In this document: positions 1 to 64,000 of the stretch, piece by piece | Position numbering within the stretch: position 1 is the first letter of the stretch | Layout of the letters: the number at the start of each line of letters is the position of its first letter | Made by a program: the position numbers and the translations under genes | Origin: a virus | Taxonomy: Duplodnaviria > Caudoviricetes | Strand: one strand, 5' to 3' | Virus record (IMG/VR): IMGVR_UViG_3300013121_000029 | Coordinates: 96,001-160,000 of that record | Length of the DNA stretch: 64,000 bases | Notes under the pieces: generated by a model | Database searches by the model: none | Told to the model about the DNA's origin: nothing | The model's input: only the letters and a program-made list of their open reading frames with translations

Positions 1-26
1 GGTTGATTTAATTAAGCTTCCAAACA

Positions 27-626
27 TTATTCATTCTCCATATGATTTGTATTAGGGTTCATATATTCTTTGCAATCTTTAATTGCAAATCTGATATACT
101 TATCATCTTTATCCAATCTTGCTTCCAATATATTAATCCATGTTTGTACTTCCTCAGTACTCGGTAATCCATTATGGATAATATAATCTGTCGATGATTC
201 AAACAGTATATAATCAATCTTATTTAAAACATAATCTGGACTAGCACCTGTGAAGAATTTGATATATTCATCACTTACATAATGTCTTGTAGGACTTATT
301 TCAATAATAGGCATATTATGTTCTTTTGCCCATTGTAGTTCTAATCCTACCCCTTTTGATTTATCCCATCCTGCAAGTTTCAACAAGTGTAATTCATCAG
401 CTTGTTTGATACCATGTTCTGACATATCAATATAAAATTGATACGGAATTGATACATTAGCAGCAAGAGACAATTCATATACATCATGGGTTAACAACAC
501 TGGAGAATTAAAATTAATTCCTTTTGCTGCTAATTCAAATGCATATTTAACACATTCCAAATAGCGAAATTTACGTACTGATGCTGATTCATGACTATAA
601 GGTAGAGCAATATATACTGTTTTCAT
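27..626 (-). CDS. DUF1937 / nucleoside deoxyribosyltransferase-like protein
   Basis: N-terminal VYIALPYSH, SPVLLTH and GWDKSKGVGLE motifs typical of this fold. Confidence 0.6.
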   Translation of the reverse strand: MKTVYIALPYSHESASVRKFRYLECVKYAFELAAKGINFNSPVLLTHDVYELSLAANVSIPYQFYIDMSEHGIKQADELHLLKLAGWDKSKGVGLELQWAKEHNMPIIEISPTRHYVSDEYIKFFTGASPDYVLNKIDYILFESSTDYIIHNGLPSTEEVQTWINILEARLDKDDKYIRFAIKDCKEYMNPNTNHMENE

Positions 627-841
627 GAATTTGTTCCTTTTGTAAAATAATCATCAATCATGTTACGAAAGTTATCAATGTATTGATCATTGTAACTCAA
701 TAATTCTCTCACACAACGTAATTTATATTCTGCTCCTTTACCATCAGCAGTACATAACAACGTGACCAATTCTTCAAAAGAACATTCACTTGGATTGTTT
801 TTGGAATATGCTTTTCTTCTTGCATCGCCGTTAAGAATCAT
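623..841 (-). CDS. hypothetical protein
   Basis: 72-aa ORF, ATGA overlap with the downstream gene. Confidence 0.6.
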   Translation of the reverse strand: MILNGDARRKAYSKNNPSECSFEELVTLLCTADGKGAEYKLRCVRELLSYNDQYIDNFRNMIDDYFTKGTNS

Positions 842-848
842 GTTATCC

Positions 849-1271
849 TCAGTATAGTAATAAATGACCAGTAATTGGATTTACTTGTTCCGGATAGGCT
901 GGCCCAATTGCACAACAAGTTTTTGTCGGAACTCCGTTAAACACTGTTCTTCCAGCATCTTCGATTAACGAACAAATTAATCCTGCGTTCAATGCTTGAT
1001 TGTATATGTCTAATAGTTCTTGTTCAGAATTTACAGATACACAAATCTTAGTGAACGATCCTTCTAACCATTTTTGTAAAGCACTGTACTTTAAATCTAT
1101 ATCATAACTAATTGGATATCTATTACCACCTAATCCATCTGACGAATAAGATATGCTTCCACAACTTAATAAAGCAGCCATTGAAGCGTGTGCTGCTTGG
1201 GAAATAATTTTCCCCACGTTCATATTTAAATCCTTTCTAACTACTATAATTTGTTTAGGTTCGTCGTTCAT
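849..1271 (-). CDS. pth2: peptidyl-tRNA hydrolase, PTH2 family
   Basis: KQIIVVRKDL, GKIISQAAHA, DAGRT and TCCAIGP motifs. Confidence 0.9.
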   Translation of the reverse strand: MNDEPKQIIVVRKDLNMNVGKIISQAAHASMAALLSCGSISYSSDGLGGNRYPISYDIDLKYSALQKWLEGSFTKICVSVNSEQELLDIYNQALNAGLICSLIEDAGRTVFNGVPTKTCCAIGPAYPEQVNPITGHLLLY

Positions 1272-1299
1272 AAATACCTCAAAGTAAAGTGACTGCTCA

Positions 1300-2097
1300 A
1301 TGAATTATTTTAAACATTATATATTATTAATTAAAACAAGACAACAGAAGAATCGTGTTAAAGGTTCAGAATATTTTGAAGCCCATCATATTTTACCCAA
1401 ATCGTTAGGAGGTCCTAATAATAAAGCAAATTTAGTGTTACTTACACCACGGGAACACTTTTTAGCACATGTCTTGCTTGTTAAGTTTTGTACAGGAACG
1501 AGCAAGTCAAAGATGGCATATGCTTTAATGAAAATGGTTCAAAATAATCCACAACAAACAAGAAAAATAACATCAAGACAATATGCTCAAATGAGAAAGA
1601 TCATCGAGGTAGTTTGTTCGGGTGAAAATCATAAAAATTATGGAACGAAAAAGACCAAGGAGCAAAAAGAATATTTGAGTAAATTACGTAAAGGAGAAAA
1701 TAATCCTATGTATGGAAAAGAACCTTGGAATAAGGGACAAACAGCAGAAACTAATGATATTCTTAAAGAAAAAGTAGAACGATATAAGCAAAATATAAAA
1801 GAAGGAAAATACACTCATTTTCAGAATAGACCTCCTATGTCAGACGAAGCAAAACAAAAAATGAGTAAAGCCAAAAAAGGAGTACCTAAATCAGAAGAAC
1901 ATAAAAGAAAAATTTCTGAAACAACTAAAGGTAGAAAATTAGATCCAGAACGGATTAGAAAAGCCAAGGAAACGCGGCAACGTAATGGAAAAAAACAACC
2001 TATTGTCGAATGTCCACATTGTAATAAAAAAGGACCATACAATAGTATGTGTAGATGGCATTTTAATAATTGTAAATTACATACAAATAATATATAA
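1300..2097 (+). CDS. HNH homing endonuclease with NUMOD3-like repeats
   Basis: EAHHILPKSLGG..NLVLLTPREHFLAH, GENNPMYGK, SEEHKRKIS, C-terminal CPHC; opposite strand, with CATAAATA at 1269-1276. Confidence 0.85.
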   Translation: MNYFKHYILLIKTRQQKNRVKGSEYFEAHHILPKSLGGPNNKANLVLLTPREHFLAHVLLVKFCTGTSKSKMAYALMKMVQNNPQQTRKITSRQYAQMRKIIEVVCSGENHKNYGTKKTKEQKEYLSKLRKGENNPMYGKEPWNKGQTAETNDILKEKVERYKQNIKEGKYTHFQNRPPMSDEAKQKMSKAKKGVPKSEEHKRKISETTKGRKLDPERIRKAKETRQRNGKKQPIVECPHCNKKGPYNSMCRWHFNNCKLHTNNI

Positions 2098-2123
2098 ATA
2101 CTGTACCAACATATGTGTTAAAA

Positions 2124-2465
2124 ATGAAAATTATAGATTTACTAGAAGGATATTATAAATCATTAGACATTGATCGTCAAGAGGGTAGATACGTACCTCC
2201 TTCAAAACCTTTAACACAACCAAAAGAAAATAGAAACCAAGTATATAACCTTGAATTGTGGTATGACACTACTGGTTATATGATTACTACTGTTGCTCCT
2301 ACATTAGAAAAAGCACAATCACAAGCATTATATCGTGTTAAGAAATACTTAAAAGCGCATTATCCAAGATATGATGTGACTGGCTTACGAAAAGATCAAG
2401 TTAAGATAATTGAAATTAAACCAGAAGAAGTTAGATTTAAGAAAGGACGACTATTAGTTATTTGA
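2124..2465 (+). CDS. putative virion-internal protein (MKIIDLLE leader)
   Basis: ATG at 2124 preferred over GTG 2115; TATAAATA at 2093-2100. Confidence 0.55.
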   Translation: MKIIDLLEGYYKSLDIDRQEGRYVPPSKPLTQPKENRNQVYNLELWYDTTGYMITTVAPTLEKAQSQALYRVKKYLKAHYPRYDVTGLRKDQVKIIEIKPEEVRFKKGRLLVI

Positions 2466-3125
2466 TATTAACCAGTGTAAATTTCTGATACGATCCATAT
2501 AAATTTGCTATCTCGCTCAATTCTTGTATTAGTTTAGGATCGTTATGAATATTGTTTGTATAAGCGATCATATTAACAGAATACCCTCTAAAAGAACACA
2601 TATCACAGTTAAATGCTAATACTCTGTTATAATTATCTAATTCATACGAACGTTTGTTGTCTGCTTTAACAGTTGGTTTAAGACCCTTTGGAATTGTTTG
2701 AATTAACTGTTTAACTTCAGCAAGTCGTTCTGTCGCTTCTGTAATATTTGTTCCTACTATTGCAAAGTTTTGGTAATAGGTATATAATAATTGATGAATT
2801 AATGGGACATAATGTGGAGGAATACCGAATCTATCTTCCAGTTCAAACGAATGTTTAGCTACTTTGGACAGTAACTTCATTTGATCTTCGAAATTCATTA
2901 CGACCTCAATTTATTATGATCTTCCCACGTTCCTTCAGCAATACGTTGCTCACGTTTTGCTTTGCATCGTAAAGCAAATGCCGTTGCTCTTGCGCGGATT
3001 TCTTCGTGTGTGCGATATTTAATATGAGGATCAGGTTGCATTCTATTCACTTGATCGTCAGGAATTTCAATACGTACTGTTTCACCAGTACTTGCTTCGA
3101 TTAAGTTGTCAAATACGTATATCAT
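2458..3125 (-). other. two hypothetical CDS (2458-2898, 2898-3125)
   Basis: coupled ORFs, AAGGAG RBS upstream of 3125. Confidence 0.6.
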
Positions 3126-3143
3126 ATTAAAACTCCTTGAATG

Positions 3144-3222
3144 TGGTAGACGAGGTAGGATTTGAACCTACGGTAATTCCACCTTGTAACGATGGCGTTT
3201 TCGACCACTCAACCACTCGTCC
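3144..3222 (-). tRNA. tRNA-Val(TAC)
   Basis: cloverleaf, anticodon arm CCATC-GTTACAA-GGTGG, CCA end. Confidence 0.8.
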
Positions 3223-3233
3223 GTCAAAAAATA

Positions 3234-3311
3234 TGGAGTCGCTGACAGGACTTGAACCTGCATAAGCAAGAGTTGCAATCATGCGCCTAAATCCATTCGA
3301 GCCACAGCGAC
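3234..3311 (-). tRNA. tRNA-Cys(GCA)
   Basis: acceptor GTCGCTG/CAGCGAC, loop TTGCAAC, U73, CCA. Confidence 0.85.
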
Positions 3312-3319
3312 ATAAAATC

Positions 3320-3398
3320 TGGTGGAACCTATGGGATTTGAACCCATCTGTTATCTTAGGTGCAAGCTAAGCAATCACCCCAAGCAATTCCAGGCCCC
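3320..3398 (-). tRNA. tRNA-Ala(TGC)
   Basis: G3.U70 pair, arm CTTAG-CTTGCAC-CTAAG, CCA. Confidence 0.85.
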
Positions 3399-3446
3399 AG
3401 ATTTCTATTTATTATTCGATTATTATATTACAATATTTTTTCTAAG

Positions 3447-4268
3447 TCAACGAATAAAAATAGGATTGAATGTTTGACCTTGATACTTATGAGCATTTTT
3501 CTTATGCAGTTCAATCACTTTTCCATACTTTTGTTCTAAATCATATGGACACATGGTGTCCTTCGCAATGTGAAAATATGCCAATTCATCATATGTACAA
3601 CCAAAGTTTTCTTCATCAGATGTTCCATCAATTAAATCACCCGTTGGTACTCTATCAATAATTTGTGAGGGGATCTCAAACCATCTTGCTGCTTCTATCA
3701 CTTCGAATTTGTGCCAATCAGAAATTATTTGCAAATCAACCACCATGTCAGAATTCTTTCCGAACCATCCAACATACTCCATTTCATCACGATTTGTTGT
3801 TCCCACTGTAATAGCGTTTAATTGCTGAGCGTATGTAAATAACATTTGATATCTCAAAGCATAAGAAGATTGTGCAAGTAAATGTTTACTAGGATTATCA
3901 ATCTTCAATTCATTTACCATTAATGAAAGAGTATTGGAACAATCAATATGTTTAATATGAACATTAGGATTATACTGTAATGCATTCTTTAATGTATTAA
4001 TATATGTTGGATCAAAGACATGACCGTACACATTATAAAATCCAATACAATAAGCATATATATTTAAATCTCTTATATATGAACGTTGTACATTTTCAAG
4101 TATATACAAAACGACAGTAGAATCAATCCCTCCACTAATTCCTAAAACAACATTTTTGATATTATGTTCCTTGAGATACTTAGCAACTTTTCGTATCTTA
4201 TTATTAAGATCAAAAAAGTTTAATGTTTGATACTTATACTCTTGTACTTTTTTATCAAAATCAAGCAT
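3447..4268 (-). CDS. nadE: NAD+ synthetase (ammonia-dependent type)
   Basis: VLGISGGIDS PP-loop, GTTNRDE, GWFGKNSD, PTGDL..SDEENFG.TY. Confidence 0.9.
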   Translation of the reverse strand: MLDFDKKVQEYKYQTLNFFDLNNKIRKVAKYLKEHNIKNVVLGISGGIDSTVVLYILENVQRSYIRDLNIYAYCIGFYNVYGHVFDPTYINTLKNALQYNPNVHIKHIDCSNTLSLMVNELKIDNPSKHLLAQSSYALRYQMLFTYAQQLNAITVGTTNRDEMEYVGWFGKNSDMVVDLQIISDWHKFEVIEAARWFEIPSQIIDRVPTGDLIDGTSDEENFGCTYDELAYFHIAKDTMCPYDLEQKYGKVIELHKKNAHKYQGQTFNPIFIR

Positions 4269-5065
4269 TATCGTGTTGCTCCTTTAAACAATATATCCCC
4301 TCGACAGATGTAACGATAACTGTCCTTATCAGTAAACGGTAATACTGTATGACATAAAGTATGAGGAAACAATACAATTTTCATACAACTTGGTTTAATC
4401 TTAAGCCAGATTTCATCATTTGTGGCTTGTCTTGTCCAATCAGACTTATCTTTTGCATGTTCAGTTGTATCATTAATAAAAGCAAGTTCGCCAGAATTGC
4501 AATTGTTGAAATAAACAACAATACTATATTTTGTCGATGTCTGATTGTAATCATAATTAAAATCGCTATCATAGTGCGGGAAATGTTCTCCACCAGACGA
4601 GTATCTCATAAAACGAAAATATTGGCTGACATTGATCATTTCCCACCAAATCGTTCGTTGGAATTCTACAGTAGACATCCCCCATTGTTGTTCGATTGTT
4701 TGTTCTGTTCTGATGATATCAACAATAGAATATTTTGATACTATATTAGTAAGATATTCAGCAAATTGTTTATCCATAGTGCAAAATCTAGTCGATCCTG
4801 CTAATTTACAATTGTCAGAATCTACTTTCGCTCCAGTAATTGTGACTGGATATGTAGCAGCATGTTTTTCATATAAAGAAAACCAATCTTTCATTTGATC
4901 GACAATTCCACGTTGATCTCTTGTCATCTCATGCGTTGGATTAAGTTCAAATATTCCTTGACCGTGCGAAATGACATTGAAATAAGTAGGCAATCCAATA
5001 AGATTCTTAGGAATAATGTGAGTTACATTTGGACTGGGAAATTCCTTCATTAAATTCATTTGCAT
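4268..5065 (-). CDS. 2OG-Fe(II) oxygenase
   Basis: RFMRY..GEHFPHYD, HTVLP, RYICR (HxD..H..R). Confidence 0.8.
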   Translation of the reverse strand: MQMNLMKEFPSPNVTHIIPKNLIGLPTYFNVISHGQGIFELNPTHEMTRDQRGIVDQMKDWFSLYEKHAATYPVTITGAKVDSDNCKLAGSTRFCTMDKQFAEYLTNIVSKYSIVDIIRTEQTIEQQWGMSTVEFQRTIWWEMINVSQYFRFMRYSSGGEHFPHYDSDFNYDYNQTSTKYSIVVYFNNCNSGELAFINDTTEHAKDKSDWTRQATNDEIWLKIKPSCMKIVLFPHTLCHTVLPFTDKDSYRYICRGDILFKGATR

Positions 5066-6213
5066 AACCTCTTAATTTGTTGTTTAAATACCAGAAACGT
5101 TTTATGGTCTTCTTTGGTAAAGGGTAACATAGAACATCTTGTACTGATGTCATAAAATGGGTAACGATAATCATCATTATAAAAATCAGCAAAATCAACT
5201 ATCTCAATATTATCTTGTTGTAACGTGTAATCCATTACTGCTACCACTTTACATCCCAACATTTCTAGACAACGTTTTGTGCCTCCAGTATAGATATCAC
5301 TATCCAGTACTACTTTGTTTCTTAATTTATCAATATCACCATTGTACGTATTGGAAGTCATTAATGGATGTTCGAATTCTCTATGAAAAGGAACATAAGG
5401 AAGGATGTTTTTATATTCTTTACAAATTGTTACTTCAGCATTCGTTTCGTTTTTAAGACGTTGAGCCATTCCGATTTCGGTTTTCATGTATACTGGAATA
5501 ATATCTGAATAATGGTCGTGAAATGTTGCTGAGAACATTGTGAATTCCCATAATTCATTGCAACGTAGATATACTTTTTTCTTAACAACCGGTTTTGGAT
5601 TATCTTTGATTGCATTAGAACTTGATAATCCAGTAGTATCAGGACAATAGAAAAATTGAAGTTTATTTGTCAACAGTCCAAGTTTCGTAAAGTATTCACG
5701 ATCCTTTCCACTTAAAATATAAGGAACATTAGACATTACCAAATTATCGTAACTACCTAATTGTCGAACAACAAAATCATGCACCAAGTCTGTAAAGTTA
5801 AAGTCCCGATCGTTGTTGAGCATTGGATTTAGATCGATACAAATATTGTATTTGGTATCTTTCAATTTTTCAACAATCTTATCAAATCTGTATCTATTAG
5901 TAGCATAAAGAGAATCTTGACCATACTTAGATACAGTATAATCAGTATTTGCAGGGGCAATAACAACTACATAATTATCTGTAAAATGTTTAATCATAGA
6001 CACAAATGATTCAATTACAGAAACATGACCATCGTGAAATTCAGCAAAACACCCTGGAAAGTATCCAATTACTGTTTTGCTATCGATTTTGATTGCTTTG
6101 TTAATCCAATGAACATAATTCACATCCGCCAAACGTTCGAAATTAGATTGTGGATCAAACCAACCTAATTGCTGGAGGATATCTGAATAAATGAAGGACT
6201 GTGTCATAGACAT
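5056..6213 (-). CDS. HxGH nucleotidyltransferase fused to a PRTase-like C-terminal domain
   Basis: FPGCFAEFHDGH and LSSS motifs; VVLDSDIYTGGT resembles a PRPP-binding loop. Confidence 0.65.
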   Translation of the reverse strand: MSMTQSFIYSDILQQLGWFDPQSNFERLADVNYVHWINKAIKIDSKTVIGYFPGCFAEFHDGHVSVIESFVSMIKHFTDNYVVVIAPANTDYTVSKYGQDSLYATNRYRFDKIVEKLKDTKYNICIDLNPMLNNDRDFNFTDLVHDFVVRQLGSYDNLVMSNVPYILSGKDREYFTKLGLLTNKLQFFYCPDTTGLSSSNAIKDNPKPVVKKKVYLRCNELWEFTMFSATFHDHYSDIIPVYMKTEIGMAQRLKNETNAEVTICKEYKNILPYVPFHREFEHPLMTSNTYNGDIDKLRNKVVLDSDIYTGGTKRCLEMLGCKVVAVMDYTLQQDNIEIVDFADFYNDDYRYPFYDISTRCSMLPFTKEDHKTFLVFKQQIKRLCK

Positions 6214-6268
6214 AATATCTCTTAAAGTATAAGAGTATTATAAGAGATTAAAATAGTTGTTACAAACA

Positions 6269-6335
6269 TGGCGGAAAGTTAGAGAGTTAGAGAGTCGAAC
6301 TCTAAAGGGTCTCTTAAACCTCGACGCATTTCAAG
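6269..6335 (-). pseudogene. 3-prime half of tRNA-Ser(TGA) with an 8-nt duplication
   Basis: begins at loop CTTGAAA, long variable arm, CTCTCTAA twice, GCCA end; 5-prime half absent. Confidence 0.7.
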
Positions 6336-6336
6336 T

Positions 6337-6412
6337 TGGCAAGCCCGAGTGGAGTCGAACCACTAACCTTCTGAATCAAAATCAGATGCTCTACCAGTTG
6401 CGCTACGGGCCT
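6337..6412 (-). tRNA. tRNA-Gln(TTG)
   Basis: arm TCTGA-TTTTGAT-TCAGA, CCA. Confidence 0.9.
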
Positions 6413-6452
6413 AAAATTATTACGTCTATTATATATGATTGAATCAAATAAT

Positions 6453-6869
6453 TCAACTATAATTTAGAATTATTAAACCAGCATGTATTTTTGCATGACA
6501 GTTCTTACACACTAAAATACATTTTTCAATTTCGCATTTGACAGTTTCAATACTTTGTGTGTAAACGGAGGATAATTGGAAATTTTTTTGAGAAGGATCT
6601 AAGTGATGAAAATCTAAACATACAATTTCTTTCTCTCCACACACAGTACAAGCATTGTTTTGTTTATATTCACGAATATATTGCAATACTTTTTCTGCTC
6701 TTTTCTTGTTTCGAGTTAATATTGTTTCCTTATATTTCTGATAATGAGCATTACTACGAGCACGAGCACACACTTTGCATAAATGTTGATATCCTTTAGT
6801 TTGACACTTGTCTTTTCTAAATTCTGTTAATTTTTTTTCTTCGTTACAAATGCAACATTTTTTAAGCAT
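6453..6869 (-). CDS. HNH endonuclease (tRNA-cluster associated)
   Basis: CxxC pairs, LDFHHLDP, EIEKCILVCKNCHAKIH; CATAAATA upstream at 6889-6896. Confidence 0.85.
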   Translation of the reverse strand: MLKKCCICNEEKKLTEFRKDKCQTKGYQHLCKVCARARSNAHYQKYKETILTRNKKRAEKVLQYIREYKQNNACTVCGEKEIVCLDFHHLDPSQKNFQLSSVYTQSIETVKCEIEKCILVCKNCHAKIHAGLIILNYS

Positions 6870-6924
6870 ACTAAAAATCTCTTTTTAGTATTTATGCCCG
6901 TTCGATAACTAGTAACAATTGAAC

Positions 6925-6997
6925 TGGCATCCCGAGAGACTTGAACTCCCAACTTCTGGTTTTGAAGACCAGCGTTCTGCCATTGAACTACACCCTT
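6925..6997 (-). tRNA. tRNA-Trp-like opal suppressor (TCA) with unpaired acceptor stem, probable pseudo-tRNA
   Basis: arm CTGGT-CTTCAAA-ACCAG; 5-prime AAGGGTG does not pair with 3-prime GGGATG-CCA. Confidence 0.65.
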
Positions 6998-7001
6998 ATA
7001 A

Positions 7002-7721
7002 TTAGATATCTTTAAAAACCGATCTACCTTTAGCATCTCGTTGTTGCAACCATTTAAAAAATTCATTAGTTGCATCTTTCATATCAATGTCTCGTTGTTG
7101 AGCAATATGTTTAACAAATTCGACACTATCAATATTTGTTTTTTGTTCAGCATATTGTATTGCCTGGTCAAAAGACATTTTTTGACCTAAATTATATATT
7201 GGATTTTTTCCACCATCATACAATTGTTTCATTTTCTTCATAAACGAATCAGCAAACTTATCTACTTGAGCATCAGCTCCACTTCCTGTAACAGCATCTT
7301 TCGTATCTGTCAAAGGTTGTACAATATCTTGTATTGTATCAGGAGACATTGATTGTAAATTTTGTACCAACTCAGAAGCATTAGCAGTATCCATTCCTAA
7401 AATTGCTGCTCCAAGAACAGTAATTAACAATGCAGGTTTGATTATTTTAGCATTTTTCTTAGCAAATTGAACTACTTTCTGCTTTTCAGCATCTGTTAAC
7501 CCAGAAGATTGTACTTTTGCCCAAATTTTACCTTGTGCATCATTTAAAGCCTCTAAAGGATTATTTGCTTTTGATAACACTTGTTTTAGTTTTTGTGCTT
7601 TTGATACAATAAACGATTTAATATCTGCTTCTGTCAACAGAGTTTCATTTAATTGTGTACTTTCTCGTACAAATGAATCAATTAAAATATCATCTGGTGT
7701 TACTAAGTCTGTAAGTTTCAT
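7002..7721 (-). CDS. putative virion-internal protein (MKLTDLV leader, central hydrophobic helix)
   Basis: AATAAATA at 7747-7754; LNE and LTE candidate head-protease sites. Confidence 0.55.
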   Translation of the reverse strand: MKLTDLVTPDDILIDSFVRESTQLNETLLTEADIKSFIVSKAQKLKQVLSKANNPLEALNDAQGKIWAKVQSSGLTDAEKQKVVQFAKKNAKIIKPALLITVLGAAILGMDTANASELVQNLQSMSPDTIQDIVQPLTDTKDAVTGSGADAQVDKFADSFMKKMKQLYDGGKNPIYNLGQKMSFDQAIQYAEQKTNIDSVEFVKHIAQQRDIDMKDATNEFFKWLQQRDAKGRSVFKDI

Positions 7722-7783
7722 TTTCTGTACTTTATAATAGGTAATGTATTTATTACATTATAATATGAGTATGAAAAAATTGA

Positions 7784-7879
7784 GGCACTTTACTAATACC
7801 AGTAGCGAATTGGTATTAAACGGCAGTTCCCGCCGACGCCTACCCAACCGTTAACGGTAACGGTCCTAAGGGTGGAGTT
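7784..7879 (-). repeat. structured direct repeat / candidate ncRNA, copy 1
   Basis: 72 nt (7808-7879) identical to 8914-8985; several hairpins. Confidence 0.9.
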
Positions 7880-8859
7880 CATCTTACATTTAAGTCGCGT
7901 AATCGCTGGCGATTAGGTTTATACATTGTATCTGTTACATAAGTGGTGTCGGAATCGTTTTGAATCAAAAAATTCGATAATGCATGATATCGTGATTTTG
8001 GATGTGCCTCGTTTGATTTTGTTCGTGCTGGTGGTGCTACTCCACTTAACTGTTGAAGCATTTCTTTTTTCATCATATCGAATTCTGATGCATGATAAAT
8101 TAATTCTTTTCGTCTATATCTAGCTGGGGCTCGCATCATGGTAGGGTCATCTGGTAAAACAGAACCATCCTTTTCTGCTTTCTTTTTTCCTGTTATGCCA
8201 CTCAAAACAAAATATTCAATTCGTAATGTATTATCAATTGGTGCTAATACTTCATGAACTAAAGATATGTTAGAAATCAATGTTTGTGAAATTCCGCCAC
8301 GAAATGTCCATTCTAAGCCACGATGTTTCATAAAAGCCTTAGCTTCATCACTAAATTCATAATTTTTAAACATATTATATTTGGTTGCTAACATATCAAA
8401 AAGTTTGTCATATGACAAACATGGACCTTTTTGATGTAAAAAAACCATAGATGATATTAACCCAACGTTAATTAATTTCGGAGACGCGTTGCCGTGTCGA
8501 CCACCTGGTTGTGTGGATCTCCGATATTGCATAAAATACATTGCACCTTCGGGAGTTTCGGCCCAAGAATAAATTTTTCCAGACTTGTCGATTTCATTAA
8601 ATTTTATAAGTTTTAATATGTCGGAAGCATTTTCTGCGTTTAATATAGTTTTATGGCCTAAGTTTATCACACGATACATATCACAATGCTTAACGCATTC
8701 CGGAAAACGACGCATTATTGCTTGAACTAAAATGTTAATCCGTGAACCTTTCGTTGGAAAGGGATTAGCAGCAATACGTTCTGTCGCTTGTATAAACTGT
8801 AAAAGTAAAACTTCCTCATTAACTGCTTCAAACAAAGGTATGATTTCATTAATTTTCAT
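7879..8859 (-). CDS. ADP-ribosyltransferase-like virion protein (MKINEII leader)
   Basis: ATG 8859 preferred; MYRVINL..IYSW..HEVLA resemble R-S-E ART motifs; AATAAATA at 8880-8887. Confidence 0.45.
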   Translation of the reverse strand: MKINEIIPLFEAVNEEVLLLQFIQATERIAANPFPTKGSRINILVQAIMRRFPECVKHCDMYRVINLGHKTILNAENASDILKLIKFNEIDKSGKIYSWAETPEGAMYFMQYRRSTQPGGRHGNASPKLINVGLISSMVFLHQKGPCLSYDKLFDMLATKYNMFKNYEFSDEAKAFMKHRGLEWTFRGGISQTLISNISLVHEVLAPIDNTLRIEYFVLSGITGKKKAEKDGSVLPDDPTMMRAPARYRRKELIYHASEFDMMKKEMLQQLSGVAPPARTKSNEAHPKSRYHALSNFLIQNDSDTTYVTDTMYKPNRQRLRDLNVR

Positions 8860-8890
8860 AATACAGTCCAATTTTATTGTATTTATTCGT

Positions 8891-8985
8891 GGCACTTCAC
8901 AAACACAGTAGCAAATTGGTATTAAACGGCAGTTCCCGCCGACGCCTACCCAACCGTTAACGGTAACGGTCCTAAGGGTGGAGTT
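8891..8985 (-). repeat. structured direct repeat / candidate ncRNA, copy 2
   Basis: 72-nt identity with copy 1; last hairpin diverged. Confidence 0.9.
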
Positions 8986-9018
8986 TATGTTATTTTTAAG
9001 TTACGTGTTTGTTTTTTA

Positions 9019-9477
9019 TTATTTTACTAACACTAGTGCACAGGAGTAACTGTCAATATCAACCATGAGACATAATGTGTTGATTTGAGCAGTTTGTGTT
9101 AGAGAAAGAGCTTTTTGTTTAAACATACTAACTTGCTGTGCTACGTGGTTTTCCCATTCAGGATTTGCTCCATAATGAGCTTGTTCATCAGCAACAAATT
9201 TATTAATTTCTTGCATTAAGGCATTTACGTCACTAAATTTTCTTACAAACCCCTCATTTTCAGCTTGTTGTAGACTTAATTCAGAAAGATGACGGCTTAT
9301 ATCATAATTTTGATGATATGCAAAAACGACATCGTCGCCTGGTGATCCGAATTCTAAAATTGCAGCGTGACTGAATACATTTCCATGAGATTCAAGCAAT
9401 GCTTGAACTTTTTTATTATTTAAATCTATGCCTGCTGCTTCAAAAAAATGTTGAGGGTTAACTATTACTTTTGACAT
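9019..9477 (-). CDS. hypothetical late protein
   Basis: AATAAATA at 9503-9510; LLE and ILE candidate cleavage sites. Confidence 0.55.
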   Translation of the reverse strand: MSKVIVNPQHFFEAAGIDLNNKKVQALLESHGNVFSHAAILEFGSPGDDVVFAYHQNYDISRHLSELSLQQAENEGFVRKFSDVNALMQEINKFVADEQAHYGANPEWENHVAQQVSMFKQKALSLTQTAQINTLCLMVDIDSYSCALVLVK

Positions 9478-9550
9478 TATAAAATACCTTTAACTGTAAT
9501 TGTATTTATTACAACAATATAAAAATCTTTTTTTTACAGTAGACATTGTG

Positions 9551-9742
9551 TCATTGTGCACTTAATTGTTGCTTCTCCTTCTCATGTTCTTCTTTCATTT
9601 GTTTTAACGTAGAAGGAAACACTTCAGGATATAATACACATACTTGTTGATGTTCTGGAACATCATTAAACACAGACCAATCACGTGTCTCGTTAAAACG
9701 AATGATGCGGTCACGAATTTCAAATGGTGTTAAATAGTTCAT
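9551..9742 (-). CDS. hypothetical protein
   Basis: 63-aa ORF on the coding strand. Confidence 0.55.
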   Translation of the reverse strand: MNYLTPFEIRDRIIRFNETRDWSVFNDVPEHQQVCVLYPEVFPSTLKQMKEEHEKEKQQLSAQ

Positions 9743-9850
9743 ATATTTATTCTGCTCTACATTCAGGTTTAATTTGTGTTGTTAAACGTTTTGATTGATA
9801 ATATGCTGATTTTACACCACATATCAATCTATGTATTCATACAAATAACT

Positions 9851-9924
9851 TGGTGGACTGTACTGGAATCGAACCAGCAATCTTCCGGCGAAGCATAAAC
9901 CACACGGAGCCATCCAGAATCCCC
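9851..9924 (-). ncRNA. tRNA-like RNA without canonical D and anticodon arms
   Basis: T arm GCTGG-TTCGATT-CCAGT and ACCA end; 5-prime GGGGATTCTGGAT. Confidence 0.5.
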
Positions 9925-9932
9925 ATAAAAAA

Positions 9933-10052
9933 TCACATTCAGAGGAGTCGAACCTCTCATGTGGATTGCATGCCCACACTCTGCGACCAAGCACTGTGTC
10001 AGTTACCCACAACCTTGTCCGAATTGAACGGACCAAACACAGGTGAATGTAA
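9933..10052 (-). ncRNA. 120-nt tRNA-like RNA with two T-loop hairpins, no CCA
   Basis: closing stem TTACATTCA/TGAATGTGA; GTCCG-TTCAATT-CGGAC; AGAGG-TTCGACT-CCTCT. Confidence 0.55.
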
Positions 10053-10056
10053 TTTT

Positions 10057-10178
10057 TGGTGGAGATGACGAGAATCGAACTCGCCCGTCTACAGCCCTAA
10101 TTCGTGGCCAGGTTATCACGCATTACCGTTTTAGTTTACTGGCGGAACTAAGTCTCGTTTATTGATACGAGCATCAAA
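10057..10178 (-). ncRNA. tmRNA-like 3-prime segment
   Basis: ends GTAGACGG-GCGAG-TTCGATT-CTCGT-CATCTCC-ACCA; no matching 5-prime end upstream. Confidence 0.5.
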
Positions 10179-10179
10179 A

Positions 10180-10266
10180 TGGTGGCCAAGGTCGGACTCG
10201 AACCGACACGACATCTCTGCCAATGGATTTTGAATCCACCCCATCTACCAATTACAGCACTCGGCC
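10180..10266 (-). tRNA. tRNA-Leu(CAA)
   Basis: arm GTGGA-TTCAAAA-TCCAT, long variable arm, CCA. Confidence 0.9.
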
Positions 10267-10275
10267 ATTTGTTAT

Positions 10276-10718
10276 TTAGTAATCATGCCAATCAGTACAC
10301 AATCCTTTTTTATCTGCCTCAAGAATATCAAGAATTTCCTGAGCAATTTTTTCTTGATCACCGTTTCTGTTCATAGTAACATGAATATATTGCAATCCAT
10401 TTTTTACTTCTTCTGCAATCAACTCATTTAATCTTTCAACTGCTGTCTTTTCATTACTCATAATTCATCATAAGGATTAATACCTTGTGCCTCTAATTTT
10501 GCTCTATGTTCATCATATTTTGCGAACAAATCTAATAAATTTTGTTCGACCGGCATTCCATCAAACATTCTTTTAATCGTTCCGTCAGGATTTCGTGCAA
10601 ACTTAAAATGTTTGTCAGCTGTATCTTTTTCCCAAGAGAATTTTACCTTACTTAATGTATTTGCTATTAATGCTTCTAGAGCAAGCAATTCTTCTTCTGT
10701 TTTATATGTATCTGTCAT
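10276..10718 (-). other. two hypothetical CDS (10276-10461, 10458-10718)
   Basis: coupled ORFs. Confidence 0.6.
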
Positions 10719-10720
10719 AA

Positions 10721-11230
10721 TTACCTCAATACTTTCTTTATTTTATCCTTTATTCGAGTTTGTTTCAACTTTGACAAACCATCAATAAACGTTTTTCCAT
10801 CTAAATGTTCACATTCGTGTTGCACAGCAATTGCCATTAATCCATTATATATCTCTTCTACTAATTTTCCTTCCATGTTTGTATAATGAACATTTATAAA
10901 TTCGTATCTTACTGTTTCTTGAAATACTGATGGAAACGATAAGCATCCTTCTTTAATGCCAGTAGGAACACTTCTTGGTGATCTTGATGCCCACACAGGA
11001 TCGATCATTACTACCCATTCATTGTTATTTCTACTATTAGGAGCAAATACTACTATTCTTTTTAAATATCCAATTTGATTGGCAGCTAATGCATATCCAT
11101 CATTTTCGATACATATTTCTTTCATTCGTTCAATTACTTGTCTATCTTCATCTGTTAAATTATTAACAGGTTCGCATCGTTGTAATAATTTAGGATGTGG
11201 ATAATATAATAGATTATAATGTTTAGTCAT
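10721..11230 (-). CDS. def: peptide deformylase
   Basis: GYALAANQIG, EGCLS, QHECEHLDG motifs. Confidence 0.95.
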   Translation of the reverse strand: MTKHYNLLYYPHPKLLQRCEPVNNLTDEDRQVIERMKEICIENDGYALAANQIGYLKRIVVFAPNSRNNNEWVVMIDPVWASRSPRSVPTGIKEGCLSFPSVFQETVRYEFINVHYTNMEGKLVEEIYNGLMAIAVQHECEHLDGKTFIDGLSKLKQTRIKDKIKKVLR

Positions 11231-12127
11231 TGTTTTCTCTATAATAATGAATTGGAACTGTTGAAGAAACGTTCTTTCCGCAGGTTACGTCTATTTTAGG
11301 GCCACCATCTTTATTAACAGTAGTAGTAATAGAACAATTAAAAGTACATCCCGTTAAGAGTATTATACTAAGAATTAATATGTTCGACAAGCGGGCCAGC
11401 GCAAAATACATGAAATATTATTTCACCATCCTTAACAAAGATCGTGTTAAAGTATTTAATGCTAAGCTCTGGTTGATTGATGGGATGTTCTTCTGGCAAT
11501 TCCCATTGTGTGGGAATGGTATAAAATACGTATGTTTCTTTATTTGGAACATCTACAGGTTCGAGAAACCATGCAAACATATGTTCGCCATTAGAACTAT
11601 GTACTTTAAGCAACGTGGAATGTCTAGGCACAATTATAACAGTAGGATCATTGATAGCTGGTTCAATTTCATACTGCATAATATGTCTTTTCATATGCAA
11701 CCACAAAACTTGTTATAATTATTTATCAGGAAAGTCAGGATATTTTATCTTATCCAATAATCCTTCTGTGCGTGATTGCAATAGTCTTGAAATTTTTGGG
11801 CAACTTTCGTAATTAGGAAGCAATCTGCTTATAAAATCGATTGTTTCTTGTGATGGTTGCAAATTTGGCTTTTGTTGATTATTCATCTGACACCTGTACA
11901 TATCCGTGATCTGACATCCATCCTACACATGATAGAAAATGGCTTTGTTTAGTTTTATAATTATACATTACATAATAATAATCATCATCCCCGTGCATTA
12001 TTCCAATAAATTTATGCAAGGTGTCAGTATAAAGATTGATATAATTGTTTCCAAGACATTCTTCATATCGACGGATAATGTTTCTCCAATTACCATAACA
12101 TATACAATTAGGATCTATTTTCGACAT
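11223..12127 (-). other. small hypothetical CDS run (11223-11411 lipoprotein-like, 11368-11706, 11719-11901, 11879-12127)
   Basis: contiguous ORFs; LLTGC lipobox in the first. Confidence 0.5.
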
Positions 12128-12171
12128 GTGTTATTTCTCACAATCGCCTTCTATTCATACCACATATAATT

Positions 12172-12259
12172 TGGTGCTCCAGGGGAGGATCGAACTCCCA
12201 CGCCCATTACAGGCCACAGATTCTTAGTCTGTGTTGTCTACCAGTTCCAGCACCGGAGC
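12172..12259 (-). tRNA. tRNA-Leu(AAG)
   Basis: arm ACAGA-CTAAGAA-TCTGT, long variable arm, A73, CCA. Confidence 0.85.
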
Positions 12260-12265
12260 AATTTT

Positions 12266-13144
12266 TTAAATCTTTTTAGCCCAATTTTCGAAATATTCTT
12301 TACCACAAAATCCAATCATATTAGGATTATCTTTTACATAATAATGTGTAAATCCTGCGCTCCACGACATAGATGGTTTTATATTTAATTTCTTCGGTGG
12401 ATTCTCCCCATCAAAAGGAATTACTTCCCAATCGCATATCGGAAATATTTGTGGAAAAGCTCTTGGTAATGAAAATGCAGTTCTTGTACATTTATGTTTA
12501 GGCTTCATTATTTTCATACTCTATATTATCAATATGTTTCAAATCAAAATCAACTTTTACTAACGCTTTAACAACACCAAAATTCATACCATAACGTCCT
12601 TTTGATGTCAAGAATTCTCTACATTCAGGACATTTACAAAGACCTATTACTTTACGACGTTGTGTTTTACCTGGTTTCATCTTAAATAATTTCGAATGGA
12701 AAGGCTAGAAAAGTATATTGCAAAGTTTCACCTTTATATGTTTGTTCAACAATAAACTCTAATCTACCATCATTGTCCTGAATCTTAATTAATTTCAAAT
12801 CTTTACCATCACAGCATTTTAATATATCACCATAACTTTCTTGTGTTAACTGAATCATAACTACCTCAATAATGTGCATCTATTACAAAAAATCCCTCTT
12901 TGTGTTTATAAGCACAAAAAGCTGGAATATATTCACTCATCTCGTGATAATCCCATTCTAATTCTACAGCTTTCCAACCTGCTTGAAAGTATTGATCTTC
13001 AATACGTTGATATAGTACAGGCATATCGTCAGGTAAATTTTCTAACTTTTTCTTCAATTCCCCAACAGTTAAGCAATGAGGACGTGGATTGTCACGATAC
13101 TCGTCTGGAGTTATAAGATGTTTAGTTTCCATGTTAATTCTCAT
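12266..13144 (-). other. four small hypothetical CDS (12266-12517, 12498-12680, 12682-12879, 12866-13144)
   Basis: overlapping ORFs. Confidence 0.55.
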
Positions 13145-13158
13145 GTATTTTAGTTAAT

Positions 13159-13229
13159 TGGCAGAGGATATATGAATTGAACATATCAAGTCAACGTTTG
13201 GAGTGTCGACACCGCCCAGCGGATCCTCT
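13159..13229 (-). tRNA. tRNA-Trp(CCA) with a minimal D arm
   Basis: acceptor AGAGGAT/ATCCTCT, loop CTCCAAA, D region CCGCTGGGCGG. Confidence 0.7.
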
Positions 13230-13235
13230 TAAATT

Positions 13236-13310
13236 TGGTACTCTCGACCAGAGTTGAACTGGCGTTGCAAACTTGAAAGGTTTGAGTCCTAACCATTAGA
13301 CGACGAGAGC
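13236..13310 (-). tRNA. tRNA-Glu(TTC)
   Basis: arm CAAAC-CTTTCAA-GTTTG, CCA. Confidence 0.9.
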
Positions 13311-13315
13311 ATATA

Positions 13316-13456
13316 TTATTTAGCTTGTTGTAATCGTTTCTCTTTAATTTGTTTATCCCAACTCTCGAGCGTTGCTTCAATTCTGTCGAGAATTCGCATA
13401 GCTTCCTTAATTAATTGTTGTTTTCTATACTCTTTTTTAATTTGGTCAGGAGTCAT
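13316..13456 (-). CDS. small hypothetical protein (MTPDQIKKE)
   Basis: ORF between tRNAs; the longer predicted start lies inside tRNA-His. Confidence 0.5.
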   Translation of the reverse strand: MTPDQIKKEYRKQQLIKEAMRILDRIEATLESWDKQIKEKRLQQAK

Positions 13457-13474
13457 GTTGTTCACATTAAAATT

Positions 13475-13549
13475 TGGGGTGTCCAGAGAGAATCGGACTC
13501 TCGTAATCTGCGCCACAAGCAGAGGCTCTACCATTGAGCTATGGACACC
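13475..13549 (-). tRNA. tRNA-His(GTG)
   Basis: G-1/C73, arm TCTGC-TTGTGGC-GCAGA. Confidence 0.9.
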
Positions 13550-13592
13550 ATTGATATTATTTAAATATAATACATTATATATGATTCAGGTA

Positions 13593-13985
13593 CTACTTTG
13601 GCACTTTCATTCTTTCTATCATACCATCGTCATTGGAAAAATAAACATTTTTAATTCCAACGTGTGCAATTAAAGCCATACAATGTTCGCAAGGTTTAGA
13701 AATACGAAATTGTTTTTTCTGATTGATACGAATGACCATCAGATCGCAATCACGAAGATCTGTTTTTGCATTAAGAATCGCATCTACTTCAGCATGAATA
13801 GAATCAGGCCATTCTTGAAATTTGGGTTTCAATTTTCGTGTGAGACTATTAGTATGATTATGACCAACAGCAATAATTTTCTTTTTATTAAAAATTACTG
13901 CTCCCATACGAATTCTATAATCAGATTTTTCGGCCTGTTTAATTGCTGCACGAACAAGACTGATATAAGGAACTTTGCTTTGCAT
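13593..13985 (-). CDS. zinc-dependent cytidine/dCMP-type deaminase
   Basis: HAEVDA and PCEHC motifs. Confidence 0.85.
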   Translation of the reverse strand: MQSKVPYISLVRAAIKQAEKSDYRIRMGAVIFNKKKIIAVGHNHTNSLTRKLKPKFQEWPDSIHAEVDAILNAKTDLRDCDLMVIRINQKKQFRISKPCEHCMALIAHVGIKNVYFSNDDGMIERMKVPK

Positions 13986-14032
13986 AATAATCTCCGAATG
14001 TGAGAGTATTATATATGTGAGAATATGTTAAA

Positions 14033-14491
14033 TCAACGTTTAACAATAAAATACCAATGTCCTGCATCTGTTTTATAATAATCAATATTAGTTGTATATT
14101 TTGTAAACTCGGAAATAGCTTGTTTGTTTTCTTCTCGTGCTTGTATCGATGGCCTATCCGCAAATGTACTATAACGGGTTGCAGTGTAAAAATGTAATTG
14201 TTCGATGCACTGTTCTTTATCCATAATTTTTGTGTTGTTTCTTGTCCATAATACATGCGTAGGTGTATCATTGAAGATAAATCCGTTTTGTGTAGTATTC
14301 CAATATATTTGGCACACTTGTTTAATAGGAACATCGTTATATGTGCGTAGATCATATCTATATAACCACTTATATTCCTGGATAGAAATTCTATCCATGT
14401 TATATCCATATGCTTCAAGAACACTGTACATTCGCTTATAGAATTGCTCGAACGATTCGTTAGGTTTAACAATAAGGGACGACATCGTCAA
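14033..14491 (-). CDS. paralog 4 of tandem family A
   Basis: LEAYGY..KQVCQIYW..WYFIVKR shared with neighbours. Confidence 0.7.
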   Translation of the reverse strand: MTMSSLIVKPNESFEQFYKRMYSVLEAYGYNMDRISIQEYKWLYRYDLRTYNDVPIKQVCQIYWNTTQNGFIFNDTPTHVLWTRNNTKIMDKEQCIEQLHFYTATRYSTFADRPSIQAREENKQAISEFTKYTTNIDYYKTDAGHWYFIVKR

Positions 14492-14957
14492 TTAATCCTC
14501 GTGGTAATTTAATATACACAAAGTTTGTTCCTGCTACTCTATACACAGTGCCGTTTGGTATTTTTGATATATACTGCTCAAATTGATTGATGTGTACTCT
14601 ACCTAGAGTGGGAACAGAACTTGGTTTAATATTACGTATATCATTTAGTGCTTGTGATGTTGATTTATATCTGAAAATGTTTGATACTAGTTGGTTCGAT
14701 GGTACATTACTCATAAAATAAGACCAATAAAATGGATCAGGAGTATCGCTAAACGTCCAACACCAAGCACTTTCTTGCTGCCAATAAAGTTGGCAAACTT
14801 GGTATAATCCTATTCTCGTAAGTGGCTTATTATAATTAAATCTCAATTTGTTAATGTATTCTACTGGAATTTGGTTAATTGGTGGATATCCTAACGTGTC
14901 AAGAATATTAGATAATTTTTCTTCTGAAATGTCTGGTGCTATTTCATTTAAACGCAT
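14466..14957 (-). CDS. paralog 3 of tandem family A (MRLNEIA leader)
   Basis: LDTLGY..YQVCQLYW. Confidence 0.7.
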   Translation of the reverse strand: MRLNEIAPDISEEKLSNILDTLGYPPINQIPVEYINKLRFNYNKPLTRIGLYQVCQLYWQQESAWCWTFSDTPDPFYWSYFMSNVPSNQLVSNIFRYKSTSQALNDIRNIKPSSVPTLGRVHINQFEQYISKIPNGTVYRVAGTNFVYIKLPRGLIDDVVPYC

Positions 14958-14960
14958 GAA

Positions 14961-15410
14961 TTACCTCTTAACCACTAAGTACCAATCACGATTAAACATT
15001 TTATAATAATCCACATTTGTTAATTTTTTAGTATATTCAGAAAACTCTTCAAACATTGTGTCCCATAACTCATGAGTGCCAGAGTCACCTAGTGTATGGT
15101 TCTTATTCTTCATCGACGTGTTTATTGTTTGTAAGCAGTGTTCTCTTGAAGAAAAAAGGTGGAATTGCGTATAATTCATATTCCAATAAAAAGATTGTGG
15201 TTCTTCAAGAATTTCATATGTTTGTAAAGAAGAATTCCATTCAAACGCAACTACCTGTTTTAAAAAACGTTTACCTATGGTATGAAAGTTGTCCATCATC
15301 CATTCTATATCATTAGGTGATATAGTGTCTAGATTATACCCTAACATATCCAGATATTGTTCTAACTTTTCTTTAGATATGCTAGGAACAGCAATTTCAT
15401 TAAGTTTCAT
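14961..15410 (-). CDS. paralog 2 of tandem family A (MKLNEIA leader)
   Basis: ATG 15410; LDMLGY..KQVVAFEW..WYLVVKR. Confidence 0.7.
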   Translation of the reverse strand: MKLNEIAVPSISKEKLEQYLDMLGYNLDTISPNDIEWMMDNFHTIGKRFLKQVVAFEWNSSLQTYEILEEPQSFYWNMNYTQFHLFSSREHCLQTINTSMKNKNHTLGDSGTHELWDTMFEEFSEYTKKLTNVDYYKMFNRDWYLVVKR

Positions 15411-15411
15411 A

Positions 15412-15882
15412 TTATTTTCTTTGTTTAACACAAACAAAATCAGGCATTATCAACAAACCTTTGTTAGTAGTTAATCTAGCGTTATCAGACATTATATATA
15501 ATTGTGTATTCGTAAATTTCTGAATGTACTCCTTAAAAAAATCATACTGTGCTAATACTGATTGTTGCAATTTAGGGGCGTTAGGAATCAGCATTAAAGC
15601 TTTCTCAACATATGAATCCATTTGGTCGATTGTAATTTTTATAGCATATTCTTCCCAAAACTGTGGCGATGGTTGTGTTATTAACCTATATTGTTGTGGA
15701 ATAAGATCCCACTTTATTGCTGCAATTTGAGGAACTAGATATTTAATCCAATTATAATTACTTAATACAAATCCAACTTCTATTCTTGGAAGTTTCTCCA
15801 TATCATAACCAAACGCTTCTAATTCGTGTTCAATTTGGTCGGCAGTTTTAGTTGTACTTTCGACTAATTCTTTAAGTTTCAT
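15412..15882 (-). CDS. paralog 1 of tandem family A (MKLKELVE leader)
   Basis: LEAFGY..PQIAAIKW. Confidence 0.7.
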   Translation of the reverse strand: MKLKELVESTTKTADQIEHELEAFGYDMEKLPRIEVGFVLSNYNWIKYLVPQIAAIKWDLIPQQYRLITQPSPQFWEEYAIKITIDQMDSYVEKALMLIPNAPKLQQSVLAQYDFFKEYIQKFTNTQLYIMSDNARLTTNKGLLIMPDFVCVKQRK

Positions 15883-16661
15883 TCTTCTAACAACTCTTTA
15901 TACTTGGAGAGTTCATGTGAATTGTCATGATCCCATGGATGAAATCCAGGACGGAACCAATCTAACCAACGTGGAATTGCTTTACCGAAAGTCGCTGGAT
16001 GTACAAATAAGAATTTAACTGTGGAAGCAATATTTGCAATATTTAATTGCTTATTTTGATGTAATAAAGTAACATATCGTTCTGATAACCATACCAAGAA
16101 AATAGCCGTTGCTAATACTAATGCTACACATCTGATGATATATCCTTGAACTTTAGACTTGAGCATAACATCATCATATAAATCATATGCTACAGCTTTG
16201 TGATTCGTTTCTTCAAGTGCATGCCAGGTCCACATATTTCTAAATTCTTCATCAGATTGTAAAAAAGAATCAATATCTTCTAATAATCCTTGAGCAAGAA
16301 TTGCTGTTAAATGTTCTAAAGCGCAAGTAGCTGCTAGATTAAAGGTGGGTGGTAATTTTTCGGATAATACGTCTAATGCTCTTTCTAATAATACATCAAA
16401 TTTTGGAGTATTAAGCATTTTGTTTAATTTTTGATGTTCTCTACCGTGAAATCCTTCTTGGCCAATGAACCCTGAGATTTGTTCTTGAACGTCTGAATGA
16501 TGGCGCAATGCTCTAACAGAACGAATAAAATATCTTTCACCAGCAGGAAAGAATAAAGACATAGCATTTAAGAATTGTGTAACACCAGGACCACTTTCAT
16601 GCCAATTATTGACAACGTTAGAATTTAAATTGAATTTTTTGTTGAGCGGAATGATTTTCAT
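15879..16661 (-). CDS. predicted metal-dependent hydrolase (ferritin-like di-iron family)
   Basis: FPAGERYFI, QEGFHGREH, EHLTA, WHALEETNHKAVAYD, PGFHPW. Confidence 0.85.
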   Translation of the reverse strand: MKIIPLNKKFNLNSNVVNNWHESGPGVTQFLNAMSLFFPAGERYFIRSVRALRHHSDVQEQISGFIGQEGFHGREHQKLNKMLNTPKFDVLLERALDVLSEKLPPTFNLAATCALEHLTAILAQGLLEDIDSFLQSDEEFRNMWTWHALEETNHKAVAYDLYDDVMLKSKVQGYIIRCVALVLATAIFLVWLSERYVTLLHQNKQLNIANIASTVKFLFVHPATFGKAIPRWLDWFRPGFHPWDHDNSHELSKYKELLEE

Positions 16662-16689
16662 AGATGCTCCTACAATATAAGGTATTTAA

Positions 16690-17208
16690 TCAATTTCTTA
16701 TATCATCAATGAATTCTTTAAATTCCTCAACGGTGTACAGTTTATCATTATTCCAAAAACCACACAAATGTACAGTATTATTCATTTGTGCTAATACTTC
16801 TTGTTCAGTCTTGAAACTATCGTGATAGGAATCGTTTTCAAAAAATTTATTAACGTCTAATCCTATTGAATCTTGAGAAATAATAATACCTCTAGTATTC
16901 ATAGATGTTTGATTAACTTGCGAGAGCAATGCACTCATCATTCCTTCGTCTCTATTTCCGATAATCTTAGACCAAGCATAGTAGATGGTTGATGGATGAC
17001 GATTAGCATACAATTGTAACTGAGCTAAAAACATTCTAACGTCAGGAATATCAAACCGTTTCTTGTTTAAAGCTAGTGCACGATACATCGTTCCTTCATA
17101 AGCAAAATTAGGAAGATAATGATCAATTGCTTTTGTTAAATTACCACAACGAATAGCGTGGTGAACATAATTATCGATATGATAAAAATGACCCAAAGGT
17201 TTGGTCAT
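16690..17208 (-). CDS. ADP-ribosyltransferase-like protein
   Basis: GTMYRAL (R), YYAWSK (S), TEQEVLA (ExE). Confidence 0.55.
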   Translation of the reverse strand: MTKPLGHFYHIDNYVHHAIRCGNLTKAIDHYLPNFAYEGTMYRALALNKKRFDIPDVRMFLAQLQLYANRHPSTIYYAWSKIIGNRDEGMMSALLSQVNQTSMNTRGIIISQDSIGLDVNKFFENDSYHDSFKTEQEVLAQMNNTVHLCGFWNNDKLYTVEEFKEFIDDIRN

Positions 17209-17768
17209 ATTGATTTGCCCTTAAGAGCAATAAGAATTGCTCGTCCTTCTTCATCTTTTGCAAACCATTCTTGGTAATCACCAGAGATTTTCCACACCAT
17301 CTCGCCATATCTTAATGTTTCTTCATCACGATGTTTAATAAATGTTTCAATCTCGTGAGTATAATCACCTGGATTGTCTTTCATGCGTGTTAATATATTA
17401 TCAAGTTCAGTAAAAAACGTTGCACGAGCTACTTTTGATTCTGTTTCAATGTTGTGTGGATCTGCGCACAGTTTTGTGAAAAATGTATGCATATACCACC
17501 ATCGATCTAATTTTGCTGTATCAGCAATTAAATCTGAGGTGGAATGATCTAATGGTATCATAGTATTGCAAAATATGTAACATACGGGGGCATTTATGAG
17601 TTTAACTACTTTATTAAAATAATCTTGTGGACAATCTAACCATATTTGTGAAATATGTAAGTTATCAGTATAACCATAAGTATGTTCTGCAATATGATCT
17701 AAAATTGCTCGACGATGAGCATGTTGTTTATTAATACTGTTTTGTTCTAATAATGTTTGTAATTTCAT
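17205..17768 (-). CDS. putative virion-internal protein (MKLQTLLE leader)
   Basis: leader motif; operon behind AATAAATA 18233-18240. Confidence 0.55.
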   Translation of the reverse strand: MKLQTLLEQNSINKQHAHRRAILDHIAEHTYGYTDNLHISQIWLDCPQDYFNKVVKLINAPVCYIFCNTMIPLDHSTSDLIADTAKLDRWWYMHTFFTKLCADPHNIETESKVARATFFTELDNILTRMKDNPGDYTHEIETFIKHRDEETLRYGEMVWKISGDYQEWFAKDEEGRAILIALKGKSI

Positions 17769-18208
17769 ACATTAATTACCCAACATGGTGTCACACGTTT
17801 TAATATCTGAGCATTATATGTTAATCTATGATGTCCACCTAATAACCAATATTCACCTGTTTGTCTATTCTTTAATAATGTAGGCATAGTGATTTGGGAT
17901 GATTGTTTGTATAATTGTTCAACACGTTGTTTACTTTCAGGTTTCCACTCTGAGTTTTCCCAGGTGTCCCCCGTATTGCCAATGTTTAGTTGTTGTTCAG
18001 GAGTGATGTGTTCAATATCACCATTACGACGATTCATTAATTTGAACATTTTTTCAAATTGCATGTTCTTCATTGCTTTTCTTACCCAATTAGGTAAGAA
18101 TGGTGATTGTTTGTCATTCTCAAATTGAAACACTACCTCGTCGTGCTCCTCATCCACAGACGGAGGGACAAAGTTATGTTTTTGTGGTACTAAATCTGTT
18201 ATCTTCAT
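17765..18208 (-). CDS. ParB/sulfiredoxin-like protein (MKITDLV leader)
   Basis: PTLL..YWLLGGHHRL. Confidence 0.6.
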   Translation of the reverse strand: MKITDLVPQKHNFVPPSVDEEHDEVVFQFENDKQSPFLPNWVRKAMKNMQFEKMFKLMNRRNGDIEHITPEQQLNIGNTGDTWENSEWKPESKQRVEQLYKQSSQITMPTLLKNRQTGEYWLLGGHHRLTYNAQILKRVTPCWVINV

Positions 18209-18235
18209 TGTATATTCTTACATAATATCAAGTAT

Positions 18236-18820
18236 TTATTCTTGCAACATACATCTATAAAAACAACGTGTATCGGGAATCTTGTTATTAAAATATTTTG
18301 GCCAGTTTGTAAAATTACCATTATTTTCTAACATTAATTTCCAACCAGTCGGATGTTCTAAAGAATAATATTGTGATATTGTGTCCGGATCGAATGGTTG
18401 AATGTCATTATCTTTAATCCAATATAAATTAAATCTATGCCCAATTTCTTTTACTGTATCCACAGCATTTATACTATGTTTATCTCCAAATATAATTTTG
18501 GAGTATCCTTGATTACGTTTAAGAAACCACACAAATAAAGAAGTTATTTTTTGACGTCTCATTTCAGGAATAACATATGCAACTTCAAATAATGCATTAT
18601 TATTTTCTTCTAATACATGAAAAAAAGCAACACATTTATTTTCTTTTTGTATTAGGTAAATAGTATCTTTATAGAATACTTTTAATTCTTCAATATCACC
18701 AATATGTTGATAACTATTAATATCTTTGGCATATTGTTCAAAATACTGGACCAATATATAATCTGTCGATCCAGTCTTCATTGTCATCTCGTGTAGAGAT
18801 ACTATATCAGTTAATTTCAT
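18236..18820 (-). CDS. GNAT acetyltransferase-like protein (MKLTDIVSLHE leader)
   Basis: VAYVIPEMRRQKITS resembles GNAT motif A; AATAAATA at 18841-18848. Confidence 0.5.
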   Translation of the reverse strand: MKLTDIVSLHEMTMKTGSTDYILVQYFEQYAKDINSYQHIGDIEELKVFYKDTIYLIQKENKCVAFFHVLEENNNALFEVAYVIPEMRRQKITSLFVWFLKRNQGYSKIIFGDKHSINAVDTVKEIGHRFNLYWIKDNDIQPFDPDTISQYYSLEHPTGWKLMLENNGNFTNWPKYFNNKIPDTRCFYRCMLQE

Positions 18821-18843
18821 ACAATAATCCAAATATATAATAT

Positions 18844-20739
18844 TTATTTGTTCTTCAGTGCATCCTCATAAGAATAAGGATACAGAACAGTGTTAACTTG
18901 ATCGTCATTAAGTGCTTTAACACTTTCAAATACTCCTGGATGCTTCTCATTCAAAAATGCTTTAATTTCATGTGAGTTCATTTTACGCACTTCAAGCAAT
19001 TGTTTTGCTAATGACAATACATAGGGTAAATTGTTCTTGATTAAGGTGGTAGTTGCCTCGTATAACTCTTGACTAAGTTTTGTCATTTCATCATTGGATG
19101 GCATAATATCGATGTCATAACGGTAAGAATCAGTTTGTGATGGATCAACAATTGATAATTTTGATTGTCCGCTCGCGGTATTACGGAACATAACAGAAAG
19201 AGCGGTAGTAGCCTCGTAAATATCACGAACACAACCTGAAGTTGCATTTTCTTTACCGAACACCAATTCTTCTGCCACTTTACCAGCATATAAAACTTTA
19301 ACTTTTTGTTTTGTAGCAAAGTCTGAAGGAGCAGATGCAATGTTCCATGCTGCACCGCCAGATGCATTATCATGCAATCTTAACAAGAAAGGAGTGGTAT
19401 TAAATAGTAATATTTGCGCAATGGCGTGGCCACTCTCATGAACAGCAACGAGAGATTGAAAATTTATATCCTTAATAGCATTCTTTCTAATTTCTTCAAC
19501 ATCTGCTTTATAGTAAATCTTATCTCCCTGTGATGAGCACAGGTGAGAATTATCGCATGTAATAGTTATATTAGTATTGTTTTTTGCAATCGCATTAAGA
19601 ATTACATGTGGAAAACAAACATTAGTAAAATCACTAATGGTAGATAACACTGGACGAGTGCCTTGTGCAGGAAATACACTATTGTCGTAAATGAATTTAA
19701 TGATTGTATCATCTTTCATAGATAAAGTAATACCTGATCTTTCCTTTAAGAATGAGAAATAATTATCAAGAGCACGTTTAATAATTTGCTCAAATGCGGT
19801 TCTAGATAATGTTGGATAGGTAATGTGATTATTACCAAAGCGTGCAATTTGTTCAGGTTTAAACCTTCTCAATAATGCATTTTTAATAGTGAGCATATTA
19901 ATACGTTTTGTCATCTCGTGCATTAAATCCGCATCCATATCAGCATCGTCAACATTAAATGCTTCACGGAATGCTTCATCGAGGTTACCAGAAATTACAA
20001 TCAATAATCTACTGTAATCATCATAACTACGCTCGAGGAAATCTTGCTTCTTCAATTTAGTAATAATATTACCAACATCAACTGATGTCCACTTAGTAAT
20101 ATCATCAATACTTTGGTCAAGTTGGAGTTCTTTCTTTAAGTGTTTTGCTCTCCAAGTTGAGATATTTGTATCGTCATCTTCGGTGGAAGAATCCTCACCA
20201 TCTTCTTTTTCTGCTTTTTTCTTTGCTCGGCGATCTTCACTTGCTTTTACGTCAAACAACAAATCAAGCATTTCATCCAAAGCCGAAGTGGTAGGTAATC
20301 TACCATCACTCAACAACATCCAAATATCAGAATATGGATACTCGTTTTTCTCGGAGCCATCTTCTGTTACTGTGCGATAACGTTGAATCTCGTCCAACAG
20401 AAGAATTCCTTGACGATTGGGTTCAATTTTGGAATACTTCAAAGAGCTCGCAATCGTGCCGTAACCTGAAGAATTACCGGACAATTGAATCTCCATGAAA
20501 CTCTCACCAAGTTTGAGCAATGAAGTTAAATTACGAATAAGATCCGTTTTACCAACGCCAGTCATTCCCCACAAACAAATAATAGATGGACGAGTGTTAA
20601 GATCAGGAAAAATATACCATGATGTGATACGATTAATCACATCATCAATAATAAAATCGATACCAAAAAATCGTTTCTTCAATTCTACTCGAGCGTTATC
20701 AAGAACAGCTTTACGTTGGAGAATGGTTTGATAATCCAT
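18844..20739 (-). CDS. AAA+ ATPase fused to an M41-like zinc peptidase
   Basis: GMTGVGKT, LLLDEIQ, FKPEQIARFG; HESGH, AGKVAEELVFG..TSG...DI. Confidence 0.8.
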   Translation of the reverse strand: MDYQTILQRKAVLDNARVELKKRFFGIDFIIDDVINRITSWYIFPDLNTRPSIICLWGMTGVGKTDLIRNLTSLLKLGESFMEIQLSGNSSGYGTIASSLKYSKIEPNRQGILLLDEIQRYRTVTEDGSEKNEYPYSDIWMLLSDGRLPTTSALDEMLDLLFDVKASEDRRAKKKAEKEDGEDSSTEDDDTNISTWRAKHLKKELQLDQSIDDITKWTSVDVGNIITKLKKQDFLERSYDDYSRLLIVISGNLDEAFREAFNVDDADMDADLMHEMTKRINMLTIKNALLRRFKPEQIARFGNNHITYPTLSRTAFEQIIKRALDNYFSFLKERSGITLSMKDDTIIKFIYDNSVFPAQGTRPVLSTISDFTNVCFPHVILNAIAKNNTNITITCDNSHLCSSQGDKIYYKADVEEIRKNAIKDINFQSLVAVHESGHAIAQILLFNTTPFLLRLHDNASGGAAWNIASAPSDFATKQKVKVLYAGKVAEELVFGKENATSGCVRDIYEATTALSVMFRNTASGQSKLSIVDPSQTDSYRYDIDIMPSNDEMTKLSQELYEATTTLIKNNLPYVLSLAKQLLEVRKMNSHEIKAFLNEKHPGVFESVKALNDDQVNTVLYPYSYEDALKNK

Positions 20740-20749
20740 GTTTTTTCCT

Positions 20750-21043
20750 TTAAGTTGTTGTATTGTTTAGTTCATCTTGCAAATCAGATATAATAATTTC
20801 TGCTTCTTCATACTTGCCACGATAGTGCTCAGCAGCTGTTCTTAGTTGATCGTTTGCTGATCGTATATCTTCCATTACATCTTCAAGATCGTACAATTCA
20901 GAAGCAATATACTCAAGTTGCTTTAATATATCATATACATCGGATTCGCTTGTAAACTTATGATCGTCAGCATATTTGTATGCTTCGTTAATTTGCTTAA
21001 TAACTTTATCGATCATAGGACAAGTATGTTTAGGTAACTTCAT
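20750..21043 (-). CDS. hypothetical coiled-coil protein
   Basis: HTCPMID..MEDIRSANDQLR. Confidence 0.6.
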   Translation of the reverse strand: MKLPKHTCPMIDKVIKQINEAYKYADDHKFTSESDVYDILKQLEYIASELYDLEDVMEDIRSANDQLRTAAEHYRGKYEEAEIIISDLQDELNNTTT

Positions 21044-21426
21044 ATGTCGAATAGATCTCTCAAGATTATATTTTCATTATACAGTGATTTCTCAGGTATC
21101 TCAACGCCTGTATGTTCGTAAATCCATTTCGCTGCAATGTGTCTATGACAATGTTGTCCCGGAGGCTCGTAACACAATAAAATTGCATTTTCTCCAATGT
21201 CTTCTAATACCTTAAACGGATCAACATTGCGTTGTTTCAATAATTGGAGGTATTGTTCTGTATATTGTTTGTGTGTTATTAATCCTTTTTTACTCTGATG
21301 CACTAACTCCCACGTTGGAGCTAATGGTAGATATATTTTCCCCTTATAGTAAGAGGGTGGTTTTACAGAGATGGCAATCGCATTAGGATCATTACCGTCT
21401 CTTGCATAATTACTTGTGAATATCAT
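21040..21426 (-). CDS. DUF488-family protein
   Basis: LAPTWEL, LLCYE..CHRHIAAKW. Confidence 0.8.
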   Translation of the reverse strand: MIFTSNYARDGNDPNAIAISVKPPSYYKGKIYLPLAPTWELVHQSKKGLITHKQYTEQYLQLLKQRNVDPFKVLEDIGENAILLCYEPPGQHCHRHIAAKWIYEHTGVEIPEKSLYNENIILRDLFDI

Positions 21427-22448
21427 GCTTATCTAAAAATTTATATGCTTGTTTTAGTACTTTATTCTCAGGATCTGGCTGAAAGCCACCTTCATCATCT
21501 GCCCATTTTCTATCACATTGAGTGCAAATTGTCCAAATCGAACCGCCACGAATAGTTTCTTCATGAGCGCATTGATGTTTTTCGACTTCTCTGATTAATT
21601 GTTTAATTAAAGTAATTGATTCTTTATTATCTTCAGAATTAACAGACATATCCCATGATGTGTTTTTCGACACAAACTCCCACCATAAATGATGTTCGAT
21701 TAATTTAGAATATATTGCTCTTTTAAATTCATCGTCTGTATAATCTCTCACTCTTTTCCAATGATCACTTTCCAATTTATGATGAAGAGTAATAAAATCA
21801 ATAAATGCTTCTCTTATTAAGATTTTTGCAGATTCTTCTTCATTGCCTTTTGATAACAAATAATCAGGAACTTCTACAGTGGTACTAATATGTAATTTCA
21901 TTAAATTAAACCTCAAATATTTTTAATTATACATGAGGTTTAGTTTAGGATCAATTGTTATTTAAATAATCATATGCTTTATAATAGTCTTCTGATAACC
22001 AAGGTTTAATTGGTTCAGAATTTCGTTGTTTTGCCATCCATGCAATTACACCAGAATGACCATATGTATTATACATATACAATACTTGTTCAAATTGTTC
22101 AGGATAAATTTCCTCAACATCTCCACAAGCATAATAAAACACATCGTTGGCATTTAAATATACTTGTACAGAACAATCAATTAATTCTTTCATCCATATA
22201 ATATTTTCAATATTATGTAAATTCATGAATGCATCTTGTTGTGTCTCTGTTAATGTTTCAAACCAACTCATAAATGTATCCACACGATCTAAAAATTGTG
22301 TTCCGAAAGCATTCCATCCTTCTTGCCATTTAGTACGTTCTGATTTAACTCCTTCTTTGATAATATATTCTGGATATACTCCCAAACTATCAAAAGCAAT
22401 TTCATAAAATGCTTTTGATGGATCTAACATATATTTTTTATTTGTCAT
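21410..22448 (-). other. two hypothetical CDS (21410-21916, 21951-22448)
   Basis: long ORFs on the coding strand. Confidence 0.6.
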
Positions 22449-22821
22449 TTTTCTTCTCCTTTAATTTTTTTCCGAAAGATAATACCCATCTTGAGCCTTG
22501 TTCGATAGGAGTAACATAGTGATAAGAGTTGTCAGCACGAAATAGATACATTCTATTTCTCCATTGCCATATCATTTTTTGACATACAAATTGTCCTCCT
22601 TTATCAGCTTTCCATAATTCAATATTGAATCTATAGAGCCGATCACCATTGGATGGATCTTTGTGTTTTGGGATATAAGAACCTTGTTTATAATGAAACA
22701 AGTAACAATCGAATTTAAAAGTGCGGGAAAAAGCTAATGTGAAGATGCGGTAACCAGTTCCGTAGGTATCTTCGCCCCAACGGAATAAACGTAGTGTGGA
22801 TTTTTGAATCTATTTTTTCAT
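22438..22821 (-). CDS. small 2OG-Fe(II) oxygenase with an in-frame TAG at codon 4
   Basis: AAGGAG-N8-ATG AAA AAA TAG ATT CAA in frame with ORF 22438-22701; HKD..HYVT..R motifs. Confidence 0.7.
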
Positions 22822-22847
22822 GATTGTTTCTCCTTAGTTGTAAGTGT

Positions 22848-23162
22848 TTATTTTGTATTTACTATATTTCCTACTGTTAAAAACGTAACAGCAAAATCTT
22901 GTCCGAATCGTTCAGAAAATTCTACACACTGATTTCTTGCTGTGTCAAGATCATGATGCAAAAAGCCATGATACTCTCCTATTACATGTACAGTATAACA
23001 TGCAAATCTTTCTTCTGCTTTTAACATTGCAACTAATTCATACAATGGTTTATCTTTTAAATGTTGAATGTTTGGTGCAGTTAACGCAACTTTAGGATCG
23101 CCTGTATTAAACACACAAATGATATTATCATTATCATCTAATTTACAAAATCCGTGACGCAT
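22848..23162 (-). CDS. hypothetical protein
   Basis: 104-aa ORF. Confidence 0.6.
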   Translation of the reverse strand: MRHGFCKLDDNDNIICVFNTGDPKVALTAPNIQHLKDKPLYELVAMLKAEERFACYTVHVIGEYHGFLHHDLDTARNQCVEFSERFGQDFAVTFLTVGNIVNTK

Positions 23163-24430
23163 TATGCGATATCCAAATATACTTGTTCGAAACCTGAAGT
23201 GGATTTAGTTAAATCAAAATTATCAGCAATAAATTGCTTTACTTTATTTGGATTGATACTATGATGAAAAACAATATTAGGACCATGTTTATCTAACATA
23301 ACAGCATAGATACCATCAAAATATTGCAATCCATCTGCTGTGTTTTGTCCACATTCGTGACTACCGCATTCGTATTCACGTTGTGATACTACTGGAATAC
23401 TGTGTTTTGGATTTTCTTTTAATGGACAATGAAAATGGACAATGCAGTCAGTATCTTTAAATGTGTTGAAGATGATTCTTTGGCTTTGACCACCAACTGA
23501 TGGTTTTGCACCTATTGAGATTACGTTATCTTCTCCATCAGTTTTTACATACACCATTCCATTTTTATCAATGTCGTTAAAATTAGTTTTTCTAATGGAT
23601 GTTAAGAATTCATTATCGCTCAATTTAGCAGCGAAATGTCCTGTTGTGACACCATTAAACTTTTTATATGCTCCTTGCTCAATGCACCAATTAACAACAT
23701 TACGTAAAGCAGGATATACTGCAGCATCATTCCATGTAACAGGAGTACCAGCAACTACTGTTGAACGAGTAAATGACAGATGGGTTCTGTGCCATGCAAT
23801 TTCTACCAATTCACGTAGTGTCTCAACACGATTAGTAGGATCTGATTTGGCATAGTAAGCACCTTCTTCAGGGGTTATAATAATATTATTGCGTGTTTTG
23901 ATGTCATTTGCTAATACTAAATTGACAGATGCTTTTTTGAGTAAATTGAGACCTTGTTTATATTGTTCTGCAGGAGATGCATCGCATGTTGTTTTAAATG
24001 CTACTAAGAAAATATCTTTACGTTTTGCACGAATACGTTTAACAATTTTTTCAGCTGGAACAATATCAATTTGTTGTTGTCCGTTTTTCGTTTGAAGACG
24101 ATCAGCATATTTTCCTGAAACGTTGTCAATGGATCCATCAAAATCACACACTGCAGCATTAAAAAACACTACTTTAGTTTCATTGTTATTGATAATTTCT
24201 GTTATTTTGTCGTTTAGATCATCAGTAGTTACAATAGATGAATTTGGATCAGCCATTTTAGTTAGAACCAATTCAGTGTCCATATTAGTGAATCTATCTC
24301 TACATAACATTGCTATCTGTTTCGCTGTTTCGCCAAATGCTGGTGCTGCTAAGGCAAGATGAGCACGAACATAAGAAAAAGTTCCACCACCAATAACATA
24401 TACTTTCTTTTTAGTTGCCATATTAATCAC
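23162..24430 (-). CDS. CoaB-like (phosphopantothenoylcysteine synthetase) domain fused to a class II aldolase/adducin-like domain
   Basis: GGGT, NAAVCDF, LVAFKTT, LVLAND; then GHFA, KPSV, IVHFH, HG. Confidence 0.7.
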   Translation of the reverse strand: MINMATKKKVYVIGGGTFSYVRAHLALAAPAFGETAKQIAMLCRDRFTNMDTELVLTKMADPNSSIVTTDDLNDKITEIINNNETKVVFFNAAVCDFDGSIDNVSGKYADRLQTKNGQQQIDIVPAEKIVKRIRAKRKDIFLVAFKTTCDASPAEQYKQGLNLLKKASVNLVLANDIKTRNNIIITPEEGAYYAKSDPTNRVETLRELVEIAWHRTHLSFTRSTVVAGTPVTWNDAAVYPALRNVVNWCIEQGAYKKFNGVTTGHFAAKLSDNEFLTSIRKTNFNDIDKNGMVYVKTDGEDNVISIGAKPSVGGQSQRIIFNTFKDTDCIVHFHCPLKENPKHSIPVVSQREYECGSHECGQNTADGLQYFDGIYAVMLDKHGPNIVFHHSINPNKVKQFIADNFDLTKSTSGFEQVYLDIA

Positions 24431-24708
24431 CTACAATTAAATTTGAAATTTCTATCTAATACACTACCTATTCGTTCTGCAGTACAAAAGAAAGGTTTAA
24501 TAATAGTACCATCTCTCGAGATGCAATAACCGTGCATATTATTTTTCTCATATGTGTATATTTTTGTCGCAGTACTAATACAAGTATCAAAATTATGTAC
24601 TTCGACACTAAAGGAAGATGACCCGTTTCCAATATCAGTCATTACAACTAATGTATCAGCAATAGCTGTACTGCTTATTAGACATAGTGTTGAAAATAAG
24701 TATTTCAT
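24427..24708 (-). CDS. small secreted hypothetical protein
   Basis: signal-like N-terminus ending AIA, GAGG RBS. Confidence 0.55.
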   Translation of the reverse strand: MKYLFSTLCLISSTAIADTLVVMTDIGNGSSSFSVEVHNFDTCISTATKIYTYEKNNMHGYCISRDGTIIKPFFCTAERIGSVLDRNFKFNCR

Positions 24709-24722
24709 TGTTACCTCTTATT

Positions 24723-24797
24723 TGGTGCTCGTGGAGGGAATCGAACCCACAACTAACGATTTTAGGGATCGTTTTTCTACCATTGAATTACACAAGC
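24723..24797 (-). tRNA. amber suppressor tRNA (CTA)
   Basis: acceptor GCTTGTG/CACGAGC, arm ACGAT-CCCTAAA-ATCGT (C33), TTCGATT loop, ACCA. Confidence 0.8.
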
Positions 24798-24964
24798 ATG
24801 TTAGTTTATACAAATAGAATCTCTTGAAATTTCCTCACCATGATAATACAGTGTCACAACATGATACTTATTATCCCAATCCCATTCATCATTAATTGAA
24901 ATTCTCAATCCTTCTATAATTTCTTTCATAATTTCTTTTTTAAGTTCTTCCTTATCAGTATCTG

Positions 24965-25879
24965 TCATGTGAATCTCCTTTCTTTACAAAATCTTTTCCA
25001 ACATTGCGCTGTTGTTTCGTTAGGAAGAAATTCTTCAGCACAACCTAAAACTCCTCCTTTATAAGATCCTTTTCGAGGACCGACTTCATCTTTGAATTCA
25101 ATCTCGAGATATCTCTTGATTTTTCTTCCACCAGGAATATATTTGAAAAATGCTCTTAACCAAGCCCATTTTCCTCTAATCCACTCACGTTCCTCTACGT
25201 TTAAACGTGCTAAAGTAATCGAGTTATCGTATGGATCTTTATATTCGCAATACTTATAAATGGAGCAAGGATCGACGCTTGTTGATGACCAATTATCATA
25301 AGTGCCGTTTTTACGTTCATTATAATTATTTGCATAGTCATCTGATTTTGGAAGGATAAACCAATCATTATATTTGAGGAATAATTTCTCTCTTTCTTTT
25401 CCTTTTACAACCCCTGTTTTATTTTGCCATGGAAAATACAACTGTTGCCATTTAGAACGATGACGATCAGGGCACAAATATTTTCCATCGAGATATAAAG
25501 CATCGTGTCTTACTTGTTGAAAATTCCAAAAATAATTGTATACTTTACTATGATCAGAATTGTAAGGATCGTTGCTAATCCATTGCATTGGTTGAATCCC
25601 ATAGTACGTATGAATATCGTTTTTGTTAATGGAAATTCCATATTGTTTACGAATATAATTCCAATAACCACCTTCTTTATTACTCCAACTATATTGTGAA
25701 GTATCTCTCCATTCTTTTCTCGGAGATACAATTTTAGGACCTATCCACCACCAGGAGTATTTGCCTAACCGTAAATTATACATATTATATGGTAATTCTG
25801 GAGTTTCCCAATCATTGCTAATACTGATAGCAAACAAACTTCCTTCGTACGCTTTGCTTTTTTCTTTTAGTTTAAACAT
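24965..25879 (-). CDS. Trp-rich hypothetical phage protein
   Basis: 304-aa ORF. Confidence 0.7.
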   Translation of the reverse strand: MFKLKEKSKAYEGSLFAISISNDWETPELPYNMYNLRLGKYSWWWIGPKIVSPRKEWRDTSQYSWSNKEGGYWNYIRKQYGISINKNDIHTYYGIQPMQWISNDPYNSDHSKVYNYFWNFQQVRHDALYLDGKYLCPDRHRSKWQQLYFPWQNKTGVVKGKEREKLFLKYNDWFILPKSDDYANNYNERKNGTYDNWSSTSVDPCSIYKYCEYKDPYDNSITLARLNVEEREWIRGKWAWLRAFFKYIPGGRKIKRYLEIEFKDEVGPRKGSYKGGVLGCAEEFLPNETTAQCWKRFCKERRFT

Positions 25880-26104
25880 TTTCGTTAATTCTCTTTATTG
25901 AATGTTTCCAATACATCACCATTTCTTTTACAGTTTTATCCATAGCCATAGCGTATTGGTATTGTGACCGTAATTGAGATTGTAAACTTTCATACAATCT
26001 GTTTAACCGTTCATGTAAAAACTCCATTTCTGTTTGCATGATGTTTGGTCAAAATCAATCATTATATTCTCCATTTGTTAATACTTCACTATCGAAGTGA
26101 GAAT

Positions 26105-26133
26105 ATTATAAACGAAGTCTATTTGGATTTCAA
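26105..26133 (-). promoter_or_regulatory. sigma70-like early promoter
   Basis: TTGAAA-N17-TATAAT. Confidence 0.65.
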
Positions 26134-26219
26134 GCGTTTAAACTCTTCACGAATTTTTTTCAATTGCTCAAGATGAGCTTTATGCTTCTTAAGCAATTGA
26201 TTTAAATTATCATTTGGAT

Positions 26220-26663
26220 TTACTGTTTCCATAAATGATGTTCAATGTCAATTAATTGAGCAGAAATGATAGGTTCAACGATAGTCCAATGTCCTCCGCC
26301 TAAACCACATCCAATCATTGGATAATGAACAGGTAATTGCAAAGATACTGCCATCAAACGAACTTGTTTAAATACTGTTTCGATAGCATCATAATCTACA
26401 TATTTCTTACCATCACGACCATATTTTTCTTGAGTAATGCCATTTACAATCCACAATTGATCAGAAATTTTCACAGGAATAATTTGTCCAAGAAATAATC
26501 TACTTCCTTGCTGATCAAAAACAAAACGATAGTTAACATATACTTGTGGATATTTTTGTTTAATTTGTAAAGCAATCCCTGATCCTTGAACTCCAAGTGA
26601 ATTACATCCTTGGACAATAATTCCTCGTTTAAGAGAAAGAATATCCCCATTAATAGTATTCAT
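26220..26663 (-). CDS. macrodomain (ADP-ribose processing) protein
   Basis: GDIL, QGCNSLGVQGSGIA, PMIGCGLGGG.W. Confidence 0.9.
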   Translation of the reverse strand: MNTINGDILSLKRGIIVQGCNSLGVQGSGIALQIKQKYPQVYVNYRFVFDQQGSRLFLGQIIPVKISDQLWIVNGITQEKYGRDGKKYVDYDAIETVFKQVRLMAVSLQLPVHYPMIGCGLGGGHWTIVEPIISAQLIDIEHHLWKQ

Positions 26664-26669
26664 TTATTT

Positions 26670-27146
26670 TTACCCTATGGTTGTTAAATTTGAATGTATA
26701 TGTGGAAACTTATTTTTCACATAATTTAAAAATGTTGTTTGTCTGGCTTCGGAGATATGTTGAGATATGTTGTTAATGATTGACATTAACAATTCTTCGT
26801 CTACATTGTTCTCTTTCTGTGTGTTACATAATTCACATAAAATCTGACCATTAGTAGCAGCATCTCTTCCACCTAATGATCGTGGCCATATGTGATCGAA
26901 AGTTAATACTATTGGTTGATCATCTTTAAAATAAGCAAAGCAATAAGAATATTCAATACCGTGCCCTCCTCGTGCCTTCCCTACTACCCAATGTGTCGCA
27001 TGTGTATTGCACTTTCTACAATAACATTCTTTAATCCAATCGTTGTTGGGTAACAATCGAGCGATGGTGGTCTTATATTTTTGATCATTAGATACTTGTT
27101 CAATTGAACATATTTCATCTAGTTTCATTTTAACGAGACGAGTCAT
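26670..27146 (-). CDS. HNH endonuclease
   Basis: TFDHIWPRSLGG..NGQILCELCN..K. Confidence 0.85.
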   Translation of the reverse strand: MTRLVKMKLDEICSIEQVSNDQKYKTTIARLLPNNDWIKECYCRKCNTHATHWVVGKARGGHGIEYSYCFAYFKDDQPIVLTFDHIWPRSLGGRDAATNGQILCELCNTQKENNVDEELLMSIINNISQHISEARQTTFLNYVKNKFPHIHSNLTTIG

Positions 27147-27184
27147 AACATATATCTCTTAATCTGACTATTATACGATAATGT

Positions 27185-27715
27185 TTATTTTGAAACAAGT
27201 ATGTCAAATGGTTCACTTACCCCTTGACTAAATTCAGCAGCAGCTCGCAAGGCCATTTCGACACGTTCTTCAGGTGGCAAATGGATTGTTGAATAGAAAC
27301 TACCTAATGCAACTTCTTTGCCGTTGCCAATAGCATTAAAACCATGTACATTGCGTACTAATGATAAATCACATTGTAATTCATACAGTTTACCTTTATA
27401 TGCAATCAATGCGTTATCAGTAAACTTATCCTCATCTAAATTCATTCCTTTGTCAGATAATGTTTCGCGTATTTGTTCTACTATAACAGTAAACAAATAC
27501 TCTTCTTCGCTCATCTTTTTGGATTTCTTCGGAAACTCAACATTATATTGAATGATATCTGCATATCTAAACGAACCTGAGAACCCTATCAAAAAAGGTC
27601 CTTTTTTGAAAATCTTTGGCTTGGCAGTTTTGGTCTTCGTTACATCGTTAGAACTACAACGATCACCACCCATAAACACTCGACCATGATGTTCTAGTCC
27701 AACCACACATGTCAT
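27185..27715 (-). CDS. HslV/proteasome-like Ntn hydrolase
   Basis: N-terminal MTCVVG, GGD, K, AIGNG..ALG. Confidence 0.8.
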   Translation of the reverse strand: MTCVVGLEHHGRVFMGGDRCSSNDVTKTKTAKPKIFKKGPFLIGFSGSFRYADIIQYNVEFPKKSKKMSEEEYLFTVIVEQIRETLSDKGMNLDEDKFTDNALIAYKGKLYELQCDLSLVRNVHGFNAIGNGKEVALGSFYSTIHLPPEERVEMALRAAAEFSQGVSEPFDILVSK

Positions 27716-27778
27716 AACATTAACTCCAAGATCTGTAACATTATAAAGTATATATTGTTAGGAATCAACTCACACAAT

Positions 27779-28530
27779 TTATAAAAGTTTTGCAAACGCA
27801 AGGGCAAGTTGCCATCCTTCGGCAGTAGGAACAAATCTCGCAAACGGAGACTTGGCCTTTGTTTTATGTTCATTGTGAAAATGAGGGTCTAACAAACCTT
27901 TATTAGTTTGCATCAATTCGAGAAAGGTTGTTTTTTTGTACACTAAAATCTTACGACCTTCGAAGTTTGTGCAATCTGGATATTCTAGTTCTAGTACCAA
28001 ATTACCGTTTACGCACACAGAGTGCAAAATCTTGTAATTATCTGCTTTTGGATTTATATCTTTAATAGGTTGTGATGTATCAAAAGTACTACAACTCTTC
28101 CTTCCAGAAAAAGGTCCTGCGCCCATAGTTAATCTCCGTGTATAATGCAATTGTGATTTATAATTTGATATGGTGTGCCTCGACGTTCCATATTATCCAA
28201 CATAGGACAAGTACAATTTGGTACTTTATACCAATTATGAAAAGTAGCATCTTCATCAAAGTGCCACAAGCGTTGTTGAATAAACTCAATTTCGGTGCAT
28301 TTTGATGCTAATGCACGTAAAGTGGTCTTATCATCTGTTCGAGCCATGTCAGAGTAAATCTCGTACAGCAAAGCATGAGATTCTTTGAGTAATGCTAATT
28401 CGTCGTCACTTATATTTTGTTGTTTAACTAACTCTGGATTCACCACAGTAACGGGTTCACCAGATGAAGTTCTTACGATATACTTTTCTTCGAAATTTGC
28501 AAATGTAATAAAATTCTTTACTTTTTTCAT
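27779..28530 (-). other. two conserved-looking phage hypothetical CDS (27779-28150, 28129-28530)
   Basis: YPDCTNFEGRKIL..DPHF..ARF.PT; CTCPMLDN..CIIHG. Confidence 0.6.
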
Positions 28531-28531
28531 A

Positions 28532-28906
28532 TTATGCCTTTATAAACATCCTGCCTGTAAAACCAACAGACTTATAACCAAAATCATTAATCAAACATGC
28601 TTTAATATTTTCAACCCCGACAGGATTGCTTGATATAATCCTTACTGTTGGGGGAATTTCAATTCCTTCGACCAACGCATGTAATAATACTTGACATCCG
28701 TTCATTGCTTCCTCTTCTGATGCAATTGCGATACCTTCTTTAGTAATTTCTTTAATTTTCATTCCAAGATCATGGTCCAGATGTAGTTCATCATAACCAC
28801 CTTTACGAAGTTCGTTAAGTCCTTCTTCACCAGTACGGGCATAAGTAATTTTTGCGGTGAAGATATCCAATGTACGAATATCATCAATTACTAAAATTTT
28901 TTTCAC
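28532..28906 (-). CDS. cyclic-phosphate-processing-type receiver domain protein
   Basis: VIDDIR, LHLDHDLG, SSNPVG. Confidence 0.75.
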   Translation of the reverse strand: MKKILVIDDIRTLDIFTAKITYARTGEEGLNELRKGGYDELHLDHDLGMKIKEITKEGIAIASEEEAMNGCQVLLHALVEGIEIPPTVRIISSNPVGVENIKACLINDFGYKSVGFTGRMFIKA

Positions 28907-29992
28907 ACAATTCTCCCTAACATCTTATCAAATAGTACTACTAATTGTTGATCTGTTACTTGTTTTGTGCTACGATATGTTTCGAACATTTCTCTAATTA
29001 ATAACTTAAAATCATCATCTCCCGAAGGCCCTAACACTCGTCTTGCCTCTTCTTCCTCTAATACAGTATATCCTTCTTCTTCCAAGAAATCAATCATATC
29101 ATCAACATATACATCAACATCGACCGTCGTGTCAACAGTGTATTGCATAATTCCTCTGCGCTTGCGCATATTATTTACCTCTTTTATTTTTCTTAGTTGG
29201 TTCTTTTTTAAATGACATGTTATCAAACCCTTTCTTGATAAGTTCTTCTTTATCAGTAAGAACTACCATCATATTAGGGTCTCTTGGTGTATTTCCTACA
29301 AACATGGAAATTTCTTGAAACGCAGTATAAGGGTCTACAATTTTGACAAATTGAAGATTCTTAAGAAGGGGATGAAACTCAACTGTTCCAGTAAGATAAC
29401 TGGAATATTCCTTTTCATTTGATGACATAAGAAAATATGCAATTTTGTGATTGTACATATATTCTGCTACTTCATCATTAAATTCACCATTAATGGAAAC
29501 ATAGTTAGCAATCTTAGAAATGGTTTCTTGTTCAAATGTATTTCGCTTATTGTAATTGTAATCCTCAATTTCTTCCGTGTGCGTAGTAAGAAGAGCCTCA
29601 GCATGTTGTTTAGTATACACATAAACGTGGTGTGGAGCTTTAAACTCATGTTGTTTTTTATGAGAGTAGGTAAAGAAGACTTTAACACCACGATATACTT
29701 TTCCGCAAAAGAAAATAACAAAAGGGTCAAAATCAATATTATCGTAAGAGTTACAAGATTTACCCCCAATCATCCAATGACGATCGAGTTTAAAATTTGG
29801 TTTATATCTACCACCTTTGCGCCACGTCGAAGTTGTGGGAACGCAAAGGTAATTCTTATATATGTTGTAGAGATCTGCATTATCACCATCGAAATGATGA
29901 ATGGAGGAATTTCTGACAAAGATCAATTCTTTATCAATACCAAGACTCATAGCAGAGTCATAATAATCTTTGATTGCTCCAGTAATATGCAT
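28903..29992 (-). other. two hypothetical CDS (28903-29226, 29171-29992)
   Basis: KDYYD..DPYTAFQEISMFVG motif in the larger ORF. Confidence 0.6.
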
Positions 29993-30018
29993 AACGAGAT
30001 TTCTCTGATTTAAAATTC

Positions 30019-30047
30019 ATTATACAATATAATCAATTATGGAACAA
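30019..30047 (-). promoter_or_regulatory. sigma70-like early promoter
   Basis: TTGTTC-N17-TATAAT. Confidence 0.65.
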
Positions 30048-30052
30048 TATTG

Positions 30053-30763
30053 TTACAGAGTTACAGCATATAATGGATCAATAATAACCAATTGATAGCC
30101 ATCAGCTGTTTTTCTCGCCATTAAATTTTGTGAATGGAGATCTGTAGGTGTTTGTGTCTTTTGTGATATGTATTGTATAATATTTCTTGCTTGCGAAATG
30201 TTTTTTGAATCTTTCCAGCTATCGAAAAAAGGATTTGGACCTTCAATAGCTGCTTCTGTCAAAGTTGTAATTAAATTAATAGCATTAAAATTTGGTTTTA
30301 ACTCTCTTGTCACTTGTTCAGTAAATAGGGTTTCAACTAATTGTTTACAAGAGGTCGATCCAAGAGACATTAATTCCGTTAAGTGTTCCATCTGAAAAGC
30401 ATAAAACATAAGTGGCTCTTTTGCATTATATTTTTGTTCTTGTGTTTTAGAGAAGAGATCTTGGAGATCTTCTTTAGATGGTGTAATAGATTGAATTTGT
30501 GAAATTTTCGGAAAGAATGGATTGTCTTTTCCGTACTTTTCAATCAATTTGATATACATTACATATGGATTTACTTTGTCTTTCTTTGCTGTTAAAATCT
30601 TGATAACATCTGGCGAATCTTGTTGTTTGAATACAATAGATTCATACCCAGTGCCCACAATAGTATATTGCTGACCAGAATCAAGTAATGTGCCAGATCG
30701 TTTAATGCCTGTCTTTGCTACTTGAAGGGCATCAGGTAGCGTGACGATTTCAGATAATAACAT
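30053..30763 (-). CDS. protein kinase-like protein (MLLSEIV leader)
   Basis: VGTGYESIVF, VIKIL, FPKI, MEHL, DLHSQNLM, IIDP; AATAAATA at 30782-30789. Confidence 0.75.
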   Translation of the reverse strand: MLLSEIVTLPDALQVAKTGIKRSGTLLDSGQQYTIVGTGYESIVFKQQDSPDVIKILTAKKDKVNPYVMYIKLIEKYGKDNPFFPKISQIQSITPSKEDLQDLFSKTQEQKYNAKEPLMFYAFQMEHLTELMSLGSTSCKQLVETLFTEQVTRELKPNFNAINLITTLTEAAIEGPNPFFDSWKDSKNISQARNIIQYISQKTQTPTDLHSQNLMARKTADGYQLVIIDPLYAVTL

Positions 30764-30784
30764 AAAGTGCAACTTTTTATGTAT

Positions 30785-31413
30785 TTATTTTAAATAGTCC
30801 TTTGGATTCATTTTCTCTCTTATGCGATTGACCACTCGTTCACGAATGGCTATATCGCGTCTAATGGCTGCATCTTCTTCCTCACTTTTGACACGATAAT
30901 GGTTTCTCGGATCAAAATAGTCTTTATCTGCTTCGATGAAAGAGTCCATAGATTCTAACACTAGTGCTACTTCTTCGTCATTCAATTCAATTAACATAAT
31001 TATTTTTCCTCATAAAAATCTCTATATGGTTTGTGATCATGATATGTTCGATATTCAGGCTTATCTAAAACAAATTGTGCTATGTAATAGCCATCTGGAA
31101 ACCAACCATTAATTTCAAGCAGATGTTTTAAATTCTCATCGCATTTTTTTGCTGCAGCTTCATATGTGGAAAAAATACCTAATATATTTTCTCCATCATA
31201 ATTCCAATAACTTTTTGCTACATACAGTGCGTTTTCTATTTCGACGAACGGAATTGTTGCTTCATAATCAGGAGGAATATCTGGCACGACTTCGTGCTCG
31301 ATATTTTCCTTTCTTAATTCTTTACGAATTACGCCACGTTCTTTCTTCCAAAAGGAACGTTTGTTGATATTAAACCATGAATCAGGCCTGGTAACTAAAG
31401 TATTACGAAACAT
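30785..31413 (-). other. two hypothetical CDS (30785-30997, 31000-31413)
   Basis: contiguous ORFs. Confidence 0.55.
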
Positions 31414-32273
31414 TATTTTCCTCTGCTGGCTTGTGCTGCTTCAAAAGCAGGAATAGTAATCATAACTAATTGCTCAATCTTTAAAAGATGATTTCGAATC
31501 ATATCCATCGTTTGTGTATATTGCAATCTCGACAATTCGTTTTGTTGTGATGCTTGAGTTAATAATACACGTCTATTATACATTATATCTTCGATGGAAT
31601 CATAATTACCTAAGGTTTTTGCAGATTCTTCCGTGATTTTCAACGCAGTTATAAAGCAGTTTAACCGTTCATTACTCTCAAGTAAATTCTTTTCAATGTG
31701 TTTTGTATCAATAACACCTTTGAGTTTTTTTTCTAAATCATTTAAACGATCTATCATACTCTTAATCGAAATGTTCTTAGATGAAAACAGTTCTTTAATA
31801 GTAGTTTTTCCGTCAACTGCTTTGTTCACCTCTTCCAATGTTTCTGTTACATTTAATGAAGCAGTGGTTCTAGTGAGTTGTGTAACCATTTTGGTTCCAT
31901 CCACAGAATCTTCGACAGCTGGAGCTCCCCACTTCATGATTTGATCAACATCAAGATCAACTAGTTGGCGTACTTGTCTGGTTAATTTGTCTTTTAAGTT
32001 TTGATCAATAGTCATTTGTTCAATTTTTTGTAAAGATAATTCCAATAATGGGGAATTAGCTTGAGCAAATAATGATTTTGGTTGAGCATTCTTTTTTGTT
32101 GGGGTAGAGATGGGGGTAGAATCATCGAATTGTATAGCAAAAGATTTTACTTCTTCTTTTTTCTCTTGCTTAATTATTGGTTGATTGTCAAATGACAACG
32201 GTTTAGGACCAGAAGATTTCTTCTCTTCTTGTTTTGGAGTATCAACAGTTGAAAAGTCTAATGGTTTAACCAT
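31413..32273 (-). CDS. TelA-like coiled-coil protein
   Basis: start reassigned to ATG 32273 (MVKPLDF); IMKWG and ITIPAF resemble the TelA at 38859. Confidence 0.5.
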   Translation of the reverse strand: MVKPLDFSTVDTPKQEEKKSSGPKPLSFDNQPIIKQEKKEEVKSFAIQFDDSTPISTPTKKNAQPKSLFAQANSPLLELSLQKIEQMTIDQNLKDKLTRQVRQLVDLDVDQIMKWGAPAVEDSVDGTKMVTQLTRTTASLNVTETLEEVNKAVDGKTTIKELFSSKNISIKSMIDRLNDLEKKLKGVIDTKHIEKNLLESNERLNCFITALKITEESAKTLGNYDSIEDIMYNRRVLLTQASQQNELSRLQYTQTMDMIRNHLLKIEQLVMITIPAFEAAQASRGK

Positions 32274-32305
32274 AAGAAATTTATATCCATACAAAGTTGA
32301 AGCGA

Positions 32306-32336
32306 CAACAGGAAGAACTGTGGGTTCTTCCTGTTG
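32306..32336 (-). terminator. 13-bp hairpin after terD
   Basis: CAACAGGAAGAAC-N5-GTTCTTCCTGTTG; no clear U-tract. Confidence 0.55.
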
Positions 32337-32366
32337 AAGATTACATTTCAATAACCCTGGTAGCAA

Positions 32367-32957
32367 TTAAACTGAACCACCATATGCTTTCACAAAATCA
32401 ACAAGACCACGCTTATAACCAGCACCTACTGCCTTGAACATCCAAGAACCATCTTTCAAATACACACTACCGAACTGAACAGCAGTTTCGACAGAGAAGT
32501 CATCTTCGAGACTATATTTTGCAATTTCTTCACCAGTTTCATCATTATACAGTTTGATGTAACTATTTGATACTTGACCAAAGTTTTGCTTACGATTAAC
32601 AGCATCGTGGATCGTAACAACAAATGAAATTTCATTTGCGGCTTTATTGAGTTTGGTAAGATCGATAATGATTGACTCATCATCACCAGCAGTATCACCA
32701 GTCAATTCATCCCCAGTGTGAGTAACGGCACCATCGGGAGTTACTTTATTGTTATAAAACACAAAGTAACTATTGTCAATTAATTTTGGATTTCCACCAT
32801 TGTCATTACATACAAAGCATGACACATCAAGATCATATGCACTACCTGTATTGAATTTGTTTGCATCCCAACCCAGTCCTGCACGAATTCGTTTGAGGGA
32901 AGCAGAAGATTCTTTGGACAGGTTCACTCTGCTACCTTTTTCAAGATTAATAGTCAT
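32367..32957 (-). CDS. terD: TerD-family stress protein
   Basis: INLEKG, GLGWD, DLDVS, VFYNN, HTGDELTG..GDDE, QNFGQV, W.FKAVGAG. Confidence 0.95.
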   Translation of the reverse strand: MTINLEKGSRVNLSKESSASLKRIRAGLGWDANKFNTGSAYDLDVSCFVCNDNGGNPKLIDNSYFVFYNNKVTPDGAVTHTGDELTGDTAGDDESIIIDLTKLNKAANEISFVVTIHDAVNRKQNFGQVSNSYIKLYNDETGEEIAKYSLEDDFSVETAVQFGSVYLKDGSWMFKAVGAGYKRGLVDFVKAYGGSV

Positions 32958-32985
32958 TTTAATATCCTCTTATGATGTTTAAATA

Positions 32986-33810
32986 TTATACATTACGACG
33001 TACGTGTTCGTCAACGATGATGTTAAAGTTACTTTGGAATTTAGGAATCTTAAAATATCCTTCTGCCATGCAACCACTAACTAAATCATCAACAAATGAT
33101 TTTGGAAAATCCCTAATAGTAGCCTTAATCACAGCTGATGGTTGTGACAAGATATACTTAATAGGACGAACAATAACCTTACACTCTTCAGTATTGACGA
33201 GTTCAATATAATCTTCAAATTTTGGAATAGCAGCAAAGTTAATGGCTGCTTCTACTGCAGGATCGTTCCCATAATATCTTGCAAAATACAAGAAAATGCT
33301 TTCATTGGTAATTCCATCTTTGTCCATAATTTCGATCAATTTTTGCTCATGAGTACCAGTAATATGGACATCATCAATAAAGATAAGTAATTTACCCTTA
33401 ATAAATTCACGGTTAAAAAAGAATTGATCATTATCAATTAATTGTTTACGTTTCTCTTTCGAGAGAAATCCATAATCGTTGGTATAACTAACCTTACGAT
33501 GAATCAGTGTATATTCAACTGGTTCTCCTCTGGCCATTACCAACAAATAATTCAACCTATCGATAAAATGTTTCGTTAGCATTGTAGCAGCATTTGGAAC
33601 ATAATTATATGGTGACGGAATAATTACACAACGATTAGAAATCAATTTGGCAGCATGTACTTGAAAAAAATCATTTGCTAGAGCAATACCCATTGATTTT
33701 GCAGCTTGTACTGACCCAAACTTCAAACGAGAATATTGGGTCGGAGCAAAAGGAGCATCGTTCAAATTATCAAAACGATGAACATAGTGACGAGTATGAT
33801 TACTTTTCAT
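32986..33810 (-). CDS. phosphoribosyltransferase-like protein (Ter-associated)
   Basis: YSRLKFG, LIFIDDVHITGTHE. Confidence 0.75.
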   Translation of the reverse strand: MKSNHTRHYVHRFDNLNDAPFAPTQYSRLKFGSVQAAKSMGIALANDFFQVHAAKLISNRCVIIPSPYNYVPNAATMLTKHFIDRLNYLLVMARGEPVEYTLIHRKVSYTNDYGFLSKEKRKQLIDNDQFFFNREFIKGKLLIFIDDVHITGTHEQKLIEIMDKDGITNESIFLYFARYYGNDPAVEAAINFAAIPKFEDYIELVNTEECKVIVRPIKYILSQPSAVIKATIRDFPKSFVDDLVSGCMAEGYFKIPKFQSNFNIIVDEHVRRNV

Positions 33811-34519
33811 TTTCCTCTCTCATAAAATTGATAACGTCATTATACAGCGATTTTGGGGATGCACTCAACATCGTTCTCATACCAACAGTACTAGCACCTA
33901 CTATGTCACAAATAGGATGATCGCCAACATGTAGAATTTCGTTGTATTTGATATTCGGATTACATTCTTTAGTAGCCCAATAATGAACTTGTTCGAAAAA
34001 TTGTCTATCAGGTTTTGAATATCCAATAAGACCAGAAAACAAAGCATATTCAAAAATGTAATCTGTTTGTTCTTGAATATATGGATGTAATATTTTGCCT
34101 GAAATAAAATTCGTATTGCTACCAATACTTACCGTATAACCATTTGTTCGCAACACTTTAAGTAGTTGTTTTGTACTGTCAAGAATAGTAGGAGGATACT
34201 GAAGGAACGATTTTTCAACTTCGTTCTTTAATTCTTCAGCGTCATCGTATACGAAATAATATCCATCTCGGAATTCTTTAAGAAGATCTAACCAATTATA
34301 TACTGTTGCTTTGGGTTTGATACCTTGGATAGCATCTTCATCTAATTTCTTTTTAAGTCTAGTATACCGAGATTCAACATCACCAATCGTAAACGCGTTT
34401 ACTGATTCATCTTCGTTAACAAATTCACTAATAATATCAGTGCGATCAGTTGCAAACGAGGGGTTGGGAATTAGTAACGTATTCCATACGTCGAACGAAA
34501 TGTGTTTAATTCTTGACAT
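33800..34519 (-). CDS. HAD-family hydrolase
   Basis: SFDVWNTL, GSNT, SKP, HVGD..CD..GA. Confidence 0.9.
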   Translation of the reverse strand: MSRIKHISFDVWNTLLIPNPSFATDRTDIISEFVNEDESVNAFTIGDVESRYTRLKKKLDEDAIQGIKPKATVYNWLDLLKEFRDGYYFVYDDAEELKNEVEKSFLQYPPTILDSTKQLLKVLRTNGYTVSIGSNTNFISGKILHPYIQEQTDYIFEYALFSGLIGYSKPDRQFFEQVHYWATKECNPNIKYNEILHVGDHPICDIVGASTVGMRTMLSASPKSLYNDVINFMREENEK

Positions 34520-34571
34520 GATTAACCTCTTTATGAGTTTATATTATCTCACATTTTGAATAATGGAACAA

Positions 34572-34596
34572 AAAAGCCAGGTGTTAAGCCTGGCTT
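34572..34596 (-). terminator. intrinsic terminator
   Basis: AAAGCCAGG/CCTGGCTTT stem with T-run. Confidence 0.75.
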
Positions 34597-34611
34597 TCTT
34601 CATTAGACATA

Positions 34612-35610
34612 TTATTGTTCAAGTTTATCGGCGTTGAGTGATGAATATACACCCAGACTAATCAATGCTGCACCAATCAATCCAGTGAACATTTCAGGTA
34701 CATGTGCGATTGCACTATAAAGCATGATAAATGCAAGTGCTCCGATTGCCCAAAATGCACTATGTTCGAGATATTTGAGTTGTTTCAATGTACCTTTTTC
34801 GACAAGATGAATCGTCATTGATCGAACAAACATTGCACCTACACCCAAACCAAGCATAATAATGAAGATGTTATGCGACAATGCGAACGCTCCTACGACA
34901 CCATCGAACGAGAAGGAGGCATCCAACAATTCAAGATACATAAATCCGCCAATACCAGCTTTGATGATTTTCTCACCACCTTCTTCTTCACCACCTGCGA
35001 TTGAGCCTGCAGCATCAGCAAGAATGTAAGTGATAAGACCAGCAATACCCGCAACAATGAACCCAATTTGTTTTACAGCGTCCAATTGATAACTAATTCC
35101 GATGATAATAGCCATTGTAATAGCAGTTTCGATCATATCAAGTTTACCAACTTTTGATAATGGTTCTTCGATAAAATGTACCCAATGTTCATCCTTTTCT
35201 TGATCGAGAAAGAATTTGAGGAATACCATCATTAAGAATGCACCACCAAACGCTGCAATTTCATAATGGACATTAGTTAGAGTGGATGCATAAGTATCAG
35301 GATCATACAAAGCCATGTTAAGAACTTCGATAGGACCCATGGCGGTTGCAACTCCAACTACAGCAAGTGGAAATACAAGTCGCATTCCAAATACTGCGAT
35401 TAGAATACCCCACATTAAGAATCGTTCTCGCCAGACATGATCCCAATTTTGGAGGACTTTAGCATTTACAACAGCATTATCAAAACTCAAACTTGTTTCA
35501 AGGACACTCAAGATTAATACAATACCAGCACCAGCAGGACCAGCGATTACGTAGCCAAGAATGACCGCAATAACTGCAAATACAATTGACCAGTTGTAAT
35601 ATTTCAACAT
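34612..35610 (-). CDS. DUF475 / TerC-like membrane protein
   Basis: LETSLSFDNAVVNA, GMRLVFP, LDASFSFDGV.GAFA, YLEH.A.WAI. Confidence 0.9.
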   Translation of the reverse strand: MLKYYNWSIVFAVIAVILGYVIAGPAGAGIVLILSVLETSLSFDNAVVNAKVLQNWDHVWRERFLMWGILIAVFGMRLVFPLAVVGVATAMGPIEVLNMALYDPDTYASTLTNVHYEIAAFGGAFLMMVFLKFFLDQEKDEHWVHFIEEPLSKVGKLDMIETAITMAIIIGISYQLDAVKQIGFIVAGIAGLITYILADAAGSIAGGEEEGGEKIIKAGIGGFMYLELLDASFSFDGVVGAFALSHNIFIIMLGLGVGAMFVRSMTIHLVEKGTLKQLKYLEHSAFWAIGALAFIMLYSAIAHVPEMFTGLIGAALISLGVYSSLNADKLEQ

Positions 35611-35642
35611 TTCACACTCCTATTAATTAAGAAAGCGAGATC

Positions 35643-35671
35643 ATTATACGATATGTCAAATGTGAAATCAA
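35643..35671 (-). promoter_or_regulatory. sigma70-like promoter of the DUF475 gene
   Basis: TTGATT-N17-TATAAT. Confidence 0.7.
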
Positions 35672-35827
35672 ATTTCTTCTAAAACAATAATTTTTCTCAA
35701 TCCAATTACACCATTTTGTTTATTTCTATGATTATTAAATGTTGCTTCGTCTACTTCACACCAGTCTTCATGAATGTATCTTATTTCATACTTCACTTCT
35801 AATTGTTTAATTGCTTCGATTAAGTCT

Positions 35828-38065
35828 TCAATTTTTGTCATTATTGTTTACCAAAGATAAAAAAGTTAAACATTTAGTAATATAGTTATAATTGTCATGG
35901 AACCTAAAGAATGATGGATTGTATTCATGTTTTGCAATATAGATATATTTCTCGTTAATTTCAACAAAATGACACCAAATCCATTTTTCTTGTTCAGTAA
36001 GTACAGGATGCTTGTAAAACTTATCTTTGCCCCAATATCCTGTCGAGGTAACCACATAATCACTTTTCTTTGGAATTTTGTTTTTATTAAACCATTTCCA
36101 CATCCAATTTCGATTATTAAATGCTTCAAGTGCAGCATTATAAGCTGCATTCTCTTTTTCCCACTGAGTTTGTCTTAGTTTTTCGGCTTCCTCTTCAGCA
36201 TTGTTCATTCTTTGTTTAATTTCAGGATAAAGAGGGGCAGCCTTATCCACCACCTCTTTAAACATGGTTCTTAACTTATAAAAAGCAGCTACATCGTAAT
36301 ATACGACAGAATTGTCTTTCAAAAATTCTAATTTAATTTCCGCAGCCATAAAATTACCCCAAAGCTTTGGTTAAGAGTTCCACTTCGATACGACGACGTT
36401 CTTCTGGTGAAAGAACTTGATTGAGACGTGCTTCGAGTTCTTCAAGTTGCTTTTTCTCCTCACGTACTTCAATAGTAGCAAGACGCTTCTTGAAATCATT
36501 TACCCAATCATTTACATTATAACCACAAACCTTAGCTGTAATCTTTCTTCCTAACATATCAGAAGCAGATTCTTGAGCTTGTGTAATTACACAAAGTTGA
36601 ATGGCACATTCCTCAATAGTGTCTGCTGAAGAAGTTTGAATATTAGTAGTTGTAGCTGCTCCTAACATTCTGAAAGTGCCATTTGTCTTCCATGATTTTC
36701 CGATTTCTGCTTCAAGAGCAGCAACTTTTTTCTTGCGTTCATCTAATTTTGTAAAAAGTAGTTGAATTGTTGCGTCGATATTACTCATAATTTTTCTCCT
36801 TAATAGTTTAAATCTTTTGTTCGATCAATTTTTCCGTTTGCTAAAACGAATCGTAAATCACCAATTTCATATTGTTGTTTAATTTCGTCCATTGCATCGT
36901 TAAGTCGTTTGCAATTTCCTTCATCATTAAGTTTTGTTATAATGTTATAAATGTTCGTTTTTAGTTCTTTGACCACAGGATGAGCATCAGTTAACGAAGT
37001 TGGATTATACTGTGTGTAATTATTATAATATGTACTTTGTGACGATAAATGTAACGTTGTCGTTTCTTTGTCAAAACGAGCAAATCTTATTGGAGCAACG
37101 CTATTAAATACAAACTTATTTCCTTTTTGATAATGATTCCACGTACCTTGTATTTGCATTTGAACATATTCTGTGTCGTTTACTTTATACCAAAATACTG
37201 CTCTATTATTCCAATTACCGAATCGTTGATTCGTTTTACCTAATGTCATATCGATCACGGGTTGTGTTTCGTGTGCATGTGAATCAGAATAGTAAATGTC
37301 CATTAATTTTGCAAATTGAGGATGCACTTCGTCTGTCAAAGGACCTGAAATAAATGCATTAGGACTTCTTGCATGTACGATGTGATGTTGTTCATCAATG
37401 AATACATGCTGTTTTGATTTCTTTACATGCTTCCATCCATGATCACCATAATATTTCTTATTTTGTCTATAATGTCCTCTTGTATCCTTTTCATCCACAA
37501 TACCTTCATATGCATATCGATCGAAATGACCAAGATATACTACACGAGTAGTACTGTCAGATTTAATGCCATATGTATATCCAACTTTGAGATCTTTAGT
37601 GGAGAATTTAACACTTTGTTTAGCAGTATGTTTTACAGACTCTTGATATTCTTGGCTGTTTGTTGGTAACAGAATTAATTCTGTACCACTCCATGCATAA
37701 ACACAAGGTTCTGTGATATCTCGTTTTGACACATCAGCATGCATCAAAATACCAATTAAGTTAGATACAGAAATTTCGAATTCAAAATCTCTTGGATCCC
37801 ACACACGAACTACAGAACGACCTGATCCCCAATATCCATGTCGTTGAACACCTTTATTGAAGGTGAATCCGTTATTTGGAGTATTAGGGATTTCGAGTGT
37901 TTGAATATTTTTATCTCTCCATGATTGCCATGAAGCTTCCTTACGTAATTTTCCTGTATGGTCTTTGTAAATTACATAAGCTAACTTTCCTGTAAATGTA
38001 TCTGTACGTTTTTGAAAACCTACAACGATCGTTTCAGGAATGTAAAGTGTATTGTTCATTGCCAT
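35828..38065 (-). other. three hypothetical CDS (35828-36349, 36354-36788, 36800-38065)
   Basis: long ORFs with GGAG RBS inside the Ter cluster. Confidence 0.65.
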
Positions 38066-38135
38066 TGTTATTTTTCTCCAAAAGAGTTGGGGTCATATTA
38101 ACCCCAAATCATATACCCATTAGGACCTCGTGGCT

Positions 38136-38855
38136 TCAAAACTTTTTTAACCACTCACAGAATTCCTCGCCAACAACTTGTTCATACAATTGCTCATCAG
38201 TCATTTGGAGACTGTTAAGATTGATGAAACCTACGTTTGGAAGTTCATCAGCCATCTCTTTAATGAAAGAGAAATAATACTCCGGACCCACGCCAACCAT
38301 CTGCCAATAAATATTTTGCTTTTGTGCATCACGCATTACACGAGCAGCAGCACTACGATCGTTGTTTGCACCATCGGTAATGATAATGCCCATCGCAGGA
38401 GCAGTACTTGCAGCAGCAGTCGTAGTTACTTTCTTACCGAAGAGACCACCAAGTCCACTTGCTTTAGATTCAGTTACCACAGGACTAAAGTAATGGTTCA
38501 TCATATCATTCATTACAGGAGCATATGCGGTGCCACCCCACTTCTCGATCTTACGATTTTCGAGAATCGCACGCTTTACGTAACCACCATAATCGGCAGC
38601 ATTTGCAGTTTCGAGACGATCAAATCCTTCTGTGAAAGACCACATATCAAGTTCACCATTATCGTCAAACTTCATTGCAACGGCGAGCAAGCGATCAACA
38701 GTTTCTTGCATAATGCCTTGGCGATACATATCTTGGGTAGAACCAGAGATATCAAGAGCCAGACCTACACGAATAGGTGGAACTTTTGTAACATTACGTT
38801 TAGCAAGAATGATGCTAACTTTTTCGGCACGTTTTTCGAGATTAATACCAGTCAT
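38136..38855 (-). CDS. vWA domain protein (Ter-associated)
   Basis: LDISGST MIDAS, FDDNG, GGTAYAP, ITDG, WQMVGVG. Confidence 0.9.
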   Translation of the reverse strand: MTGINLEKRAEKVSIILAKRNVTKVPPIRVGLALDISGSTQDMYRQGIMQETVDRLLAVAMKFDDNGELDMWSFTEGFDRLETANAADYGGYVKRAILENRKIEKWGGTAYAPVMNDMMNHYFSPVVTESKASGLGGLFGKKVTTTAAASTAPAMGIIITDGANNDRSAAARVMRDAQKQNIYWQMVGVGPEYYFSFIKEMADELPNVGFINLNSLQMTDEQLYEQVVGEEFCEWLKKF

Positions 38856-38858
38856 GAT

Positions 38859-39950
38859 TTACACTCCGTTTTGTTTTGTTTGTGGAATAAACTTATCGAT
38901 CAATTGCTGTTCGAGTTGTTCAAGTTTCGATTCTGCTTGAGCACGTGAACGTTTGCCTTCGTCAGCAATTTTCTTCATATCATCACATGCACCAAGTAAT
39001 TGATTCTGAACGTGTTCGAGAGTATCAATACTTACCACCGAACGTTGCTTCGCGTGTGCAATTAATTGAGTATTTTGACGAAGCAGATCAGCTTGCTTTT
39101 TGAAAGCCTCATCTGTACTATCGTGAATTTTATTAGCAAGAGCAGCGCCTTTACCTTGTTCAAGAACGACAAGATATAATGCAAATGCATTTTGCCATGC
39201 AGGAATAGTTACAGTTTTTACATCTTTGAATTTAGAGGCAAGAGTCCTTGCGTTATCTTGTAGAAGACGAATTTCTGGTGCTGCTTGCTTTGCAAGCAGC
39301 ATCGAACGACGCAGATCATCGATTCGTTTTTCCAAACGATCAATACGATTTTGAATATCTGCAAGACGCTGAGCTGCAAATGCATCCGTTGCTACTTTTT
39401 CACCTTCGAGTTGTTTATTAAGTTCGACAAGAAGATTTTGTCCATCTTCGACACATTTTTCCAACGATTTATGAGTAGCAATATTTGCTACATACATATC
39501 TTCAAGATCAGTAATTCTTTTGGTATGAAGAGCAGTACTTTTGTCAAGTTCTTTGACAAGTTCATTCATTCTCGATTCAACAGTTGAATATTCAGCAAGC
39601 ATTTGTTCTTTTACACTTCCGAATAGATTACGGATAAATGCAATAATGCCTTTTTGATTGTATTTGCTAGGATCAAGTCCTTTTGCAGTACCGATGAGAT
39701 CGTTCAAATTCTTGCCAAAGTCGTCCATATCAGATGCACGAACTTGTGATAGAATTTGGCGCGACAAGGCAGACAATTGTGATGCTTGTTGATCACCAAG
39801 ACGTTCAATCTGCTCATCAGTAACAACTACAACACGAATAGGTTGTTCTTGATGGACAGCTGGGAGCTGATCTTTTGCAAGAACTAAATCTTGCATTGGA
39901 GTAGCAACAGTAGTTGCTACTTGTGGTTCATCGTCAAATTTCAATGACAT
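38859..39950 (-). CDS. telA: toxic anion resistance protein TelA/KlaB family
   Basis: coiled coil with LEKRIDDL, QAAPEIRLLQ, TIPAW, LLRQN..QRSVVSIDTL. Confidence 0.85.
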   Translation of the reverse strand: MSLKFDDEPQVATTVATPMQDLVLAKDQLPAVHQEQPIRVVVVTDEQIERLGDQQASQLSALSRQILSQVRASDMDDFGKNLNDLIGTAKGLDPSKYNQKGIIAFIRNLFGSVKEQMLAEYSTVESRMNELVKELDKSTALHTKRITDLEDMYVANIATHKSLEKCVEDGQNLLVELNKQLEGEKVATDAFAAQRLADIQNRIDRLEKRIDDLRRSMLLAKQAAPEIRLLQDNARTLASKFKDVKTVTIPAWQNAFALYLVVLEQGKGAALANKIHDSTDEAFKKQADLLRQNTQLIAHAKQRSVVSIDTLEHVQNQLLGACDDMKKIADEGKRSRAQAESKLEQLEQQLIDKFIPQTKQNGV

Positions 39951-39979
39951 ATTATCCTCTATTAATTAGAAACGAGATT

Positions 39980-40008
39980 ATTATACGATAACTGAAAAAG
40001 TAAATCAA
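39980..40008 (-). promoter_or_regulatory. sigma70-like promoter of telA
   Basis: TTGATT-N17-TATAAT; leader similar to that at 35621-35671. Confidence 0.7.
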
Positions 40009-40011
40009 CGA

Positions 40012-40467
40012 TTATTCATGGTCATATTCTTCGAGATATACAGAACGATCTTCAATCGTCACGAGTACACGAGTGTGATCTCCGAAACAATCATGACACA
40101 ATTTTTCCCCAGATTCAGAACCAAAAATTAACTTGAGAGTTTCATTTTGCTTAAGAAGATCAGAACTTTGTTTCCAATCCAATGTGTCAACTTCGTCACA
40201 AACATATCCATTATTTTCGTTCCAAATCTCACGAATTTCATCAACAGATTTTTCGTCAATGATGAATTCAGGATCACCCACACCAAATTCACAAGCTTCA
40301 CCGTCATTAAAGAATGGAGTGTATTGAGTCCAAGCAACTGCTTTTACATTTGGATATTTCTCACGTACTTCTTCGAGAGCGTCCATAAGTGCAGATTGGA
40401 ACTGTTCTGATGCTTCTTTATAAAGAAGTTCAATATTTTTTAAAGTTTCTTGAAGTTTTGCAGACAT
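40012..40467 (-). CDS. conserved phage hypothetical protein
   Basis: WTQYTPFFNDGEACEF..FGDH..EEYDHE. Confidence 0.7.
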   Translation of the reverse strand: MSAKLQETLKNIELLYKEASEQFQSALMDALEEVREKYPNVKAVAWTQYTPFFNDGEACEFGVGDPEFIIDEKSVDEIREIWNENNGYVCDEVDTLDWKQSSDLLKQNETLKLIFGSESGEKLCHDCFGDHTRVLVTIEDRSVYLEEYDHE

Positions 40468-40482
40468 TTTTCATTTCTCCTA

Positions 40483-40842
40483 TTAGTCAATTTTAATTTT
40501 TTTCGATAAACGTGGATTTGCTCTTTTATCACCACCCATCCAAGGTTCAATTCTCATATTACGAAGCCAATGCTCCGCTGATGGAATAAAACCAAGATCT
40601 TCTAAAACATGGTCCTCTGCGATATCTCGTGTTTGTACTTTCTTACCGTTACTATTAACAATAAAGGTACCAAACGCTTTTTCAACTAAGAAGATGCCAA
40701 ATGCACTATGCAATAGTGCTCTATGTCTAACATCTGCTACAGTTTGTTTACTTGAATCGATAAAATCGTGGATGGCTTGATAATCTTCTTCCACTCCACC
40801 ATATTTTTTAACACTTAGATGAGCATGTAAGTATGGTTTCAT
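40483..40842 (-). CDS. His-rich conserved protein (DUF6915-like), paralog 1
   Basis: P.LHA..S..K.GG..DY..IH..DSSK..D.RHR.LLH..FGIF..RDIAEDHVLEDLG.IP. Confidence 0.7.
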   Translation of the reverse strand: MKPYLHAHLSVKKYGGVEEDYQAIHDFIDSSKQTVADVRHRALLHSAFGIFLVEKAFGTFIVNSNGKKVQTRDIAEDHVLEDLGFIPSAEHWLRNMRIEPWMGGDKRANPRLSKKIKID

Positions 40843-42073
40843 TTACGTTTCTCTTTAAGTTGATTTTCAGCATTCATACATCGATTATACAATTTTTGAT
40901 AATCTTCTAGATTTTGCTTACGAGCAATCCAATGATCTTCGTTTTCTTTTAAGAGAGTATTAATATACTCTTTAATCGCTAAAATGTCATCTCGGATTAA
41001 CGGAAATGTATTACCGTCAAGAATATCTTGTACGATTCGTTTTTGTTCATCAGTAATCATAATTAATTAAATGCATCGAAAATGTCAGCAAGAATATCCA
41101 TAAACCCAGCACCCACGCCAAGTTTAAACAACCAATAAAACAGTAAAATTACACCAATTACAACAGCTGCAATAATAAAAGCAACTGATTTAGTTGTAAG
41201 ATAAATGTTGATACAAAACACCAATCCCATTACCATTAAAACGCTAAAAATTGCTGCAAACATTATTCTGCTCCTCGAGGATTGAACGGAATGTAATCAA
41301 CTAATTCGATTTTTCGTTCTTCATCACGTTTGAGTATTGCTAAAATACATTGTTCTGCTTCTTCTTTTGTATCAAACCTAGCAATTTCAGTATCAATCTC
41401 ACCATAATAGGCAGTTGTCTTTACATAATGAGACCACCAACCAATACCGAAAAAAGTACGTTTGTATTGTGGTTGATAAGATGTAATATATTGTCCATCA
41501 TGACAACGAGTTACAGTTTTAATACGAAATTCCATATTAACTACCTGTACAAAAGTCGACATATTTTTTTCCTTCTCGCTCTTTAATGCTGATTCCTTCG
41601 AGGAACACATGATGTGTGTCACCTGTTTTGATAATACTATCATCAAACAACCAAAGAATATCTACAATGGTTGCATTAGTAAATTCACGTTCCCAATTTG
41701 GTTCTTCAGAATCTTTTCCTGTCCATGCATGTGGATTAGTAAATGTAGCAGTTCCAGGAACCAACACTTTATTAAGGTCAAAAGAATCTTCATAAGTATA
41801 CCATGATTCGTAGGCATACTTAATCTCACCATATTTTTCTGTAACAGCGTCTTCGAGAACATCTTTACGTTTTTGTGCTCGTTCGAATTTCATTTCATAC
41901 TCCTGACGTTGTTTCTTGGCTTCTTCTTCACGTTGTTTATTGATTCCGTCTTGTCGTATAGACAATACATTAACAACTTCAAGAAAAGAGGCTTCATATA
42001 CATTAAACAACTCATTAATTTTGTCTAACGTATACTTCTCTCCTTTAATCACAAGATAGGAGTCTTCACTCAT
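40839..42073 (-). other. run of four hypothetical CDS (40839-41060, 41063-41263 membrane, 41263-41562, 41537-42073)
   Basis: true starts probably MSTFVQ and MSEDSY rather than the longer predicted starts. Confidence 0.5.
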
Positions 42074-42740
42074 CTTCGTCGTCCTTTTCACGATAAGGTT
42101 CATAACCGTATACAGCTTCATAAAATTCATCAGTAGGTTCAACGTCAGTATATCCATATTGACCGTTTTGAATTTTATAAGCACCAGCAAAATTCCATCC
42201 TTCATCGAAACAAATTCCCACAAGTTGCAATTCAGGATGACACTCCGCAAGAGTTTTAAACAATGGATCAGGGACTGACCATGCAGTTTGACAAGTGAAT
42301 TCCATTCCCTTAGAAAGTTCGTTTTCTTTAATAGAAACAGTGGATTGAATTTCCGTGTTATAGAACCCCCACTTGGTGCCCCAATGTTTGTTACACCATT
42401 CGTACCAGGTATGATACCCTGTTTCTTTATATGCATTAATAATTTTGTAGATTTCGTCATATTCTGATTGAGTCATTCGAAGAATGTGTGCTGAATTAGA
42501 ATTATTCTTAATTTGGTGATGAACAGGAATATCGTTATTTTTCACAATTGCGATAGCAGAGTTGTGCTTCATAATATGTTTTGCACTATCTGACACAGTA
42601 CCTTCAGATGTATCAACAAGAATTTCAGGCATTGGAGTAATCAAAGATGCATCAAATTGATTATCCTTATTGAAATACTGTTTAATAATACTAACACATT
42701 CAGCAGGAACAAAAATACGATGCGTTACATGATTAGGCAT
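42066..42740 (-). CDS. DUF1281-like protein
   Basis: MPNH, P(M)PE.L, WYEWC..HWGTKW, TAWS.P; AGGAG RBS. Confidence 0.7.
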   Translation of the reverse strand: MPNHVTHRIFVPAECVSIIKQYFNKDNQFDASLITPMPEILVDTSEGTVSDSAKHIMKHNSAIAIVKNNDIPVHHQIKNNSNSAHILRMTQSEYDEIYKIINAYKETGYHTWYEWCNKHWGTKWGFYNTEIQSTVSIKENELSKGMEFTCQTAWSVPDPLFKTLAECHPELQLVGICFDEGWNFAGAYKIQNGQYGYTDVEPTDEFYEAVYGYEPYREKDDEDE

Positions 42741-42800
42741 TTGACTCTCCTCTTTATACGTCTATTATACAGTATAATGAGGGAGCAATACAACGGTGAC

Positions 42801-42828
42801 AAAAAAGCCTCCGTAAAGGAGGCTTTTT
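42801..42828. terminator. bidirectional intrinsic terminator
   Basis: AAAAAAGCCTCC-GTAAA-GGAGGCTTTTT. Confidence 0.85.
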
Positions 42829-42830
42829 AC

Positions 42831-43211
42831 TTACTTGGTGAAGCGGGGTGGTTTATCACAAAATAATACTGTATGATCTTTTCCTTTAATTAGATATACA
42901 ATATTTGGATATTTAGAACGAAGTTCTTGAGTTGAAATTTGCACTTTACCATACTCAGCTGCAAATTTATGTCTTAATTCTTCATACATCTGTCGATCTT
43001 GAATTGGAATATTGTTATCACGCATATATTGTTGAGCTTCATGTTTAATGAATGCTTCTTTAACATCAAACGGTGATAGTTGGCTAACTCTAATCATTCC
43101 ATCAGATTCATTATTACCTTTGCCCATGTGTTTAACAACATGAAGAACGGCACCTGACATTTCAGTTAATACTCCTGCTTCAGTTAAGAGTTGAATAATA
43201 TCATAATGCAT
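42831..43211 (-). CDS. putative late/virion protein (LLTE, VLTE sites)
   Basis: AATAAATA at 43237-43244 and its own terminator. Confidence 0.55.
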   Translation of the reverse strand: MHYDIIQLLTEAGVLTEMSGAVLHVVKHMGKGNNESDGMIRVSQLSPFDVKEAFIKHEAQQYMRDNNIPIQDRQMYEELRHKFAAEYGKVQISTQELRSKYPNIVYLIKGKDHTVLFCDKPPRFTK

Positions 43212-43437
43212 AAAAAATACCTACATAAGTTGTAAGTATTTATTATGTTTACCTTGTTTGTTTAATAATCTGACCCTTCAATCCACCATTCTTTATTACA
43301 ATTGAAACATTTAATATGTAAATCCTCATGGGATTCATCAAAAGTCTCCCACTTTCTATACCTGCAATTATCAGAAGAACAGTGCTTACATTTAAAATTA
43401 GGATTCATCGGTTTAAGCCAACCAGTTGTGTACGCCA

Positions 43438-45125
43438 TTATGAATATAACTCTTGTGTAGGAACATAAAGAGTACCGTCAACTGCTTTATAACAATCCAC
43501 CTTTTTCGAAAATAATCTATTACCTACTTTATAATACACAGTTTGATAAGTAGACATTAAAAATTTATGTGGACGATTACAATCATATCCTTCTATATAA
43601 CATGAAGGACCTTTAAGGCCATAATCCCGTTCAATAAAATCTTTCAACATGAATACATAATTAACTGCTAAATTAGTGGTACCTAATTCTCTTTTTGCTG
43701 CTCTTACGAACAATTTAAAATGGGTTGGATTATAAATGTTAAAACATCTTGTATAAGAATCAGGATCAAACATATTATTTTCTCTCACACATTTCTAATG
43801 TTAGTGGTTCACCGTCGACATACCATTGACCATTTTCCCAGAGATAATTGTATTCTTGACGATTGCCACGTACTACTTGTTCATATGTGGGAGCATATGA
43901 AGGGGATTCATTATGATAAAATTCACATTTGTCAATTGTTTCATCAAGACTTGACATAAATCCATGCTTAAGCAATTCTTCAATCTTCTCTTGTGTATTA
44001 TAACAAGTTAATAGAATTCTACCATTATATGATGGATAACCATCATGATGACAATATACTGCCACATATCCATTATCGATTTTTGCTGCAATAGTTGATC
44101 TGGTAGACATTGTTAACCTCGTTTTTGTGTAATAGTCATAGTTGTTTCGAAAGGAATTTCCGCACCGTTGCCGAGGTGAGATCCAAAAATATTCATAATA
44201 TCCCACAACTCAGAATTGTAATATGTTTTCCCATCTCTGACTGTTTGTCTGGACAATAATCCATTTTGGTAAAGTATTTTGATACCTTTTTTAGTAAGGC
44301 AAATTTCTACCTCGTCATTAGCATTAATGTTCATTATACTCTCTGTGAAGTTTCAGCAATTGTTTTAATTTTATCTGCAATTAAGGATGCAAAGTATATG
44401 GGAAGAGAAAATGTTGAATGAGCAGTATCTCCTTCCCAATATGTTACTTTAATTTCTTCCCCATTACTTTTGAAAGTGTACTTCCATCCATCTTGATGGA
44501 CTAATTCACCTGCAGTTAACCAAAGAAATTCTTTTTCTACACTCATATCAACCTCTCCAGTAATTTCCGATAATTGCTTGTAATAATTCATTTAACTGTT
44601 GATCTATTTTTGAAGACAGATATTCTTCATCTCTCCAATCATCTGCTTGATTTGATACAAAACAATTAATATCAGATAAACATTTGGCTACGACAGGATC
44701 AGATTTTAATTGCTTCAAATTTTGTTCAACATTAACACAAGATTCGCATTTATATTTTTGGATAGATCGTTTTTCAACGACAGGACATGTGTCAGATCCA
44801 TATTTACAACCATGGTATACACAACAATGTGTCTCGTGTACTTTGTGTTCTGACATGATTAATATTCCTTATCTGCAAAAAAGTTAATTTCATCTTGAAA
44901 TCTATAAAACAAATCTTCGAGAATCATTAACACTTCATTATACCCAGCATAGTGTCCTTGTTCGTATGCTATAGATTCAAGTTTAGAAGTAAATTTGGAC
45001 TTAGAAATATTGTATTTTTGAAGTAATTCATCAACTTGCTTGTTATACGTGTCAAAGTCAGCGTTGTTCATTATAATTTCTCTGAGAATATGAGAAATTA
45101 TAATTGAAAAAGAAAAAGGACTCAA
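43438..45125 (-). other. run of six small hypothetical CDS
   Basis: overlapping ORFs; MSTRSTI..YCHHDGYP..G..L motif in the ORF ending at 43775. Confidence 0.55.
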
Positions 45126-45138
45126 CTGAGTCCTTTTT
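45113..45138. terminator. intrinsic terminator
   Basis: AAAAAGGACTCA-AC-TGAGTCCTTTTT. Confidence 0.8.
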
Positions 45139-45154
45139 ATATGATTAGGTGTTT

Positions 45155-45391
45155 TTACACCATTTGATTATCTTCTAACATTCCCCATACTAATGTTGCA
45201 ATATACTTAACATCTGTCGGAGCCTTACCAACCATACCGATATATCTGTGTACTAATTGTTCAACAGTATGAAATTTAAGATTCGGAGTTCCTTTAATTT
45301 TGTCAAAAATCTTTTGTGCAGCTAATTGATCGCTAATAGGATTTACACTTTCTGTTAATCCTGCAATTTGTTTCATTCTTTCCATGTCCAT
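45155..45391 (-). CDS. putative late/virion protein (ERMKQIAGLTE leader)
   Basis: CTAAATA at 45416-45422; terminator directly downstream. Confidence 0.55.
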   Translation of the reverse strand: MDMERMKQIAGLTESVNPISDQLAAQKIFDKIKGTPNLKFHTVEQLVHRYIGMVGKAPTDVKYIATLVWGMLEDNQMV

Positions 45392-45402
45392 GTGTGTTTG
45401 TC

Positions 45403-45987
45403 CTATATGGTATAGTATTTAGTCGTTCGAAACAAAATTACATTTTTATGCCACCTTGCATACATTCCTGGCCCTACTTCTTTACCACAACAACATTTTA
45501 TCTTCTTTCTTTGTAATGCACGATCGCGTAATCGTTGTCTATGTTGGTCACTAAATGTTTGCCCTCTCATTACATCACCAATATTATTTAATACACCTTT
45601 TGACATATTTTCTTTTGCACGTTCTGATGAACGTTGTAACATAGTATTTTCGTGTTTAGTTAAACCTTTATTCCAAGGAGAGGATAATCCTTTTTGTTTT
45701 CTTTTAATCCAACCCTCTCTTAATTTTTGTTTGAAAAATATCATCCATTCTGGATCCTTTCTTAACTCTGATAATATGTTATTCGAACATTCAATCATTA
45801 ATTTAAAACCTACGTCTGTTTGACCAGATAAACAAAGATATGCCATCTTGTCTTGCCATCTTCCGTGGGTTTCATATAAAATTCTATGTGCTTCTGCATG
45901 CTCTTCGATTGTTAATTCGATTAAATTGGAAGGATCATCTGTTCCTCCTGCATGTTTAGGGATAATGTGGTGCATGTGTGTTATCAT
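45403..45987 (-). CDS. HNH homing endonuclease
   Basis: HHIIPKHAGGTDDPSNLIELT.EEHAEAH, PWNKG. Confidence 0.85.
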   Translation of the reverse strand: MITHMHHIIPKHAGGTDDPSNLIELTIEEHAEAHRILYETHGRWQDKMAYLCLSGQTDVGFKLMIECSNNILSELRKDPEWMIFFKQKLREGWIKRKQKGLSSPWNKGLTKHENTMLQRSSERAKENMSKGVLNNIGDVMRGQTFSDQHRQRLRDRALQRKKIKCCCGKEVGPGMYARWHKNVILFRTTKYYTI

Positions 45988-46017
45988 ATAACAATTATTT
46001 TTATTATATTTACTATT

Positions 46018-46985
46018 TTATTTTTTCCCTAAACATATAATTTCTGATTCTAATATCAAAGAATATGGACCTTTGTTATAGGCAGGAGCTAATTGTTTTG
46101 ATTTTGCTATTATTAATTCTTGTGTTTCTTTTGTTTCGTTGTCTAAATTATCCATTATCGAGTGGGTATTAACAGCACCTGAAGGAATAATACCATTATT
46201 GTATGAAGGAATATGAAGTTCATCTTGTCTATTGAACTTAGGTAGAGGAGGGACATATTCTTGAAATTTTGGCTTCTTTACATGAGGAACAACAGGCTTC
46301 TGTTGTTCAAGCTTCCGTTGTTTCGCTTCTGTTTCAAGTTTCACACGTCTTTCTTCATTCAACTGACGCTTTGTCTTTTTGAACTTTTTCGACATCTTTA
46401 TATAGTACTCCAACATGATATGGAACTTCGTAAAATTGCTTTCCGTTGATAGTAACAGTACCCAATTCCTTTTTATGATACTTTATAAATTCTTCTGGAC
46501 GACAAATGTCAACATGTGTTTCTGAAAAATCAAAAACGACCCACAATTCGATATCAGGCTGTTTATTAGGCAATGATCTACATTTAGTAAACCATACAAA
46601 ATCTCCGTGTTGTAAATTCATATTATACTTCTTGAATAATTACTCGTAAATGTTTTACATTCCAATTCGGAAGAGTGTCTTCGAAATTAGTAGGCTTATT
46701 ATAATCACGCAATACTTTATGTGAACGAAAATATTCATTTGCGTAATTACAGAATTGTTGTACTTGAATGAAATCAGAATACAAATAATTTGTTTTAATT
46801 TCATCGTTTGTTTCATGGAGGAATTCTTTTGCAATGTAAACTCCATGTAACCACCAAGGAGCTACACGTTCTTCTTGATTTTGATCCCAATACACATAAT
46901 ATCCATCACGATTTTTATTTGTATTAAAGATAACCCAACAATCTTCTTCTTTAATTACATTATCTTGGGACATAAGTTGTTTCAA
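46018..46985 (-). other. three hypothetical CDS (46018-46416, 46355-46621, 46623-46985)
   Basis: APAYNKGPY motif in the first. Confidence 0.55.
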
Positions 46986-47159
46986 CCTTTTCTCTAATTA
47001 ATTCTAACCGTAACATATCAGCAATCCATACCTTCTTCATCACCAAAATATTCAAACTTGGTTGCACAAAAAGAATTAGGAAATGCGCATACGATTGACA
47101 TTTAATATAATCTCTTGACGATAAATACATTATACTTGATTTATACGAATGGAACAAAT

Positions 47160-47864
47160 ATGAAAGTTGTAGAACTGTTAGAAGGGCGTGCAGATGTATT
47201 ACTGCAACGTATTAAACAAGATTGTAAGATATATTTGGATATGAACCCGTTGACTATAAATCACTTAGCATTATATCGTGGAATAAGTGGTAATCTTGCT
47301 CAATCTAGATTAATTACAGTAAGAAAAGATAGAAGACCACGTGACTCTACAGATTGTATGCATTATGCATTTAATGAATATTTTAAGGAAAAATTCGGAA
47401 AACCGTATAGAAGCATTTCAGTATTTTGTACAGGAGATCCTGACATTGCAAATGAATATGCTGGATCGGGAACAAATCACGTTATTTTTCCTGTAGGGGA
47501 TTTTGATTATTGTTGGTCTCCGCAATTATCAGATTTGTTTGGTGAGTTTGAATATAAATTAAATCATAATATAGTTAATGATTTTCATAGACAATTATTA
47601 GAGCTTCCTCCTGACACGAAACTATCGGAAGAACAATACAACGAAATACAAGAAATCGAAGCTATTGATCCTGATAATTATTGCATTGAATTAGTAAATT
47701 ATTATTTTAATCACAAACCTGTAGAATATCTCGAAAACCAGAATTTTGAACAAGCGATCAAATCAGGTAATGAAATAATGATTGATTGTGATAAGTATTA
47801 TGCTATTAATCAAAATACTTACGAATCTTGGATTCTTAATTTGGCCCGTTCTTCTCGAAAATAG
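47160..47864 (+). CDS. ADP-ribosyltransferase-like virion protein (MKVVELLE leader)
   Basis: ATG 47160; LYRG, SVFCT, GNEIM; GATAAATA at 47120-47127; lone plus-strand gene. Confidence 0.5.
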   Translation: MKVVELLEGRADVLLQRIKQDCKIYLDMNPLTINHLALYRGISGNLAQSRLITVRKDRRPRDSTDCMHYAFNEYFKEKFGKPYRSISVFCTGDPDIANEYAGSGTNHVIFPVGDFDYCWSPQLSDLFGEFEYKLNHNIVNDFHRQLLELPPDTKLSEEQYNEIQEIEAIDPDNYCIELVNYYFNHKPVEYLENQNFEQAIKSGNEIMIDCDKYYAINQNTYESWILNLARSSRK

Positions 47865-49060
47865 TTCCTTTAAATACTACTTCGTTTGGATTAAAGTGTC
47901 CACAGAGAGAACATTGTTGACCGATGATGTTATTATTTAAATCTCTGGTAGGAAAGAATGTATGGTCACATTCTTTCTCTTCTAAGTATCTTGGAGTTTT
48001 AATGTAGAGATATACAATAAGCCAAAATACTCCGAAAATAAAATTATATCCAAAACCTAAATTAGAATTAATATAAATTCCAATTCCCGCCATGATAAAA
48101 TGACTTAATGTACCAACTAATACCATTAATCTTAACCATTTAGGATAAATCATTTTGCAACTCCTACTTCCTCAATATGTGACTCAGGTACTTGTTCATC
48201 ACTACATGATACTAAAATCAAAGAACATAAAATAATTAATACACGCATAGTTACCCCACAATGTTTCTTACTTCGATATCAATTTCCGCACATTCAAGAA
48301 TCTCTTTAACTACATCAGGATCTGCTTTAGAATTAACTTGTTTAAGTACTTCTCTCCACTTTTCCCATGCTTCATTGCTGGATGCTGCAAGAGATTCCAA
48401 GCAAAATCCAGTATTATTCTTCATTTTTATGATGTAATACATTTTTCTTCTCCAATTCCTCGTGTAGTAATAATACCGCTTCTCCTACAACGTCTTCATA
48501 CGATCTATCTTTTAATTGAATTTGAAAATAGATTTTCTTTTTGGCATAACCTACACTAATATAAGGACGACCGTCTGCATAGGTTGCAAAATTAATATAT
48601 GCTCCCTTTAGAGTAATTCCTCTAATTAGTTGTTGTAACTCAGTCATAATTACATCTCAATATCAACTTCAATAACATTATAAGGTTCAAAATGAAGTGC
48701 TCCGAGGAAACGATTGAATTGATCATTATCCATTTTCTTAATGAAAGGAGCAACATCAAATTCCCACTCATCTTCATTAATATATCCACCGACTTCTTTA
48801 AGAACGTCGTTAGCAAAATCGATATTCAACACTTCCTCTGGATTATATCCATATTCACAAAGACGAATAGACCATTTTTTATCTTTACCATTTTCGTCTT
48901 TACCTTCTAGGAAGAAACGAGTTAGCTTTGCACATTCTGCATCTGCTTTTTCTTTTGAAAGAAAGACCTTAGTTGGAGTACCACCGTTTCCTTCAGGGGC
49001 AAGATATACTTCATCATTGTATTGAAAATCAATACCTACTACTACAAATGCCTTAGTCAT
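47836..49060 (-). other. four hypothetical CDS (47836-48153 membrane, 48251-48442, 48414-48647, 48650-49060)
   Basis: contiguous ORFs with RBS. Confidence 0.55.
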
Positions 49061-49070
49061 AATAATCTCC

Positions 49071-49493
49071 TTAGTCTACCATAATCATGTTATTTGGATC
49101 AATTTTCATTTTAACAATTGCTTTTTTAGCCTTAATACCACCAACAATTGACTCATCAATAATTCCTACTTTATCTAACACATCTGATAGTGATGGAATA
49201 CAACCCATATCATCTAAGACATGTTGTTCAGCAATATCTCTTACACTGATTTGCTTACCAATAGAATTAGTGATATATGGCATCCTTACATAGGAACCAT
49301 CGTGCTTGCGTACAATTTCCCCAAAAGTTTGCTCACAGAGAAAAATACCAAAAGCATTATGCAATATAATGCGATGACGCGCATCAGCAACATGCGCTTT
49401 CGTCGAGTCAAACCAATTGTGAATTTCGATGTAGTCTTCGGGGCTACCACCGAACTTGTTTGCAGATATTTTTGCATGGAGTAATGGCTTCAT
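49071..49493 (-). CDS. His-rich conserved protein (DUF6915-like), paralog 2
   Basis: same motifs as 40483-40842. Confidence 0.7.
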   Translation of the reverse strand: MKPLLHAKISANKFGGSPEDYIEIHNWFDSTKAHVADARHRIILHNAFGIFLCEQTFGEIVRKHDGSYVRMPYITNSIGKQISVRDIAEQHVLDDMGCIPSLSDVLDKVGIIDESIVGGIKAKKAIVKMKIDPNNMIMVD

Positions 49494-50336
49494 ATTAATC
49501 TTGTGGGTCTACTTTGATGAATCCTGTGGTGAATTCTGTCAAATCAATGCTTGATCGATCGGCAATTTCAGCAACGATACGTGTCAATTCTTTGATTTGA
49601 TCTTCAATACAACGATCCTTACGATAATACCCACTATCATCATGTTGAACGTTTTCACGAATCACTTCTTCTGCTGTTGAGCACCAAGTAGAATTTGGAT
49701 ATTTTAATTTTTTATATTGTCTCTTCATTGGTTGGTCCCTCTTCTTTAATTCCAAAAACATGTTTGAGTACACGATTAAGTTCTTCTTTTTGTTCTTTAG
49801 TCCATGGTTTTAACCCTTCTGTTGGAAGTCCTGCAGATCTCATTCTACAAGGACACATAGGTTCATTGTTTACGGGACCGATACATGAACAAAGATTAGT
49901 CACCACCGCCTCCGCCATCTCCTCCGCCTCCGTCACCCCATCCATCACTCCAAAAGGAATCACTTGAAGATGATTGACCAGAACTATATCCTTTAACTTT
50001 ACTAAAAATCCATTTAATAATCTTAATTGTAATATAAACAATTGCTATTGCAAACATACACATGAAAATAAATGACAACATATTATTCATCCTCTCCATT
50101 ATCTTCAAAATCTGTTACAGGACGCGGCCATTCACCTTGCAGTTGACCACAATCCAAGCAAGCCTTGATATCAACATAATCTCCACCGCCAATGCCAAGA
50201 CCACGTGGAAGATATCCTACATGTTCTTTATTACCAAGTTTCAGAAAATGACAATCATTTGCTTTACTAGTAAGTACTGCCACTCGTGAACTATCACAAG
50301 ATTGACAATTCATTATTTTACCCTCTTAATACGACT

Positions 50337-50365
50337 ATTATACAATATTTTAAGTAACGGAACAA
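50337..50365 (-). promoter_or_regulatory. sigma70-like early promoter
   Basis: TTGTTC-N17-TATAAT-AGTCG. Confidence 0.7.
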
Positions 50366-53300
50366 ATTTAAAAATGTTCTCTCATCTTAGGATACAGAAA
50401 AGAACATTCTTCATCCTCACCATTATAGATGGATTCCCACAAGGATAACATTTCATTTGCGCTTTCTTCTGATGCAAAATATTCCGAATCACGACTGCCT
50501 GGTTCAATAAACCCATTACCATCAGAATAAAGAGTACCAATATACCAACCTGCAGCACTTTTGAGTACTTTCAAATCAGAATATCGTCTTTTATCAGCAG
50601 GTGAAATATATGGTGCTTCAAATACGAGTAGTGATTTCATTTTAGTTACTCTTAGTTTGTTTAATATAATGTAATGTTTCTTTTTCAGAACCTTCACAAA
50701 CTGGCATCCCACCATACTCTGCAACAATCTTTCCTTCATGTCCTAAGAAAACAAATACTTTGGATACATAATACGTGTTTTCTTCTAACAATGATTCGTA
50801 ACCAACTAAAAATACATGTTGACAACGAACTGCATCGTATTTGAGATACTTAAATGCTCCATTCATAGCAAACGACATTTCTGATTTTGCTACAATGTAA
50901 CCATTATTACCTAACGGTTCAATTAGATCAAGAGCATTAAAAGTGGGAGCTAGTTTATTCATCATTTGCCTCAAGTTCTCTCAATTTCCGTTCCATTTGA
51001 TCAGTTTCTTCTCTCAACGCTCTCAATTTATCGTGATTCATTCTGATCTTCGATAACAGACGAGTTTTAATTTCTTCCTTATCTCTACTCACACGCAGTT
51101 TCCTTTCTGCTTCTGTTTCCTTACGAATAGCGTGAATCTTTACAGTTAATGATGGAGAATGTGAACGTTCGCATTCAATTTTCGTCTTGTGAGTAAATTC
51201 AATAAGATCTTCCCCACATTCCATCTCATATGCTTGACGTACAGCAGTGATGAAATCATTTACCTTTTGGTTTAATTCGTCAAGAGGTAGTTCATCATTC
51301 CAATTAATACCGACACGTTTCTGAACATCTTCAATGGATTCATAGTAAACGTATTGACATTTAACTTTGTCGAATCTTGGTTTTACGGGATTCCACATGT
51401 CTATTTTTATCTCCTAATACTTGTTCGTTTTTCATAATTTGGTGAATTGTCATTGGACCTACTTTTGTTTTATACAAATTATTGACACCAAGACCATAAG
51501 TTAATTGTTGCAAATTATGACGTTGTGCATATTCTACTACTTTATTCATCTTTCTTTTTATTCCTCAAGTTATCAATAAAAATTGCAAGAATAGCAAGAT
51601 ATACTGTTAGTTCTGCATCATTGTAAGTATATCCTACTGATTTGAAATGGTCTCCAATAAAATACCATACAACATTTACAAAGAGTGTTCCGAATAAGAA
51701 CACTGCTACAAAGGCTTTATTTTCTTCATACAACTCTTTAATAATATTCCACATTTTACGTACCATATATTACTCCACTATGTTAATTTTAAAACAATAC
51801 TTTTTGAACGTTGCTTTGAAACTTTCAAAAAGCAATTTAATACGACTTGGTTTAATACGTGCGAGATATGTTTCATACCATCCCACCATAACAGGGAGAT
51901 CTAATTCTTCACACCATTTTTTGAACTCTTCATCTTGCAACATTTGCTCTTCAAGCAATACAATTCTATTTGTACCAATAATATCTAATAGTTGGTTAAC
52001 GAGATAATATGGAATTCCAATTATAGTTACCATCAATAGTATTACTAAACTTATACAATTTACTAGAATAGCCAATGCAACTAATACAGTTAGGAATGGG
52101 TCGAAAACCCATTTCATTATTGTTTTACCTGTTTCTAAATTGAAAAGAACCTTAACATCCCATGTGTTAATAACCAAAAGAATGTCTGAACCCAACATTA
52201 TAAGTCCAAGGCAACCTGTTATAATTAATAAACCGTGTGCAAAATGATAAAAAGTACTAATTATAAATTCTTTTACCAGAGAACAAGAATTATCTAATAC
52301 ATCCACATTGCGGTGCTCTCCGAGAAAGCCACGATGATTATTTACACAATATCTATACAACCATGAACTTTTGGACAGATCCATAATACTCTCCTACCTC
52401 TCTATACGACTATTATACAGAGAAACAATTTTTGATACTATTCAACACGAAGGTAATTCACACCAATGCGTCATTGCTCAAACTTATTCATTTTTGTTCC
52501 TCGAAGGCATCTTTTTAATTACAATATAACCTCGAGCAAGACATCCACCACCGTCATTGCTCCATGAATTTGATGTCGTCTCACCTTTCTCAATTTTAAT
52601 TACGACATCTCCACGTCGAGTTTGAATTGGATGTTTCTTATAATGTCGATTGCAACGAAGTCTCAATTTTTCTTTATCAATATCACAATCAACTAATTCT
52701 TCATATGTATTAGAACCAAGTTCATGTGATAAAATTCTAATTTCGTATAGTCCAAACATTATTATTTCCTTTAAACTTTTTTATTGCAATAACCAACAGG
52801 AGTATTGTCAATGGTTACAATATAAGTATTAATCCAATCACTCATATCTGGACGATAACGATAATCAGAAGCGTACCATTTTACTTCTATTTCACCTTCG
52901 TCAGGCCAAATACTATTCTATATTCCCCCACAATGCTTCTTTCAGTTTTTCAATATTCTTTTCCATGTCTACAAATGCTTCAGAACTAGCATTTGCTTGA
53001 CCAAATTCATGGGGAGCTTCACCTACCTTAATGGAGGAATCGATTACTTTTTCGATTAGAGTATCAATATACTCTTTCAACTCTGAATCTTGAGAAAAAC
53101 AGGCATGAAGTGACCAAGTACGTTTAGAATCAATCATTTTTAAGTTCCTCTTTGTCTTTTGCTACACTATCGAATCCTTTATACCAATATTCTTCTGCTG
53201 GACCTCCTACATAAAAGGAGTTACGATCATATCCTCTCTCGGCACACTGTTTTCCATGATCATAAGCATGTTTATATCTACGATCACGTGCTTTTATAGG

Positions 53301-54198
53301 ATCATATTTGTTAGTCATTTTTTGCTACTCTCAAGGAGTGCCGTAGCACAAATTCTCATAGATTCTCTAACAAATTCTGAAATACCATGATTATAATTAT
53401 TAGCAAGAGTAAGAGTTTCATTTGCTATTTCAGTATTAGTTTTCTTAATTTCTTTTCGTTCTGGTTGAACCTGCATTATAATTGATACGTCCGCATAATC
53501 TAAATTTGTAACGTATACATCAAACCCAAACTCTTCATCATAATACATTCCTTTAAGAAGGGTCGGACTCCAAGCATATCCATACTCTGTCGCATGCATA
53601 ATACATTCATTAAACATGACAGTATTAAAGTTCACACCATCCACTTCTTTTAATTGAACAGTAGAAGACCATCCACCATCCTCTGCATAAAGAACAGTAT
53701 AAATTTGACCTGGAGTTAAATATTTTTTACATTTATCTTTATCATGTTGCATGCCATTAACATCAAACGTACGATTGGCACGAATCTTAGTACCATAATC
53801 TGCATCGAATACTGCAACATCATGTGATGAAATCAATACTAAATGTCCATCAATAATAGTACAGCCTACAATGAAAGGATTTTTATACTCATTTTGCAAA
53901 CATAATTGATTTTGTACATTGGTAAAAGTATAGAATTCATCATCTTCTTTCTTTTCGATATCATCTCCAAGATGTTGAATGACGATATGTACAAGGTTAT
54001 TATAATGTTTTACAAGTTCTGTAAGTTTCATTGCATTCTCCATTAAAAGCGAACAAGGAAATCATCTAACGATGATTGCTTTTTCCACATTTTCGTTTCA
54101 CAAAAATATTTTACATACTCAACTAGGACTACGTCAACGAGTAATAAAAAGGTACTTTGAAACGAAAAACACTATATAATCATCTCTTTAATAAGACT

Positions 54199-54227
54199 AT
54201 TATACAGTGTTAATTATATGAAGACAA
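54199..54227 (-). promoter_or_regulatory. sigma70-like early promoter
   Basis: TTGTCT-N17-TATAAT-AGTC. Confidence 0.7.
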
Positions 54228-54966
54228 GTTGTAGTTATGGACCAGCTACATCATTTAAGAATTTATTTAGGATAATAGTAACGATTACCATGATAAAAAG
54301 ATGGGGGAGAAAAGTATATACAACAGCATCATTGTGAATGGCTAATTGTTGTTTCAATTGAACCATTGCATGAAATAATGTAATCATTCCAATTAGTAAT
54401 GTTAATGCGACAGAGAACAATCTCCAATTAGTCATTGTTATATGCCTCATCATAGTTAGGACTATGACCACAATTACAACATTTTAAATAAGTAAGAGTT
54501 GAATTCTTATAGAAGTGTATGTAATTGGTATGTAAATTAAATTTACAAAACAAATTTTGTAACATTATTCACTCCTACCATTATAAGCAATTGAAATATT
54601 GTTATTAGCAAACACTCTCATCATTTTTGCTAATTCTTCTTTCTCAAAAATCTCAATACCAACGCCACCAGCTTTTCTAATTTCTTTTTCGAGATTTAAT
54701 ACAAATTCAGCATAGCGAACCGAAAGAACATCAGGATTATTCATAAATGGTTGAGTTTTTTCGAAATTGAGAGTATCACAAATTGCTTTGATAATATTCT
54801 CAACTTGCTTTTTAGAATTACCATTTACAGTAATTTGATCGTGCCAATATGTGCATTGATTATCTGAATTGGACTGATCAATTTTTCCAGTCCAGATACC
54901 GTGTTCGTTACAGAACATTTCATTTTTTGAAGGAATATACATAAAAATTTCTCTATTTGAATTCAT

Positions 54967-54995
54967 ATTATACTCTGTTCAAAAGAAGAAATCAA
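54967..54995 (-). promoter_or_regulatory. sigma70-like early promoter
   Basis: TTGATT-N17-TATAAT. Confidence 0.65.
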
Positions 54996-54997
54996 GA

Positions 54998-55022
54998 TGG
55001 AGTCCCTAGCAAGATTCAAACT
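54998..55022 (-). pseudogene. 3-prime tRNA fragment
   Basis: AG-TTTGAAT-CTTGC-TAGGGAC-T-CCA; the rest of the tRNA is absent. Confidence 0.55.
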
Positions 55023-55574
55023 ACTAACTTTTGCTCTCAATCATGTGCTGCTAAATTTAACAATAAATTACGTCGTAAACATCCTATTAAACCAAAACAA
55101 TTTACCCCTGCTAGTGGACCATATACATCAATAAAATATAAACAATGTAATATATGTAATAAATGGTTCTGGAGTGTTAAGAAAAATACATATTATAATA
55201 GATTGTGCTCTGATAATTGTTTCTATGTTCAGAAAAAACGGAATTGTACAGGTCGTAAGTTTCACATTTATAAAGATTGTTTATTTGAATCAAATTGGGA
55301 AGTTATTATAGCAACATTTTTCGACGACCACAACATTGCATGGACCCAACCTGATCATTCTATTAAATGGATCGACAGTCGAGGAAAATCACACAAATAT
55401 TATCCTGATTTTTACCTTCCTACTCTTAACATATATGTAGACCCGAAAAATCCGTATGTGATAAGAAAACAACAAGAAAAACTAGCAGCAATAGAAAAAC
55501 TATCATATATTCATTTAATATATGGTGATATAACCAAAATTAAATACGAAATATTAAATTTGGCGAAGAAGTAG
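55023..55574 (+). pseudogene. 5-prime-truncated zinc-finger PD-(D/E)xK homing-type endonuclease
   Basis: FCSQSC, CSDNC, ESNWE, YYPDFYLP..VDPK; no ATG in frame, N-terminus runs into the tRNA fragment. Confidence 0.6.
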
Positions 55575-55645
55575 GAATTTAACCCACACAAAACAGTGCC
55601 ATGGACACCGTTAAGTAATTCCCAATCGTTATTGGAATTTCCCTC
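55561..55645 (-). ncRNA. atypical tRNA-like RNA with extended arms
   Basis: 6-bp acceptor GAGGGA/TTCTTC, two long hairpins, T arm GTGGG-TTAAATT-CCTAC, GCCA. Confidence 0.5.
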
Positions 55646-56024
55646 ATAAAAACTTTTCTGTTAAGTAATAATGAATATCTGGTGATCTCATCAAAGATAT
55701 AGAAGCATTATTAATTTCTATTTTGTAATAGAGATCACTTAACATTAAATACTTAACATGACCTTGATTACAATAACTTTGTATAACATCATTATGTTCA
55801 TACCAAAAATCATTAATGATATGTTGTAATGCACCATTAATTTGTGCTATAATTAAAGGTTCATTTGAATGAGTTAACCATATTCCTTCACTCATTTTAT
55901 TACTTAACCAATACATAATTTGTTGATCAAGTTTTTTAATATAGCCAGCAATTGCTTTGTTTGCACGTGGACGAAGTTGTTCACAAATATAACGATCTCG
56001 TTCTGCTACTGACATATTTTTCAT
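55644..56024 (-). CDS. hypothetical protein
   Basis: 126-aa ORF. Confidence 0.6.
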   Translation of the reverse strand: MKNMSVAERDRYICEQLRPRANKAIAGYIKKLDQQIMYWLSNKMSEGIWLTHSNEPLIIAQINGALQHIINDFWYEHNDVIQSYCNQGHVKYLMLSDLYYKIEINNASISLMRSPDIHYYLTEKFL

Positions 56025-56028
56025 ATAA

Positions 56029-56430
56029 GTCGTGGGGCCTCGTTACTAAATCTACTTGAGATAACACAATCGGTCAGGCGCTCTTAACATAGGTTAAGCC
56101 ATTAACCCACAAATTTGTAAAGCGTTAGCAAGGACATCTGGTATTTGACCACCAAGTTCTTTGGAACACAGGACTTAACTCGAGTATATCCTGCTGTAGC
56201 TCACCTTGTGGAACCTGAACCATTAACGCTTAAAACAATCTGGTAGAATCTTCGATTCTCTTACCTACACTTGGGTAGACCAGGAAAAGTGAACGGCGTA
56301 CGCAAACATTCGGTACCAAATGTTCGAGAGTATTTCTACTCACCACGTTCAACAGGCTTAATAGGCTGTTACCTGTTTGCTACATTCTTCTCACATCTAA
56401 CAGCATCTGTGGAAGTATCGTCTTCAATTT
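56029..56430 (-). ncRNA. unassigned structured non-coding RNA region
   Basis: no credible ORF, raised GC, nested stems. Confidence 0.5.
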
Positions 56431-56433
56431 TTC

Positions 56434-56509
56434 TGGTTGCCATAGCAAGGATCGAACTTGCGACCAAACGAATATGAATCGTTCGCTCTACCAACTGAGC
56501 TATATGGCA
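56434..56509 (-). tRNA. tRNA-Met/Ile2(CAT)
   Basis: arm AACGA-TTCATAT-TCGTT, CCA. Confidence 0.85.
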
Positions 56510-56673
56510 TTATCAACTATCACTAGCCTTCTAGTTATGGCCTATCTACATTGCCGTGTTTCGGTTTGTGACCGTCACGTAATTGCGGTTAGGGCAGCTT
56601 ATTCCCCTTCCTACGATACCAATTAGCGAAATTCTCAAATGCATAATTGGAGTGATACAACTCTTTAAAAAAC

Positions 56674-56747
56674 TGGTAGTCCTGACACGATTTGAACGTG
56701 TGTATCAACTTTATCAGAGTTGTATTCTACCATTGAATTACAGGACT
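56674..56747 (-). tRNA. tRNA-Ile(GAT)
   Basis: arm CAACT-CTGATAA-AGTTG, CCA. Confidence 0.85.
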
Positions 56748-56752
56748 ATATT

Positions 56753-57286
56753 TTATTTATTCAAATATGGATAAGCAATATCCATTATTTCTTGTTTTGT
56801 GTAATTTCTCGATACTGCGTTAGTGCAAACTATAGTCCACAACGATCCGTTTGGACCTGGTAAATTGTCGATATACCCACCTAAATATTTCATATATCTT
56901 CTCATTATGAAATTATAGATACGCATTCTTTTATCTGTGTGATCTATCGCTCCAAATACTAATCCATCAAATCTAAAATTAGGTATTTCATTTTTAATAG
57001 CATTAAAAATAGCACCAATAATTGCTGCAGATTGTTTATTATTTAATGTAGCCTTATGTGACCATTCTTTTAATTCTTGATTCCATATTTGGAAACTAAT
57101 ATGAAAGACCTCTAATTCTTTTATTGGTAATAGATCCAATCGAATTTGATATTCATGTTCACCAGAAGTAAACCGACCAATCTTATTACCATCATTGTCT
57201 ATTGTCCACTTAGTATTAATTTCTGTATTCAATACTTCAGTTAAATTAATTTTAAATTGTTCTTCGACTATTTCTTCCAATTTCAT
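56753..57286 (-). CDS. family B paralog (MKLEEIVEE leader)
   Basis: FDGLVFGA..KRMRIYN; TATAAATA at 57319-57326. Confidence 0.7.
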   Translation of the reverse strand: MKLEEIVEEQFKINLTEVLNTEINTKWTIDNDGNKIGRFTSGEHEYQIRLDLLPIKELEVFHISFQIWNQELKEWSHKATLNNKQSAAIIGAIFNAIKNEIPNFRFDGLVFGAIDHTDKRMRIYNFIMRRYMKYLGGYIDNLPGPNGSLWTIVCTNAVSRNYTKQEIMDIAYPYLNK

Positions 57287-57346
57287 TTACTATCTCAAGT
57301 TTTTTCATAATTATACTTTATTTATAAAATGAAAACAACTTCTATT

Positions 57347-57421
57347 TGGAGCCCCCAGCCAGAATTGAACTGACAAGTACGGATTACAAAACCGTCATTT
57401 TACCATTAGAATTATGGGGGC
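57347..57421 (-). tRNA. tRNA-Thr(TGT)
   Basis: acceptor GCCCCCA/TGGGGGC, loop TTTGTAA. Confidence 0.85.
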
Positions 57422-57426
57422 AAATG

Positions 57427-57501
57427 TGGAGCGTCCACAGAGAGTCAAACTCTGTACACATGAGTGGAAGTCATGTATGTAATCACCAACACCTTGGACG
57501 C
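57427..57501 (-). tRNA. tRNA-Gly(TCC)
   Basis: arm CATGA-CTTCCAC-TCATG, U73. Confidence 0.85.
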
Positions 57502-57748
57502 ATTAATCTCTCGGGAGGCTGCATCCTCCCTTCACTCAACAACAATTTGCAGCGTTATTGAGTAGTATTCTTTCTACTTTTAATTCCATCAATTACACGT
57601 CTGATCATATCAACTCCATTAGCCATGCAACCATCATCGTCATCTGGAATAAAAATATAATCCTCACTAGCAAATACCCATCCGTCCTCTAACAATAATT
57701 GTTTATCTTCCTGTGATATTTGCTTACTCATCTTTATTTCCTTATAAT

Positions 57749-57824
57749 TGGCACCGGCGATGGGAATCTAACCCACCTCGAACTAGTAGACAGCTAGTTG
57801 CCCTCAACAGAGTGCTACGCCGGT
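57749..57824 (-). tRNA. tRNA-Asp(GTC), atypical D and T loops
   Basis: arm ACTAG-CTGTCTA-CTAGT, G73. Confidence 0.75.
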
Positions 57825-57833
57825 ATAAAAACT

Positions 57834-57907
57834 TGGTAGGACTGCATGGTACCACCCCATGTTCTCAAAGTTAAAAGCTTTGTGCATCATTTTAATGCTT
57901 CAATCCC
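57834..57907 (-). tRNA. tRNA-Lys(TTT), non-canonical T loop
   Basis: arm CAAAG-CTTTTAA-CTTTG; T loop GGTGGTA. Confidence 0.75.
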
Positions 57908-57913
57908 ACAATT

Positions 57914-57988
57914 TGGTGGAAACAATAGGACTTGAACCTATAACGCGCAGCTCTTCAGGCTACCGCTCTACCATTGAGCTATGTTTCC
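57914..57988 (-). tRNA. tRNA-Phe(GAA)
   Basis: arm GTAGC-CTGAAGA-GCTGC, CCA. Confidence 0.9.
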
Positions 57989-58523
57989 GTAATTCTATTA
58001 TTTATTTAATAATGGATAAGCAAGTTCCATTATTTCATCTTTTGTAAAGTTTCTTGATACTGCTGGAGTACATACTATAGTCCATAAAGATCCATTTGGA
58101 CCTGGTAAATTTTCAATAGTATTTCCTAAAAATTTTACATATCTATAAGCAATACGATTATATATTCCCATTCGTTGTTTAACGTCCTCAACAGCTCCAA
58201 ACACTAATGCGTCAAAATTGTGTTTATATACTTCGTCTGATATCGCATGAAATATAGCACTTATCACTATTATTGCTTGTTTATTAGACAATGTTGCTGT
58301 AATCGACCAATTATTATTAATTACATCCCATTTATCAAATCCGATCTGAATTACGTTAAAATCTTCTATTGGTAAACGTTGTAAATGAATTCTATATTGA
58401 TCTTCCCCACTTACAAATGTTCCGATTTTGTTACCTTTGGCGTCTGTTGTCCAGGTAGTTGGCAGTTTTGTATTTAATGTTTCGGCCAATTCTCTTAATT
58501 TCATATCTTATTTCCGTAATTCT
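57984..58523. repeat. 13-bp direct repeat TTTCCGTAATTCT flanking CDS 57998-58504
   Basis: copies at 57984-57996 and 58511-58523. Confidence 0.75.
57998..58504 (-). CDS. family B paralog (MKLRELAE leader)
   Basis: very similar to 56753-57286 (NLPGPNGSLWTIVCT, AYP.LNK). Confidence 0.75.
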   Translation of the reverse strand: MKLRELAETLNTKLPTTWTTDAKGNKIGTFVSGEDQYRIHLQRLPIEDFNVIQIGFDKWDVINNNWSITATLSNKQAIIVISAIFHAISDEVYKHNFDALVFGAVEDVKQRMGIYNRIAYRYVKFLGNTIENLPGPNGSLWTIVCTPAVSRNFTKDEIMELAYPLLNK

Positions 58524-58549
58524 TACACACGAGCTCATCCTACTGTGTT

Positions 58550-58582
58550 GTCAGTTGCAATAGACCACTCTGCCATACTTCC
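58550..58582 (-). pseudogene. 5-prime half of a tRNA-Ser-like gene
   Basis: GGAAGTATGGCAGAGTGGTCTATTGCAACTGAC followed by unrelated sequence. Confidence 0.6.
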
Positions 58583-58589
58583 ATATATT

Positions 58590-58680
58590 TGGTGGGACTG
58601 CCTGGATTTGAACCAGGATTTGCCATTTATCTGATGCTACGGAGTATAAACCCGCTACTTTACCGTTAAGTTACAGTCCC
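58590..58680 (-). tRNA. tRNA with TAT (Ile) anticodon and long variable arm
   Basis: acceptor GGGACTG/CAGTCCC, loop TTTATAC, 21-nt variable region. Confidence 0.75.
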
Positions 58681-58825
58681 AAATTCATTTTTCCTTAACC
58701 CTCACCTGTTTCGTCTTGGGTTAGTTGGCCCCGCTAAGAGCCTCATCAACAATCTCCATTAAAGTATTCGGTTACATTCTCAAAAACAGGAAAATCTAAC
58801 CTAGATTGTTTCAAGGAAAAATACT

Positions 58826-59350
58826 TTAATTCTTTAATTCGATGGTCGTCAACCATTCTTTAAAATCATCTGTATTTTTTATATTATCAGAAACAATAAC
58901 AGTTCCGATTTTTCCTAATCCTAAAGGAATGTTCTCAATTATTGTTCCCAAATCTTTCAACTTCCATCTAGCAATAGAATTGTAAATCCTCATTCGCTTG
59001 TCTGTATTATCTGTAGCAACAAATATCAGTGCGTCATAATCAAAATAATCTTTTTTCTCATACAATGCATTTACCACTACACCCATAACAACAGAAGCGG
59101 ATTTGTTATCATAGGTTGGTTTTGTTGACCATTCGTTTTTATTTTTTATTTGAAACGCTACATTAAGGCAATTAAATTTATTTTGATATACAAATGGTTC
59201 AAAAAGCACACGATATTGAGCATTATTTACTTCAAAATCCCCACAATATGCTCCCTGATCATGATACCAGTTTACTTCTCTTGTTGCATTAAACACTTCA
59301 TATAAATCAACTACATATCCATCTGAAGATACTAATTCCTGGAGTTTCAT
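58826..59350 (-). CDS. family B paralog (MKLQELV leader)
   Basis: YDALIFVA..KRMRIYN. Confidence 0.7.
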   Translation of the reverse strand: MKLQELVSSDGYVVDLYEVFNATREVNWYHDQGAYCGDFEVNNAQYRVLFEPFVYQNKFNCLNVAFQIKNKNEWSTKPTYDNKSASVVMGVVVNALYEKKDYFDYDALIFVATDNTDKRMRIYNSIARWKLKDLGTIIENIPLGLGKIGTVIVSDNIKNTDDFKEWLTTIELKN

Positions 59351-59430
59351 TATATATTAACACCATGTCCTTTCAAATATAAACCTTAAAATAGTTAGGA
59401 CTAATTACAATTAGTGGCAAATGTGTCCAG

Positions 59431-59513
59431 CTCTCAGGGTTGGACTCGAACCAACGATGGCTTTCGCACGTGATTAACAGTCACGCCCCTGCTACCAACT
59501 CGGGTACCTGAGA
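59431..59513 (-). tRNA. tRNA-Asn(GTT) with long variable arm, no encoded CCA
   Basis: arm CGTGA-CTGTTAA-TCACG; flanks extend the acceptor stem. Confidence 0.8.
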
Positions 59514-59548
59514 GCTCGACACACTCACCAATTACTCTCTTCGAAACA

Positions 59549-59668
59549 TGGTCGGAAATAAAGGATTTGAACCTTTAACCCTTTGCTCGGTCTATACACT
59601 TTTAATCTACTTAATTGTAGAAATGTACACACCAAAGCAAATACTCTACCCAGTTGAGCTAATTTCCG
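59549..59668 (-). tRNA. tRNA-Pro(TGG) with a 43-nt insert (59589-59631) in the anticodon loop
   Basis: acceptor CGGAAAT/ATTTCCG, TTTGC-TTTGG[insert]GA-GCAAA, CCA. Confidence 0.8.
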
Positions 59669-59894
59669 TTTAAATAATTTGAGATTCGCGTGTTTCTCCA
59701 CCAATCTCCCTAACCATTTATTCAATAATTAGCTACTTTAATTCATTATTGATTGCCTTTCGCAGATCCATTTACCTTAAATATTACTAGCTCCATGCAT
59801 AGGCAATCCGAACAGGCTTCATATTTAAGACCTTCTTTGAAGAAGGCTGATCACATTCGTAAGAAAAATATTATATCTTATTTAGTAGTTGGGA

Positions 59895-61580
59895 TCAACT
59901 TTTTAAATTAGAAATTATTTGTTTTAATAAACCATCCCTTTCAGTCGTTTTAACTTGCTTTCCTTTCAATACGTCTTTAACTAATTGAACATCTTTTTCC
60001 CAATGTTTTTTATCCAACCAAAAATCTTGAATTTTTGGATTAACTAATCTAAAAACATCGCAAATCAAATCAACTAATTCTTGACCATTAAGGTCATGAG
60101 AAAAACTAAATTCATAAGAAGTGCCTTTAAAGCAATTCTTCTTGTGTCCGTCACTAAAAATAAACAATTGAACACCATATTGTTTGTGTTCAAAAACCCA
60201 AACGCCAGGATTACTTTCATACCCTTTCATGGTAACATTTGGTTTTCCGAATTGTGAAACAACATCACCATCCACATAATCAGTCACCAAAAAAGCCTTA
60301 ATAAGATCAGCAATTCTAAAATTATATGGTTTCTGTACTTTATGAGACAAGTTAAGCAGAGTTTCTGTGTCTGCTTGTTCTATATCTTTAATTGTATATT
60401 TTTTAGTTACACGAGTAAACATATATAATCTCAATTATTCGACTATTATACTATGTTTATTCGACTAATTCAACTGAAAAAAGTACTTCTTGAATTTCAA
60501 ACCTTGGTGCAACTTTTTCATAATCACTCACAGTAGTACAAGAATCTGGATAACGTGCTCCAAATCTTGTAAACCATGCTCCTTCATAACCATAACACTC
60601 AGTTGCAATCTTTGCCATATCCTTTGCTTGTTCAATGTGTTCTTCAAATAAAAAGATAGCATCAGTTAAATCATTTGTAGTTACTAACGCACCACCGGGA
60701 GGAGTAGGTCTAGCATAATCACCACGTAACCATTCCGGAGTAATATGTAATCCATCTACTTCATAATAGCAATCACGTTTGGGATTCATGTTTCTAATAA
60801 CATATGCTTTACGACAATTTTTCTTGCTTTCTTTGACTTCAATTATACTAGGCATTGTGTATAGATGAGCAATAGTATTTGCAGCAAGAAAATCTGTATC
60901 TAATTCTCGCATATCGTGAATGTATTCAGATGCTAACAATAATTGTTCCTTATCGAATTCAGTAGGAACCTCAATTTTGTTAATTCTTACATATTGTTGA
61001 TCTTGATCAGAACTCTCTTCTTTATATCTAACCATTTTAGACAAACGTAGCAAATCCTTAATAGACATATCTTCAAAATCTTGGTCGTACAATGGTATAT
61101 CTCCGTATGATGAGCGAAGAACAATTTCTCCTCCGCCAAATGTATAAGAACAAATTATACAAAATACATATTCATTATTTTCTTGATAATGAGCTGTGCC
61201 GTCATCATCTAATTCAAGTCCTAATCGTTTACAAATTCGTTCGAATTTATTTTTCTTCATAATAAGTTAAACCATCTTTTTCTATAGTTATGATATATTA
61301 TCCATCATTTATTAAAAACCCGTTCATAAGAACGAATAGGACTACGATCTTGTTTACAACATTTTACATTAAATTTCCAATCACGATCACGAAGCAATTC
61401 TCGTTGTGTTAGAGCGTTAACAAATAAATTAAGATCACCATCTTCTTCAAGATAAATCGTTTTTCCTTTTTGATAAGAATAAATGCTGATTTGGTTTAGA
61501 ATACCAAGCTCGGCCAGATAGTCACGTTTGACAGCTACCCACCCGTGACCTGCATCGACATAATAATTGTATATCTTCAT
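59895..61580 (-). other. three hypothetical CDS (59895-60434, 60457-61260, 61305-61580)
   Basis: DAGHGWVAV..YLEEDGD motif in the last. Confidence 0.6.
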
Positions 61581-62974
61581 ACTGGTTCGATCCTACTAAA
61601 CATTTCTTCGATCTTCATATATCCTTCAACTTTGATCAACTTATCTAAATGATACGATGAAGGTCCGTAGGTTTTATTAACCAAATCCATATACATTGAA
61701 TACTTTCCTTCTTCAACATGGTACAACCATTCAGGAATAGAACTTGCTTTAAGTTGGTCTAGATATTTTGCAGCCAATGTTGTATCAATACTAATTCTTC
61801 CGAGCGATTTTGCTTGATGTTGTTCCTCAAGTACAGACAACCATTCGCTTTCATTAAACGTTTCCCAACGTTTGTTTACAACAATTTGTTTATATGCATC
61901 ACCACGACCTGTTGTTTTATATCCAAGTAATGTGACACGAACATTATGTTTATTACACCACGACAATAATTGTTGTAGTTGATACTTGTTAAAGATTGCA
62001 GGAATGATTTGAATAGTGAATTTCTTCAAATCATAACCACGATAGCTAAAAATATCATAAATTCGTTGTAGAATAGATTCTGAATTGGGACTAGCACTAT
62101 AAGCAAATGCCCCTGTACATGCAAGAATTCTCCTTGCACGTCGTTCGTCTTCTAGCCAGTCAGTACTTTTTGTGGTGAAGTTTGCTACTACACCATGATA
62201 TGCTAATGATTCACAAAAACTTTCAAATGATGGACATTGAGTTGGCTCACCACCACCAATTGCTACTTCGAATACGTTTGCTTCTCCAATAGGATATGCA
62301 GCAGTACATCTATCATCCATGTGCTTTCCTTGCGGAGTGCTTCCTTGATAACAATAAGCACATCCATGAGTACAATAATCAGTAATTTTCGCATCAATAA
62401 GCAAAGGAGTAGTTGGCTTATATGGTTGTGGGTTATCTTCAAAAGAAAAGATAACACGATTGCCGTTGGTTCTGTCGTACAATGTCCACCATTCGCCATC
62501 TTTACGACATACCATACGAGGTCCTTCAGAATACCAATTCCCGAACGACTTTACTTTTGATTCATCGTATAGATCATGTGTAGTGTCTTCGTTATCGTTT
62601 CCACCTAAAATAACGACACCATCTCTTAGAAGATATTGGCGAAAGTCGTTGAAAAAATCAATACTGATATTGGTAGTTCCGAAATCATATGGCAATGTAT
62701 ATTGTGATTGATGGTCTACATGTTCTTCTGTAGTTGGTAAGTCAAGACCTTTAAGAATTGCTCGAACTAACGGTTGTGAAAAACCTTGAAGATTTTGTTG
62801 GAGCGTAGCTGCCAAATATTCTTCTTTTGCTTCTTTAGATGCTAACGTGAAAAACGACCACCCAAAGTCATAATAATCATCAGTTGCTTTGGTAACTGGG
62901 TCAAAAATAATACTATGACTACTTGAACTGTTAGTTGCATGTCCTAGTCTAACATTATGAATTTTCATTAGCAC
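61577..62974 (-). CDS. radical SAM protein with an N-terminal ATNSSSSHS domain
   Basis: CTHGCAYCYQ, IGGGEPT. Confidence 0.9.
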   Translation of the reverse strand: MLMKIHNVRLGHATNSSSSHSIIFDPVTKATDDYYDFGWSFFTLASKEAKEEYLAATLQQNLQGFSQPLVRAILKGLDLPTTEEHVDHQSQYTLPYDFGTTNISIDFFNDFRQYLLRDGVVILGGNDNEDTTHDLYDESKVKSFGNWYSEGPRMVCRKDGEWWTLYDRTNGNRVIFSFEDNPQPYKPTTPLLIDAKITDYCTHGCAYCYQGSTPQGKHMDDRCTAAYPIGEANVFEVAIGGGEPTQCPSFESFCESLAYHGVVANFTTKSTDWLEDERRARRILACTGAFAYSASPNSESILQRIYDIFSYRGYDLKKFTIQIIPAIFNKYQLQQLLSWCNKHNVRVTLLGYKTTGRGDAYKQIVVNKRWETFNESEWLSVLEEQHQAKSLGRISIDTTLAAKYLDQLKASSIPEWLYHVEEGKYSMYMDLVNKTYGPSSYHLDKLIKVEGYMKIEEMFSRIEPV

Positions 62975-63336
62975 TCCGTAATAGCAATATCTGTAATTTC
63001 AATATATCCAGTGTCAACGCTCTCAAGAGTAATCCCACTTGACCCATCAAGATAAGGCCATCCTTCTTCTCCTGCCATGTGTTTGATCATTGATTTGGTA
63101 TCAAGATTATAGTAGGCATCGGTCACAGCAAGAATGCGACCAAGTTTGGCGAGGAAGCATTGAGTATAATCACCATCGAACAAGGCTAATTCTCGTTGCC
63201 ATCCGCTCCAGAACTCAACTGTTTCTTTAATAATTTCTTCAGTGGAATATTGGTCAGTAGTAATGTGATCGAAATCAATTTCGATCATGGCACTAAAATT
63301 AGTTTCAAAGTGCTCAAGAAGATATCGTTTTTTCAT
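62968..63336 (-). CDS. DUF2528-like hypothetical protein
   Basis: FWSG..EGWP.LDGSSGI.L. Confidence 0.55.
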   Translation of the reverse strand: MKKRYLLEHFETNFSAMIEIDFDHITTDQYSTEEIIKETVEFWSGWQRELALFDGDYTQCFLAKLGRILAVTDAYYNLDTKSMIKHMAGEEGWPYLDGSSGITLESVDTGYIEITDIAITEC

Positions 63337-63337
63337 T

Positions 63338-63814
63338 TTATTCTCCCTCCATAATCATATCAATGTAAGTTTTATTTTGTTCAGTATAACTTGGTCCTTC
63401 AAACTCTTCTGGATATACAATGATACCAATTCTTTGAGTGATTGATCCAATTCTATCAAAACTATTTTCAATGTAGAAAAGAAAAATAAATGGATATGAT
63501 TTTGGCTCCATTCCTTGAACAAAACAAAATTCTTTGGTATATGAACTCTGGTCTAATTGTTCACTTAAAATGTCATTATCGAACTCATCATTAAAGAGGT
63601 CAATAGGAGTATATCCTGGTTCACAACTATCAAATCCCCAATTAACAACATATTTTTGTTTTGTATCATCAGTGTAAGCACTAACGAACGCAATCCCGAA
63701 GAATCTTTCTAGTTCTTCGAGATTATCAAAACCAAAATCTCCACCAATTTCATCTACACAATCACTTACTAGTTTTTCAAAATCCGCACGAGATTTAATT
63801 AGAATTCTGTTCAT
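63338..63814 (-). CDS. hypothetical protein
   Basis: 158-aa acidic ORF. Confidence 0.6.
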   Translation of the reverse strand: MNRILIKSRADFEKLVSDCVDEIGGDFGFDNLEELERFFGIAFVSAYTDDTKQKYVVNWGFDSCEPGYTPIDLFNDEFDNDILSEQLDQSSYTKEFCFVQGMEPKSYPFIFLFYIENSFDRIGSITQRIGIIVYPEEFEGPSYTEQNKTYIDMIMEGE

Positions 63815-64000
63815 TTTCTATTATCCTGAATTACACGACCATATATTTCCTGTTGAATTTTACTTGGCGGTCGTTCAATTAAAAATCCAATTGGTAGTTG
63901 ATTGTCGATCAATCTAACAACATTAAGATTAACAAATTGTGTATATTCACGACCTTTTGTGTTAAGCAATGCTTGATGATATTGACGTAGTGTTTTTCCG

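Follow-up and report, generated by a model that had tools for sequence, protein, structure and literature searches.

We consider it likely that the window analysed here, a 64,000-nt stretch of a tailed-phage contig from IMG/VR, carries an intact gene for a putative 2OG/Fe(II) oxygenase of about 125 amino acids, whose translation is gated by an in-frame UAG at codon 4 together with a tRNA(CUA) encoded by the phage itself. Most probably, production of the enzyme requires this tRNA to override the UAG. No published description of such an amber-gated oxygenase/tRNA(CUA) cassette was found. The case is built on the anatomy of the locus, on the conservation of the early TAG among related oxygenase genes and on the co-occurrence of this codon with CUA tRNAs.

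Anatomy of the locus

All features described below are located on the minus strand and are given in positions of the whole window. The Shine-Dalgarno (SD) sequence AAGGAG (22835-22830) is followed after 8 nt (22829-22822) by the start codon ATG (22821-22819), which together with two lysine codons, AAA AAA, forms the leader M-K-K (22821-22813). Codon 4 is the in-frame amber codon TAG (22812-22810), and the next base is A (UAG-A), the codon after the TAG being ATT (22809-22807). This succession of elements, pointed out in an earlier note on this DNA, proved to be base-exact on re-reading. The two further claims made there on the reading frame were confirmed as well: the frame runs past the TAG without a stop, as far as TAA (22440-22438), making a gene of 127 codons in total (22821-22438), and no ATG, GTG or TTG is present between the TAG and the TTG at 22701, which is the first of these codons and lies 37 codons on. 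Frameshifting at the A-run was ruled out, as the ATG, the TAG and the downstream ORF are all in one frame.

The tRNA(CUA) gene is positioned 1.9 kb upstream (24797-24723). According to ARAGORN, Rfam and inspection of the sequence, it is a 75-nt cloverleaf with encoded CCA, the anticodon loop CCCUAAA (with C33) and the discriminator A73. The interval between the tRNA and the gene is occupied by three tightly packed, co-oriented ORFs (24708-22848; ORF list and Pfam) of 93, 422 and 104 aa, of which the second has a DFP domain and a class II aldolase domain in Pfam. Since the tRNA and the gene are on the same strand and no terminator-like site was found between them (minus strand, 21800-26200), the tRNA and the mRNA may derive from one transcript. 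A promoter-like sequence, TTGACA-18-TAGAAT, is located ~100 nt upstream of the ATG (22948-22919); it is a weak candidate identified by consensus match only, and the number of promoter-like sites in the region did not exceed that in shuffled controls.

The encoded oxygenase

As judged from its sequence, the 127-codon frame encodes a minimal 2OG/Fe(II) oxygenase that is complete and predicted to be active. Its family comprises about 700 representatives at E <= 1e-10. Its product matched PF13640 in Pfam (residues 42-115; 31.2 bits, above the curated cut-off of 27; E = 4.4e-7) and PHROG 13746 (residues 12-124; E = 2.6e-38). The residues of the motif H53-x-D55...H101, R111 were invariant across 19 aligned homologues; by analogy, H53, D55 and H101 would represent the iron-binding triad and R111 the basic residue that binds 2-oxoglutarate. 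The AF2 model (pLDDT 90.8) was all-beta, with strands from residue 11, and its fold matches in VIA included cupins (Z 9-10) and the 2OG oxygenases PolD (Z 9.3), P4H (4iw3, Z 7.9) and AspH (Z 7.8). The modelled structure has the jelly-roll, or DSBH, fold expected of the superfamily. No specific subfamily stood out in Foldseek, VIA, a PDB profile search or the ESM Atlas, the latter queried with the window's own post-TAG frame, all of which returned generic cupin/2OG-oxygenase matches only.

Conservation was found to extend upstream of the TTG at 22701 and up to the TAG, the point on which the earlier note had proposed an alignment of homologues: apart from the PHROG match, which starts at residue 12, tblastn matches to homologues begin at residues 2-7. 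The product initiated at the TTG would have 87 aa and would lose three strands of the barrel predicted in the AF2 model. Since the homologous region opens with the residue that follows the TAG, and since the 87-aa product is devoid of these three strands, only decoding of the TAG makes the gene whole.

Conservation of the early TAG

The same arrangement, SD-ATG, 0-6 further codons and then TAG (codon 2-8), was found in 21 related loci from ~19-20 lineages, including those of the cultured Vibrio phage nt-1/CZ01 and Xanthomonas phage XaC1. In 20 of the 21 an SD precedes the ATG by 6-11 nt, and the leader codons from ATG to TAG are not conserved among relatives. TAG-bearing loci group in one clade (support 97/99, branch length 0.89), within which the TAG was lost once. 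The labels on the tree require two changes, versus 8.5 expected with shuffled labels, and none of 500 shuffles gave a value as low. The oxygenase of the window falls inside this clade, with SD-ATG, the short leader and TAG-A all present. Its nearest relative (~85% amino acid identity) has the identical sequence ATG AAA AAA TAG ATT CAA AAA in three samples assembled independently. A relative at 70% identity, the single reversion in the clade, has CAA (Gln) at exactly the TAG position, which shows that the presumed gate can be lost. On these comparative grounds the TAG is under selection, because it has been kept in 21 loci as one clade while the leader codons differ.

In 20 of the 21 loci an A follows the gate TAG; the 18 terminal TAGs of the contig are followed by T in 12 cases and by A in three. 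As shown in E. coli, a 3' A favours amber suppression, and the context of the gate TAG therefore fits suppression.

Across the cassette loci no conserved protein neighbour was identified, and the relatives of the 422-aa gene (65-68% identity) had neither the tRNA nor the oxygenase nearby. By this comparison, the three intervening ORFs do not belong to the cassette as conserved partners. No match among phage records was obtained by megablast of the region or by tblastn with a 631-aa ORF, and the topoisomerase of the contig is only ~35% identical to that of any cultured phage.

Pairing of the early TAG with CUA tRNAs

A CUA tRNA was present in all TAG-bearing loci with enough flanking sequence (17/17). 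It is located 0-654 nt from the gene in 15 related loci, being directly adjacent (0-56 nt) in 13, and at a distance of 1.9 kb in the window and of 62 kb in one complete 344-kb genome. Two complete genomes with TAG-less homologues, G002 and G003, contain a single tRNA each, and in neither is it a CUA tRNA. The proposal of the earlier note to see whether relatives keep an early TAG only when they carry a tRNA-CUA was thus answered in its favour.

Most relatives have as the partner a miniature tRNA of 65-73 nt that is missing from the annotation, lacks a normal D-arm and is situated close to the gene. The partner tRNAs of relatives all have U33. The nearest relative keeps a miniature tRNA 23 nt upstream of the gene. 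With model R1 and a pattern scan no miniature tRNA was found in the window or in the remaining contig, which is ~72% complete, and the sole CUA tRNA of the 197.6-kb contig is the cloverleaf at 24797-24723 rather than a tRNA directly beside the gene. The replacement of the adjacent miniature tRNA by a distant cloverleaf points to a swappable key, and this swap argues that UAG decoding itself, and not a particular RNA, is what selection keeps.

The anticodon CUA of the cloverleaf was called by both ARAGORN and Rfam RF00005 (55.4 bits, full-length match), the score ranking 9th among the 16 tRNAs matched in the window (38-69.5 bits) and hence mid-range for the tRNAs of this phage. The label 'tRNA-Pyl' given by ARAGORN merely names the CTA anticodon, and a pyrrolysine reading was rejected. 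The earlier note had described a well-paired CUA tRNA 1.9 kb upstream on the same strand; its presence, place and strand stand, but the tRNA is well paired only in part, with the mismatches A10.A25 and U50.U64, the wobble pair U4.G69 and C33. U33 is near-universal in tRNAs. The anticodon loop, C32 C33 C34 U35 A36 A37 A38, has the purine 37 and departs from the canonical form owing to C33 in place of U33. With C33 and the two stem mismatches the tRNA(CUA) of the window may be a weak suppressor. No close paralogue of it was found within the genome, and only its D-arm resembles those of Ile and Thr tRNAs. A search of IMG/VR with the exact pattern of its anticodon arm gave two chance matches, both without tRNAs.

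Use of TAG across the contig

The contig, estimated as ~72% complete, uses the standard code. Code-11 ORFs of at least 100 aa total 92% of its length, overlaps included, and TAG terminates 18 of 335 putative genes, among them the four (11368, 13593, 45403 and 52913) cited in the earlier note for the view that the genome is not globally recoded. Given these 18 genes ending in TAG, the genome is indeed not recoded, and it shows neither of the marks of code 15, namely many in-frame TAGs and TAG unused as a terminator. Read-through of the 18 terminal TAGs would add a median of 5.5 codons, and up to 54.

The genome scan suggested in the same note, for an SD and ATG a few codons 5' of a TAG with long, start-free coding sequence 3' of it, returned this gene alone and no second gated gene in the whole contig. 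Other TAG candidates in the contig were ordinary gene ends followed by normal starts, and its genes for PTH2 and the CCA-adding enzyme are without an amber gate. Because the contig is only ~72% complete, additional genes with a gate, or another CUA tRNA, may lie outside it.

Proposed gate and alternative explanations

In the proposed gate, ribosomes would start at the AUG served by the SD sequence. When the UAG is met by RF1, termination would follow and Met-Lys-Lys would be released; when charged tRNA(CUA) is present, a residue would be inserted at the UAG and the enzyme completed, with Gln as the probable, though weakly favoured, residue. The key in the phage of the window would be the cloverleaf tRNA(CUA). 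Output would need both transcription and the accumulation, processing and charging of the tRNA, which would amount to a coherent feed-forward gate able to set a threshold, a delay or a dose. A timing or dosage switch may accordingly be the purpose of the arrangement.

From the anatomy, conservation and CUA co-occurrence documented above we infer that the tRNA(CUA) suppresses the UAG. The central claim of the earlier note, a suppressor-gated gene as distinct from wholesale code-15 recoding, has gained support from the conservation upstream of the TTG, the pairing of the TAG with CUA tRNAs and the occurrence of a single gated gene. Several considerations speak against the gate, among them the possible weakness of the tRNA and the CAA relative. 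In addition, the suppressor would also read through the 18 TAG-ended phage genes and host genes, which is a cost, and the tRNA would be maintained for one gene, with no obvious pay-off.

An explanation that we regard as unlikely is that the tRNA(CUA) serves mainly elsewhere, for example in extending TAG-terminated proteins, in host takeover or as a decoy for tRNA-cleaving defences, and that the oxygenase is a sensor-effector acting on this tRNA or on the translation apparatus, its early UAG reporting the strength of suppression as the UGA of prfB does for RF2. The oxygenase and the tRNA are the sole conserved pair, with no other recurring protein neighbour, and in most relatives the gene is located in tRNA-rich regions; it adjoins an RNA ligase in one locus (L071) and lies 2.4 kb downstream of a Tpt1-type RNA 2'-phosphotransferase gene in another (L070). 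Moreover, some 2OG oxygenases hydroxylate translation factors, and the complex of P. putida P4H with EF-Tu (4iw3) is among the fold matches. These matches are, however, of a generic cupin/DSBH kind (Z about 8-10) and indicate no specific family, and the PTH2 and CCA-adding enzyme genes are ungated here. A more specific form, which seems quite unlikely, would have the oxygenase oxidise the suppressor tRNA or a decoding or termination component (RF1, EF-Tu or a ribosomal protein) in a self-tuning loop for the strength of UAG reading. If true, this loop would be an enzymatic counterpart of prfB autoregulation in the form of a mobile two-gene cassette, with a tRNA often lacking the D-arm.

It is improbable that the UAG is a leaky stop which throttles the output to the low-percent level of spontaneous near-cognate read-through, the CUA tRNA being unrelated. 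An early stop would strongly cut output, large amounts of the enzyme might do harm, and TAG-A is a weak termination context. Yet the TAG and a CUA tRNA occur together in every locus with enough flank and are mostly adjacent, the stop is always TAG and never TGA or TAA, and a weak SD would be a simpler throttle, whereas the SDs are strong.

Very improbable is the possibility that M-K-K-stop encodes a leader peptide, with the enzyme produced by re-initiation or from a non-AUG start just past the stop. ATT is occasionally used as a rare start codon, and freshly terminated ribosomes can re-initiate nearby. In relatives, though, the codons after the TAG are ACC, ACT, AAC, AAA, AAG, AGC, ATA and GTA, none of them a start, and no start codon follows for many codons. 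In its spacing the SD suits the ATG, whereas the ATT is 20 nt away from it. Initiation at the ATT, named in the earlier note as a possible refutation, was rejected for these reasons, and re-initiation would also leave the linked CUA tRNA unexplained.

A pseudogene, private nonsense mutation or assembly error has next to no probability: gene callers and GenBank annotation do shorten the gene (to 87 aa here; also XaC1_459, CZ01_185 and VPFG_00360), but the TAG is kept across a deep clade, the protein is conserved with an invariant catalytic triad, and the leader is identical in the three independent assemblies of the nearest relative.

Comparison with known systems

The suppressor-gated reading has a parallel in prfB, the gene for RF2, where an early in-frame UGA is passed by a +1 frameshift and the product is the very factor that reads this stop. 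In both cases an early in-frame stop is present and output would be set by termination versus alternative decoding; in the oxygenase gene, by contrast, no change of frame is involved and the competitor would be a dedicated tRNA.

Stop-recoded phages with suppressor tRNAs, which read TAG as Gln (code 15), have been described among crAss-like, Lak and other phages (bioRxiv 10.1101/2021.08.26.457843, PMC7886860). They resemble the present case in that a phage tRNA(CUA) overrides the host stop and makes genes with in-frame TAGs translatable, and a role in timing is proposed for both. Their recoding, however, affects dozens to hundreds of mostly late genes and TAG is abandoned as a terminator, whereas here one TAG is found at codon 4 of one gene and 18 genes end in TAG.

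Closer in genome type are the jumbo phages XacN1 (PMC5852040) and RsoM2USA (PMC8504454), which are large, use the standard code and have tRNA(CUA) genes. For XacN1, in-silico read-through of 18 terminal TAGs yielded no target gene (PMC5852040), and for RsoM2USA several potential genes were suggested and no specific target was named (PMC8504454). The oxygenase gene differs in being a specific target that is conserved and has its TAG early and internal, and hence provides a concrete candidate for the orphan suppressor tRNAs of standard-code jumbo phages.

A feed-forward gate engineered from a suppressor tRNA and a nonsense codon, the latter placed in the gene under control, functions as a leak dampener: the two together make an AND gate by which leaky expression is eliminated (PMC7969014). 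That device is synthetic, whereas the present cassette occurs in nature and has been conserved. It suggests a natural translational gate operating through one codon, a design at which synthetic biologists arrived independently with their leak dampener.

The relatives' cassettes (nt-1, CZ01, XaC1 and IMG/VR contigs) share with the window the oxygenase clade, the early TAG-A behind SD-ATG and a CUA tRNA in the genome. They differ in the short tRNA placed near the gene, in contrast to the C33 cloverleaf of the window behind three unrelated ORFs, and with partner tRNAs devoid of a normal D-arm they represent non-canonical tRNAs in phages of bacteria. The cassette is also subject to annotation errors: callers either shorten the gene or silently translate it with TAG as Q, and tRNA finders overlook most of the partner tRNAs. 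With its presence in the cultured phages nt-1 and CZ01 (Vibrio natriegens) and XaC1 (Xanthomonas), the cassette is directly amenable to experimental testing.

Gene structure and encoded protein

The oxygenase gene (window 22438-22821, minus strand) has a Shine-Dalgarno sequence AAGGAG (22835-22830) 8 nt before its ATG (22821-22819), which is followed by AAA AAA, an in-frame TAG at codon 4 (22812-22810; "gate TAG") and ATT. The frame is open after the TAG up to the stop TAA at 22440-22438, 127 codons in total. Re-reading of the minus strand found all coordinates of an earlier note, which had proposed a suppressor-gated gene, to be correct. The absence of ATG, GTG or TTG between the gate TAG and TTG 22701 also held: this TTG is the first canonical start past the TAG, 37 codons downstream, and a mechanical ORF list starts an 87-aa product there.

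The 127-residue read-through product matched Pfam 2OG-FeII_Oxy_3 above cut-off and PHROG 13746 (125 positions) over residues 12-124 (E=2.6e-38), and homologous loci, found and confirmed with tblastn, aligned from residues 1-7 on, i.e. from the codon after the TAG; homology is therefore present upstream of 22701. Residues H53, D55, H101 and R111 were invariant in a 19-sequence alignment and, by analogy, would be the iron-binding HxD...H triad and the arginine that holds 2OG. In the AlphaFold model (pLDDT 90.8) the protein folds as a minimal double-stranded beta-helix whose strands begin at residue 11, and a product begun at residue 41 would, on this model, be short of three barrel strands. Only with the gate TAG read through is the gene complete. 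Structure searches returned cupins (Z ~10) and the 2OG oxygenases PolD (9.3), P4H/EF-Tu (7.9) and AspH (7.8), with no clear best family among these matches that would point to a substrate. A second 2OG-FeII_Oxy_3 protein (250 aa) is encoded elsewhere in the phage genome, its match (66304-66603, minus strand) having no internal stop.

Conservation of the early amber codon

The family comprised 1070 representatives of 50% clusters at E<=1e-3. TAG-bearing homologues were found at 21 loci of about 19 lineages, in cultured phages and in IMG/VR and assembly contigs; this lineage count takes in some close relatives (L015-L019; L009/L010; L071-L073). Their leader consists of ATG, 0-6 non-conserved codons and TAG at codon 2-8, and is followed across the 21 loci by a conserved segment K-P-T-L-R-L-F/W-R/K-W-G, with a Shine-Dalgarno sequence 6-11 nt before the ATG in 20 of them. 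The homologue of Xanthomonas phage XaC1 reads ATG AAA TAG ACC, and those of Vibrio phages nt-1 and CZ01 read ATG TAG ACT. The annotated CDS is N-terminally truncated in 3/3 cultured phages (L001, XaC1_459; L002, CZ01_185; L006, VPFG_00360) because the early TAG was taken for a stop, and several database and metagenome proteins reading "MKKQI..." are silent TAG=Q gene calls, the DNA having TAG. The closest relative of the oxygenase gene in the window (about 85% amino acid identity), assembled from three samples, has an identical leader, ATG AAA AAA TAG ATT CAA AAA, and therefore an assembly error or a private nonsense mutation is ruled out.

Homologue L070 (3339-3710, 70% identity) carries a true CAA (Gln) codon exactly at the gate position, no tRNA was found in the 13.7 kb of flank read around it, and it is a natural ungated version. 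In the maximum-likelihood tree all 20 TAG-bearing rows grouped together (support 97/99; stem length 0.89), and the CAA sequence fell inside this clade. Two label changes were needed versus 8.5 expected with shuffled labels (0/500 shuffles as low), and one gain plus one loss of the TAG is the simplest history on the midpoint-rooted tree. A distant subfamily (Ralstonia RP12/RP31 and Phabio-like Pseudomonas jumbo phages) has a plain ATG start and is without the N-terminal extension of ~10 residues.

It should be added that locus L014 (10001-10030) combines an ATG TAG start with a frameshift from the loss of one base in a G-run, probably a homopolymer assembly error, and that the gene in L011/L012 has both an early and a terminal TAG (L011:8583-8585), suppression at the latter adding what would be three residues.

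CUA tRNAs linked to the oxygenase gene

The window's tRNA(CUA) lies 1.9 kb upstream of the oxygenase gene on the same strand (24797-24723, minus). It matches the Rfam tRNA model over its full length with 55.4 bits, ninth among the window's 16 Rfam tRNA matches (38 to 69.5 bits). The earlier description of it as well-paired is generous in view of two stem mismatches (A10.A25, U50.U64) and a wobble (U4.G69). Together with C33 in the loop CCCUAAA, these mismatches may make it a weak key. No close paralogue was found in the phage genome.

Most relatives carry instead an unannotated CUA tRNA-like gene of 65-73 nt adjoining the oxygenase gene, which ARAGORN usually misses or miscalls (e.g. "Phe aaa" in L007). 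The acceptor stem of this mini tRNA has 7 bp, a linker of 7-9 nt replaces the D-arm, and the anticodon arm is lengthened to ~9 bp and interrupted by a bulge or by mismatches; the anticodon loop reads CUCUAAA or, in a few members, UUCUAAC or UUCUAAA. The variable loop is nearly absent, the T-arm is normal, the discriminator base is A and CCA is encoded. The structure is backed by strong covariation (score 0.658 vs 0.177 for shuffles and <=0.163 for slid partners). The covariance model R1 matched it 0-654 nt from the oxygenase gene in 15 related loci, upstream in 11 and directly downstream in nt-1, L014, L026 and L074. Members of 65-71 nt lie in Vibrio phage nt-1 (L006:20334-20402; HQ317393.2 about 90461-90529), in Xanthomonas phage XaC1 (L005:19899-19968; OR258281.1 about 306200-306269) and in L007-L020, L026, L071 and L074.

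No mini tRNA was found in the complete 344-kb genome of L021, where a canonical 74-nt tRNA(CUA) lies 62 kb from the oxygenase gene. Early TAG and CUA tRNA were thus found together in the 15 loci, in L021 and in the window, three more TAG-bearing contigs being left out as too short to judge; in each of the complete genomes G002 and G003, with TAG-less homologues, a single tRNA was found, in neither case with a CUA anticodon, and G004 gave zero R1 matches. No protein-coding neighbour conserved with the oxygenase was found across loci, and therefore the conserved unit is the oxygenase gene plus a CUA tRNA.

A 73-nt CUA tRNA adjoining the TAG-bearing homologue L076 (L076:151-223) has a compact hairpin (5 bp, 3-nt loop) where the D-arm would be, and shares with the window's tRNA(CUA) a T-stem with a U.U mismatch (GTGGG/CCCTC). 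Weak R1 matches (24.4 and 18.9 bits) also occurred at window 9851-9910 and 10057-10113 (minus), where no tRNA is called.

Code use and genomic neighbourhood

The IMG/VR contig (197,594 bp, 34% GC, about 72% complete by CheckV) is far from cultured phages, its topoisomerase being about 35% identical to the nearest. The phage uses the standard code, as the earlier note had supposed: of 335 putative genes, 18 terminate with TAG, and the summed length of code-11 ORFs >=100 aa, with overlaps counted, amounts to 92% of the contig. When all TAGs of this contig were scanned, there was a Shine-Dalgarno-served ATG just upstream and a long start-less coding stretch only at 22812. The base after the gate TAG is A in 20/21 loci; after the terminal TAGs of this phage it is T in 12/18 and A in 3/18. 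In E. coli, amber codons followed by A are the more readily suppressed, and a following U promotes termination.

The tRNA(CUA), three tightly packed ORFs (93, 422 and 104 aa) and the oxygenase gene occupy one strand, on which no terminator-like site was found between tRNA and oxygenase gene; co-transcription is plausible from this layout. The 422-aa ORF (23162-24430, minus) encodes a fusion of DFP (phosphopantothenoylcysteine-synthetase-like) and class II aldolase. Relatives of this ORF (65-68% identity), present in two IMG/VR contigs, have no such cassette nearby. The local arrangement looks derived, since the nearest oxygenase relative still has a mini tRNA 23 nt upstream of the gene. Upstream of the tRNA(CUA), with one 55-aa ORF between, a 304-aa ORF (24965-25879, minus) matches Pfam Acb3 (CBASS inhibitor; 8.9e-29).

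Proposed mechanism and alternatives

Suppressor-dependent translation of the oxygenase is the best-supported reading of these sequence data. The ribosome would initiate at the Shine-Dalgarno-served AUG, charged tRNA(CUA) and RF1 would compete at codon 4, and full-length enzyme would be made only where the tRNA wins, its output being set by two inputs, mRNA and working tRNA. The inserted residue is probably Gln, because the CAA relative, the code 15 precedent and the CUA anticodon, in E. coli itself a strong GlnRS determinant, fit; support is weak, since the leader that holds the gate is not conserved and the acceptor stem of the window's tRNA(CUA) (G1-C72, A73) is not Gln-like. A suppressor would also be costly, acting at the 18 TAG terminators of the phage and at those of the host.

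An attractive but less likely reading is a feedback loop in which the oxygenase would act on tRNA(CUA) or the decoding machinery: the two genes are the only conserved unit, and the pair sits amid tRNA and RNA-repair genes. A plain leaky-stop attenuator at the gate TAG leaves unexplained both the linked CUA tRNA and the fact that TAG is the only stop used. Re-initiation at a non-AUG codon past the TAG (ATT here) fails, as none of the codons that follow the TAG in relatives is a start codon. A pseudogene or sequencing error is refuted by conservation.

Suppressor-dependent translation as proposed here resembles an engineered circuit (PMC7969014) with the same two-input logic, which removes leak. 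The XacN1 paper (PMC5852040) described two CUA tRNAs for which no target could be identified, and the RsoM2USA paper (PMC8504454) named no specific target and suggested several potential genes. A full-text literature search found neither an amber-gated oxygenase nor phage tRNAs without a D-arm described. New in the window is the swapped partner, a distant cloverleaf tRNA with C33 where relatives have a mini tRNA next to the gene. Together with the distant canonical tRNA(CUA) of the L021 genome, this swap suggests that UAG decoding in itself, and not one particular RNA, is what selection maintains.

Additional observations

Two Rfam tRNA matches in the window were absent from ARAGORN calls, one of 117 nt (59552-59668, minus; 54.6 bits), possibly a tRNA carrying an insert, and one partial (6934-6990, minus; model positions 8-63, 47.6 bits), and the ARAGORN "tRNA-Leu caa" at 59970-60058 was unconfirmed by Rfam. 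ARAGORN also called permuted tmRNA-like genes in the phage genome (20014-20410, plus) and a related contig (L011:2404-2796, L012:79-471). The phage further encodes a PTH2-type peptidyl-tRNA hydrolase (window 852-1256, minus) and a CCA-adding-type nucleotidyltransferase (genome 172583-172933, minus), both matches being free of internal stops.

What the first reader, a model, noticed from the sequence alone, without database searches (positions are those of the whole stretch)
59549..59668. tRNA-Pro with a 43-nt hairpin insert after the anticodon
Seen: removing 59589-59631 restores a canonical 77-nt tRNA-Pro(UGG) with G37. The insert folds (GGU/ACC, UGUACAUUU/AAGUGUAUA, UCUAC/GUAGA) and extends the anticodon stem, hiding the anticodon. 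It is far too short for a group I or II intron, and no clear bulge-helix-bulge is visible. Inference: it needs a protein splicing route, shields the tRNA from anticodon nucleases until processed, or acts as a tRNA mimic.
Basis: partly seen in the sequence, partly recalled or inferred. Interest (0 to 1): 0.7.

Follow-up and report, generated by a model that had tools for sequence, protein, structure and literature searches.

The report
Hairpin mini-intron in phage proline tRNA
A large uncultured phage carries its only detected proline tRNA gene split just after the anticodon by a 43-base hairpin that cannot splice itself. The hairpin's shape fits a cut by the common double-strand RNA enzyme RNase III followed by rejoining by the phage's own T4-type RNA ligase, a way of making tRNA I found no description of, and one that is untested here.

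Summary
On the minus strand, 59668-59549 is a tRNA gene (Rfam 54.6 bits) with 43 extra bases (59631-59589) between positions 36 and 37. Removing them gives a canonical 77-nt tRNA-Pro(UGG) with G37, C1-G72 and A73. The insert forms a strand-specific hairpin stacked on the anticodon stem (z -5.5). It is not a group I/II intron, a known ribozyme, a bulge-helix-bulge intron or a repeat.

The only excision register that gives Pro(UGG)/G37 is also the only one that leaves a 2-nt 3' overhang, which is the RNase III signature. The phage (197.6 kb, about 72% complete) encodes a full-length T4 Rnl1-type ligase and two Rnl2-family ligases. No RtcB, Pnkp, RNase III or splicing endonuclease was found.

Two other Rnl1-encoding phages have Pro and Ala tRNAs with related hairpins in the same geometry; four Leu tRNAs do not fit.

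The same genome has a true group I intron at the same position of a tRNA(CAU), sharing the insert's first 10-12 bases, so a decayed-intron origin remains possible.

No orthologue and no RNA data were found, so splicing is inferred, not shown. The scan has noted similar hairpin inserts in other phages.

The parts
59549..59668 (-). Interrupted tRNA-Pro(UGG) gene, 120 nt including the encoded CCA (59549-59551)
   Evidence: Rfam RF00005 at 54.6 bits over positions 1-71. Body similarity to 661 uninterrupted phage tRNAs: the top 5 are all Pro(UGG). C1-G72 and A73 are read from the sequence.
59632..59668 (-). 5' exon (tRNA positions 1-36), ending with anticodon U34 G35 G36
   Evidence: Sequence, register analysis, and ARAGORN on the excised form.
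59589..59631 (-). 43-nt hairpin insert (mini-intron) between tRNA positions 36 and 37. Its first base U pairs with the third-from-last base A. Its last two bases CC pair with anticodon G35 G36.
   Evidence: Folds, pair probabilities >=0.99, strand-specific stability -21.5 vs -10.9 kcal/mol, no other copy in the genome.
59549..59588 (-). 3' exon (G37 to A73 plus CCA)
   Evidence: Sequence and the excised form called tRNA-Pro(UGG).
59870..59898 (-). Sigma-70-like promoter match (TTGATC-17-TATAAT) about 200 nt upstream. A possible start of the transcript that carries tRNA-Pro and tRNA-Asn.
   Evidence: Consensus scan only, 10 of 12 matches. Not evidence of function.
59415..59530 (-). Neighbouring tRNA-Asn(GUU) enclosed in a terminal duplex of about 23 bp, starting 19 nt downstream of tRNA-Pro. 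This is a second long double-stranded RNA in the same array (context, not part of the intron).
   Evidence: Fold -58.1 kcal/mol, z -5.84; tRNA match.

Best explanation
This is a protein-dependent hairpin mini-intron in the phage's only detected tRNA-Pro(UGG) gene. SHOWN: the gene, its intact exons, the 43-nt strand-specific hairpin that stacks on the anticodon stem and buries G35-G36, and the unique excision register that gives a canonical anticodon loop (UUUGGGA). INFERRED: in the precursor, a double-strand-specific endonuclease of the RNase III type (most likely the host's) cuts both strands with a 2-nt 3' stagger, after G36 and after the insert's last C. This releases the hairpin and leaves 3'-OH and 5'-phosphate ends on two tRNA halves held together by the cloverleaf. 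The phage's T4 Rnl1-type ligase acts on exactly such ends in broken anticodon loops and needs no end healing for them. It would then seal G36 to G37 to give mature tRNA-Pro. The tRNA would therefore become usable only in cells where the phage ligase is made. What the phage gains is unknown. Options include timing of tRNA supply, protection of the anticodon loop before maturation, or simply tolerance of a selfish or decayed insert.
For: (1) The exons are flawless. All four stems pair, all conserved tertiary positions are present, and CCA is encoded. No other tRNA-Pro was found in the 197.6 kb held. The phage uses CCA and CCU for 87% of proline codons, and its tRNA set is built of U34 one-per-box tRNAs.
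(2) Of the eight excision registers, only k=5 gives UGG with G37, and only k=5 gives a clean 0/2 (2-nt 3') overhang. k=4 is blunt and would give Ala(UGC). k=6 leaves a net 4-nt 3' stagger and U37.
(3) A related phage has an uninterrupted tRNA-Pro with the same loop UUUGGGA, C1-G72 and A73.
(4) The hairpin is twice as stable on the tRNA strand as on the other strand and uses G-U pairs, so it is an RNA-level structure.
(5) The genome encodes a full-length T4 Rnl1 homologue with the C-terminal domain (PF09511 + PF20819; E 2e-60 to PDB 2C5U; K-A-D-G motif) and two PF09414 ligases. No Pnkp-type kinase or phosphatase was found, which fits ends that need no healing.
(6) Bacterial RNase III makes 2-nt 3' overhangs with 5'-phosphate and 3'-hydroxyl ends, and accepts a 34-nt hairpin (PMC1540722). 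T4 Rnl1 joins 3'-OH/5'-PO4 ends and splices tRNA halves (PMC1920235).
(7) Independent cases exist in two other Rnl1-encoding phages. A tRNA-Pro (27-nt insert at 34|35) and a tRNA-Ala (30-nt insert) carry mutually homologous hairpins (0 of 2000 shuffles). Each has 11 bp above the cut, a U-A first pair and the same 0/2 geometry. Their last two bases match different exon ends: AA for UU, GC for GC, and here CC for GG.
(8) The adjacent tRNA-Asn sits in a duplex of about 23 bp, a second RNase III-like target in the same array.
Against: No RNA data exist for this phage, so neither cleavage nor ligation has been seen. No orthologue of this interrupted gene was found, so selection on the exons versus the insert cannot be measured. 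The helix near the proposed cuts is imperfect: there is a U bulge two pairs below and a G-G mismatch one pair above, and the two pairs between the cuts are G-C. In E. coli RNase III, irregularities and G-C pairs beside the scissile bond can block or bias cleavage. The chance of hitting the +2 register by luck is roughly 1 in 4 to 1 in 7 per case, and only three cases support it. Four hairpin-interrupted class II tRNA-Leu genes in the same survey, one of them in the same phage as the second Pro case, do not fit a +2 stagger. RNase III geometry is therefore not a general rule for phage tRNA hairpins. The survey sampled only Rnl1-encoding phages, so the link to Rnl1 is untested. The host is unknown.
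Confidence: 0.4

Rival explanations
1. Dead gene. The insert is a decaying remnant (for example of a group I intron like the one in this phage's tRNA(CAU)) or a stray hairpin insertion. The RNA is never spliced and the tRNA-Pro is a recent pseudogene.
For: The same genome has a real 220-nt group I intron (RF00028, 65 bits) at the same position 36|37 of a tRNA(CAU). The first 10-12 bases of the two inserts match 9/10 and 10/12, with a background frequency of 4-5e-5 among all genome k-mers. The insert is unique to this phage. The one related phage record and all the other loci fetched from relatives lack it.
Against: Beyond the first 12 bases, similarity to the intron is not significant (p 0.016-0.29 depending on gap costs; local alignment 206 of 1000 shuffles), and the 3' ends do not match. 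A group I origin at G36|G37 breaks the rule of a U before the 5' splice site. The register that obeys it (U|...G|) would give U37. A random deletion product would not be expected to fold into a near-continuous, strand-specific hairpin (z -5.5) whose end pairs with the anticodon in the one register that also restores a canonical loop. The exons carry no defect.
Confidence: 0.25
2. Protein-dependent mini-intron, but cut by something other than RNase III: an unrecognised phage endonuclease, or another host RNase that recognises the hairpin. One of the three phage ligases then rejoins the halves.
For: Hairpin inserts in four phage tRNA-Leu genes have a conserved 10-bp stem with single-stranded flanks and a -1/-2 stagger that RNase III would not produce. 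One of them is in the same phage as a +2 tRNA-Pro case. This hints at a hairpin-recognising enzyme. Many genes of this phage have no assigned function.
Against: No candidate nuclease was identified. No splicing endonuclease, RNase III or RtcB homologue is present in the 72% of the genome held. The window's insert shares neither sequence nor flank structure with the Leu family.
Confidence: 0.15
3. Functional without splicing. The RNA would be a tRNA-shaped molecule with a masked anticodon that acts as a decoy or regulator, for example by soaking up an anticodon nuclease or a tRNA-binding protein.
For: The acceptor, D and T arms are perfect while the anticodon is fully paired. The same phage invests heavily in odd tRNA-like RNAs: long-armed Ile and Asn tRNAs, and a Ro60 gene with Y-like RNAs noted by earlier readers.
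Against: Nothing specific supports it. The exact restoration of a canonical 7-nt Pro loop, with G37 present, would be an unneeded coincidence for a decoy. The phage would then lack any tRNA-Pro in the part of the genome held.
Confidence: 0.1
4. Assembly or sequencing artefact in a metagenome-assembled contig.
For: No reads covering the insert could be laid. The four sludge runs that hold pieces of the phage have no contig over 59589-59631.
Against: An artefact would not place a 43-nt structured hairpin exactly between positions 36 and 37 of an otherwise perfect tRNA. The same design also occurs in independent assemblies of other phages.
Confidence: 0.03

Closest known systems
Group I introns in bacterial and phage tRNA anticodon loops (e.g. 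Azoarcus tRNA-Ile(CAU); Rfam RF00028)
   Same: An intervening sequence in the anticodon loop of a bacterial-type tRNA. This genome has a true example at the same position 36|37 of a tRNA(CAU), and its first 10-12 bases match the insert.
   Different: The insert is 43 nt, against about 200 nt or more for a group I intron, and has no P3-P9 core and no Rfam match. A G rather than a U precedes the 5' junction, and the insert ends in C rather than G. It cannot be a ribozyme of this class.
Archaeal and eukaryotic bulge-helix-bulge tRNA introns removed by the splicing endonuclease and a ligase
   Same: Short and protein-dependent, next to the anticodon. The 5' exon's anticodon bases pair with the 3' end of the intron, so the 5' cut lies further from the tRNA body than the 3' cut.
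   Different: There are no two 3-nt bulges separated by 4 bp; only 2 bp lie between the cuts. The position is 36|37, not 37|38. No endonuclease homologue and no RtcB are in the genome held. The host is bacterial by the phage's gene content.
Intervening sequences of bacterial 23S rRNA excised by RNase III (Salmonella, Campylobacter and others; PMC8708148)
   Same: An extra hairpin inserted in a stable RNA gene of bacteria and removed by a host double-strand-specific nuclease.
   Different: rRNA IVSs are 100-200 nt, and the pieces are not rejoined. A tRNA cut in its anticodon loop must be religated to decode.
Phage T4 tRNA restriction-repair (PrrC cut, Pnkp healing, Rnl1 sealing; PMC1920235)
   Same: The same ligase family, full length with the C-terminal domain, acting on a break in a tRNA anticodon loop. 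T4 Rnl1 is shown to splice tRNA halves.
   Different: [quoted passage not shown] Here no Pnkp was found, and the break would be a programmed step of maturation.
'Enigmatic' tRNA introns of Lak megaphages (Devoto et al. 2019, PMC6784885, Table S6)
   Same: Non-ribozyme inserts in phage tRNA genes next to the anticodon, with no Rfam match and no known mechanism.
   Different: Lak inserts are 79-114 nt, several look tRNA-shaped with a T-arm-like motif, and they sit at 37|38. This insert is a plain 43-nt hairpin at 36|37.
Hairpin inserts in tRNA-Pro (L104:17177-17278) and tRNA-Ala (L107:7993-8098) of two other Rnl1-encoding phages, found here
   Same: A continuous helix on the anticodon stem, a U-A first pair, the last two intron bases paired to the last two 5'-exon bases, and a clean 2-nt 3' overhang.
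   Different: Those inserts are 27 and 30 nt with 11 uninterrupted bp, and they are homologous to each other. The window's insert is 43 nt, has a mismatch and a 5-nt bulge, and shows no sequence similarity to them.

Membership tests
tRNA-Pro (bacterial type) | Cloverleaf with conserved tertiary positions; C1-G72, A73, G35, G36, G37 | tested here: met
   Rfam 54.6 bits. After excision ARAGORN calls Pro(UGG), and all listed positions are present. The five best body matches are all Pro(UGG).
Group I intron | Catalytic core P3-P9, about 200 nt or more, matching RF00028 | tested here: not met
   The insert is 43 nt. cmscan of 56000-61000 at E<=1 finds no intron family, whereas the same search finds the real intron elsewhere in this genome at 65 bits.
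Group I intron | U before the 5' splice site (U-G pair in P1) and a G as the last intron base | tested here: not met
   In the register that gives G37, the flanking bases are G|...C|. They are met only in the +1 register, which gives U37.
Bulge-helix-bulge intron | Two 3-nt bulges on opposite strands separated by a 4-bp helix, each holding a splice site | tested here: not met
   The fold shows 2 bp between the junctions, a 1-nt bulge and a G-G mismatch.
Bulge-helix-bulge intron | A splicing endonuclease (PF01974) available | tested here: not met
   No match in the 197.6 kb held; the four archaeal control genomes matched. The genome is about 72% complete and the host is unknown.
RNase III processing site | Cuts on both strands offset to leave 2-nt 3' overhangs (PMC1540722) | tested here: met
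   The junctions required for UUUGGGA leave U38-A78 as the first pair and C79-C80 as the overhang. Other registers give 0, 4 or negative staggers.
RNase III processing site | About one helical turn of duplex on each side of the cut, and no G-C pair beside the scissile bond in the proximal box | tested here: inconclusive
   There are about 10 stacked levels above (one G-G mismatch) and 9 below (one bulged U). The adjacent pair on the intron side is U-A, but the two pairs between the cuts are G-C. The rules come from E. coli, and the host here is unknown.
RNase III processing site | Actual cleavage by RNase III | not testable with these tools
   No RNA run holds this phage.
T4 Rnl1-type tRNA repair ligase (the proposed sealing enzyme) | Adenylyltransferase domain with the motif I lysine, plus the Rnl1 C-terminal domain | tested here: met
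   PF09511 97 bits and PF20819 62 bits. Residues 8-372 align to 2C5U at E 2e-60 with K-A-D-G conserved.
Lak-type 'enigmatic' phage tRNA introns | 79-114 nt, several tRNA-shaped with a T-arm-like motif, at 37|38 | tested here: not met
   Table S6 of PMC6784885 compared with a 43-nt plain hairpin at 36|37.
Mobile repeat or MITE-like hairpin element | Multiple copies, target-site duplication | tested here: not met
   There is no other copy in the genome at up to 10 mismatches and none in the viral collection. The flanks are complementary (GG/CC), not direct repeats.

The most novel reading that the evidence does not exclude
Bacteriophages may have a third kind of tRNA intron, after self-splicing group I introns and endonuclease-dependent bulge-helix-bulge introns. 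It would be a hairpin tailored to the anticodon so that a generic double-strand RNase (RNase III) excises it with 3'-OH and 5'-phosphate ends, and a phage Rnl1-type 'repair' ligase completes the splice. Rnl1 in such phages would then be a tRNA maturation enzyme, not only a counter-defence enzyme. The shared 5' bases with the co-resident group I intron would mark a ribozyme intron that shrank to a protein-dependent one. That transition has long been proposed for the origin of archaeal introns.
Probability: 0.3. Interest if true: 0.85.

Novelty: new variant of a known kind. Interest (0 to 1): 0.66.

Why it matters
tRNA splicing in bacteria and their viruses is thought to rely only on self-splicing group I introns. 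Protein-driven tRNA splicing is treated as a trait of archaea and eukaryotes. If this hairpin is cut by RNase III and resealed by a phage ligase, three things follow. It would be a new, simple splicing pathway built from housekeeping parts. It would give T4-type RNA ligases a second biological role. And it would mean standard annotation tools are missing real tRNA genes in phage genomes, as bacterial-mode ARAGORN did here. It is directly testable with a transcript, two purified enzymes and an rnc mutant. If instead the gene is dead, it is a snapshot of how a tRNA gene is lost in a jumbo phage, which is ordinary.

Tried and rejected
Alternative genetic code: the standard code fits best, and recoding TAG, TGA or TAA does not merge ORFs meaningfully.

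Close relatives by DNA: there were no hits for the 3' exon (viral; prokaryote genomes), the 5' exon (viral; metagenomes) or the insert core (viral). blastn against isolate phages found only unrelated tRNAs.

Relatives by neighbouring proteins:
- The 267-aa gene gave nothing in viral contigs.
- The radical-SAM gene gave one 55% relative with an intronless tRNA-Pro and about 60% relatives whose loci hold no tRNAs.
- The 179-aa gene gave only a 42% homologue in an unrelated small phage.
- Homologues of the two halves of the 267-aa gene lie on contigs without tRNAs.

Sequencing runs: no RNA holder is listed. Four sludge DNA runs hold identical short pieces of the phage, but none covers the insert.

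Homology of the whole insert to the co-resident group I intron: not significant beyond the first 12 bases.

Thr(GGU) reading from ARAGORN: rejected on frame and identity.

Repeat or mobile element: no other copy was found.

More members of the L104/L107 hairpin family: the pattern scan found only L104's own record and one intergenic chance match.

Scanning 39 phage records with the Rfam tRNA model: the listing was truncated by score and hid the interrupted genes, so I replaced it by fetching tRNA-dense regions.

Literature: five full-text searches found no description of short hairpin tRNA introns, or of an RNase III plus ligase route, in bacteria or phages. The library is limited to open-access papers.

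Full report
WHAT IS THERE. The window is bases 96001-160000 of a 197,594-bp IMG/VR virus record with no terminal repeats, estimated 72% complete. It has 33% G+C, and its small genes lie almost all on the minus strand and read well in the standard code. It carries 18 ARAGORN tRNAs in the window and 23 in the record, so this is a jumbo-phage tRNA region.

Rfam's tRNA model matches 59552-59668 (minus) at 54.6 bits over its full length, with 47 bases where 4 are expected in the anticodon loop. Bacterial-mode ARAGORN misses the gene.

On the minus strand the gene has an acceptor stem CGGAAAU/AUUUCCG, discriminator A, encoded CCA, a D arm GCUC/GAGU, an anticodon stem UUUGC/GCAAA and a T arm AAAGG/CCUUU with loop UUCAAAU. 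Between the anticodon stem halves lie UUUGG, 43 extra bases, then GA.

All conserved positions are in place: U8, A14, A15-U48, G18, G19, A21, U33, G37, G53, U54, U55, C56, A58 and C61.

IDENTITY AND BOUNDARIES. C1-G72 with A73 is the bacterial tRNA-Pro signature (established knowledge). Independently of the anticodon loop, the body of this tRNA is most similar to Pro(UGG) genes among 661 uninterrupted phage tRNAs; the top five hits are all Pro(UGG).

I enumerated the eight ways of removing 43 bases that leave a 7-nt loop.

| Register | Resulting loop | Reading |
|---|---|---|
| k=5 | UUUGGGA | UGG with G37 |
| k=4 | UUUGCGA | Ala anticodon |
| k=3 | UUUCCGA | Gly anticodon |
| k=6 | UUUGGUA | UGG but U37 |

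ARAGORN's intron mode offers Thr(GGU) with a 41-nt intron. That reading needs two bases between the D and anticodon stems and conflicts with the acceptor identity.

The only related phage record I could find (radical-SAM neighbour 55% identical, 250 kb) has an uninterrupted tRNA-Pro with C1-G72, A73 and the same loop UUUGGGA.

THE INSERT. The precursor folds as a cloverleaf whose anticodon arm is extended by the insert (-36.8 kcal/mol, z -4.71). From the tRNA body outwards the arm contains:
- U33-A38 and U34-G37;
- a bulged U;
- G35-C and G36-C, where these two C are the last two insert bases;
- U-A (first insert base with the third from last);
- a G-G mismatch;
- eight pairs, then a 5-nt bulge, then five pairs and a 6-nt loop.

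The arm alone has -21.5 kcal/mol and z -5.51. The opposite strand reaches only -10.9 kcal/mol and z -2.56. The stem uses G-U pairs, so the structure is selected at the RNA level on the tRNA strand rather than being a DNA palindrome. Pair probabilities around the junctions are 0.99-1.00.

The insert has no second copy in the genome even at 10 mismatches and none in the viral collection. It has no direct-repeat flanks.

WHAT IT IS NOT. At 43 nt it is far below any group I or II intron. A permissive Rfam scan of 56000-61000 (E<=1) finds only tRNAs, while the same tool finds a genuine group I intron elsewhere in this genome. No bulge-helix-bulge can be drawn, because only two pairs separate the junctions and there are no 3-nt bulges. 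No splicing endonuclease (PF01974) or RtcB (PF01139) is encoded in the part of the genome held.

GEOMETRY AND ENZYMES. In a helix, moving the excision register by one base changes the stagger of the two cuts by two. For this arm the staggers are -2 (k=3), 0 (k=4), +2 (k=5) and +4 (k=6). The one register that yields tRNA-Pro(UGG) with G37 is thus the one that leaves a 2-nt 3' overhang with no 5' overhang.

That offset, with 5'-phosphate and 3'-hydroxyl ends, is what bacterial RNase III produces, and a 34-nt hairpin suffices as substrate (PMC1540722). The pair next to the cut on the insert side is U-A, not the G-C that blocks catalysis in E. coli. On the other hand, the two pairs between the cuts are G-C and the helix is irregular nearby, so suitability is unproven.

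The phage encodes no RNase III in the part held, so a host enzyme would be needed. It does encode a full-length T4 Rnl1 homologue (genome 32902-34056). This has the adenylyltransferase domain, the Rnl1 C-terminal domain and the K-A-D-G motif, and matches PDB 2C5U at E 2e-60 over residues 8-372. There are also two PF09414 (Rnl2-family) ligases.

No Pnkp-type kinase or phosphatase domain was detected. A ligase without a healing enzyme suits RNase III ends, which need no healing. T4 Rnl1 joins 3'-OH/5'-PO4 ends in broken anticodon loops and splices tRNA halves in vitro, and with Pnkp it replaces the yeast tRNA ligase in vivo (PMC1920235).

All of this is inference from sequence. Nothing shows that the cut or the ligation happens.

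THE GROUP I INTRON NEXT DOOR. Just beyond the window (genome 163545-163843) a tRNA(CAU) carries a 220-nt group I intron (RF00028, 65.1 bits) after U36, the same position 36|37. Its first bases, UGUGCACAUUAC, match the insert's UGUGUACAUUUC at 9/10 and 10/12. Among all k-mers of the genome, only 4-5 in 100,000 match that well.

Further collinear similarity is weak: p is 0.016 to 0.29 depending on gap costs, a plain local alignment is not significant, and the 3' ends are unrelated.

I take the 5' match as real but unexplained. It may mean the hairpin descends from such an intron. A simple decay product would not be expected to have acquired a 3' half that pairs with its conserved 5' half and with the anticodon. 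A group I intron could also not have used G36 as the base before its 5' splice site.

SEARCH FOR RELATIVES. Exon and insert patterns found nothing in the viral, metagenome or prokaryote-genome collections. Neighbour-gene searches reached only relatives at 42-63% identity whose loci lack the tRNA array. The one related 250-kb record has 12 or more tRNAs, none interrupted, and no group I intron. Sludge metagenomes hold identical short pieces of the phage but nothing across the insert, and no RNA run is listed. Conservation of this particular insert therefore cannot be assessed.

AN INDEPENDENT LOOK AT THE CLASS. I collected 80 viral records that encode Rnl1 homologues and fetched 783 kb of tRNA-dense regions from 29 of them. 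I ran intron-aware ARAGORN and a frame finder of my own, and chose the excision register only by agreement with the body-derived isotype plus U33 and a purine at 37.

Seven hairpin-interrupted tRNAs, counting the window's, could be interpreted. Three are class I tRNAs with a continuous helix and a clean 0/2 overhang:

| Case | Insert | Junction | Note |
|---|---|---|---|
| Window, Pro(UGG) | 43 nt | 36\|37 | one mismatch and a 5-nt bulge in the stem |
| L104:17177-17278, Pro(UGG) | 27 nt | 34\|35 | loop UUUGGGG |
| L107:7993-8098, Ala(UGC, G3-U70) | 30 nt | k=3-5 give the same product | k=5 is the +2 register |

The L104 and L107 inserts are homologous to each other (0 of 2000 shuffles). Each has 11 uninterrupted pairs above the cut, and they end in AA and GC respectively, matching the different exon ends UU and GC. 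The window's insert ends in CC against GG. This tailoring of the insert's end to each anticodon is the best evidence that the exon-insert pairing is functional.

The other four are class II tRNA-Leu genes. They carry a different conserved 10-bp hairpin flanked by loops, and their staggers are -1 or -2. One sits in the same phage record as the second Pro case. The +2 rule therefore holds for one architecture, not for all phage tRNA hairpins, and a different nuclease may be at work in some or all cases.

The same survey also turned up a group I intron, T-arm-containing inserts of about 50 nt in tRNA-Asn, and a family of 40-50-nt inserts in very large phages. Interrupted tRNAs are common and diverse in these genomes.

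LITERATURE. Devoto et al. 2019 (PMC6784885) reported 'enigmatic' introns in Lak megaphage tRNAs and stated that introns in phage tRNAs had not been reported before. Their Table S6 shows inserts of 79-114 nt at 37|38, several tRNA-shaped, with no Rfam hit. That is a different kind of insert. RNase III excision of hairpin intervening sequences is established for 23S rRNA, without religation (PMC8708148). Five full-text searches found no description of short hairpin tRNA introns or of an RNase III plus ligase route. The library holds open-access papers only.

Earlier notes of this scan describe similar 26-37-nt hairpin inserts in other phages and propose the same mechanism. They are unchecked AI notes, and I treated them as leads. 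I derived and tested the geometry myself on this window and on loci I fetched.

VERDICT. The gene and the hairpin are real. My best reading, at 0.4, is a protein-dependent mini-intron cut with RNase III geometry and sealed by the phage Rnl1. A further 0.15 goes to protein-dependent splicing by another nuclease, 0.25 to a dead gene (possibly a shrunken group I intron), and 0.1 to a function in the unspliced form.

Supporting context includes the phage's proline codon use (87% CCA+CCU), its U34-type tRNA set, and the absence of any other tRNA-Pro. The adjacent tRNA-Asn also lies in a duplex of about 23 bp.

The main weaknesses are the lack of any RNA evidence, the lack of orthologues, the imperfect helix at the cut sites, and the small number of supporting cases.

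Noticed in passing
L001:3545-3843 (genome 163545-163843, minus strand; 3.5 kb beyond the window's end): A tRNA(CAU) interrupted after U36 by a 220-nt group I intron (RF00028, 65 bits). The intron's first 10-12 bases match the start of the 43-nt insert (9/10, 10/12).
   Followed up: partly
window 59415-59530 (minus): tRNA-Asn(GUU) with an extra arm of about 10 nt and no encoded CCA. It is enclosed in a terminal duplex of about 23 bp formed by leader and trailer (-58 kcal/mol, z -5.8). This is a second long double-stranded RNA, 19 nt downstream of tRNA-Pro.
   Followed up: partly
window 58590-58680 (minus): tRNA-Ile(UAU) with 18 extra bases in the variable region, unusual for a class I isotype.
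   Followed up: no
window 24723-24797 (minus): A well-formed tRNA with a CUA anticodon (amber suppressor type), although the standard code fits the ORFs.
   Followed up: no
window 6934-6990 (minus): A partial tRNA match (Rfam model positions 8-63, 47.6 bits) that lacks the acceptor stem.
   Followed up: no
L001:1585-1684 (genome 161585-161684, minus): A 100-nt tRNA with a CAU anticodon and a long variable arm (class II shape).
   Followed up: no
window 56753-57286, 57998-58504, 58826-59350 (minus): Three paralogous genes of about 170 aa (phrog_6387, function unknown) interspersed among the tRNAs.
   Followed up: no
window 59970-60058: ARAGORN's 'tRNA-Leu(CAA)' here has its anticodon at position 30, lies inside ORF 59895-60434 and has no Rfam match. 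It is probably a false positive.
   Followed up: partly
window 60457-61260 (minus): The two halves of this 267-aa ORF match separate small proteins elsewhere (P0244 to residues 1-150, P0243 to residues 148-266). It may be a fusion of two genes.
   Followed up: no
L104:11282-11399, L124:15370-15485, L124:18872-18987, L141:19382-19495: Class II tRNA-Leu genes in other Rnl1-encoding phages carry 31-32-nt inserts with a conserved 10-bp hairpin (core AUCUGC...GCGGGU) flanked by loops. The stagger is -1/-2, which is not RNase III geometry.
   Followed up: partly
L126:9076-9215, L136:19281-19406: tRNA-Asn(GUU) genes with inserts of about 50 nt that contain a T-arm-like stem-loop, reminiscent of the Lak phage introns.
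   Followed up: no
L123:14301-16841; L128:9390-9513; L129:11122-11238; L130:8388-16994: Several tRNA-like genes in 245-kb and about 358-kb phage records carry extra segments of 30-50 nt with a shared motif (small hairpin, then GCAAC). These appear to lie 5' of the anticodon arm rather than in the loop.
   Followed up: no
L017:13057-14205, L018:4194-5342: In phages with about 60%-identical radical-SAM genes, a T4 Rnl1-type ligase lies about 1.6 kb downstream of that gene. L018 holds a second Rnl1-like gene and three metallophosphatases.
   Followed up: no
L001:1539-1577 (minus): A 39-nt near-perfect hairpin (19-bp stem, 1-nt loop) that gave a spurious microRNA match.
   Followed up: no
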